Source of the DNA: Candidatus Aenigmatarchaeota archaeon
Lineage (GTDB): Archaea; Aenigmatarchaeota; Aenigmatarchaeia; GW2011-AR5; JAGGXF01
Reading direction: 5' to 3'
Assembly (NCBI GenBank): GCA_029932645.1
Contig: JAOZPR010000009.1
Coordinates: 1-25,679, forward strand
DNA: 25,679 nucleotides
In this document: piece by piece, positions 1-25,679 of the stretch
Layout of the letters: every line of letters starts with the position of its first letter
How positions within the stretch are numbered: position 1 is the first letter of the stretch
Notes under the pieces: model-generated
Told to the model about the DNA's origin: nothing
Databases searched by the model: none
Seen by the model: the letters and a program-made list of their open reading frames with translations, nothing else
Program-made: the position numbers and the translations under genes

Positions 1-2
1 AC

Positions 3-3000
3 TCACAGAGTGGTTACAACGACACCATAAACTGGACAGGTGTGTATGCAGAGTTATATAACGGATCAATTTTATTCAACACTGGTGGCACAGACATATA
101 TGGCTATCTACTAATGAAAGTACAGAAGTCAGAAGCTGGTGGATGGACAGACGTGGAAACAGTTGTTGACGATACCTCGCCGAGAAACATACTAAGCGGT
201 TCTTATCTTAACCTCTCGTCAATATGGAATCCCGCCGGTTGGGACACAGATAAAAGAGATCCAGGAACATATAGAGTGTTCGCAGCACTGAGAGATGGTT
301 CCGGAAATATACTTGAAAATGATGACAATAGTTTGATGACAGGTTACTATCAATTTAACCTAACACCGCCACCCAGTATGATAGAGATAGAAAACATTAA
401 AATCTACGATGTTACAAATGCTGCTAATAATCACACCGATACAACAAATCTAACTGGTTCTGGAACAAACACGACATTTAATCTATATACTGGAAAATTA
501 TATAGAATAGAGTTTTGGGTGAAGAATAACGACAGCAGCGAGGCGAACTGGACCATCAGCTCGTCAGATGACATATTCCACGAATACCTGAACAGCACTT
601 GGGCCATAGATAACAATACTGATATGTGGTTTGCCAACGACACGACAAACAACACAGGCGGAAGCTGGTCTGGTGGAAAGGTCGATTGGGACACTTCGCA
701 AGGGATGAACGTGACCATAGGCAATTATGTCAAGTTCTATTACGTATTCAATATAACGACCGCTGCGAATGAAAACTATCAAGTCCATTTCATGATTAAC
801 AACACATATTTCACAGAGGAAGACTATTCAACGTTCAAGATAATCCTCAGCGAGAGCCAGCCACCGCAACTTTATAATAATATCTATAATATTACACCAA
901 CACAAGTTGACAGGGGGCAATCAGCATTAGTCTATGCGCGCTGGAACGAGGAAATTTCCGAGGCAAAGACTGAATACAACAGCACCTCCTCGACATTACA
1001 GAATCATACAATCAGCCTGCCAGACCCCAACCCACAGAACTGGACAAACCACACAATTTCAACGAACTCTGGCTGGACAACTGGCGTGCACAAAGTAAAG
1101 ATATATGCAGCAGACATGAACAGCAACTGGAACAACACATTGAGCTATCTCGACCTTGATGTCTACGGCTTAGCAAGCGTGGTTGACTCTAATTTAACAA
1201 ACGACACGATTGACTCGGGCGGCTGGACAATAATGCAGTGCCGTGTGCAGGCCGACAACAGCAGTTATATAGAATCTTATAATGTCACATTCTATAATTC
1301 CACAGATTATTTAGGTTACAACACCACAAATGCCACAGGCTGGGCTCGATTCAACTTCACAGACAATAGCCTTGGATACGAAACAATAACGTGTAATATT
1401 ACAGACGATACAACAAAATTCTTACATGCTTCTTCCCAACATCAGAAACAAGAAACCCTTCACACGATAGAGCATGAGCCTCCAAAATACTATAATGTTA
1501 GTCCAAGCCTCTCTATGCAGCACAAGGGATATAACATAACTTATAGGTCCAACTGGACTGATAACTTTGAGCTAGATTATGCATGGTTAGAAACGAATGA
1601 AACCGGGCAGTGGAAAAACAACTCTTTACACAATCCAATCAAGTTAACAGGAGATGAAGACTGGGCAAATTTCACAGTCACACTGCCTCAGAACATGACA
1701 CCGGGAATAATGGGTTGGAGAATATGGGCAAACGACACATCTGGCAACATCAACAAAACAGATGTCAATACGACAGAAGTCCGCGCATGGATAGGTGTTG
1801 CGGACAGTGATCTAACACCTAGTACTATATTCAACAATAGCTGGTCGGTAATGTATTGTCAGGTTCAGGAGGCCAACACATCCGGCATAGATAATTACAA
1901 TGTAACATTCTACAGTAATGAGTCTGGCTACATGGGTTGGAACACGACCAATGCGACAGGTTGGGCTCGATTCAACTTCACAGACAATACAACAGGCCTT
2001 GAAGAAATAACATGTAATATTACAGACGATCTTTCAAGGTATCTCGAGGTCGCTCCAGGTTATGAAAACAGAACAGAAACCCTGGACACCAGAGTTCCTG
2101 GTGCAGATGTGACACCACCAGGTCTGGTTGATAATACATACGGTTTGAACACGACATGGGTCTGGAAAGGCGGTTCTGTTTTAGCATATGCCCACTGGAA
2201 TGAAACAATATACGATGCCTATATAAAATACAATTCCACATCTTCGAGTTTTGAGAGCCATCAAATATCGGGACTGCCGAGCAATTGGACAAATTATACA
2301 ATTTCTACAAATTCTAGCTGGATAGTGGGTAATCATTCTGTGAAGATAAATGCCAGTGATTTTGACAACAACTGGAACAACAGCCTTGAATACAAACACT
2401 TCATCGTTTGGGGACGGTCAGAAGTCGTATGGCTTTCACCTTCTGCTACTGTTTACAGGCAGACGACAGCATTAAGTTGTAATGTGACTGATAAGGACAG
2501 CGGCGAGCCAATACAAGGTGTAACTGTCAAGTTCTACAACGGGTCATGGGAATATTTGGGTTCAAATGATTCAGACGCCACTGGCAAGGCTGAAATAAAC
2601 TACGACTTTAGTTCATATGCGGTGGGACCACAGACGCTGCACTGCGTCATAGAAAATGAACCAAGTCTGTACTACAATACATCATCCGGCGACGACACAG
2701 GCAACGGGCCAATAACTGTGAAAGGTCTCCTGAATGTTAGCATAGATAATCCCGCACCCGGCACAGATGTGCGTAAAGGAGAAATAATATGGCTAAACTC
2801 CAGTACCAAAGATGAATTCGACCAATCTGTCAGCGTCAATGCAACGTGGCGAAACACGACCACAGAATTGGCGACAACAGAGGACTATAATTGGACCATA
2901 CCTGTCGGACATTCTGTCGGTCCAGAACTCATAACCATTAATGTGTCTAAACAATATTACGACCCCGATTCCAAGAACGTTAGTGTAAACGTATGGGGAT

Positions 3001-6000
3001 GGTCAAATATAACCTGGGACAGTCCGGCCTCCGGTAATTATACACAAGAAACTGTGCTGAACCTAACATGTCGCGTACTCGATGCGAACACATCATCAGG
3101 CATCGAGTCTTACAATGTCACATTCTACAACAATGATACGGGCTACATGGGCTACAACACAACGAACAGCACGGGCTATGCGATTTACCATTGGGATACA
3201 ACAGGTCTGCTCGGTAATTACACAGTTACTTGTAATATAACAGACGACGCTTCTGTTTATTATAACGCGACAGCTGATGATTCTGCGACTGCCTGGTTTG
3301 ATATGACAGCAGCAGACACAGAAGCACCCAAATACTCTGGTGTAAACCAGACTGTCGGCGGCACAAATGTAACATTAATACACAAGGGCGAGTCAGTCAA
3401 TTTCACTGCTACATGGACAGATGACCACAACCTTAGCACAGCCCTGCTCGCGACCAATGAGACCGGTTCAATGCAGAACAAGACTGCGAATTACTCATCT
3501 CCGTATTCATTCACAACCGCGATCGGGCCAGAACAAAGCACACTCGAGTGGTCCAACATAACAGACTTCACAGGTCCAATGGGCTGGCAAATCTGGGCAA
3601 ATGATACGACAGGCAAGTCCAACCAGACACCTCTACAGACCATATATGTTTGGGGATGGTCCGAGGTTGATAATGCATATCTGCAGCCCGATAATATAAA
3701 CCAAAGCCAGCAGACTACGATGTATTGTCATGTGCGCGATGCAAACACCACATCTGATTTGAATCAATATAATGTCACATTCTACAACTCTACTGACTAC
3801 TTGGGCTACAACACAACAAACGCAACAGGCTGGGCTCAGTTCACATTTACAGATTATTCTCCTGGTCAAGAAACTATTACGTGTAACATAACTCATGACG
3901 CCTCGCAATATTACAACGCATCTGCCAACAATGAGGGATCTGATGTTCTGACTACAAATGATACAGAGGCGCCGCAATACTCTGATATCAAGCAAACTGT
4001 TGGCGGTTCGCCAGTCACGCTCATACACAAAGGTGAATCAGTAAATCTGAGCGCAAACTGGACAGATAATTATAATCTCAGCACAGCAATATTAGCAACA
4101 AATGAAACAGGTTCATGGCACAACTGGACTGGTAACTATTCATCTCCATATTCATTCACAAGCGCAACTGGTCCTGAGCAGAGCGTGTTCGAATGGTCAA
4201 ACATAACAGATTTCACCGGGTTGATGCAATGGCGCATATATGCAAATGACACAACAGGCAACACGAATGTTACGCCTGCTCAGAATATTTACATATGGGG
4301 CTGGAGTAATATAACCTGGATAGAGCCAACCGAGGACCAGTTCCCTGTTTACAACATTATTGATATAGTATGCAGGGTTCAGGATGTGAATGATTCATCA
4401 GTCATAGAAGATTACAATGTCACGTTCTACAACAACAAGACAGGCTACATGGACTGGAACACGACCAACTCGACAGGTTATGCAGTCTATCACTGGAATG
4501 CGAGCAGCACAGGCAACTATACAATAACCTGTAATATAACTGATTGGGCCGACAAGTATTACAATGCATCTGCTACCAACTCGCAGAACATGTCCATATA
4601 CATCTATAATCAAGTCCCGAACATTACTGATAATGGTTTCACACCAAATACAAACACATACTGGGGCCGCACATACCAGTTCAATGCCACGGTCTCTGAT
4701 GCAGAGTCAGATAACTGTACGGTTAAACTCAATATAGACGGCCAGGTTGTCAACCAGTCTACCCAAGAATGCCCTTCTTCTGGCACAGATGTATTATTGA
4801 ACTGGACAACAGACTACCTGGATGTCGGACAACATGATTATAACTTCACAATTAATGACACAGCAGGCAATTACAATACGACATCAAACAGCACCATAAC
4901 AATAGAGGCAAGAGATTTAGACACGCTTGCTGGTTCATGGACACCTACGGGTTCTATTGTCTACAAAAACGAGACAATCAACTTTACTGTGTCGTCTGTC
5001 ACAGACGAGGCGTCTGATGCTGTGGACGCAACAAACTATACACGCTCAGACACTGGCGATTGGGATCCGTCTGACAACAACGTAGCTGACACGATAAGTC
5101 CGAATGCCCGCGTCACAAACACGACACAATATTATAAAGCATATGCCAACCAGACCAAGCAGTACACAGTATGGTCTTATTCCAATGTGTCCATAACATC
5201 ACCGCCTGACAGCACGCAGGTGGCTCGTGGAGATATAGAGAACATAACATGCAGGGTTGTTGATTATTTCAGCGGGTCCGGAGCGAACAACTACCCAGTA
5301 GACTTCTATATTGATGATACATACAACACAACAATAAATACCAACTCAACAGGCTACGCAACATTCTCCTGGAACAGTTCTGGTTACAGCTTCGGGTTTC
5401 ATGATGTAAATTGCACAATAGATGATAATGAGACGCTGAAATATAATGCATCTGATGATAATGACCACATACAACTTGAGGTCATTGCCGGTGGCACGCT
5501 TTCTGTTAATGTTACTGAGCCTGCAAACCAGAGCGACTACAATCTGTCTGATCAGTTCACCATAAATATAAATGCTTCGTGTTCTGGCGGCGACTGCGGC
5601 GCTGTTAACCTGACACTGCAGTATTGTTCTGGCACATCTTGTACTGATTGGGCAGATGTTTCTACAACAACACCGATAAACACAAGCGAGCCTGCTGAGC
5701 AGGTCTGCGACAGCGACTTGTTGAACAGTGAGCAGTGTAATGTCACATGGACAGTCTGGGCCAGAGACGGCGGAACATACAGAATAAACGGCTTGGCTGA
5801 AAGCACTGTGCTGAACCCTGTCAATGACACAACACCCAACACAATATACATAAACCAGCTGAACGCGACAATAGACAAGCCAGAAGACGATTATCAGTTA
5901 TACGTTAACACAGAGTTCACGCTAAACGGAACAATATATTGCGAGGGCAAGACATGCGGCCATGTCTATGCTTATGCACAGGACAACGAAACTGGCGCAT

Positions 6001-7640
6001 GGGAAAACACAGGTTCGAACAATCTGACAACAACAGACAGCAATCCTTATGACTGCGGTGTCATGAACGACGGGGATTATTGCTATCCTGAGTGGAATAT
6101 GACTTCGGCTGTCGCGAAGGCATATTGGGTCAGGATTTATGTAAACAATTCTGCAGACACTTTGAATAATGTCACCAGCGTAAGGAAAGTTACATTTGCG
6201 ACCGACTTGGACGCGCCACAATATTCAAATGTTAACCAGACAGTTGGCGGCTCCCATGTTACGTTAATTCATAAGGGTGAGTCGGTTAACCTGAGCGCAT
6301 ACTGGACAGACAATGCAGAACTTGATTATGCTCTGCTTGCAACAAACGAAACAGGCTCAATGCAGAACAAGTCTGCTTACGGATCACCACATGACTTTGC
6401 CGGTTCCAACGAATCGTGGGCTAATTTCACTTGGTCCAACATAACAGATTTCACAGGTCCAATGGGCTGGCAGATTTGGGCAAATGATACATCAAACCTC
6501 AGCAACCAGACGCCGTTGCAGACCATATACATTTGGGGTTGGTCTAACGTGACATGGGTTAGTCCAGACTCTACAAACTACACAGAAGGCACGATAGTCA
6601 ATATCACATGTCGCGTACTCGATGCGAACACATCATCAGGCATCGAGTCTTACAATGTCACATTCTACAACAATGATACGGGCTACATGGGCTACAACAC
6701 AACGAACAGCACGGGCTATGCGATTTACCATTGGGATACAACAGGCTCGTCAGGCAACTATACGATAACTTGTAACATAACTGATTGGGCTGCTGAATAC
6801 TATAATGACACAGCCCAGAACAGCGACAACAGATGGTTTAACATAACCGAAGCTCCGTTCTATCTCGAAGCATATTTATATGAACCTGTCGACGACCAAG
6901 TTGTTGGTAAAGACAGGTTATTTACTGTAAATGCCACAGCCATTTGTCGCAATGCGACCTGTGGCACGATTTACGGAACAGTACGATATAACAAAACTAC
7001 TGGTTCCCCAGATACACCCATCAATGAGACCCCGGACACTCCATTTTGGATACCGTCCGGGGTTAATACTCAAAACTGCACAAACGTGTTGGAAAACCAG
7101 TCTTGCAACCTGACATGGTCTGTGAATGCTTCGGGCGGATTCAGGGAAAAATATGAAATAGGCGTTAGATTCAGCAGCTCAGGTGTTACAAACGACACGC
7201 CAAGCAACACAGTAGAGATAGGCAAGGTCTTGCTTTTGAACCTCACATTCGATTCAATCGATTTCGGGGAGCATGACCCTGGCACAGAAAATGTTTCAGC
7301 GCCGGGCAACACGAATAATCAATATAATATAACAGTTGAGCCAAACTCCAATAACGTAGAATGGTTATGGATAAAAAGCACAAACCTGACACACACAGAT
7401 TATGAGGGCAGTCCGAGTCCGCCAAGTTATACGATAATACCAGCCACAAGCGTCAAATGGAACAACCAAACCAACAATGTTACAAGCGCGGCCGCCATGA
7501 GTAATGTTTATCAGTTGATGCGCGAGAATGTGTCGTCAAACACGACCATCAATACATACTATTGGATATCTGTGCCGACCGGAAAGGCACACGGCGTTTA
7601 CAACGGCGTGATGTACATATTTGCTAATGCGACATACTAA
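3..7640 (+). CDS. Giant repetitive secreted/surface glycoprotein (tandem Ig-like beta domains, C-terminal fimbrial-subunit-like domain); 5' end lies upstream of the window
   Basis: ORF track gives 42..7640 (2532 aa) but the frame is open back to position 3 and no signal peptide is visible. N/T/S/D-rich with very many N-x-S/T sequons. Recurring modules such as 'C.V.DANTSSGIESYNVTFYN...GYNTTN.TG.A' and 'D.EAP.YS...QTVGG..VTLIHKGESVN..A.WTD...L..A.LATNETG'. No C-terminal TM anchor. Confidence 0.85.
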   Translation, partial: SQSGYNDTINWTGVYAELYNGSILFNTGGTDIYGYLLMKVQKSEAGGWTDVETVVDDTSPRNILSGSYLNLSSIWNPAGWDTDKRDPGTYRVFAALRDGSGNILENDDNSLMTGYYQFNLTPPPSMIEIENIKIYDVTNAANNHTDTTNLTGSGTNTTFNLYTGKLYRIEFWVKNNDSSEANWTISSSDDIFHEYLNSTWAIDNNTDMWFANDTTNNTGGSWSGGKVDWDTSQGMNVTIGNYVKFYYVFNITTAANENYQVHFMINNTYFTEEDYSTFKIILSESQPPQLYNNIYNITPTQVDRGQSALVYARWNEEISEAKTEYNSTSSTLQNHTISLPDPNPQNWTNHTISTNSGWTTGVHKVKIYAADMNSNWNNTLSYLDLDVYGLASVVDSNLTNDTIDSGGWTIMQCRVQADNSSYIESYNVTFYNSTDYLGYNTTNATGWARFNFTDNSLGYETITCNITDDTTKFLHASSQHQKQETLHTIEHEPPKYYNVSPSLSMQHKGYNITYRSNWTDNFELDYAWLETNETGQWKNNSLHNPIKLTGDEDWANFTVTLPQNMTPGIMGWRIWANDTSGNINKTDVNTTEVRAWIGVADSDLTPSTIFNNSWSVMYCQVQEANTSGIDNYNVTFYSNESGYMGWNTTNATGWARFNFTDNTTGLEEITCNITDDLSRYLEVAPGYENRTETLDTRVPGADVTPPGLVDNTYGLNTTWVWKGGSVLAYAHWNETIYDAYIKYNSTSSSFESHQISGLPSNWTNYTISTNSSWIVGNHSVKINASDFDNNWNNSLEYKHFIVWGRSEVVWLSPSATVYRQTTALSCNVTDKDSGEPIQGVTVKFYNGSWEYLGSNDSDATGKAEINYDFSSYAVGPQTLHCVIENEPSLYYNTSSGDDTGNGPITVKGLLNVSIDNPAPGTDVRKGEIIWLNSSTKDEFDQSVSVNATWRNTTTELATTEDYNWTIPVGHSVGPELITINVSKQYYDPDSKNVSVNVWGWSNITWDSPASGNYTQETVLNLTCRVLDANTSSGIESYNVTFYNNDTGYMGYNTTNSTGYAIYHWDTTGLLGNYTVTCNITDDASVYYNATADDSATAWFDMTAADTEAPKYSGVNQTVGGTNVTLIHKGESVNFTATWTDDHNLSTALLATNETGSMQNKTANYSSPYSFTTAIGPEQSTLEWSNITDFTGPMGWQIWANDTTGKSNQTPLQTIYVWGWSEVDNAYLQPDNINQSQQTTMYCHVRDANTTSDLNQYNVTFYNSTDYLGYNTTNATGWAQFTFTDYSPGQETITCNITHDASQYYNASANNEGSDVLTTNDTEAPQYSDIKQTVGGSPVTLIHKGESVNLSANWTDNYNLSTAILATNETGSWHNWTGNYSSPYSFTSATGPEQSVFEWSNITDFTGLMQWRIYANDTTGNTNVTPAQNIYIWGWSNITWIEPTEDQFPVYNIIDIVCRVQDVNDSSVIEDYNVTFYNNKTGYMDWNTTNSTGYAVYHWNASSTGNYTITCNITDWADKYYNASATNSQNMSIYIYNQVPNITDNGFTPNTNTYWGRTYQFNATVSDAESDNCTVKLNIDGQVVNQSTQECPSSGTDVLLNWTTDYLDVGQHDYNFTINDTAGNYNTTSNSTITIEARDLDTLAGSWTPTGSIVYKNETINFTVSSVTDEASDAVDATNYTRSDTGDWDPSDNNVADTISPNARVTNTTQYYKAYANQTKQYTVWSYSNVSITSPPDSTQVARGDIENITCRVVDYFSGSGANNYPVDFYIDDTYNTTINTNSTGYATFSWNSSGYSFGFHDVNCTIDDNETLKYNASDDNDHIQLEVIAGGTLSVNVTEPANQSDYNLSDQFTININASCSGGDCGAVNLTLQYCSGTSCTDWADVSTTTPINTSEPAEQVCDSDLLNSEQCNVTWTVWARDGGTYRINGLAESTVLNPVNDTTPNTIYINQLNATIDKPEDDYQLYVNTEFTLNGTIYCEGKTCGHVYAYAQDNETGAWENTGSNNLTTTDSNPYDCGVMNDGDYCYPEWNMTSAVAKAYWVRIYVNNSADTLNNVTSVRKVTFATDLDAPQYSNVNQTVGGSHVTLIHKGESVNLSAYWTDNAELDYALLATNETGSMQNKSAYGSPHDFAGSNESWANFTWSNITDFTGPMGWQIWANDTSNLSNQTPLQTIYIWGWSNVTWVSPDSTNYTEGTIVNITCRVLDANTSSGIESYNVTFYNNDTGYMGYNTTNSTGYAIYHWDTTGSSGNYTITCNITDWAAEYYNDTAQNSDNRWFNITEAPFYLEAYLYEPVDDQVVGKDRLFTVNATAICRNATCGTIYGTVRYNKTTGSPDTPINETPDTPFWIPSGVNTQNCTNVLENQSCNLTWSVNASGGFREKYEIGVRFSSSGVTNDTPSNTVEIGKVLLLNLTFDSIDFGEHDPGTENVSAPGNTNNQYNITVEPNSNNVEWLWIKSTNLTHTDYEGSPSPPSYTIIPATSVKWNNQTNNVTSAAAMSNVYQLMRENVSSNTTINTYYWISVPTGKAHGVYNGVMYIFANATY
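3066..3205 (+). repeat. 140-bp exact intragenic repeat, copy 1
   Basis: Identical by eye to 6606..6745 (offset 3540, in frame). Confidence 0.9.
6606..6745 (+). repeat. 140-bp exact intragenic repeat, copy 2
   Basis: Identical by eye to 3066..3205. Confidence 0.9.
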
Positions 7641-7684
7641 AAACGCACTAAAATACAAATTATAAAAAACACGGAGATGAATAT

Positions 7685-8575
7685 ATGAGTATGGGTTTTG
7701 AAAAAAGAATTCTTTTAATTCTCTTAATTTTGTCAGCTGTGGTCTTCTCTTCGTCTCTTGGCAGCATCAATCAAGGAGATTTCATCAGGCTAGACCCAAG
7801 CCAGTCTGGCGAGTTTAGGATGAGTTTTTTTAACTTTGGCGATGAAGATGTTAAGGTAAAACTAGAGGTGGAGCAAAAACCAGCAAACTGGACTGTCAGC
7901 TTTTATCCTGGCCCTATATTAACTTTGCCAGGCGGCCAAAAGACAAGAACACCTGGTAGCTCCCCTGGCAGCGGCTGGTTCAGATTGAGCACTGGTTATT
8001 ATGTGCCCACATACTCCGCACGCGTGAGAGTCACGGTCGCAGAAACGGTCTATGCCGGAGATCATATTATTAAGGTCATTGCATATACAGAGCCAACTTC
8101 TGGTGCAGGCGGTGCAACCGCAGGAATATCCACAGGTCAGGTAGTCAGCCAAGGCAGATTGTTCACCTTTACAGTAAGAGTTAATAGAGACGGAACCTTC
8201 TATATACCATATAATCCTATAATACCAGTCACTCCCCAAGGTGGAAATAGGGTCACAATAGGAAATAATACAATCCAGCCGACGACATTTGGCAATCTCA
8301 TGGAGAACTATGTTACAGGTTTCATCTCGGCCGGGAAAGAAAATGAAACAGACTCTCTCGGAAACATAATAAGGGTTACCGGAGACAAAAAAGATACAGG
8401 CAGTTCTGGTACTGCCAAAATAACAAGTCTGGAAGAGGATATGTTTCGAACACCAACTGGTCAGACGCCCACAGGCATGGCTGCCGGTGATCAGAGCAGC
8501 ATAGGCCAGTTGATTATCAAGATAATAATTATTTTAATCGTTGTATATCTCGTGGTAAGATGGATAAGAAGTTAA
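7685..8575 (+). CDS. Secreted Ig-like protein with C-terminal transmembrane anchor (possible filament assembly chaperone)
   Basis: N-terminal signal peptide; beta-sandwich pattern 'GEFRMSFFNFGDEDVKVKLEV...ARVRVTV...AGDHIIKVIA'; T/G/S linker; C-terminal hydrophobic helix followed by RWIRS. GGAG SD-like motif upstream. Confidence 0.75.
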   Translation: MSMGFEKRILLILLILSAVVFSSSLGSINQGDFIRLDPSQSGEFRMSFFNFGDEDVKVKLEVEQKPANWTVSFYPGPILTLPGGQKTRTPGSSPGSGWFRLSTGYYVPTYSARVRVTVAETVYAGDHIIKVIAYTEPTSGAGGATAGISTGQVVSQGRLFTFTVRVNRDGTFYIPYNPIIPVTPQGGNRVTIGNNTIQPTTFGNLMENYVTGFISAGKENETDSLGNIIRVTGDKKDTGSSGTAKITSLEEDMFRTPTGQTPTGMAAGDQSSIGQLIIKIIIILIVVYLVVRWIRS

Positions 8576-10791
8576 TATCTTCGCTACCAATTTCGTTGTT
8601 CATAGCCATTATAATATTTGTTGGCATGTCTGGCATAGTCTTTTCCACACCCAATATAACAGACTTTACTTATCCGAGCGGATACGTGAAGATATATAGT
8701 CAGATTAACATTTCCGCAAATGTCACGGACAACGAAACATTGGAAGATGTGATAACAGAGTTTGTTTCTCCGACTGTTGAATATTATAATATGACAAACA
8801 TCGGAGGAGATATCTACCTGCTGAATTTCACGCCAACTAATATGACAGCGTATATATTCAGGATATTCGCAAACAACACGCTTGGAGAAAATAGCACATC
8901 AGAGTGGGGATATTTCACATCTGTAGAGATGAGGAATGTGACAATAAATGTCACAGTAGCTCCAACATGTTGCGGTGCCTATTCTCTGTTCTGGGTTCCA
9001 GAAGAGGTTGTGCAAAACCAGACTATAGCAATATTTGCATTCTTCAGAAACTGTGGTAACTTGGTGGAGAATGAGACAACATCGTTCACCATAAAAAATA
9101 GCGCAGGCCAGAGGGTTGGGTTGTTCATGGGAAGCGACGACCCTGGTTATGTTGTTTCTGAACAAGAGACCGTGGATAGTCTAGAAGACCAGTTTCACTG
9201 GGGCGTGTGGTACTCAGAAGGCCTCCCCTTAGGAAACTATACGGCCATAGTACATACAAATTACTCTTCCACTTATGATGTAAAAAATGAGACATTTACT
9301 TGGTCTGAACTGAAGGCCGGTGCGAACTGCACTGATGTTGAAAACAATCATGCAAACTGTACTAATATTACTTGGTCTGGTTGTACCTATGAATATGGAG
9401 AAAGCATAGAAATATTGACGCCAAATGTTACAGACCCAGCCACAGTGAGTCTAAGCTCTAGCATAAGCGGGAACATGACACCGAACTCAACCATATATGA
9501 AGGCGACAAAAAAATCGGCGAGAGCAATTATACAGGATTCGTTTTCAATATGAGCAGTTGTGATTACTACTGTTTCCTTTGTATGAGTCTGGATAGAAAT
9601 ATAACTGATTCTGAATGCGCTTACGAAGGCGACACGATAGAATCCAATGGATACAATGTTGAGTCAGTAGCTAACAACGGACAGAAAGCGACTGTCAGAG
9701 AGGTCACAGAGAATTGTGACTATAAGATGAGAATATATGACTGTTTTGTTAACGAGAGCACAGACTTTGCCAACTGTACTGTTTATTATGGATGCGGCGG
9801 ATATGCTGAGATGAACAAAACATTTGAGATTGTTGAAAGCATAGGCGAGCCAGAACCAGAACCAGAGCCTCAACCCGAACCCGAACCAGAGCCAGAACCG
9901 ACAACCGGAGCCGGAGCTGAGATGGGAGAACAGATGAAAGAGGGTGAAATAAAAATAGTTATAACACCTGTTGAACCAGAGGTCGAGGGATACCAGGAAG
10001 AGTGGAACCCGGTTATATTCAATGTGACAAATGTCGGAACACTGGAGATTGAAAACATAACGCTGGTTCCATTTGTTCCTGACGGCTGGTCTGCCCAAAA
10101 TGCGACCGTGTCTTATATTAATATTAGCCAAACATTGAACAGAACAATATTTGTCAATCCTTCTACTAGAGTAGCACCTGGTATCTATGCCATACCTGTA
10201 AAGGCCATGCTTGGAAACCAGACGCTGGACTTGAATTATTTCTGGATGAAGGTTCTTCCAGGCCGAAATCTCACAAGATTAGAAATAGTAGAGTTTCCAC
10301 AGGTGCTTGGTTTAGAGTCGCTGAAAAACTACACGATAGCTATATTATTAAAGAACGCGGGCAAGCTACCCCTTCATAATATAACAATAAGGATAGAAAA
10401 TGTTGAGCAATGCATCGAGGCACAGTCGTACGTAACAGGAAACCTGAGCAGCAATGAGACAAAATCTTTTGACTTCTTCCTTCGGACAAAAATCGGGCCA
10501 AAAACATGTCCAGGCATGCTGATAGTTGGTTCTGATGAAAAGGCCTATGCATTTGCACCGATTACGATTAAGGTCATGGCGCCGTTTGCTTTTATACCAC
10601 AGCTGGCAATAACACCTATACTGATACTTTTGATAACCATAACACTGATACTGATACTCAAATACAGAAAGAAACAAAAAAGGCTGAGCCTGAGAACAAT
10701 AGATGAGATATTTTTGGCACTATTGTTTATTGATATTGTACTATTAATATATGTTTTTCTATGGTTCCTTGGTTTTGTATCTTTAATATGA
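8560..10791 (+). CDS. Membrane-anchored cell-surface glycoprotein (Ig-like/CARDB-NEW3-like domains, Cys-rich region, PE linker, two C-terminal TM helices)
   Basis: 743 aa; signal peptide; many sequons; Cys-rich middle; EPEPEPQPEPEPEP linker; 'FNVTNVGT..IENITL...PDGW' and 'LKNAGKLPLHNITI' motifs typical of CARDB/NEW3-like Ig folds. Overlaps the upstream gene by 16 nt. Confidence 0.8.
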   Translation: MDKKLISSLPISLFIAIIIFVGMSGIVFSTPNITDFTYPSGYVKIYSQINISANVTDNETLEDVITEFVSPTVEYYNMTNIGGDIYLLNFTPTNMTAYIFRIFANNTLGENSTSEWGYFTSVEMRNVTINVTVAPTCCGAYSLFWVPEEVVQNQTIAIFAFFRNCGNLVENETTSFTIKNSAGQRVGLFMGSDDPGYVVSEQETVDSLEDQFHWGVWYSEGLPLGNYTAIVHTNYSSTYDVKNETFTWSELKAGANCTDVENNHANCTNITWSGCTYEYGESIEILTPNVTDPATVSLSSSISGNMTPNSTIYEGDKKIGESNYTGFVFNMSSCDYYCFLCMSLDRNITDSECAYEGDTIESNGYNVESVANNGQKATVREVTENCDYKMRIYDCFVNESTDFANCTVYYGCGGYAEMNKTFEIVESIGEPEPEPEPQPEPEPEPEPTTGAGAEMGEQMKEGEIKIVITPVEPEVEGYQEEWNPVIFNVTNVGTLEIENITLVPFVPDGWSAQNATVSYINISQTLNRTIFVNPSTRVAPGIYAIPVKAMLGNQTLDLNYFWMKVLPGRNLTRLEIVEFPQVLGLESLKNYTIAILLKNAGKLPLHNITIRIENVEQCIEAQSYVTGNLSSNETKSFDFFLRTKIGPKTCPGMLIVGSDEKAYAFAPITIKVMAPFAFIPQLAITPILILLITITLILILKYRKKQKRLSLRTIDEIFLALLFIDIVLLIYVFLWFLGFVSLI

Positions 10792-10796
10792 TTTTT

Positions 10797-11327
10797 CTAA
10801 ATTTTCTCTTCTAAGATTTCTTCCTCTTCTGTCAGAGAACGCCAGAAGTACACAAACGCTATTAATATTAGCACGGCAGTTATGAAAGATAAGACATAAC
10901 TGGGTACGTCTATCTCAACTATTTTCAATATGAAAAAGATATCCCCCTTACCCAATAGTGTGTCAATGAAAGACGAAACAAAAAACCCCAAAGCCGTCGC
11001 ATCCATTACTATAGGCACGAAAACCTTTTTTCGCCATTTACGCGCAAGGAAAAAGAACATTAACGACAATATTAACGTCATAAATATTCCAGACCAGAGT
11101 GTTACTATCGCTTCCACTGGTGTCAGTTCGCATAGAGGTTCAATATGTCCCCTGAGGCCCGTGGCAAAAGAAAAAGACATCCTTAGATTCATTGAGCAGG
11201 AAAAAAGCTTCAAAATGAGAATATGCCCGAGTTCATGAAATATTGGAGCAATGTAGAGAACAACTATGGGAAAGAATAATATGGCAAGTTCTTCATATTC
11301 AAGAATTCTTTTTATTATCCTTCTCAC
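10797..11327 (-). CDS. Membrane protein with HExxH motif (M50-like zinc metallopeptidase)
   Basis: 'IAPIFHELGH' in a hydrophobic context; 4-5 predicted TM segments. Confidence 0.65.
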   Translation of the reverse strand: MRRIIKRILEYEELAILFFPIVVLYIAPIFHELGHILILKLFSCSMNLRMSFSFATGLRGHIEPLCELTPVEAIVTLWSGIFMTLILSLMFFFLARKWRKKVFVPIVMDATALGFFVSSFIDTLLGKGDIFFILKIVEIDVPSYVLSFITAVLILIAFVYFWRSLTEEEEILEEKI

Positions 11328-11336
11328 AGAATCACT

Positions 11337-11480
11337 TTACTTTCTCCTTTTTCTTCCCGATTTCTTGAGTAGCTTCTCTTTGTGGCAGAAAAACGTGATT
11401 AACAAGAGTGCAGAAATAAGCAAAATCATAACAGTTTTCACAACAGAACTAACTATTTGAATATTTTCTATAGTGGTCAT
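11337..11480 (-). CDS. Small single-TM protein (47 aa), below the ORF-track cutoff
   Basis: Translates MTTIENIQIVSSVVKTVMILLISALLLITFFCHKEKLLKKSGRKRRK*. ATGA overlap with the stop of the upstream 340-aa gene, GGGTGA SD, and it fills the gap to the next gene. Confidence 0.6.
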   Translation of the reverse strand: MTTIENIQIVSSVVKTVMILLISALLLITFFCHKEKLLKKSGRKRRK

Positions 11481-12499
11481 TCTTTTTCACCCTCTTTTTT
11501 AGTCTCTTCTTCATTTTCCTTCTTTGGTTTTTTCTTCTTTACACTTTTTTTAGCTGCTTTTTTCTTTTCTTCTCGCTCTTTCTTTTTTTCATCTTCTATT
11601 ATATACTCTTCTTCCAAAACCTTGATTATTTCCTGCGCCCAAGAAGACAACTTATTTGGTTTAGGAAACTTAACATCTTCGTTGGCGTATTCTTTCTTGA
11701 CAACATCATTGAAAAATTCCATCAGCTGTTTTTTTACTTCCGGTTCTATCTTTTCTGTCTTTTCCAGCCTTTCCAGAAGTTCGGAATATGTTAGTTCAGA
11801 TCTTATATTTAATTTCTTCTGGACAAACTCTCTAACTATATGTGCAATTTCTATGGCGTATTCATCTTTCTTTTCGGCTTTTTTTACCATCTGAATATAT
11901 TTTTCAGATAACAATTTTTTGTCTTCTTCCTCGGTGGCAACAAAAGGCAGGTGTATTTTTTCCAGAAGCCCCTCCTCTTCTGGTTCTTTTTGAGATGCCA
12001 GACGTTGTTCTATTTTTTTCAGAATTCCAATCTCTTCTACGATTTTTTCCTTTTTTTCTGGTTTTTTTGCCAAGCCGGCGTACCTTCTTAACTCTTCTAT
12101 TTCCTTGTTTTTCTCCTTAATTTTTTTATCCATCTCGTTCAGTATCTCTTCTATCTCTTCAGCCAGTATCTGAATCTTCTGCTTGTTAAGAAGTCCCGTG
12201 TTTTTTATGTCTCGTAGCATTTGCTCCAAGTCCGTAACATTATCTACATGCTCTTCGACTTTGCCTGTTATCGTTTCATGCCCTTCATGAATTTTGTCAA
12301 GCTCCTGTTTGAGAACATTTTCAATCTTTTCTTCAAACTTTTCCTGTCTGATTACCATGAACTTTTGCTTTTGTTCAATGAGCTGCTCCATAGATGATTT
12401 GAAATTGTCTATCTCTGCTAGCCTCTTCTTTAGCTCTTCTTGTAGCCCACTCAATTCTTTTTTCATCTTTATAATTTCCATATTATCCATAACCATCAC
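11477..12499 (-). CDS. Coiled-coil protein with a helical domain resembling MoxR-locus accessory proteins
   Basis: 340 aa, E/K-rich heptads. 'IVREFVQKKLNIRSELTYSELLERL...FFNDVVKKEYA' resembles helical domains found next to MoxR/VWA genes. The true start may be ATG 12490. Confidence 0.7.
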   Translation of the reverse strand: MMVMDNMEIIKMKKELSGLQEELKKRLAEIDNFKSSMEQLIEQKQKFMVIRQEKFEEKIENVLKQELDKIHEGHETITGKVEEHVDNVTDLEQMLRDIKNTGLLNKQKIQILAEEIEEILNEMDKKIKEKNKEIEELRRYAGLAKKPEKKEKIVEEIGILKKIEQRLASQKEPEEEGLLEKIHLPFVATEEEDKKLLSEKYIQMVKKAEKKDEYAIEIAHIVREFVQKKLNIRSELTYSELLERLEKTEKIEPEVKKQLMEFFNDVVKKEYANEDVKFPKPNKLSSWAQEIIKVLEEEYIIEDEKKKEREEKKKAAKKSVKKKKPKKENEEETKKEGEKE

Positions 12500-12611
12500 A
12501 CCTTTCTCTTATAATTAAATTGTCGCACATCGCTTTAATATTTTTTCAATGATTTGTTTTTGGTCACATTCTAATTATAATTTTAAATACTACTTAATAT
12601 AAATTAATTTT

Positions 12612-13634
12612 ATGCCGGAAAAACTGGAAAAAAATCAATTTGAGCAGGAAAGAGCACAGTTGAAGCAGAAGGTGATTTCTTATAATAAAAAAATCTCTGC
12701 CCTGAGAAATGAGATAAAAAAGGTAATTATTGGCCAGGAACATGAGATTGATAGTGTTCTTAAATGCCTGCTCGTCAACGGTCACGCACTGCTTGAAGGA
12801 AACCCTGGCCTGGCAAAGACGCTACTTGTTCGGGCGCTGTCTATGACCATATCCAATTCTACATTTAATAGGATACAATTTACGCCAGATTTGTTGCCTG
12901 CTGATATCATAGGTCTTATGATTTATAACCCAGAAAAAGGATTTTATGTAGAAAAAGGGCCGGTTTTCGCTAATTTTATACTGGCAGATGAAATCAACAG
13001 GGCGCCGCCTAAGGTGCAGTCTGCTCTTCTAGAATCCATGCAGGAGAGAATGGTAAGCATAGGTAAAGAAACATTTGATTTACCCAAGCCGTTCTTGGTC
13101 TTGGCTACGCAGAACCCGCTAGAGCAGATGGGTGTCTATCCACTGCCTGAAGCACAAGTTGACCGGTTTTTGTTCAAGGTTTGGGTTGACTATCCTGTAC
13201 CAGAAGAAGAACTAGATATTATAGACACAAACATAGAGACAATGACCATGGAGGATTATAATATTAAGCAGATACTAGGACCGAAAGAAATAATCGAGAT
13301 GCAACATTTGGTCAAGCAGATATACATCTCTGAAAAAATCAAAAAATATATTGTTGATATCGTAAACGCCACCAGATACCCGAAAAAATATGGAATACCT
13401 TCGGGCAAGTACATACAATGGGGAGGTTCCCCAAGGGCATCCATATACCTCTCTGTCGCAGCCAAATCAAACGCCTTTATGAACAACCGGGTATTTGTCA
13501 TACCAGAGGACATAAAGGGCATAGCCATGGAAGTTCTCAGACACAGAATAATTTTAAACTACGAGGGAAAGGCAGCCGAAATCAAGACAGATGAAATTAT
13601 CAATGACATCTTAGATAAAATACCTGTCCCCTAA
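12612..13634 (+). CDS. moxR: MoxR-family AAA+ ATPase
   Basis: GHALLEGNPGLAKT (Walker A), RIQFTPDLLPADI, ILADEINRAPPKVQSALLESMQE (Walker B), ATQNPLEQMGVYPLPEAQVDRF, GGSPRAS, VLRHRI. Confidence 0.95.
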   Translation: MPEKLEKNQFEQERAQLKQKVISYNKKISALRNEIKKVIIGQEHEIDSVLKCLLVNGHALLEGNPGLAKTLLVRALSMTISNSTFNRIQFTPDLLPADIIGLMIYNPEKGFYVEKGPVFANFILADEINRAPPKVQSALLESMQERMVSIGKETFDLPKPFLVLATQNPLEQMGVYPLPEAQVDRFLFKVWVDYPVPEEELDIIDTNIETMTMEDYNIKQILGPKEIIEMQHLVKQIYISEKIKKYIVDIVNATRYPKKYGIPSGKYIQWGGSPRASIYLSVAAKSNAFMNNRVFVIPEDIKGIAMEVLRHRIILNYEGKAAEIKTDEIINDILDKIPVP

Positions 13635-13701
13635 TGTCATAATATCGTCACCCCGTAATAAATTCTAATAGCATAAAAAAGACGTGAAAGGGTAATTATT
13701 T

Positions 13702-14679
13702 ATGAAAAGACCAGATGGACACGTGTCCAGACACATAACTAAAAAGGCCAGGGACTTGTATCCAAGGATAGAGCCAATGTTTGGTAGGCAAACTGTGACA
13801 GGTCATGGTCATAAAGCAAACTTGAGTGCATTGATGAAAGAGGTCGATATCAATGTTAAGAAATTGATAGAACTTTTCAGATTTATTTTGAAGTATAGAA
13901 TTATTTTTCGTGGAAGTGGTATAGAGTTTGCTGGACTGAGAGAATACACACCAGAAGACGATGCTAGCAGAATAGACTGGAAGTCCAGCGCCAGAACAGG
14001 AAAGATTTATGTGAAGATATTTGAAGAGGAGCGCGACTTGGATTTATTTTTATTGGTTGATGTTTCTAACTCCATGTTATTTGGTACAGCAGAAAAATTA
14101 AAAAGTGAATATGCGACCATTCTCGCAGCAACTATTGCTTATGCTGGGATAGAGGTTGGTGATAAGGTTGGTGTCGGTTTGTTCAGTGACAAGATGGTTA
14201 AAGTAATACCACCTGCTCAGGGAAGTCTACAATATTTCAAAATTTTGAAAGCGTTGGTAGACCCAGACAACTATGGCGGGCTTTGTAATCTTTGGGACGC
14301 GCTAAAATATGTCAATCGGTTTATCAGGAAGAGGTCTATTATATTTATTGTTTCAGATTTTATAGGTGCCGAACACGATTGGTTTGACGAGCTTCGCGTC
14401 ACCGGTTATCGGTTTGATCGCTTGCTTGGTATTATGGTAAGAGACCCAAGAGACGATTTTTTAACAACAGGCGTCGGGAGCATGAGGTTTTCTGACCCAT
14501 TTTCAGACAAAAAGATGGTCGTAGATGTGGATAAATACGTGGAGGAGTACAAAAAGGCTGCCAAGCTCCAGAGACTGTTTGTCGAAAAACAGTTTCATAT
14601 TAACAATGGCGGGTTTGTTCAGACCTATACTACGGAGCCGTTTATCAAGCCGCTTATGAGGTATTTTTTACTTCTCTAA
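13702..14679 (+). CDS. DUF58 domain protein (VWA-like MoxR partner)
   Basis: GSGIEFAGLREYTPEDDASRIDWKSSAR...VKIFEEER..LFLLVDVSNSM; directly downstream of moxR. Confidence 0.92.
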   Translation: MKRPDGHVSRHITKKARDLYPRIEPMFGRQTVTGHGHKANLSALMKEVDINVKKLIELFRFILKYRIIFRGSGIEFAGLREYTPEDDASRIDWKSSARTGKIYVKIFEEERDLDLFLLVDVSNSMLFGTAEKLKSEYATILAATIAYAGIEVGDKVGVGLFSDKMVKVIPPAQGSLQYFKILKALVDPDNYGGLCNLWDALKYVNRFIRKRSIIFIVSDFIGAEHDWFDELRVTGYRFDRLLGIMVRDPRDDFLTTGVGSMRFSDPFSDKKMVVDVDKYVEEYKKAAKLQRLFVEKQFHINNGGFVQTYTTEPFIKPLMRYFLLL

Positions 14680-14740
14680 TAAGCTTCAAATGAATTATAC
14701 ATAACCGGCAGAAAAGTTGCATTGTTAATATTGTAAATAA

Positions 14741-14776
14741 TTTGGATTTTCCAAATGATTATTTGGATTATCCTAA
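14741..14776. promoter_or_regulatory. Paired TTTGG-N5-CCAAA palindromes (14741-14755 perfect; 14762-14776 variant)
   Basis: TTTGGATTTTCCAAA and TTTGGATTATCCTAA, starts 21 bp apart, between convergent genes. Confidence 0.5.
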
Positions 14777-14780
14777 GGCA

Positions 14781-15761
14781 CTAAGGAATAGTTTTATACT
14801 TGGTCGCGCCAAGTGCCCATTCTGTTAAGAAAAACAAAACACCCAATAGCAGCAAATAATAGCTTATGTCTATCCTTTTTTGCTTCGCTTCTATAATAGT
14901 CTTTTCATACGCCTCTTTAAGAGAGGTTCTGTTAGTAGCAAGGAAAAACTTTCCACCTGTATTGTTTGATATATATTCCAATGCTTCTGTGTCAAGTTCA
15001 GGAAATTCTGCCAAAGTTCCACCTTTGAGTTCTTTTGATATATTTAGTTGCGTTCTGTCCATGGTCATATTTGTTCCTATACCAATCGCGTAGACGGTTA
15101 TGTTATTTTCTTTGACGAACTTCACGGTTTCATTCACAGAAAGCCCTCTATTATTTTTTCCGTCTGTTAATAATATAATTGCCCGTGTTTTATTTGATTC
15201 AGAAACCACAGTAGCTGCTGTGAGCAGAGCATCTGATATAGCTGTTCCAGCAGGGGTTTCAAAGTTTATATCTTCGATTGTTTTTCTAACTTTTTTAAGG
15301 TCTGTGGTGAGTCCGATTTTTTTATATGGTTTTCCTGCAAATGTTACAAGACCTACTCGAGTATCTGCTGGTATGATATCTAAAAGGTATGTCGATGCAT
15401 CTTTGGCAGCCTCCAGCCGGTTGGGGATAAAATCTGCTGTAGACATGCTAGATGACGTATCTATAGCCAGAACAAAATCAAAGTTTGAAACATTCCTGAC
15501 AGTTATAATAGTAAAGCTGGAAAGCCCCAGAATAATACATGTTATACCCAGAATTCTTAGAATCAATATTATGTAATCATTCTGGAATATCTTATTGCCA
15601 ACAACACGCTGTAAAATCTCAAAGTTGCTGAACTTGACGACTCTTTTTCTTCTCGACCGCAATGTGATTAGATGCAGAATTATAGTTATGCCTATAAGTA
15701 GAAGCATCAGGTTGATATTTTCATAAGAAAATGATATCTCCATTTCAATCCCTTCGTACAC
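14781..15761 (-). CDS. BatA-like membrane-anchored VWA domain protein
   Basis: N-terminal TM helices with 'VVKFSN' and 'ILILRIL'; MIDAS 'AIDTSSSM'; 'PNRLEAAK', 'GTAISDAL', 'IILLTDG', 'VYAIGIG', 'TGGKFF'; C-terminal TM. The start may be 15743. Confidence 0.92.
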   Translation of the reverse strand: MYEGIEMEISFSYENINLMLLLIGITIILHLITLRSRRKRVVKFSNFEILQRVVGNKIFQNDYIILILRILGITCIILGLSSFTIITVRNVSNFDFVLAIDTSSSMSTADFIPNRLEAAKDASTYLLDIIPADTRVGLVTFAGKPYKKIGLTTDLKKVRKTIEDINFETPAGTAISDALLTAATVVSESNKTRAIILLTDGKNNRGLSVNETVKFVKENNITVYAIGIGTNMTMDRTQLNISKELKGGTLAEFPELDTEALEYISNNTGGKFFLATNRTSLKEAYEKTIIEAKQKRIDISYYLLLLGVLFFLTEWALGATKYKTIP

Positions 15762-15787
15762 AAGGCATATCTATTATAATTAATATA

Positions 15788-16384
15788 TTATGTAAGAAAT
15801 TTTCTAATGTCCAGATAAAATCTTTCAGCATTAAATAATACCAGATGATTTTCAAGCAGATCTTTCAAATATGAGGGTTTTTCTTTTATTCTTTCCACGA
15901 AATCTTCATATAAACATACTGTGCCGCTTGTTTTTGCTTTTAGTTTGTATTCCAAATTCTTAGCTATTTTCTGGAGTTTCTCATCAATTTCCTTTTTATT
16001 ATGAGAGCACACAACTATAAAGTTTATTTTCTTTTCCTTTTTCTTTTCTGTTTTTTCCAAAGCTTTTTTTATTAATATTATAAATAATACATTTTTGTCT
16101 CCCAACTCTTTAACTATATTTTTGACAGCCGATTCTTTCATCTTACTAATCTCTCTGTTGTTGAGAAAAGAAAGAAGGGAAATCGTTTCATCGTTTTCTA
16201 TGTTAAGAGAATAGAGATAGAGGTTTGCAATTTTTCTCTTGTTTATTAGCTTCTGCTGGTTCAGACTTTGGAGATACCTGAATGCAGGCTCCCTTGAGAA
16301 CGGTACCTTCTTTAGAATATCAGCAAACCCGAATTCTCCAAACCCTCGTAAAACATTCAAAACCAAGAGTTCTTTTTCATTCAT
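15788..16384 (-). CDS. Winged-helix DNA-binding protein with degenerate nucleotidyltransferase-like C-terminal domain (putative regulator)
   Basis: N-terminal wHTH pattern 'FADILKKVPFSREPAFRYLQSLNQQKLINKRKIANLYLYSLN'. The C-terminal domain has the layout of archaeal minimal nucleotidyltransferases but lacks the GS/DxD catalytic residues. GAGGT SD upstream. Confidence 0.7.
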   Translation of the reverse strand: MNEKELLVLNVLRGFGEFGFADILKKVPFSREPAFRYLQSLNQQKLINKRKIANLYLYSLNIENDETISLLSFLNNREISKMKESAVKNIVKELGDKNVLFIILIKKALEKTEKKKEKKINFIVVCSHNKKEIDEKLQKIAKNLEYKLKAKTSGTVCLYEDFVERIKEKPSYLKDLLENHLVLFNAERFYLDIRKFLT

Positions 16385-16422
16385 CTCTTACCTCTCCGTT
16401 CCATTTCAGCTCTCTGCACCAT

Positions 16423-16458
16423 TTCAGTAAAACCAAACATATGTTTGGATTTTCCAAA
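16423..16458. promoter_or_regulatory. TTTGG-N5-CCAAA operator-like site upstream of the wHTH gene
   Basis: Perfect TTTGGATTTTCCAAA at 16444-16458 and a half-degenerate site 21 bp away (16423-16437). Confidence 0.6.
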
Positions 16459-16521
16459 TTTTTAATTTGCTAATTTAACACCTAATTTAAATGAAAAAAG
16501 AAAAATAAAAATCTAAACGAT

Positions 16522-17454
16522 TTAGCTCACTATTATCCTCATGTATCCTATTGGCAGTGTACCTACATAAGTACCATATGGTATCCTTGCTTCAACATAT
16601 ATCGGCGTATAGTTACCTGGTGCAAAGTCATGTCCTTCTGTCTCGTTGTCGAATATATATGTCGCGTGTGTTCCTGTTTCTGAAGCTCCTGGCAGATCCA
16701 TATTCCATTTATAGAATATGACCTTGGAACAGTCACTAGGTACAGCAACATTATACTCTTCACTGCCTACTGTTATGTTTGCCCATCCGTATGTGTTGTC
16801 TCCCGAATCTGTGGTCAATGTCCATGGCGTATTATCTGTCAGGTCTATGTCACCTGTGTTATCTGAGTTATGATAACTATCACCTATATACAATTGCGTT
16901 CCTGTTTCATTACAGCCAGATGATTTGTTCAGTCCCCAGAACCATTCCTTGCTTGCGTTCCTGAATCTACCGGTCCTGTCATCTGGTATCGAGCCTCTTT
17001 TCAAATATACTGGGGCTCTTGGCATAGCATACTCGACTCTGTTTATGAACCAGTATGATCCTTCTCCAGTCATATTATTGGTTACTGCTATGAAGTTTCC
17101 GGGATCATAGTTAGTGCCATCACCAGACGCGAATGGGTTTGTGGTAGGCATTGTTGCATTTAGCCAAACTTTGGACACATTCTCTGAACCAATATTCTCT
17201 ACTTCCATCGCATATACGGTATTTGTCCTTCCCGGAACTGATACACAGTCGTCATCCGTGGACAAACAATTTGGTACGGTTCCTGGTTCAACGTTTTCTG
17301 TCCAAGACATGTTATCCTCTGAAACATCTACCCATGTTCTAGATTGTAGTGTAACTGTTACAGTGGCATTACCTGCTTCTGTTCCTGCAAACACTGGTAT
17401 TGATAGAACACCGAGAAATACTACTAGAATACTAAGGATAAGTGTGGTCTTCAT
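16522..17454 (-). CDS. Secreted beta-rich surface/filament subunit, paralog 1
   Basis: 310 aa; signal peptide ending PVFA-G; no TM anchor; GGAGG SD; paralog of 17898..18836. Confidence 0.85.
   Translation of the reverse strand: MKTTLILSILVVFLGVLSIPVFAGTEAGNATVTVTLQSRTWVDVSEDNMSWTENVEPGTVPNCLSTDDDCVSVPGRTNTVYAMEVENIGSENVSKVWLNATMPTTNPFASGDGTNYDPGNFIAVTNNMTGEGSYWFINRVEYAMPRAPVYLKRGSIPDDRTGRFRNASKEWFWGLNKSSGCNETGTQLYIGDSYHNSDNTGDIDLTDNTPWTLTTDSGDNTYGWANITVGSEEYNVAVPSDCSKVIFYKWNMDLPGASETGTHATYIFDNETEGHDFAPGNYTPIYVEARIPYGTYVGTLPIGYMRIIVS
16573..16941. repeat. 369-bp identical block shared by the two paralogs, copy 1
   Basis: Identical by eye to 17949..18317 (offset 1376). Confidence 0.9.
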
Positions 17455-17507
17455 AAACTATTCCCTCCATTAATTATTGCTAACTATTTATTTTTCCAGA
17501 AGAGGAC

Positions 17508-17571
17508 TATATAAAGATTTCGATTTGTTATTATGTTTGAGTGATTCAAATAAGTATTTGGATTTTCCAAA
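17508..17571 (-). promoter_or_regulatory. BRE/TATA promoter of paralog 1 with two upstream palindromic sites
   Basis: Minus strand CGAAAT-C-TTTATATA (17522-17508); TTTGAGTGATTCAAA at 17536-17550 and TTTGGATTTTCCAAA at 17557-17571, 21 bp apart. Confidence 0.65.
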
Positions 17572-17638
17572 CGATATAAAAACACGCCAATTTTACATTT
17601 CTTAGTCCAGTAATAAAATGTCAGTGAGGCGAGAACTT

Positions 17639-17724
17639 AAAAAAAGAAAAAAAGAGGTGGGAGGTAAGAGGATAAAGCCAAGGAGGGAACAAGAGGGACT
17701 TGAGAACATCCTGGCTTTATCTGC
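17639..17724 (-). ncRNA. Candidate CU-rich antisense regulatory sRNA (~85 nt)
   Basis: Own BRE/TATA (CGATAA-TTTTATATA, 17760-17746), 13-bp hairpin GAUAAAGCCAGGA/UCCUUGGCUUUAUC and an oligo-U end. Loop and tail are complementary to the RBS regions of three neighbouring genes. Ends are estimates. Confidence 0.55.
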
Positions 17725-17805
17725 TTAGTTTCTGCACATAAGCGGTATATAAAATTATCGACGTTTTGCAACCAAAAATGATCATTTTCAATAAGAGAAT
17801 TATCG

Positions 17806-17820
17806 TTTGGATTTTCCAAA
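17806..17820. promoter_or_regulatory. TTTGGATTTTCCAAA palindrome upstream of the candidate sRNA promoter
   Basis: Perfect copy of the motif about 50 bp upstream of the TATA box at 17746-17754. Confidence 0.6.
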
Positions 17821-17897
17821 CGATTGAAATGGACCGGCGAATAAGAAACAAATAAAAGAAAAATTAAAAGGAAAAATAAAAAATTCTAAAATCGCAC

Positions 17898-18836
17898 CTA
17901 GCTCACTATTACTCTCAAATAGCCTGTTGGCAGCGCACCGACATAAACACCATATGGTATCCTTGCTTCAACATATATCGGCGTATAGTTACCTGGTGCA
18001 AAGTCATGTCCTTCTGTCTCGTTGTCGAATATATATGTCGCGTGTGTTCCTGTTTCTGAAGCTCCTGGCAGATCCATATTCCATTTATAGAATATGACCT
18101 TGGAACAGTCACTAGGTACAGCAACATTATACTCTTCACTGCCTACTGTTATGTTTGCCCATCCGTATGTGTTGTCTCCCGAATCTGTGGTCAATGTCCA
18201 TGGCGTATTATCTGTCAGGTCTATGTCACCTGTGTTATCTGAGTTATGATAACTATCACCTATATACAATTGCGTTCCTGTTTCATTACAGCCAGATGAT
18301 TTGTTCAGTCCCCAGAAATATTCACTGTTTGCATCTCTGAATCTACCGGTCCTGTCATCTGGTATCGAGCCTTTTATTAAATACACAGGCGCCCTTGACT
18401 GGGTGAACTCTACCCTGTTAACAAAGTAGTATCCACTTGCTCCACCAGATGTCGTACTCACTGCTATGAAATTTCCTGGGTCATATGAGCTTGTTCCACC
18501 AGATGCAAATGGGTTGCTGCTTGGCATAGTTGTATTGACCCAAATTTTGCTCACGTTTTCTGAACCGATGTTCTCTATTTCTAGACCATACACATTATGT
18601 CCAAGTCCGGTGTCAATACAATCACTTGCTGTATCACAGCTTGGTTTTGAACCTGGGTCTACTGTCGTTGTCCAGCTCATCGAGCTTCTCGACAGGTCTA
18701 CCCATGTCTGGGATTGTATGGTAGCACCTACTGTAGAATTGCCCGCTTCTGTCCCTGCAGCTACTGGTATCGCTAGTATTGCTAGAATACCAAATGTTAG
18801 CAATAGCGAAAAAAACTTAAAATTTTTTAATGTCAT
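17898..18836 (-). CDS. Secreted beta-rich surface/filament subunit, paralog 2
   Basis: 312 aa; signal peptide ending PVAA-G; mature N-terminus GTEAGN shared with paralog 1; double GGAGG SD. Confidence 0.85.
   Translation of the reverse strand: MTLKNFKFFSLLLTFGILAILAIPVAAGTEAGNSTVGATIQSQTWVDLSRSSMSWTTTVDPGSKPSCDTASDCIDTGLGHNVYGLEIENIGSENVSKIWVNTTMPSSNPFASGGTSSYDPGNFIAVSTTSGGASGYYFVNRVEFTQSRAPVYLIKGSIPDDRTGRFRDANSEYFWGLNKSSGCNETGTQLYIGDSYHNSDNTGDIDLTDNTPWTLTTDSGDNTYGWANITVGSEEYNVAVPSDCSKVIFYKWNMDLPGASETGTHATYIFDNETEGHDFAPGNYTPIYVEARIPYGVYVGALPTGYLRVIVS
17949..18317. repeat. 369-bp identical block shared by the two paralogs, copy 2
   Basis: Identical by eye to 16573..16941. Confidence 0.9.
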
Positions 18837-18876
18837 AATGTCCCTCCTATTTCCTCCTTCTGTCCTCTTACTATCA

Positions 18877-18994
18877 TTTGGTTAGACCAAATAATATGTT
18901 TGAAAAGCTAAATATATGTTTGGACAACCCAAATAAATACTTTTCGGTATTTTTTATATTTGGTTAAGCAAAACATAAGTTTGAGATATCCAAA
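18877..18994. promoter_or_regulatory. Array of TTTGG-N5-CCAAA-type sites upstream of paralog 2
   Basis: TTTGGTTAGACCAAA at 18877, weak site at 18898, TTTGGACAACCCAAA at 18919, TTTGGTTAAGCAAAA at 18959, TTTGAGATATCCAAA at 18980; mostly in 21-bp phasing. Confidence 0.6.
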
Positions 18995-19133
18995 CAATTT
19001 ATATATCAGAGACTATATTCATCTCCAAGACTGTTCTTGGTCTTTTTCAGATTATTTTTCAGATTAAGAAGGCGTTGAGAAGGCGACACAGAGCTTTTAT
19101 TAATGTTTTTAAGATTCTGCCACAACTTTTATT

Positions 19134-20000
19134 ATGGAAAAACAAAAGAAGCAAAAGATTTTAGTAAGGTTTGGTGAGATATTCCTCAAAAGTCCTTTTG
19201 TTTTCAGACAAATGAGGAGAAGATTGGTAGAGAACATCAGGAGAGAGCTTAAAAAAAGAATGATAGTCGCTAAGATTTGGTTAGGTGAAGGTAGAGTTAT
19301 TTTGGAGACAGTTGCTAAGGAGGAGAAGAACGTTTCAGATATTTTAAAACACAGTTTTGGTGTTGCATCTTTCTCTATTGTTCATGAGTGCAATCCTGAG
19401 ATAGGTGAGATAAAAAACACAGCCAAAAAGATAGCAGCCAAATGGAAAAAAGGAGATAGCTTTGCTGTGCGTACAAGGAGAGCAGACAAATCTTTTGGCT
19501 ACTCGAGCCAGCAGGTAAACGAAATCACAGGTTCTTTAATTTCCAGCTTGGGGTATAAAGTTAATCTTTCTGCTCCGGATAACGTCCTTTATATAGAAAT
19601 CGGAAAAACGGTTTTTCTTTTCGACAACAAAATTCCCGGGCCTGGTGGGCTCCCACTAGCCAAGTCATGTGTATTTTCGTCTCTTAGGACAAAAGAGGAT
19701 TTGCTTGCTACATGGCTTGTAATGAAAAGGGGGCTTAAACCAGTTCTAGATAGCTCATCAAAAAAGAAATTGGTCAAAATCTTAGAAAAGTGGGCTGTTG
19801 GGCATTGCTTCTCTTTTGTTGACAAATCTATCGCAACACTATCTAAAAATAAAACAAAGAATAAGATAAAAGCATTGATAGTTTCCAACAGTGATATCAA
19901 AAAGACAGATAAGCTAAGAAAAAGTTTTCTGGTTCTAACGCCGCTCGCAGGGATGCAAGCAAAAGAAATCAAAGAGAAGATAAAGTACTTATATAGATAA
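19134..20000 (+). CDS. thiI: ThiI-like THUMP domain protein with degenerate PP-loop
   Basis: ILVRFGEIFLKS, SFGVASFS, SFAVRTRRADKSF..SSQQVN...G, KVNLSAPD, GPGGLPL and ATWLVMKRG all match ThiI; the SGGxDS motif is absent. Confidence 0.8.
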   Translation: MEKQKKQKILVRFGEIFLKSPFVFRQMRRRLVENIRRELKKRMIVAKIWLGEGRVILETVAKEEKNVSDILKHSFGVASFSIVHECNPEIGEIKNTAKKIAAKWKKGDSFAVRTRRADKSFGYSSQQVNEITGSLISSLGYKVNLSAPDNVLYIEIGKTVFLFDNKIPGPGGLPLAKSCVFSSLRTKEDLLATWLVMKRGLKPVLDSSSKKKLVKILEKWAVGHCFSFVDKSIATLSKNKTKNKIKALIVSNSDIKKTDKLRKSFLVLTPLAGMQAKEIKEKIKYLYR

Positions 20001-20046
20001 AATTAGAATTAATTATAACGAAAGATGAGAATGGAGGAGAGTAATT

Positions 20047-20247
20047 ATGGCTAAGAAAACTAGAAGAAGTCCTTATGACTTAAATCTAGACTATAGAACG
20101 ACTAGGGAGTTGGAGAATGCAATAATTTGGTGTATAGTTATTTTATTGTCAGCAATAATTACAGAAGATTCGTTGTTCTTTCTGACTAAGATGTTACCGT
20201 TGCTGATAGCAGGGGCAGCCGGTACAATCTTGGTAAATGCAAAATGA
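20047..20247 (+). CDS. Small two-TM membrane protein (66 aa)
   Basis: GGAGGAG SD, basic N-terminus, two hydrophobic segments. Confidence 0.6.
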   Translation: MAKKTRRSPYDLNLDYRTTRELENAIIWCIVILLSAIITEDSLFFLTKMLPLLIAGAAGTILVNAK

Positions 20248-20297
20248 GTGAAATAAGGCCAAGCAGCCTTTAGTGATTAGACCGCATCATTTACTTT

Positions 20298-21230
20298 TTA
20301 ATCCTTCTTAGTATTTTTTAGTCTTTCTAGCAGTTCGCAAGCTTTGCATATTTCTTGGTTTGTCGGTTCGCCGCATTTTTTGCAATGACCGAGTTTGCCC
20401 TTTTTCTGGATTGCCAGCTTTTTGATTATCGCGTCATAGAATTTCACTATCTGTATTTTTGTCCCTGGATATTTCTCTTCAAGGTCGTTTATTAGTTTCC
20501 TCACGTCTCTTCTTACATTATCATGAGAATAAGGGCATTCCTTACTACAAAAAGGAAGACTATTCGTAGCAGCATAGAGATATAGTTCTTTCTCATGTAT
20601 CTGCCTCAACGGCTTTATTCTTGGAACGAACTTTTTATCTCTTATCACACCTGGTATAGGACCTAGCCTTTCAAACCTTTTTAGGTCACACCTTATCACA
20701 TTCATTATGATTGCCTGTGCCTCGTCATCAAGATTATGTGCAACTGCCAATTTTGTTGCGCCAAGTTCTCGTGCTTTTTTATTCAGCAGATACCTTTTGA
20801 ACACACCGCAATAGGTGCAGGTCTTGCTTGTTTTTTTAGCCACCTTATCTATTGTTATTCCAAGTTCTTTTTTGAATGAGGTTTTGTACAGTTTGATACC
20901 AAGCTTTTTGCAAAGCTTTTCAGCCTCTTTTATGCATTCTTTTCTATAATTACCGATTCCTTCATCGATTATCAATGCGAATATCTTCAGGTCTCTTCTT
21001 TGCCTGAAAACCTTCCAGAACAAGTATAATAAACTGCTGCTGTCCTTTCCGCCGGACAAGGCGATGCATATCTTATCATTTTTCTTAATCAAGTGGTTTT
21101 TACCAGTTGTCTTCTTGAAACTTTTTTCTATCTGCTTGCTAAGGCAGTGGTCGCAATAGTATCTGCCCTCATACCTTCTCAGTAATATGGCTGGTCTTCC
21201 ACACGCACATTTTTTAGTCAAGTCTCTCAC
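20298..21230 (-). CDS. ncsA: tRNA 2-thiolation protein, NcsA/TtuA/Ctu1 family
   Basis: N-terminal Zn motif (CAC...CDHC), PP-loop ALSGGKDS, CTYCGVFKR, AHNLDDEAQ, PRIKPL, CPYS, C-terminal CKKCGEP...CKAC. Confidence 0.92.
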   Translation of the reverse strand: MRDLTKKCACGRPAILLRRYEGRYYCDHCLSKQIEKSFKKTTGKNHLIKKNDKICIALSGGKDSSSLLYLFWKVFRQRRDLKIFALIIDEGIGNYRKECIKEAEKLCKKLGIKLYKTSFKKELGITIDKVAKKTSKTCTYCGVFKRYLLNKKARELGATKLAVAHNLDDEAQAIIMNVIRCDLKRFERLGPIPGVIRDKKFVPRIKPLRQIHEKELYLYAATNSLPFCSKECPYSHDNVRRDVRKLINDLEEKYPGTKIQIVKFYDAIIKKLAIQKKGKLGHCKKCGEPTNQEICKACELLERLKNTKKD

Positions 21231-21239
21231 CAGATTAGT

Positions 21240-21440
21240 TCAATCACCAGAAACAATGATTATGATCTCCAGCTTGTCTTTCGTTCCGACATATTCCTCT
21301 TCTGTTACTATTTTTCCATTCAACTTACAGACGACATTCTCCCGATTAAGGCCGAGCTTTTTGAGTATTTTTAATATCTTTTCTTTCCGATTTAGTTTCA
21401 GTTTTTCAGTCTTTTTGCCTATTTTGACTGTTAGAAGCAT
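21240..21440 (-). CDS. Ubiquitin-like ThiS/MoaD/SAMP sulfur-carrier homolog with atypical C-terminus (-SGD)
   Basis: Beta-grasp pattern 'KILKKLGLNRENVVCKLNGKIV......KDKLEIIIIVSG'; immediately upstream of ncsA. ATG 21440 chosen over GTG 21449 because of the GAGTGA SD-like motif. Confidence 0.85.
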   Translation of the reverse strand: MLLTVKIGKKTEKLKLNRKEKILKILKKLGLNRENVVCKLNGKIVTEEEYVGTKDKLEIIIIVSGD

Positions 21441-21499
21441 AGCAATCACTCTTAAAACACTTTTAAAAATTAGTGGATAAATCTTTTTAAGTGTCGTGC

Positions 21500-21609
21500 G
21501 CCGAGATGACAGAGTCAGGTCAAAACGATATTAAAAACGAGATTAAATGTGCTCGCCTCGAGAGCGAGTGAGCCTTGTGCTCGCGCAGGTTCAAATCCTG
21601 CTCTCGGCG
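21500..21609 (+). tRNA. tRNA-Ser(CGA) with a 23-nt D-loop intron (21524-21546)
   Basis: Acceptor GCCGAGA/TCTCGGC+G; anticodon arm CTCGC-CT-CGA-GA-GCGAG; long variable arm; T-arm GCAGG-TTCAAAT-CCTGC. BHB-like GGTC-AAA...GATT-AAA; the spliced D-arm is ACA-GAGTCAGGTCAAA-TGT. Confidence 0.93.
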
Positions 21610-21676
21610 TATTTTAGGCTTTCTGCACCTTGCAGTCTAAGACTTTTAAATCTTTCACAACACATAATTTCTTTGT

Positions 21677-21938
21677 GCTGGGATAGCCAAGTCACTGGCC
21701 TTTCTCTTTGCAAAGAGAACGCCTTTTTGGCAAACTTAGGTGTGCTCTCGCAAATATTATTAGGAAAGGCTGCTTGAAAGGTTCACGGCGCTGGCCTTGA
21801 GTTTCAATGATGACACGGCTTGACTCTGATTTCGGCGGAGATGACGAGTTACTTAGTTCAGAGAAATGAGAAAGCCAGTGTGCCATGTTCGTACAAAAAC
21901 GGTGGAAGCACGCGGGGGTTCGAATCCCTCTCCCAGCG
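21677..21938 (+). tRNA. tRNA-Ser(UGA) with three introns: D-loop 21694-21778 (85 nt), anticodon 37/38 21802-21872 (71 nt), variable arm 21889-21907 (19 nt)
   Basis: Acceptor GCTGGGA/TCCCAGC+G; anticodon stem CTGGC/GCCAG with CT-TGA-G|A; T-arm GGGGG-TTCGAAT-CCCTC. Each intron is bounded by a BHB (CAAG-TCA/CTTG-AAA; CTTG-AGT/TGAG-AAA; CCAT-GTT/GTGG-AAG). Removing them gives an 87-nt tRNA collinear with the neighbouring tRNA-Ser(CGA). Confidence 0.9.
21802..21872 (+). ncRNA. Box C/D guide RNA encoded in the tRNA-Ser(UGA) anticodon intron
   Basis: Box C ATGATGA 21807-13, 12-nt guide, D' CTGA 21826-29, C' ATGACGA 21841-47, 11-nt guide, D CAGA 21859-62, terminal stem TTTC/GAAA. Confidence 0.8.
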
Positions 21939-22078
21939 TTTTCCTGCAACAACGCATTACGTCAACGCATTACGTGCGTAATGTCCCTATTTTTCTGTGT
22001 TTTGAAACAAACCAAAAGCTTTATAAGTACGCCTAAAGTAAAAAATTAATTAGTGTAATCTTCAAAGGAGGTTTAGAG

Positions 22079-22717
22079 ATGTCGTTTCAATTGCAGCTAG
22101 TATCATCGTTGGTTGACATAGGCAACATGTTCATAAACTTCATACCCAGCCTAATAGGTGCGTTGATAATAGCATTGATCGGTTTGTTCATCGGAAAGTT
22201 GCTAGGAAAAGCAGTGAAACACATATTAGAGAAAGCAAGACTTGACTACTATATATCTGAAACAGAAAAACCGACAGTGAGCCTAACTGACATATTCTCG
22301 CTGATCACCAGATGGTGGATTTATTTAATCTTCTTGACACAGGCCATCAATATTCTGGGACTTAACATACTAGTAACCACAATGGGCAGAATCAACGAGT
22401 TTATACCTAGTGTAATAGGTGCAACATTGATATTGGTCGTCGGTTATGTAGTAGCAGAGTACATAAAAGAACAGATAAAGAAGCATAAGACAATATACGC
22501 CAGTATCGTAGGAAAGATGATATTCTTCTTTATCATGCTGGTGACAATCGCTTTGGCTTTACCAGTGTTAGGAATATCTGCAGGGCTACTCAACAACATA
22601 TTAGTGTTACTAGTCGCTTCAGTGGCTATAGGAATTGCAATAGCTTTAGGCTTGGGTCTGAAAGATGCAGTATCAGAGATTTCCAAGGCTTATGTCAAAA
22701 AGTACAAAGTTAAGTAA
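22079..22717 (+). CDS. Membrane protein with conserved TM-helix repeats (MscS/CmpX-related)
   Basis: Two repeats 'FIPSLIGALIIALIGLFIGK' and 'FIPSVIGATLILVVGYVVAE'; ends 'AIALGLGLKDAVS'; GGAGG SD. Confidence 0.85.
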   Translation: MSFQLQLVSSLVDIGNMFINFIPSLIGALIIALIGLFIGKLLGKAVKHILEKARLDYYISETEKPTVSLTDIFSLITRWWIYLIFLTQAINILGLNILVTTMGRINEFIPSVIGATLILVVGYVVAEYIKEQIKKHKTIYASIVGKMIFFFIMLVTIALALPVLGISAGLLNNILVLLVASVAIGIAIALGLGLKDAVSEISKAYVKKYKVK

Positions 22718-22788
22718 GACTAGGGCTGTTTCAGAGGCCCTTTTTCTTTTAATTTTAAATCTTTTTCTTTTTGATAATTCATAGAGAT

Positions 22789-22912
22789 GCGATGGTAGTC
22801 TAGAAACCTTTTTCCAGCTTCGCTGCAAAAGCGTTTACGGAAAAGGTTGGATAATCTGGTAGGACACTACCCTGCCACGGTAGCGACCCGGGTTCAAATC
22901 CCGGCCATCGCA
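22789..22912 (+). tRNA. tRNA-Gly(GCC) with a 51-nt D-loop intron (22804-22854, position ~15/16)
   Basis: Acceptor GCGATGG/CCATCGC+A; anticodon arm CTACC-CT-GCC-AC-GGTAG; T-arm CCGGG-TTCAAAT-CCCGG. Relaxed BHB GTCT-AGA/GGAT-AAT closed by AACCTTTT/AAAAGGTT; spliced length 73 nt. Confidence 0.93.
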
Positions 22913-22967
22913 TTGGCGTTTTCTAAATCTATTTAAGTTTTCCCTGAAAACTATAGTTAGTGATGAT

Positions 22968-23534
22968 ATGTTTTTTGAAAAAAAGAGAGATGTTGACATA
23001 CAAGAGCTCAAAAGAGCTATAGATGAAGACAAGACCTTCCGTGCCACCCCAGCTGAGAAACCAGTTTCAATGCCCGAGACCACTATGCCTTTGGACACAT
23101 TTACTGAGCCTGTTCAGAAACCAGCAAGGCCGCCAGCAGAACAGCCAGCAAAACCGATAGCACCAAAGACAGCTATGCGAACCATGAGAGATGCAAAACC
23201 ATCTGCACCGCTATTTGTCAAGGTGGATAAATACAGGGAGGCCTTGATGAACCTGCAGGAGATTAAATCTTTACTATCCGGCACAAAGCAGCTGTTCACC
23301 ATACTCAATGACATAGAAACAATCCGAACAGAGACTCTGAAATTGTTGCGGGCAACACTTCAGCGGACTGAGCGCAACGTTGTCGAGCTCGATTCAGGTT
23401 TATTGAGACCGTCAAATCTTCCGGAAATGCCCAGCTCAGAACATGCTATCAAAACAGCGCATACAGAAGAGGCTTTGTCAGACCTTCAAGAGCAGGTAAA
23501 TTCTTTGAAGAAAGAGCTCAAAAAGTTCGAGTAA
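22968..23534 (+). CDS. Hypothetical protein (Pro-rich linker plus coiled-coil domain)
   Basis: 188 aa; fills the space between two tRNA genes; 'PLFVKVDKY' followed by amphipathic helices. Confidence 0.75.
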   Translation: MFFEKKRDVDIQELKRAIDEDKTFRATPAEKPVSMPETTMPLDTFTEPVQKPARPPAEQPAKPIAPKTAMRTMRDAKPSAPLFVKVDKYREALMNLQEIKSLLSGTKQLFTILNDIETIRTETLKLLRATLQRTERNVVELDSGLLRPSNLPEMPSSEHAIKTAHTEEALSDLQEQVNSLKKELKKFE

Positions 23535-23582
23535 GTCTTAGAAAGTTTTTAAATATTTCCCCTTCTGTTTATTTCAATAAGT

Positions 23583-23743
23583 GCAGAGGTAGCCAAGTCT
23601 GGTCAAAGGCGTAGGACTCAAGTAAACTTTTAGAAAAAGTTTAATCAAAATATTACTTGAGTTTTGAGTTTTGCACCGCAAAACCATGATAAGAGAAATC
23701 CTATCCATTAGTTGGTTCGTCGGTTCGAATCCGGCCCTCTGCA
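23583..23743 (+). tRNA. tRNA-Leu(CAA) with a 75-nt canonical 37/38 intron (23623-23697)
   Basis: Acceptor GCAGAGG/CCTCTGC+A; D-arm GCC-AAGTCTGGTCAAA-GGC; anticodon stem TAGGA/TCCTA with CT-CAA-G|A; variable arm; T-arm GTCGG-TTCGAAT-CCGGC; spliced length 86 nt. Confidence 0.93.
23653..23692 (+). ncRNA. Intron-encoded single C'/D'-type guide element antisense to its own pre-tRNA anticodon
   Basis: Guide TTACTTGAGTT (23653-63) pairs with 23615-25. D'-like TTGA at 23664-67, stem GTTTTGC/GCAAAAC, C'-like ATGATAA at 23686-92. Confidence 0.65.
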
Positions 23744-23777
23744 TGATTTTTATTCTTTCCGCCAGATATTATTCATT

Positions 23778-23829
23778 ACCCCGATGATGACGTTTGGCAT
23801 GATTTCATGTCACGGGCGGGCTGAGGGGT
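23778..23829 (+). ncRNA. Free-standing box C/D sRNA, predicted guide for 16S rRNA Cm1402 (E. coli numbering)
   Basis: Terminal stem ACCCC/GGGGT, box C ATGATGA 23784-90, box D CTGA 23821-24. The D guide ACGGGCGG is complementary to the universally conserved 16S CCGCCCGT. Confidence 0.82.
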
Positions 23830-23837
23830 TTCTATGC

Positions 23838-24845
23838 TCAATTAATCTTATACCTTAGAAAAGCAGCAAAGCCGCCCATACTGAGAAGTCTTTTGCCTGA
23901 CTCATGCTCTGTAGATATGATTTTAACCAGAGCGCCCATTTGCTCTGCTTTTTTCATTACTTCCTCATTGTCCCTAACCATTGTGTCGCTTATCAGTAGC
24001 GTTTCAACAGCGCCCATTTCAACAGCTTTTTTCACTTCTTCCCTACCATAAGCAACGTTGCCCTCTTTTCCAAGCTCCTCAAAGATTTTTTCAACGAGCC
24101 GCGTTTCATCGCTGATTCTGGAGTCTTTCAAAATCTTGTCAACAATACCGCGCTTAAGAACCTCTTGCACGCCTGTCCTGCCTGTGTGCGCGAGGCTGTC
24201 TGTGAATACCTTACCGCTTAATTCTTTCTCGCTTTTGACGAGTTTCATTATATTATCTTTAGTAAAGCCAGGGCCAGCGATGATTATTTTTTCTGCGCCT
24301 CTTTTGAGCGCCTCTTTCAGATATCTAATAACTTCCCTGTAATAAGGGCTTTTGTCCTGCTCACCAAGGCTCTTGCCTGTAATCCCTCTTATGCTCGCAT
24401 CATGGCTGAGCCTGTTTGTGAGCGTTGCGAAATCAGCACTCTCGTCGTCCAGCACACATATGAGTATTTTGGGTTGCCTTTTTTGGGCTGTGGCCAACTG
24501 GTCCAGATGATATTTGTGCCAGTCCTTTTCTATTGTCACCAATCCACCGACTTCTATCTCAAAACTATGATGCGCATGCGGCACGCCTTCTGATGCTTCG
24601 ACGATTTTTCCGCCAGCGCGCAGTATGCCATCAGTAAATTCCACCTTCTCGACAGCGATTTTTGCAAATATTTTCTTCTTGACCTTTTCCCGCTTGTCAC
24701 CGCGCTCCACCACGATCGAGCGAACAGTCTTCCCACTAACAGAATCACCTGGCTGTATGATTTTTTCGAGCAGCCACAGGTCATCTTCTGTTTCCGGCTT
24801 CACCACGAGCTTGTTGTGGCGCAGATCTTTTTTGATGATTTTCAT
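23838..24845 (-). CDS. pelA: Archaeal pelota (Dom34/eRF1-like ribosome rescue factor)
   Basis: PETEDDLWLL..IIQPGD.V.GKTVR, HHSFEI, IIIAGPGFTK, GVQEVLKRG, VAYG..EV.KAVEMGAVETLLISD, HESG..L..MGGFAAFLRY. Confidence 0.95.
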   Translation of the reverse strand: MKIIKKDLRHNKLVVKPETEDDLWLLEKIIQPGDSVSGKTVRSIVVERGDKREKVKKKIFAKIAVEKVEFTDGILRAGGKIVEASEGVPHAHHSFEIEVGGLVTIEKDWHKYHLDQLATAQKRQPKILICVLDDESADFATLTNRLSHDASIRGITGKSLGEQDKSPYYREVIRYLKEALKRGAEKIIIAGPGFTKDNIMKLVKSEKELSGKVFTDSLAHTGRTGVQEVLKRGIVDKILKDSRISDETRLVEKIFEELGKEGNVAYGREEVKKAVEMGAVETLLISDTMVRDNEEVMKKAEQMGALVKIISTEHESGKRLLSMGGFAAFLRYKIN

Positions 24846-24919
24846 CTTGATACACTTCTATTATTTTATTCATTTTGGTCTTCCAATTCTACTCTTGAGA
24901 CACCAGTCAACCTCGTTCT

Positions 24920-25678
24920 TCAATCTTTCAGATAATTCTTATACTCTTTTATATATCTTCTGAAAAACCATTGTAAGAATATAATTTCACTCCTTTTAAT
25001 TTGAGACCTTTCTAGAGCATTGTAATAACTTGTTCTATTTTCATAAGGGATATTGAGCATAGGATAACCATGTTTGTGCAGAACAAAATTCATCATAATT
25101 CTTGATATACGCCCATTGCCGTCTGTAAAAGGGTGTATCGTCACGAATTTTAAATGTGTTAGAGCTGCCAATTCAACAGGGTTTGTTTTGTCCTTGCTTT
25201 TATTATACCACTTGAAAAATTCTCTAATTAGAGGATAAATTTCAGCAGGGAACGGCGGCATGAATTTGCTGCCAGAGATTTTTACTTGATGAGATCTTAT
25301 CTTTCCAGCTATGTCTGGTTTTGATAGTCCGAATAGTTTTTTATGCCAGTATAACACAATCTGCAAGGACAGCTCTTTTTTATATTTCAACACCTCGTCA
25401 AAAATTTTTTTATGGGCCTTTGCCTCTTCAACATCCTGCAGAGATTTATCTTTTGGGGTGGTGTCCCTCTCGAGTAAATTTGCCGTTTCTCTTAGTGTTA
25501 ACTTCGAGCCTTCAATTCTTTGCGTGTCATATGTAAACCTGATTGCAAAAATTTCTTTTTCCTTTTCTTTGGCAGATCTCGGCATATTTTTCGTTTCTTT
25601 AGAATAATTTCTCTTTATTTTTTCAACTGTTGAATACCATTTTTCTTTGTAAATCTCATAAATGAACTGCTTTTTTAT
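24920..25678 (-). CDS. Fic (Fido) domain protein; 5' end probably beyond the window
   Basis: Canonical HPFTDGNGRISR motif and TYDTQRIEGSKLT. ORF track starts at 25585 but the frame stays open to the window edge. Confidence 0.9.
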   Translation of the reverse strand: MKKQFIYEIYKEKWYSTVEKIKRNYSKETKNMPRSAKEKEKEIFAIRFTYDTQRIEGSKLTLRETANLLERDTTPKDKSLQDVEEAKAHKKIFDEVLKYKKELSLQIVLYWHKKLFGLSKPDIAGKIRSHQVKISGSKFMPPFPAEIYPLIREFFKWYNKSKDKTNPVELAALTHLKFVTIHPFTDGNGRISRIMMNFVLHKHGYPMLNIPYENRTSYYNALERSQIKRSEIIFLQWFFRRYIKEYKNYLKD

Positions 25679-25679
25679 G

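Follow-up and report, generated by a model that had tools for sequence, protein, structure and literature searches.

A candidate small RNA in the spacer between two secreted-protein paralogs of an Aenigmatarchaeota archaeon, predicted to pair with the ribosome-binding region of one of them

Whether the spacer between two tandem paralogous genes on the minus strand of an archaeal contig encodes a regulatory RNA, and which of the neighbouring genes such an RNA would address, is the question raised by this locus. The original prediction placed there a minus-strand small RNA (sRNA) antisense to the ribosome-binding regions of both paralogs and of the adjacent wHTH regulator, regarded it as a translational switch between alternative subunits, and named a DNA inversion as the alternative. 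The window, that is, the whole stretch of DNA analysed, is one complete contig (C10) of 25,679 bp belonging to an assembly of 718 kb (43 contigs, 41% G+C, 89% complete) in which no 16S rRNA was found; its archaeal content comprises the gene of an eRF1/Pelota-type protein and two tRNA matches of 110 and 161 nt (Rfam). Since these matches (21500-21609 and 23583-23743) are of such length and are missed by ARAGORN, the tRNA genes are probably intron-containing. The wider neighbourhood (3-7640, 12612-15761 and 24920-25585) encodes a protein of more than 2,500 amino acids with Ig-like and MG3-like domains, a MoxR-DUF58-VWA/BatA cluster and a Fic-domain protein. The features relevant to the question are collected in Table 1.

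Table 1. Positions of the genes, of the elements of the candidate unit and of the operator copies (window coordinates unless another contig is named)
Feature	Position	Strand	Remarks
Putative regulator (wHTH)	15788..16384	minus	198 aa; N-terminal three-helix wHTH-like part, C-terminal alpha/beta domain
Paralog 1	16522..17454	minus	310 aa, 75% identity to paralog 2
T7CT7 tract	17639..17653	minus	predicted archaeal terminator of the unit
Single-stranded CU-rich tail	17654..17672	minus	holds anti-leader segment 2 and the wHTH-matching 10-mer
Hairpin	17671..17721	minus	12-bp stem (17721-17710 with 17682-17671), 11 Watson-Crick pairs and 1 G-U
Hairpin loop	17709-17683	minus	27 nt, CU-rich
Anti-leader segment 1	17680..17699	minus	17/20 nt in the loop; complementary to both GGAGG of the paralog-2 leader
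TATA octamer TTTATATA	17753-17746	minus	seen in the sequence
BRE-like purine/A-rich heptamer	17760-17754	minus	predicted archaeal promoter 17746..17760
Operator before the unit	17802..17824		perfect 23-bp palindrome, core 17806-17820; ~53 nt upstream of the TATA octamer
Short T-tract run	17845..17890	minus	directly 3' of the paralog-2 stop codon, upstream of the candidate unit
Paralog 2	17898..18836	minus	312 aa, secreted, sequon-rich, without Pfam domain
Paralog-2 5' leader, two GGAGG	18837..18871	minus	inverted-repeat partner of 17664-17699
Strict operators, window	14741-14755; 16444-16458; 17557-17571; 17806-17820		the last three before wHTH, paralog 1 and the unit, respectively
Degenerate operators, window	17536, 18919, 18980
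Other strict operators	C36:13117, C36:4779, C11:22946, C11:22988, C12:674, C9:58852, C9:26394

Both paralogs begin with a signal-like helix and carry numerous N-x-S/T sequons; neither gives a family match in Pfam or NCBIfam, none of their 15 relatives in a large protein collection (0/15) has a Pfam domain on record, and the sole organism name among these relatives is that of an Aenigmatarchaeota MAG. The family is restricted to the Aenigmatarchaeota, the DPANN group to which the names of homologous proteins in databases assign the contig; a third paralog, 32% identical, lies on contig C36. The AlphaFold models are of low confidence (pLDDT 58 for paralog 2 and 54 for the regulator). The regulator gives weak N-terminal HTH matches under the NCBIfam cut-off, and its language-model neighbours are archaeal clusters with Pol-beta/minimal nucleotidyltransferase domains, some of them with an HTH domain in addition. 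Over their final 300 nt (16523-16822 and 17899-18198) the paralogs are 96% identical, as against 75% for the whole proteins, a difference which suggests that the C-terminal half underwent gene conversion recently; sequencing run X2 shows 18 differences in 424 nt in the tract as carried by paralog 2. The spacer itself, with its 443 nt, is unexceptional, ranking 64th among 473 same-strand gaps between ORFs of at least 90 aa, and the T-tracts at its upstream end are likely the primary terminator of paralog 2.

The anatomy described in the original prediction was largely borne out: the TATA/BRE-like elements, the CU-rich loop, the CU-rich tail and the U-tract are all present on the minus strand, with the correction that the stem has 12 bp and not 13. 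The heptamer preceding the TATA octamer resembles the BRE consensus. Archaeal TATA boxes centre near -26, and transcription is therefore predicted to start near 17722, at the base of the hairpin stem. The octamer TTTATATA also lies 53 nt upstream of the ATG of paralog 1 and of that of the C36 paralog; as a word it is common, with 114 occurrences in the genome, a number which weakens its value as evidence for an sRNA. The fold of the 107-nt sequence has a minimum free energy of -26 kcal/mol and a z-score of -5.27, none of 200 shuffles being equally stable, and the 52-nt hairpin (-20 kcal/mol) belongs to the top 0.25% of 70,250 non-ORF windows, hairpins of at least that stability being found at 62 distinct loci. 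A role of U-tracts in archaeal termination is described in PMC8716108. No known family accounts for the element: the Rfam scan of the window returned three tRNA matches only, all away from the unit, and a permissive scan of 17455-17897 returned two chance-level eukaryotic matches far under the gathering threshold. A sigma-70 style promoter scan was set aside as irrelevant, the host being an archaeon. Since a promoter-like octamer, a stable hairpin and a long U-tract are unlikely to stand in this order and at this spacing by chance, a real transcription unit appears, on balance, somewhat more probable than its absence.

The pairings on which the three-target proposal was founded all exist, the coordinates given for the sRNA side being each 1 nt too low. 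Checked base by base, nucleotides 17699 to 17680 pair with 18840-18859 of the paralog-2 leader through 17 Watson-Crick and 2 G-U pairs with 1 mismatch, and 17672 to 17664 pair with 18863-18871 at 9 of 9 positions; 17670 to 17661 pair with 16385-16394, directly 5' of the wHTH ATG (10/10), and 17689 to 17682 with the paralog-1 SD at 17461-17468 (8/8). The two segments directed at paralog 2 are collinear and jointly amount to an inverted copy, 36 nt long, of that gene's leader, broken by a 4-nt indel; the gapped alignment of the two repeats comprises 29 identities, 3 transitions and 4 gap columns. The extra bases of the indel lie in the 3' arm of the stem, so that the anti-leader falls mostly into loop and tail, and the pairing bases are accordingly exposed (17 of the 20 of segment 1 in the loop, 7 of the 9 of segment 2 in the tail), as an antisense function would demand. 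The further argument that two of the three differences are G-U-compatible, and thus speak for pairing of RNA, carries no weight, since all three are transitions and each transition has an even chance of giving a G-U pair on a given strand.

The significance of these pairings was judged against a background of 726 crude genes (ORFs of at least 90 aa), whose starts were chosen partly by their SD, a choice which favours the background; an 87-nt RNA was compared with each leader from -45 to +21, and an unrestricted ranking by duplex energy was discarded because its duplexes were unrealistically long and loop-ridden. The paralog-2 leader ranks first of 726 both by cofold ddG (-27.5 kcal/mol; mean -7.3, standard deviation 4.4, second -23.0) and by ungapped score (44; mean 19.8, standard deviation 4.2), and it is again at the top when all 726 leaders are compared with their own flanks of 2.5 kb on either side (44; next 41, 41 and 39). 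Among dinucleotide shuffles of the RNA, its contiguous score is reached by 3 of 1000, and by 0 of 1000 when the core without the U tail is shuffled. The other two targets fared differently: the wHTH leader ranks 5th by energy and 65th by ungapped score, its contiguous score being reached by 402 of 1000 dinucleotide shuffles, and the paralog-1 leader ranks 328th and 65th, respectively. The wHTH match is thus not above chance and that of paralog 1 is a generic Shine-Dalgarno match, as any RNA of this CU-rich composition gives them; the ranking against all leaders, which the original prediction had looked to, retains paralog 2 as the best of 726, together with the minus-strand unit and its exposed anti-leader, and the three-target switch between subunits is not sustained.

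The margin by which paralog 2 itself stands above chance is small, roughly at the 0.3-1% level, and composition accounts for much of the complementarity. The native hairpin has to open before binding, and for this reason its net energy with the paralog-2 leader is matched or exceeded by 100 of 300 shuffles (202 of 300 match or exceed it with wHTH, 298 of 300 with paralog 1). In a sample of 995 natural CU-rich windows, 5 score at least 44 against the paralog-2 leader, and these belong to 3 loci, all antisense to coding ORFs. The gapped repeat score at the level of DNA, 32, is only tied 4th-7th of 726, with two N-run artefacts and two AT-only cases among the six leaders that score at least 32 in this alignment, and a Gumbel estimate, made by hand from the mean and standard deviation of the flank comparison, puts the expected number of leaders with a flank match as good as this at about one per genome. 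The shuffle energies and the expectation of about one match per genome weigh against an sRNA; together with the comparable scores of the antisense strands, they are what would be expected if the inverted leader copy and the hairpin were a neutral relic of rearrangements among the tandem paralogs, from which nothing functional is made.

The comparison with relatives points in the same direction. Conservation in relatives, where the original prediction had proposed to look for synteny and covariation, was sought with a single-sequence covariance model, which found no credible homologue of the unit in 70 genomes of the order (69 besides the host's own); the weak matches in G032, G022, G030, G068, G034 and G028, and two in G001, are unrelated CU-rich stretches, and BLAST in 5 relatives gave no credible match either. 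In the sister species of the same genus (G001), the locus is split between the ends of contigs C38 and C10, the assembly breaking inside the repeated part of the paralogs; the spacer is missing, and a search of this genome for the 20-nt pattern with at most 3 mismatches found nothing, the spacer falling in the assembly gap. Its double-SD core is identical to that of the host, and its paralog-2 leader departs from the host's at two places, in the 9-mer and beside the first GGAGG. No such unit is present in the short spacers of the tandem paralogs of G015 and G019, the wHTH gene comes directly after the single paralog of a 68%-identical relative, and a metagenome scan yielded 2 loci, a single-paralog relative and a G001-like wHTH fragment, with the unit in neither. 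The element is thus an orphan, as a relic would be, and its absence from these relatives, the sister species apart, counts against an sRNA.

The region is present on contigs from four metagenome studies, of hydrothermal vents and marine sediments; among the runs listed for 17300-19100, none is of RNA. Among these four populations the RNA body shows 0 differences, a figure which their overall divergence is too low to make a sign of constraint, so that it cannot be credited to the sRNA; nearby SNPs occur at 17479, 17595 and 17724. The same contigs bear on the proposal that the imperfect repeats at 17664-17699 and 18837-18871 recombine and flip the whole paralog-2 gene. The repeats do flank the complete paralog-2 coding sequence together with the candidate promoter, as an inversion switch would require, and in this they resemble invertons. 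Unlike invertons, they are seen in one orientation only: no inverted form occurs in the contigs of four runs (X1, X2, X3 and X7, from 4 studies, at 85% likeness), though contigs drop rare variants; the sole contig joint reflects cross-matching of one paralog to the other, and no contig ends loosely where the repeats begin or end. The orientation of paralog 2 relative to a ThiI-like gene is unchanged in G001, no recombinase domain was found by Pfam in 20 ORFs of the window, the repeats differ by 3 mismatches and a 4-nt indel, and no homology surrounds them beyond operator-rich DNA. A switch of this kind is very unlikely. In run X3, in which contig depth is about 62, one contig stops and another, equally deep, starts inside the hairpin loop, the two overlapping by 30 nt at 17681-17710, a stretch which X1 and X2 span; there may be a minor variant diverging at 17711, and the position of the overlap does not fit recombination within the inverted repeats.

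The anti-leader matches the leader of paralog 2 and stands on the same strand as this gene, about 200 nt past its stop codon, and from this a different possibility arises. The anti-leader might belong to an extended 3' UTR, produced by read-through of the T-tracts, which would fold back on the 5' leader of its own messenger and close the ribosome-binding site, as in the icaR mRNA of Staphylococcus aureus, whose translation is controlled by pairing between the 5' and 3' UTRs (PMC3868564). The likeness consists in an anti-SD stretch downstream of a gene whose SD region it matches; icaR, however, is bacterial and acts within one molecule, and here several T-tracts directly 3' of the stop codon argue against efficient read-through, and the hairpin is preceded, after the stop codon, by a good TATA/BRE. 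With T-tracts and a promoter-like element standing between gene and anti-leader, a separate RNA is favoured, and a cis-acting element of the icaR type is considered quite improbable.

That the locus encodes a small protein is more improbable still and, of the explanations weighed, the least credible. Two frames are open, a Lys/Arg-rich one of 36 codons on the plus strand (17618-17728), just after the TATA-like ATATAAAAA by the 17557 operator, and one of 35 codons on the minus strand from the ATG at 17710. The former has no SD and no credible relative in 40 other genomes (best E 0.024, low-complexity), an open frame being expected in a purine-only tract; the latter runs through T7CT7, and an AGG abuts its ATG directly.

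Upstream of the unit lies a palindromic operator. Its strict core, TTTGGA-N3-TCCAAA, occurs in 11 copies in the 718 kb of the assembly, 4 of them within the window, and by our own arithmetic fewer than 0.1 copies are expected from base composition. The regulator's own promoter bears one copy and paralog 2 is preceded by degenerate ones; further copies lie 5' of the C36 paralog, of an FtsZ-like gene (two copies) and of a nucleotidyltransferase-like gene, and the operator is also found 5' of the paralogs in G001, in G015 (of another family of the order) and in one metagenome relative. From this distribution the palindrome appears to be the binding site of a regulator that controls a wider set of genes. 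At 14741-14780, between the convergent genes of DUF58 (13702-14679, plus strand) and BatA/VWA (14781-15761, minus strand), two operators, one of them degenerate, stand where there is no obvious gene to control; there may be another small unit at this place.

A perfect palindrome of 23 bp before the unit speaks for an sRNA gene, and yet it is open to the contrary explanation. The T-tracts and operator that follow paralog 2 are collinear with those that follow paralog 1, where the promoter of wHTH comes next, and for this reason the operator before the unit may have come along with the duplication of the paralogs; according to the relic explanation, operator and TATA would both have been copied with the 3' flank of the paralog. 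In our own reading this operator has been maintained independently of the gene-conversion tract, since the T-rich flank on the side of the stop codon seems to align poorly. Against a relic stand the promoter, the hairpin (z -5.3) and the U-tract, in exactly the order of a gene, and the circumstance that the very indel separating the repeat segments builds the stem. Nor does the predicted transcribed part simply represent wHTH 5' sequence that has decayed, a derivation which was rejected in view of the absence of residual homology, 259 of 500 shuffles aligning equally well. With these points on its two sides, a neutral relic is possible, if somewhat unlikely.

What is proposed instead, tentatively and as a plausible reading, is a lineage-specific minus-strand small RNA acting as a paralog-2-specific anti-RBS. 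It would be some 75-85 nt long and start near 17722 from its own TATA/BRE promoter, behind an operator like the ones that accompany the promoters of the paralogs and of wHTH, and it would end within the T7CT7 tract. The RNA would fold as one 12-bp hairpin, with the inverted copy of the paralog-2 leader on show in its large loop and 3' tail, and in the cell it would pair across both GGAGG and to within a few bases of the start codon, thereby blocking access of the ribosome to the paralog-2 mRNA only and sparing paralog 1. Given a transcript, repression of paralog-2 translation would be its likeliest function, in view of the exposed 20+9-nt match across the ribosome-binding site of a neighbour. 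In favour of this anti-RBS RNA are the correct order and spacing of its elements, the stability of its hairpin, the first place of the paralog-2 leader by both measures and in the flank comparison, and the T-tracts that paralog 2 possesses ahead of the unit. The cell would also offer it a suitable setting: SD-led genes exist (GGAGG at -16 to -4 in 20 of 606 long ORFs, compared with 0 in the control window), and the genome encodes an Lsm/SmAP gene. A real RNA with another role takes the remaining probability.

Hairpin loops showing CU- or C-rich motifs that pair with SD regions are familiar from RsaE/RoxS and LhrC of the Firmicutes; those RNAs are conserved, multi-target and bacterial, and the present candidate is an orphan with one target above chance. 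Closer at hand, anti-RBS sRNAs are known in archaea: sRNA41 and sRNA154 of Methanosarcina mazei are described in a review (PMC5867862) as masking the ribosome-binding site with exposed pyrimidine-rich stretches and so repressing translation, the anti-RBS of sRNA154 lying in a hairpin loop (loop 2). The candidate, like these as the review describes them, is an intergenic archaeal unit with an exposed pyrimidine-rich anti-RBS. It differs from them in that they have been detected and tested and it is a prediction in a DPANN host, and further in that its single supported target is the adjacent gene, its seed being an inverted copy of that gene's leader. If made, the predicted unit would therefore be a lineage-specific addition to a known kind of regulator, and it is to be regarded as a testable prediction and not as a discovery.

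Operator and leader copy can also be joined in one mixed circuit, in which a single palindrome-binding regulator would act on both paralogs, on itself and on the sRNA, and the leader-derived sRNA would silence paralog 2 only. Many plant microRNA genes arise by inverted duplication, and within this circuit the sRNA would have been born in a comparable manner, by inverted duplication of the paralog-2 leader, the whole serving to choose between paralogous surface glycoproteins. The complete circuit is regarded as unlikely.

The palindromic operator shared by the paralogs, the adjacent regulator, ftsZ and others is a by-product of the analysis more solid than the prediction of the sRNA itself. As for the latter, a title-level search of the literature on sRNAs in DPANN archaea, a weak negative, found no report; if true, the prediction would mean a regulatory small RNA in a DPANN archaeon, and the mixed circuit, if true, would provide the first riboregulator described in DPANN, in the form of an sRNA gene of very recent origin, derived from its own target. 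The RNA, if made, would illustrate the origin of a paralog-specific silencer from the leader of the gene it silences, and would offer a handle on how very small cells that depend on a host vary an abundant surface protein coated with sugars.

Follow-up and report, generated by a model that had tools for sequence, protein, structure and literature searches.

The anticodon intron of an archaeal tRNA-Ser(UGA) gene as a probable box C/D guide RNA for the decoding site of 16S rRNA

The 71-nucleotide anticodon intron of the tRNA-Ser(UGA) gene described here is probably, over its whole length, an archaeal box C/D sRNA that guides 2'-O-methylation of the A1408 equivalent of 16S rRNA in trans. The gene lies in a stretch of 25,679 nucleotides, hereafter the window, from the genome of a Candidatus Aenigmatarchaeota archaeon (G000, the genome under study, with an assembly completeness of 89%). 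Our reading is based on the anatomy of the intron, its non-random occurrence, its conservation with covariation of the kink-turn, the complementarity of the family's guide to 16S rRNA and the presence of the genes for the proteins. That an RNP assembles, that the intron RNA is released, circularises and accumulates, and that methylation follows are predictions from sequence. Prior archaeal guides in tRNA introns amount essentially to that of tRNA-Trp, which is self-modifying, and to an uncharacterised RNA in a tRNA-Met intron of Nanoarchaeum equitans. Here, a guide that appears to be directed to the decoding site of the ribosome occupies the intron of a different tRNA and is conserved across a phylum of small-genome DPANN archaea; in sister lineages the element sits within introns of the rRNA that it would target. 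It therefore offers a concrete archaeal example of the arrangement, typical of eukaryotes, in which a guide RNA is carried by the intron of a host gene. Standard annotation of tRNAs and sRNAs misses the host gene and the guide alike.

The intron and its host gene

The host tRNA was seen neither by ARAGORN nor by Rfam on the unspliced sequence. With introns allowed, ARAGORN reported a tRNA-Ala with an intron of 188 nucleotides, which we rejected as a mis-call of the tRNA-Ser(UGA) gene. Removal of two introns in silico, from the D-loop and from the anticodon loop, yielded no tRNA call. When all three of the inserts listed in Table 1 were removed, ARAGORN returned a tRNA-Ser(tga) of 88 nucleotides, with a class-II variable arm and a normal cloverleaf. 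Since the call is obtained only after the removal of all three inserts, the host is a tRNA-Ser(UGA) gene with three introns. Removal of the probable third intron leaves the variable arm GUGC-CGAA-GCAC; the insert at this place differs in the congener G001 and in G002, and its flanks are kept. In the orthologue from G001, which belongs to the same genus, the D-loop reads through without the 85-nucleotide insert.

By eye, the splice site of the anticodon intron would be classed as a relaxed bulge-helix-bulge, and the MFE fold is similar. C32-G35 (21796-21799) can pair with UGAG at 21867-21870, and the 3' bulge is formed by AAA at 21871-21873. It counts against our reading of the intron that the central helix contains only two Watson-Crick and two G.U pairs. 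This helix and the terminal stem of the sRNA are directly stacked in G000.

The initial annotation had described a complete box C/D RNA nested in this intron, and inspection bore this out, with each of the boxes at the place given for it; the span that had been proposed, 21802-21872, proved to be exactly the whole intron, from G37 to A38. Read through in order, the intron is UUUC-A-AUGAUGA-CACGGCUUGACU-CUGA-UUUCGGCGGAG-AUGACGA-GUUACUUAGUU-CAGA-GAAA-UGAGAA, with guide spacers of 12 nucleotides between C and D' and 11 nucleotides between C' and D. The geometry is that of a kink-turn, in which a terminal stem of 4 bp is followed by a 3-nucleotide bulge (A-A-U) and then by the sheared GA. The hairpin that had been drawn between D' and C' had to be given up. 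The MFE fold does place a 5-bp AUUUC/GAGAU pairing there, which would use up both boxes, and no pairing in this region is kept in the orthologues.

A strict regular expression for a box C/D RNA matched once in the 718,593 bases of the genome, at this intron, and the mean number of matches in 20 first-order Markov-shuffled genomes was 0.0. A relaxed pattern also gave one match in the genome, versus 0.3 in the shuffles. Counting against our reading, the D box is CAGA instead of CUGA, and the fold of the intron has a modest z-score of -1.91, its stability being equalled by 8 of 200 shuffles. Rfam reported no box C/D family on the intron, either at the gathering threshold or at E≤10.

Table 1. Features of the tRNA-Ser(UGA) gene and of the box C/D RNA in its anticodon intron (positions in the window)
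Feature	Positions	Strand	Remarks
tRNA-Ser(UGA) gene, three introns	21677..21937	+	acceptor GCUGGGA/UCCCAGC; anticodon loop CUUGAG..A
D-loop intron, 85 nt	21695..21779	+	borders +/-1; absent from G001; removal needed for tRNA call
Anticodon intron (37/38), box C/D RNA	21802..21872	+	71 nt, between G37 (21801) and A38 (21873)
Terminal stem, 5' strand UUUC	21802..21805	+	pairs with GAAA 21863-21866
C box AUGAUGA	21807..21813	+	exact consensus; preceded by A21806
D' guide CACGGCUUGACU, 12 nt	21814..21825	+	positions 2-9 upstream of D' complementary to GUCAAGCC, 16S helix 44
D' box CUGA	21826..21829	+	invariant in all orthologues
D'-C' loop UUUCGGCGGAG	21830..21840	+	contains GGCGG
C' box AUGACGA	21841..21847	+	AUGAnGA in 7/7 orthologues
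D guide GUUACUUAGUU, 11 nt, orphan	21848..21858	+	sequence and length vary by orthologous lineage
D box, variant CAGA (not CUGA)	21859..21862	+	GA for sheared pairs kept; C1 pairs with C-box G6
Terminal stem, 3' strand GAAA	21863..21866	+	complement of UUUC 21802-21805
Probable third intron, variable arm, 20 nt	21885..21904	+	borders +/-1; removal needed for ARAGORN call

Conservation in the order and the predicted target

In a BLAST search of the gene against 31 related genomes the intron itself was matched in six. The boxes that had been proposed for G000 are conserved in orthologous introns, the same layout being kept in the same intron of six relatives (G002, G006, G007, G009, G013 and G015) that represent 4 families. 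In seven of seven orthologues the C-D' spacer is 12 nucleotides long, D' is CUGA and a 3-nucleotide bulge precedes the GA of the C box. A stem of 3-8 bp abuts the D box in all seven, where a script had placed the D box at an NNGA whose next nucleotides are complementary to those on the 5' side of the C box; the sequences of these stems differ and their complementarity is kept. The C6:D1 pair is G-C in four of the orthologues, A-U in two and A.A in one, and is therefore of the Watson-Crick type in 6 of 7. Because the stems vary yet stay complementary, and because the C6:D1 pair switches, these changes represent the covariation that a box C/D kink-turn should show.

The two guides behave differently in this comparison. 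The D guides differ between orthologous lineages both in sequence and in length (10-27 nucleotides). The D' guide and the D' box are nearly invariant, whereas the anticodon stems of the hosts differ by lineage (CUGGC, CUAGC, CUUGC, CCGGU and CCAGA). Among 33 members of the family an xUGA 7-mer is found exactly 12 nucleotides upstream of D' in 32, and in the remaining one it is shifted by 1 nucleotide. Position 10 of the guide is U in 31 of these members; the C that G000 has there occurs in only two. Conservation of the guide in the same 33 members fades at positions 10-12, exactly where complementarity to 16S rRNA stops.

Since both 16S and 23S rRNA are absent from the G000 assembly, the rRNAs of relatives were used as targets. 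The sequence CCGCCCGUCAAGCCA was found in helix 44 of six of the eight 16S loci of relatives that were fetched first and in all five that were fetched later. Positions 2-11 upstream of D' in the family's consensus guide, CAUGGCUUGACU, are complementary to GUCAAGCCAU, which gives 10 contiguous Watson-Crick base pairs with the helix 44 site in the 16S rRNAs of G001, G002 and G006. A run of 10 bp against the 16S and 23S rRNAs of G001 was reached by 36 of 3000 shuffled guides. When G.U pairs were allowed in the scoring, helix 44 was the top site for the consensus guide in each of three 16S rRNAs, and 10 of 100 shuffles matched this over about 15 kb. G000's own guide does less well: the C at position 10 lowers its pairing with the 16S rRNA of the same genus to 8 contiguous bp, a length attained by 866 of 3000 shuffles, and when G.U pairs are counted as well there are other rRNA sites with scores as high. 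As the 8-bp match is not significant by itself, the assignment to helix 44 is drawn from the homology of the family and not from the G000 sequence alone. The nucleotide that faces position 5 of the guide is the A that follows GUC in helix 44, which we take to be E. coli A1408. Judged from this complementarity, the D' guide most likely directs methylation of the A1408 equivalent, a decoding-site nucleotide of the small rRNA.

The same target, GUCAAGCC with the A1408 equivalent at N+5, had been suggested in the initial annotation. The suggestion holds for the consensus of the family and falls short of significance for the G000 guide taken singly. The other candidates for the D' guide that had been mentioned were rejected; the D-loop of tRNA-Ser shares only AGUCA and is not conserved. 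It had also been stated that the guides do not match the anticodon arm of their host, and this was confirmed, as the best pairing found is one of 5 bp (GGCUU/AAGCC) that is lost in the orthologues. For the D guide a target near positions 111-121 of 16S rRNA had been put forward, which had to be rejected; the 16S rRNA of the same genus reads UGCUCAGUAAC there, allowing a 6-bp run with a mismatch at N+5. Anywhere in 16S and 23S rRNA the longest all-Watson-Crick run with the D guide was 6 nucleotides, which was reached by 2957 of 3000 shuffles. Two further candidates in the 3' domain of 16S rRNA, GGCUAAGU, in which N+5 would be A1492, and AACAAGGUAGC, which is mismatched at position 4, were rejected, being no better than shuffles and not shared by orthologues. 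A scan of the whole G000 genome for the complement of either guide revealed no site in a recognisable RNA gene. The D guide, for which no credible target emerged, is probably idle in the G000 lineage.

Guides for the equivalent of E. coli A1408 have been predicted before, namely sR13 of N. equitans (16S A1395) and sR129 of S. acidocaldarius (G1395) (Dennis et al. 2015, PMC4644070). They resemble the G000 intron guide in the predicted helix 44 methylation site and differ from it in being independent genes that are not borne by an intron (PMC4644070).

The loop between D' and C' contains GGCG(G/A) in seven of seven orthologues of the order and in 9 of 30 sites across the phylum. GGCGG is complementary to a CCGCC located just 5' of the helix 44 target, and we offer the idea that the loop could add 5 bp by pairing with this adjacent 16S sequence. 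It stays an idea because the motif is lineage-specific, as the count across the phylum indicates.

The guide is not retained everywhere. In the congener G001 the ends of the intron are kept and 22 unrelated bases replace the boxes; GGCUUGACnnnGA is absent from the whole G001 genome. The guide is therefore dispensable and can be lost. The fibrillarin gene of G001 is intact despite this loss. In a contig from another metagenome the guide is one base shorter at its 5' end, and the independent metagenome assembly X2 has an identical sequence across the intron.

Related elements in tRNA and rRNA introns of the phylum

A search of 70 genomes of the order for the 13-mer that joins the end of the guide to the D' box (GGCUUGACU+CUGA) found it in 10, and the reversed control gave 2 hits. 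In the phylum, represented by 371 genomes that are Aenigmatarchaeota according to their record titles, the 13-mer is present in 102, and the reversed control gave 10 hits in 9 genomes. Thirty of the phylum sites, picked irrespective of context, comprised 19 introns of tRNA-Ser(UGA), 10 introns of 16S rRNA and 1 chance occurrence. A scan with a longer pattern, in which one genome was taken per species and the resulting set had been selected for the GGCGG loop motif, gave 43 loci, 8 of which were chance hits in bacteria. In the remaining loci, 35 of 35, a CUUGA(G/A) anticodon loop precedes the element, and nearly all of them are recorded as Candidatus Aenigmatarchaeota or uncultured archaeon.

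Within the order of G000, copies in 16S introns were found in G014, G022, G030, G011, G027 and G051, with the guide in the same register to a D-type box. In the first three of these genomes the intron lies between AAGUCGUAA and ACAAGGUAGCC and is bordered by GUCG/CGAC flanks with 3-nucleotide bulges; splicing restores the canonical 16S sequence. In the other three it is located just upstream of GAAUACGUCCC. The guide in the 16S-intron copies is 80-170 nucleotides from its own target. The tRNA loci that were viewed in genomes with a 16S-intron copy are those of tRNA-Ser(GCU).

The tRNA-borne form of the element exists in three architectures: a plain form of the G000 type, a plain form in which the D guide is aimed elsewhere in 16S rRNA, and a circularly permuted form. 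In some plain forms the D guide, GUCGGAGGUGAA+UUGA, is by eye complementary to the 3'-terminal UCACCUCC of 16S rRNA. In others, GUGAUAGGCGGA+AUGA is by eye complementary to CCGCC, and the nucleotide at N+5 of this pairing is one that we take to be C1402. The permuted form was recognised in 24 sequences, which have the order leader-NNGA-hairpin-AUGAnnn-guide-CUGA-loop-AUGAnGAG. Of these, 22 were analysed, 3 of them with imperfectly extracted ends, and the other two yielded no hairpin. Among the 22, the hairpin stops exactly 1 nucleotide before the C box in 21 and the C6:D1 pair is of the Watson-Crick type, U-A or A-U, in 20. Through base pairing of the leader to the 3' splice junction and to the 3' strand of the anticodon stem, U39 comes to face guide position 5 in 21 of them. 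The relatives that possess this U39-directed leader belong to other orders than G000.

A broader proposal can be built on these observations, and we regard the scales as about level for and against it. A single cassette, made up of the A1408 guide and of a second guide particular to each lineage, would be obligately intron-borne in the whole phylum and would have moved between introns spliced by the endonuclease, namely that of tRNA-Ser(UGA) and those at no fewer than 3 sites in the 3' domain of 16S rRNA. In the permuted form, which many lineages have and whose order is guide-D-hairpin-C-guide-D'-C', the second guide would act on U39 of the host before splicing and the first guide on the ribosome. 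The cassette would be an archaeal counterpart of the intronic snoRNAs of eukaryotes, and possibly a model for their origin. If this proposal is true, modification of the decoding centre would be tied to the transcription of a tRNA or of the very rRNA that is modified. The family also suggests an answer to the question of why streamlined genomes have kept long introns in their tRNA and rRNA genes, and it provides a testable case of the mobility of guide RNAs by intron transposition.

Proposed mechanism, rival explanations and precedents

In the mechanism that we propose, the intron sRNA would be transcribed as part of the pre-tRNA. L7Ae would bind to the terminal C/D kink-turn and to the internal C'/D' motif, and Nop5-fibrillarin would assemble there. 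The splicing endonuclease would cut at the relaxed bulge-helix-bulge, after which RtcB would join the exons and probably circularise the intron. Archaeal tRNA introns and many C/D sRNAs are known to form circles, as described in PMC7994747. The 12-nucleotide D' guide would pair in trans with helix 44 of 16S rRNA (GUCAAGCC[AU]), and a 2'-O-methyl group would be placed on the nucleotide facing guide position 5, the A1408 equivalent. The genes for L7Ae (C9:37567-37845) and Nop5 (C27:7373-7984) are intact in G000, and those for the splicing endonuclease EndA and for RtcB are open frames. The fibrillarin gene adjoins that of Nop5. Compared with G001, an A-run in it (C27, near 6890) is short of 1 nucleotide, so that the frame is split; the lesion could be real or could stem from an error of the assembly. 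Among the 31 related genomes, all but one have fibrillarin.

The main competitor to this reading holds that the intron belongs to the family but is, in this genus, a decaying copy that is still spliced and no longer directs methylation. Several of the observations given above are of the kind expected in that case: the change from U to C at position 10 of the guide, seen in only 2 of 33 members, the 1-nucleotide deletion at the 5' end of the guide in another population, the complete loss of the boxes from G001 with the ends of the intron retained, the orphan D guide and the frameshifted fibrillarin gene of G000. The last of these affects only one base of a homopolymer and may be due to the assembly. 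Against decay, the RNA keeps all four boxes and the terminal stem in intact, canonical form, as it does both spacings; the sequence of the intron is the same in assembly X2, and 2 kb from the tRNA-Ser intron there is another box C/D candidate, whose boxes are perfect. The guide also retains 8 bp over its positions 2-9, and pairing over 8 bp lies within the range reported to work for archaeal sRNPs in vitro. We consider decay unlikely; as the G000 copy is slightly eroded, we still grant it a small share of the probability.

We judge it distinctly less probable that the kink-turn RNA serves its own pre-tRNA, either as a guide in cis like that of tRNA-Trp or as a scaffold for folding or splicing that is bound by L7Ae, with the match to 16S rRNA being incidental. 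Use in cis does exist in the family, since the leader of the longer, permuted intron of 24 relatives is aimed at U39. The intron of the neighbouring tRNA-Leu(CAA) gene carries a guide to its own C34, and the stacking of the sRNA terminal stem on the splice-site helix in G000 would suit a scaffold. However, neither guide of G000 is complementary to its own pre-tRNA beyond the 5 bp that are lost in the orthologues, the D' guide is invariant while the stems of the hosts vary, and the same guide is present in 16S introns, where there is no tRNA at all. Finally, short motifs could have come together by chance in an AT-rich intron, as might be argued from the small size of the C', D and D' boxes and from a D box that departs from the consensus. 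This explanation is refuted, with a negligible residual probability, by the expectation of 0.0 strict matches per genome, by conservation with covariation in 4 families and by the 13-mer in 102 of 371 genomes of the phylum, as opposed to 9 for the reversed control. Of these readings, an sRNA that would act in trans on 16S rRNA remains the one that we prefer.

The original work on the box C/D sRNA of the tRNA-Trp intron is reportedly that of Clouet d'Orval in 2001 and of Singh in 2004. This RNA is described for the pre-tRNA-Trp intron of euryarchaea, in Haloferax volcanii and as sR50 in Pyrococcus, and its guides act on their own tRNA (PMC7994747, PMC4090602); a review of 2014 refers to tRNA-Trp as "a unique example" (PMC4090602). 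As in G000, a whole box C/D RNA is contained in a bulge-helix-bulge intron at 37/38 and is produced when the tRNA gene is transcribed. One of its two targets, U39, is also the nucleotide faced by the leader in the permuted relatives of the G000 family. Unlike the guides of tRNA-Trp, which fit the exons of the host (C34 and U39), those of G000 do not, and the conserved one points to 16S rRNA. The host in G000 is also a different tRNA, tRNA-Ser(UGA), and belongs to a different phylum.

A second precedent is the elongator tRNA-Met of N. equitans, whose 66-nucleotide intron contains a stable and abundant RNA resembling a box C/D RNA; a permuted C/D sRNA and dicistronic tRNA-sRNA genes are reported in the same study (Randau 2012, PMC3491384). 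The likeness to G000 lies in a DPANN archaeon with box C and box D elements in a tRNA intron. The tRNA is another one, one C box has a mutation and, in the passages of that study which deal with this RNA, no target is assigned to it (PMC3491384). Conservation across a phylum and copies in rRNA introns are features of the G000 family, and the same passages describe neither for N. equitans (PMC3491384).

In view of these two precedents, an intron-encoded guide is a kind of element that is already known. What is new is the host, an rRNA target in trans, the conservation across the phylum, the copies in rRNA introns and the permuted forms. Searches of the full-text literature, subscription-only papers excepted, turned up neither a tRNA-Ser intron nor an archaeal rRNA intron described as containing a box C/D RNA. 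In eukaryotes the hosts of box C/D snoRNAs are spliceosomal pre-mRNA introns, from which the RNA is released by debranching and exonuclease trimming. In the G000 family, in contrast, the carrier is a tRNA or rRNA intron cut by the endonuclease, and release would be by EndA and RtcB, probably as a circle. The two arrangements are alike in that a guide for rRNA is carried in an intron of a host gene belonging to the translation apparatus, as intron-encoded snoRNAs are described in PMC7994747.

A stand-alone C1402 candidate was searched for in the order with at most one mismatch; the 15 hits outside G000, in 13 other genomes, were all in coding or random sequence, and the reversed control gave 7. 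Two further elements resembling box C/D RNAs are located 2 kb from the intron, within the window.

Box C/D-like modules at tRNA-Leu(CAA)

Within the tRNA-Leu(CAA) intron lies a permuted kink-turn module. Its guide, UUACUUGAGUU, is complementary to the anticodon loop of this same tRNA, with position 5 facing C34. The identical arrangement and register are found in the same-genus genome G001 and in the related genomes G017 and G018; the G002 copy is degenerate, and in G009 and G015 the module is placed 5' of the anticodon.

The free-standing candidate beside this gene reads CCCC-G-AUGAUGA...CACGGGCGGG-CUGA-GGGG, in which C, D and the terminal stem are all perfect. Its D guide pairs over 8 bp with 16S CCGCCCGU, and the nucleotide at N+5 is the equivalent of E. 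coli C1402. Rfam returned weak matches alone (sR53/sR1, 15 bits), and no copy at ≤1 mismatch was found among 69 other genomes of the order.

Features of the window and the fibrillarin gene of the genome under study (G000)
Feature	Position	Length (nt)	Remark
tRNA-Ser(CGA)	21500-21609		D-loop insert of 28 nt
tRNA-Gly(GCC)	22789-22912		true start 22789
tRNA-Gly(GCC) D-loop intron	22804-22848	45	
tRNA-Leu(CAA) gene	23583-23743		
tRNA-Leu(CAA) intron	23623-23697	75	contains module
Module guide	23653-23663		UUACUUGAGUU
Module D-type box	23664-23667		UUGA
Module hairpin			GUUUUGC/GCAAAAC, between the boxes, one base before C-type
Module C-type box	23686-23692		AUGAUAA
Free-standing box C/D candidate	23779-23828		directly downstream of tRNA-Leu
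Fibrillarin gene	G000:C27:6696-7339		(-) strand; adjoins Nop5

Predicted guides to 16S rRNA

The A1408 guide of the tRNA-Ser(UGA) anticodon intron is also contained in introns of the 3' domain of 16S rRNA genes in related lineages (L002, L004, L042, L006, L093 and L094, from genomes G030, G022, G014, G011, G027 and G051, respectively; further loci are L125, L131-L135, L138-L140 and L142). These introns lie at about E. coli 1365-1380, 1500 and 1512, and the A1408 guide is often accompanied there by another, aimed at the 3' end of 16S. In G051 the intron additionally contains a long open reading frame, located 5' of the A1408 guide.

In three loci titled Aenigmatarchaeota (L062, L082, L057), the permuted tRNA-Ser(UGA) introns have GUCCUUUAAGU after C'. 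This stretch is complementary to universal 16S ACUUAAAGGA, around E. coli 909-918, and no D-type box lies 3' of it.

Fibrillarin and D-loop introns

When compared with the same-genus genome, the fibrillarin gene shows a 1-nt deletion within a run of A residues that splits it; this may be either a genuine frameshift or a mistake in the assembly.

ARAGORN detects tRNA-Gly(GCC) in its 3' part only. In tRNA-Gly and tRNA-Ser(UGA) the D-loop introns have CCUUU(U)C...GAAAGG-type ends, as do T-loop inserts of the related genomes G006 and G007, which suggests that all belong to one family of introns that may be mobile.

Follow-up and report, generated by a model that had tools for sequence, protein, structure and literature searches.

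Guides for methylation that are carried by an intron are, to our knowledge, textbook knowledge only for the tRNA-Trp of Euryarchaeota. The intron of this precursor, studied in Haloferax volcanii and known as sR50 in Pyrococcus, combines a C/D with a C'/D' motif and holds two guides, which direct the formation of Cm34 and Um39 (PMC11408192, PMC7994747); a 2024 review, as far as its accessible text goes, names this euryarchaeal case alone (PMC11408192). From Nanoarchaeum equitans, the 66-nt intron that interrupts elongator tRNA-Met has been described as a stable C/D-like RNA with one box D, a degenerate box C and a hairpin (Randau 2012, PMC3491384). The C/D guides of Pyrococcus target position 34 of tRNA-Leu(CAA) and tRNA-Leu(UAA) as well as of tRNA-Met and tRNA-Trp (Breuer 2021, PMC7994747), and trans guides for Cm34 of tRNA-Leu(CAA) have been reported from this genus (PMC7994747, PMC7668247). 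In bacteria, Cm34 on the same tRNA is the product of TrmL, a protein-only wobble 2'-O-methyltransferase (PMC4615657). The two-motif architecture of box C/D ribonucleoproteins (RNPs) has been termed absolutely conserved in natural complexes; in vitro, RNPs with a single motif show little activity and are no longer site-specific (Hardin and Batey 2006, PMC1635284). A crystal structure exists for a half-mer from Pyrococcus (PMC6239191). In our literature search, from which subscription journals were mostly absent and in which 'C/D' could not be searched as a word, no paper turned up that describes a tRNA-Leu intron with a cis guide or a K-turn in a tRNA intron of Aenigmatarchaeota.

Here we analyze a tRNA-Leu(CAA) gene in a window of 25,679 nucleotides (the whole stretch of DNA under study) from a member of the Aenigmatarchaeota. 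We conclude that the intron of this gene probably carries a minimal guide of the box C'/D' type for C34 of its own precursor, built around a single K-turn. The anatomy of the element, its conservation, the covariation of its stem and the presence of the genes for the methylation proteins are established, and they are described in this order below.

The tRNA-Leu(CAA) gene and its intron

The gene occupies positions 23583-23743 of the plus strand and scores 42.3 bits with the Rfam tRNA model (gathering threshold 29). In the Rfam alignment of this region, 78 nt are inserted into the anticodon loop, and ARAGORN with introns allowed predicts tRNA-Leu(caa) with an intron of 75 nt; without its intron mode the program misses the gene, and with introns it miscalls several of the disrupted tRNAs. 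Rfam, ARAGORN and the reading of the sequence assign positions 23583-23622 to the 5' exon, in which the anticodon C34-A35-A36 can be read at 23619-23621. The 75-nt intron lies at the canonical position 37/38 (23623-23697; Rfam, ARAGORN), and the 3' exon (23698-23743; Rfam, sequence reading) comprises a long variable arm, the T arm, the acceptor strand and the discriminator A, all on the plus strand. This placement of the intron is the sole one in which UAGGA/UCCUA closes a loop CUCAAGA. Contigs of other organisms cease to match the exon at 23622/23623, and the orthologous tRNA-Leu introns, which are 29-72 nt long, occupy the same site. The host genome of the window, which is contig C10 of the assembly (0.72 Mb in 43 contigs, 89% complete, 41% G+C), has nearly all of its tRNA genes interrupted by introns. 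Neither a 16S rRNA gene nor a tRNA-Leu(UAA) gene was found in this 89%-complete assembly. When one small-RNA run and three DNA runs were mapped to the tRNA-Leu locus, neither RNA coverage nor joints appeared.

Near its 5' end the intron contains a promoter-like module (23624-23650, plus strand), consisting in the precursor fold of a palindromic hairpin (23624-31 with 23635-42) and AATCAAAA. The module lies outside the guide and is missing from the intron of the ortholog in the same genus (G001). Near-identical 28-mers of it occur in three other genomes: in G031 the 28-mer lies upstream of an ORF, in G059 in an intergenic stretch, and in G037 inside another tRNA intron.

The guide itself, TTACTTGAGTT at 23653-23663 of the plus strand, pairs with GACTCAAGTAA at 23615-23625 in an antiparallel duplex of ten Watson-Crick pairs and one G.U pair, as the first-pass annotation had proposed and as both the sequence and a script parse confirm. 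It is followed by the D'-like box UUGA (23664-23667, plus strand), which forms the K-turn's non-bulged strand with U at 4n and 3n, G at 2n and A at 1n, and by the C-stem hairpin GTTTTGC/GCAAAAC (23668-23684, plus strand; fold and script parse), whose seven base pairs (23668-74 with 23678-84) enclose the loop ACC. Reading of the sequence then gives, at 23685-23692 of the plus strand, a 3-nt bulge CAU (23685-87) and GAUAA (23688-92), so that the C'-like box is AUGAUAA (23686-92). All these parts lie exactly where the earlier annotation had put them, and its central observation holds as well: counted upstream from UUGA, the fifth nucleotide is G23659, and it pairs with C34 at 23619 (the N+5 position). 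At the level of sequence the features of a K-turn are present, i.e. a canonical stem, a bulge of 3 nt and tandem G.A/A.G; the predicted pairs are the sheared G23688.A23667 and A23689.G23666, then U23690.U23665 and A23691-U23664. The boxes AUGAUAA and UUGA deviate at one position each from RUGAUGA and CUGA, and the deviating positions can pair as A-U. No second UGAUGA/CUGA pair was found in 23623-23697, which leaves one K-turn only, and the intron has no antisense to position 39, hence a single guide. At E values up to 10, none of the three introns (Leu, Met, Trp) matched a C/D family of Rfam. A weak Rfam match to TD-2 on the minus strand was judged spurious.

The script parse of the intron returns the 11-pair guide with C34 at N+5, the 7-bp stem and the 3-nt loop, and in the minimum free energy fold of the precursor (-51.1 kcal/mol, z = -4.91, with 0 of 200 shuffles as stable) the guide:anticodon helix forms along with the hairpin. 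Among 200,000 dinucleotide shuffles of the intron, 1,013 (0.5%) had a guide of at least 7 pairs with NTGA at N+5, 29 had a guide of at least 11 pairs, and 25 had a guide of at least 7 pairs together with a hairpin K-turn of at least 4 bp. The hairpin K-turn-like motif alone occurs genome-wide at the level of chance (118 matches vs 90-121 in shuffles); a single sequence is therefore inconclusive by itself, and such hairpins alone are unusable for finding further guides. The signal resides in the K-turn motif combined with the antisense.

Three of the eleven guide pairs use intron nucleotides (23623-25), and the other eight use exon nucleotides only. The proposal that the target exists only in the unspliced precursor thus stands for those three pairs, but not for the duplex as a whole, because eight pairs could still form with the spliced tRNA.

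The splicing motif is of a relaxed type, which is to be expected given the many non-canonical introns. Its 3' half is recognisable as part of a bulge-helix-bulge (BHB), with the anticodon stem, the bulge A-A/A and the helix C32-C34:G23695-G23693 (3 bp, then an A.A mismatch): according to the sequence reading of 23693-23698 (plus strand), GAG at 23693-95 is able to pair with C34-U33-C32, and the bulge that follows contains the 3' splice site 23697/23698. Neither the sequence nor the fold of the precursor revealed an outer helix or a canonical 5' bulge. One of the DNA runs (X3) carries the variant A23692T, which would add an A35-U pair to the splicing helix. Because C32-C34 are needed for the central splicing helix as well as for the guide duplex, the two pairings are mutually exclusive, which bears out the earlier statement that guide pairing is incompatible with the BHB helix. 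The known intron guide of tRNA-Trp shows the same kind of clash between guide pairing and splicing motif. Since the splicing helix has only 3 bp and a canonical 5' bulge is missing, the 'switch' that has been proposed builds on a relaxed motif.

Conservation in Aenigmatarchaeota and in three tRNAs

The relatives that carry the same design are Aenigmatarchaeota (DPANN), and within the host genome the design recurs in two further tRNA genes. The elongator tRNA-Met(CAU) (contig C29, 4818-4944) has the arrangement UUAUGAGCU-UUGA-GCUGU/GCAGC-AAU-GACA, and tRNA-Trp(CCA) (contig C29, 1107-1230) has CUGGAGCG-UUGA-GAUGCC/GGCAUC-AGU-GAUA with a UUCG loop; in both introns the fifth guide nucleotide is opposite C34. 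Met intron guides pair with exon sequence alone, and the tRNA-Trp intron of this genome possesses a single guide and a single K-turn. The carriers of the element, i.e. Leu-CAA, elongator Met and Trp, are all among the tRNAs for which Pyrococcus has C/D guides to position 34 (PMC7994747).

A scan of prokaryotes with one genome per species (185,579 bacterial and archaeal species) looked for the anticodon arm of Leu(CAA) followed within 4-34 nt by CTTGAG, the box not being required. Its 31 matches comprise 20 archaeal tRNA-Leu(CAA) genes and 11 bacterial sequences that are not tRNAs, the latter close to the number expected by chance. The CUUGAG core is thus kept in 20 archaeal tRNA-Leu orthologs that were found independently of the box, and 19 of these genes continue as CTTGAG-NN-N(T/C)GA, then a hairpin or short loop, then GA. 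The exception is a genome of the same family (G002), whose 29-nt intron has kept the antisense and lost the K-turn; hence the antisense can persist independently of the K-turn. A crude test for a trans-acting replacement guide in this genome found none: CTTGAGNNNYGA matched twice, both times in coding sequence, vs 2 and 4 matches for the reversed control.

BLAST searches with the Met and Trp precursors in 70 genomes of the order yielded 30 and 14 loci, respectively, with the same design. Our main count is based on 51 non-redundant introns (21 Leu, 22 Met, 8 Trp), in which the guide was located by Watson-Crick complementarity alone; two further Met rows, whose guides have fewer than 6 contiguous pairs, were left out. 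N(U/C)GA stands exactly 5 nt after the G that pairs with C34 in 47 of the 51 introns, while at the other offsets between 2 and 9 the box was seen four times at offset 2, twice at offset 9 and nowhere else. A hairpin of at least 3 bp right after the box, then exactly 3 nt and then GA is found in 35/51 introns vs 7.3% of shuffled tails; other bulge lengths account for 7-9 of the 51. The third nucleotide of the bulge is U in all hairpin-type relatives (35/35). As D'-like boxes the relatives possess UUGA, CUGA, AUGA, CCGA or UCGA, and four Met introns have boxes off the G.A consensus (TCAA, CGTA, TGTA, CTTA). The remaining Leu introns take the loop form UUGA-loop-GAUGAUA, which is typical of archaeal C'/D' motifs.

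The stem sequences diverge among the relatives, yet they stay paired. In 38 hairpin-type elements, all four of the stem pairs compared show double-sided changes, and the covariation score is 0.758, vs 0.208 in shuffles (0/500 reach the observed score) and 0.06-0.19 with slid partners; as these 38 rows were pre-selected for a stem of at least 3 bp, only the covariation, and not the percentage of paired positions, counts as evidence. Of 65 elements, 45 have U-A and four have C-G as the 4n-4b pair, 49 in total; in the other 16 the position is unpaired. The first-pass annotation had regarded the A-U pair of this K-turn as a compensatory replacement of the usual G-C pair; the A-U pair is present, but it is no clear case of compensation, A-U being the norm of the family.

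Phylum-wide, the exact pattern GACTCAAG-N(2-32)-CTTGAG-NN-NTGA is present in 42 of 371 genomes from many families, and the reversed control in none of the 371. The genome of the window escapes this pattern because its own gap measures 33 nt. In one genome (G027), it is an intron at 30/31 that houses the module; there it lies upstream of its target and has a canonical CUGA, and C34 is still at N+5. With one module occurring in three tRNAs and at this additional intron position, the 'independent' origin that had been suggested for the tRNA-Leu element is to be treated as no more than a suggestion. Many of the orthologous introns, with 32-46 nt, are too short for a second motif, and in several orthologs (L059, L066) the GA of the K-turn is placed directly at the 3' splice site. 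The check that the first-pass annotation had advised, an alignment of related introns, turned out broader than foreseen, with conserved guides and covarying stems in Leu, Met and Trp.

The host genome also encodes the proteins of the box C/D system. A gene for L7Ae scores 99.5 bits, one for Nop5 (325 aa) 171.6 bits, and the fibrillarin gene that adjoins Nop5 scores 215+60 bits, being split in this assembly by a frameshift at an A5/T4 run. The frameshift may be an assembly error; fibrillarin is intact in 5/5 relatives checked, the same genus included. A crude screen for canonical C/D sRNAs returned two candidates and missed the one in the window, so that it permits no statement on the number of sRNAs.

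Function of the element and alternative readings

The model we favor can be outlined as follows. The 11-nt antisense would pair with the anticodon loop of its own precursor, and L7Ae would bind the K-turn formed by UUGA, the 7-bp hairpin, the CAU bulge and GAUA. Nop5 and fibrillarin could then dock and 2'-O-methylate the nucleotide at the fifth guide position, converting C34 to Cm34. We infer that the proteins bind, that C34 is methylated and in which order the steps occur; since guide duplex and splicing helix share C32-C34, the precursor must refold between them, and methylation would precede splicing. The antisense, the N+5 spacing in 47/51 introns, the stem covariation and the genes for L7Ae, Nop5 and fibrillarin all support the original suggestion of a single-motif guide for Cm34, the methylation itself being deduced. 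What counts against a guide is the single K-turn, the loss of the K-turn in G002, the four off-consensus boxes in Met introns and the 16 of 65 elements in which the 4n-4b position is unpaired; the broken fibrillarin frame of this assembly, the chance-level frequency of the hairpin K-turn alone and the small share of precursor-specific guide pairs (3 of 11) weigh on the same side.

A rival reading is an element that controls the architecture or splicing of the precursor and has no part in methylation: L7Ae on the K-turn and an antisense masking the anticodon loop might shape or time the recognition by the endonuclease, or protect the precursor. Such a role would fit with the competition between the antisense and the central helix of splicing, with the antisense that persists in G002, with the position of the K-turn GA right at the 3' splice site in several orthologs (L059, L066), and with the poor and unspecific methylation by single-motif RNPs in vitro (PMC1635284). 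We consider this unlikely, given that it does not predict the invariant 5-nt spacing from C34 to the box (47/51), that it leaves the restriction to tRNAs with a known guided Nm34 unexplained (PMC7994747), and that targeting of C34 survives in the 30/31 intron of G027. Quite unlikely, too, is a guide that acts only after excision, with the linear or circular intron directed in trans at other precursors or at the spliced tRNA-Leu. Eight of the eleven guide pairs involve the exon only, Met intron guides pair with nothing but exon sequence, and the tRNA-Trp guide of H. volcanii is said to act in trans (2024 review, PMC11408192); against this, the three further pairs at 23623-25 exist in the precursor only. 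The data are compatible with action in cis as well as in trans. Target and chemistry are the same for the excised intron as for the cis guide, of which it is a variant.

That the whole arrangement is a relic, with the residual complementarity to the anticodon loop seen in many tRNA introns and a fortuitous GA-rich hairpin, is very improbable. K-turn-like hairpins do occur at chance level genome-wide, and 0.5% of shuffled introns produce a 7-pair guide with NTGA at N+5, but chance does not account for a design that is conserved with covariation in three tRNAs and dozens of genomes, nor for a reversed-pattern control of 0/371; on these comparative sequence data the relic appears strongly disfavoured. 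We attach similarly little probability to a gene in transition between an intact and a split tRNA, in either direction, in which the palindromic module (23624-23650) would promote a separate transcript of the 3' half and the antisense would join the halves. In G031 a near-identical 28-mer does precede the start of an ORF by ~30 nt, other tRNA introns contain one too, T-runs follow downstream of the guide, and a promoter has been described inside a long tRNA-Asp intron of A. pernix (Chan 2011, PMC3218864). Against this, the same-genus ortholog lacks the module and retains guide and K-turn, a transcript starting ~25 nt downstream of the module would be devoid of the guide and the D' box, and the K-turn would be left unexplained.

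On the model of a guide for C34, the principle of the intron-borne guide would hold, reduced to a single K-turn, for tRNA-Leu(CAA), Met and Trp of a DPANN phylum as a whole, and tiny genomes would have a functional reason for retaining certain tRNA introns. More tentatively, and with considerable doubt, we propose that Aenigmatarchaeota, and perhaps other DPANN, might run fibrillarin-Nop5-L7Ae on natural single-K-turn cis guides in at least three tRNA introns (Leu-CAA, Met, Trp), possibly also on free-standing mini C/D RNAs of ~40 nt. If true, guides with a single K-turn would contradict the rule, derived in vitro, that site-specific methylation takes two motifs; either the tRNA body or a second precursor would then replace the missing motif, or a true hemi-RNP would exist. 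Moreover, wobble methylation would be coupled to the timing of splicing via mutually exclusive pairings, a simple RNA switch that would put modification ahead of splicing. The introns provide a natural test case for the long-standing question of what makes box C/D RNPs bipartite, and of whether site specificity can be had with one motif. The most interesting point is how a single K-turn per RNA would suffice and be accommodated by a Nop5 dimer.

Comparison with known guides and enzymes

Among the features of the box C/D family, the element possesses the guide upstream of a D'-type box with its target at N+5, and it lacks the second motif. Like the tRNA-Trp intron guide, it sits in the 37/38 intron of its own tRNA, with the antisense upstream of a D'-type box and C34 at the fifth position; unlike that guide, which has two motifs and two guides, the Leu(CAA) intron has one K-turn and one guide. 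The intron RNA of the N. equitans tRNA-Met resembles it in its DPANN host and in being an intron-borne element with one D-type box, one C-type box and a hairpin (PMC3491384). The accessible text of that study is confined to tRNA-Met, gives no target, N+5 argument or comparative support, and does not mention tRNA-Leu (PMC3491384). With the trans guides of Pyrococcus the element shares its target, C34 of tRNA-Leu(CAA), and the enzyme system (PMC7994747, PMC7668247); those guides are free-standing sRNAs with two motifs that act in trans, whereas the guide of Aenigmatarchaeota is intronic, in cis and has a single motif.

TrmL yields the product that is predicted for the element, but it uses no guide RNA and belongs to an unrelated enzyme family. 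Cm34 of tRNA-Leu(CAA) may be reached by a third route, besides the bacterial TrmL and the trans guides of Pyrococcus. In its composition of one K-turn and one guide, the element resembles the synthetic half-mer or hemi box C/D RNPs (PMC1635284, PMC6239191). These are artificial, and the hemi-complex is weakly active and not site-specific; the single-motif design of Aenigmatarchaeota, known from sequence, is natural and conserved across the phylum.

Putative guides of the same design in other tRNA introns

The arrangement found in the intron of tRNA-Leu(CAA), a guide with a single K-turn, is also present in the introns of elongator tRNA-Met (contig C29:4818-4944, minus strand) and tRNA-Trp (C29:1107-1230, plus strand) of the same genome (G000), where the predicted target is again C34. 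Variants occur in the tRNA-Leu genes of relatives. In G027, the tRNA-Leu(CAA) gene carries a guide/K-loop module (ACUUGAGUU-CUGA-AGAAA-GAUGAUGG; locus L017, near position 1568, minus strand) in an intron at 30/31, i.e. upstream of the targeted anticodon loop. In the same-genus relative G001 (locus L002), guide and box are duplicated in tandem (CUUGAGUG-UUGA-G-UUGAGUU-UUGA), with C34 at the fifth position in both registers, and the T-loop of this gene is interrupted by another, second intron.

Position 23692 of the window's intron, A in the window, is T in one DNA sequencing run (X3). With T, the splicing motif would gain an A35-U pair in its central helix, and the box becomes GAUAU, which is the same as in G001. 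The reading frame of the fibrillarin gene (C27:6696-7339, minus strand) is frameshifted at an A5/T4 run in the G000 assembly (locus L071, about position 370), and intact in five relatives; the frameshift is possibly an assembly error.

Small RNAs and neighboring genes

A small box C/D RNA of the form CCCC-GAUGAUGA-30 nt-CUGA-GGGG (23779-23828, plus strand) lies 35 nt downstream of tRNA-Leu. Its D guide of 12 nt (23809-20) is complementary to CCGCCCGU in the 16S rRNA of G001 and of the same-family relative G002, and the nucleotide opposite the fifth guide position is the first C of this target's CCC, which we take to be the equivalent of C1402 in E. coli numbering. In the counterparts from G001 and G002 the boxes are just 18 nt apart, and this version is another single-K-turn, single-guide RNA. 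The terminal stem shows covariation; the matches returned by Rfam are only weak and sR1/sR53-like (E about 1-2). A weak CD-box snoRNA family match (23.3 bits, E 4.1) is located immediately upstream of tRNA-Met on C29 (locus L069, 256-294, minus strand), and may represent a further small C/D RNA adjoining a tRNA gene or a chance match.

The tRNA at 21500-21609 (plus strand; Rfam 45.8 bits) has a 28-nt D-loop insertion. From its anticodon loop, CUCGAGA, we read it as Ser-CGA, and the ARAGORN call of Asn as a miscall. For tRNA-Gly(GCC) (22844-22912, plus strand) the Rfam match spans model positions 5-66 only, and a short insertion may separate the 5' acceptor strand. A very long ORF of >2,500 aa (3-7640, plus strand) is open at the window start.

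A palindromic module in the tRNA-Leu intron

The tRNA-Leu(CAA) intron also contains a palindromic, promoter-like module, AAACTTTT-AGA-AAAAGTTT-AATCAAAA (23624-23650, plus strand), which is missing from the same-genus ortholog of this intron. Nearly identical 28-mers are found in other tRNA introns (in G037 and on contigs C20 and C28 of G000), in an intergenic region of G059, and in G031, where an ORF begins about 30 nt downstream. The module could be an internal promoter or else a mobile hairpin. If read as an internal promoter, it would resemble the tRNA-Asp intron of A. pernix, for which an internal promoter is reported (PMC3218864).
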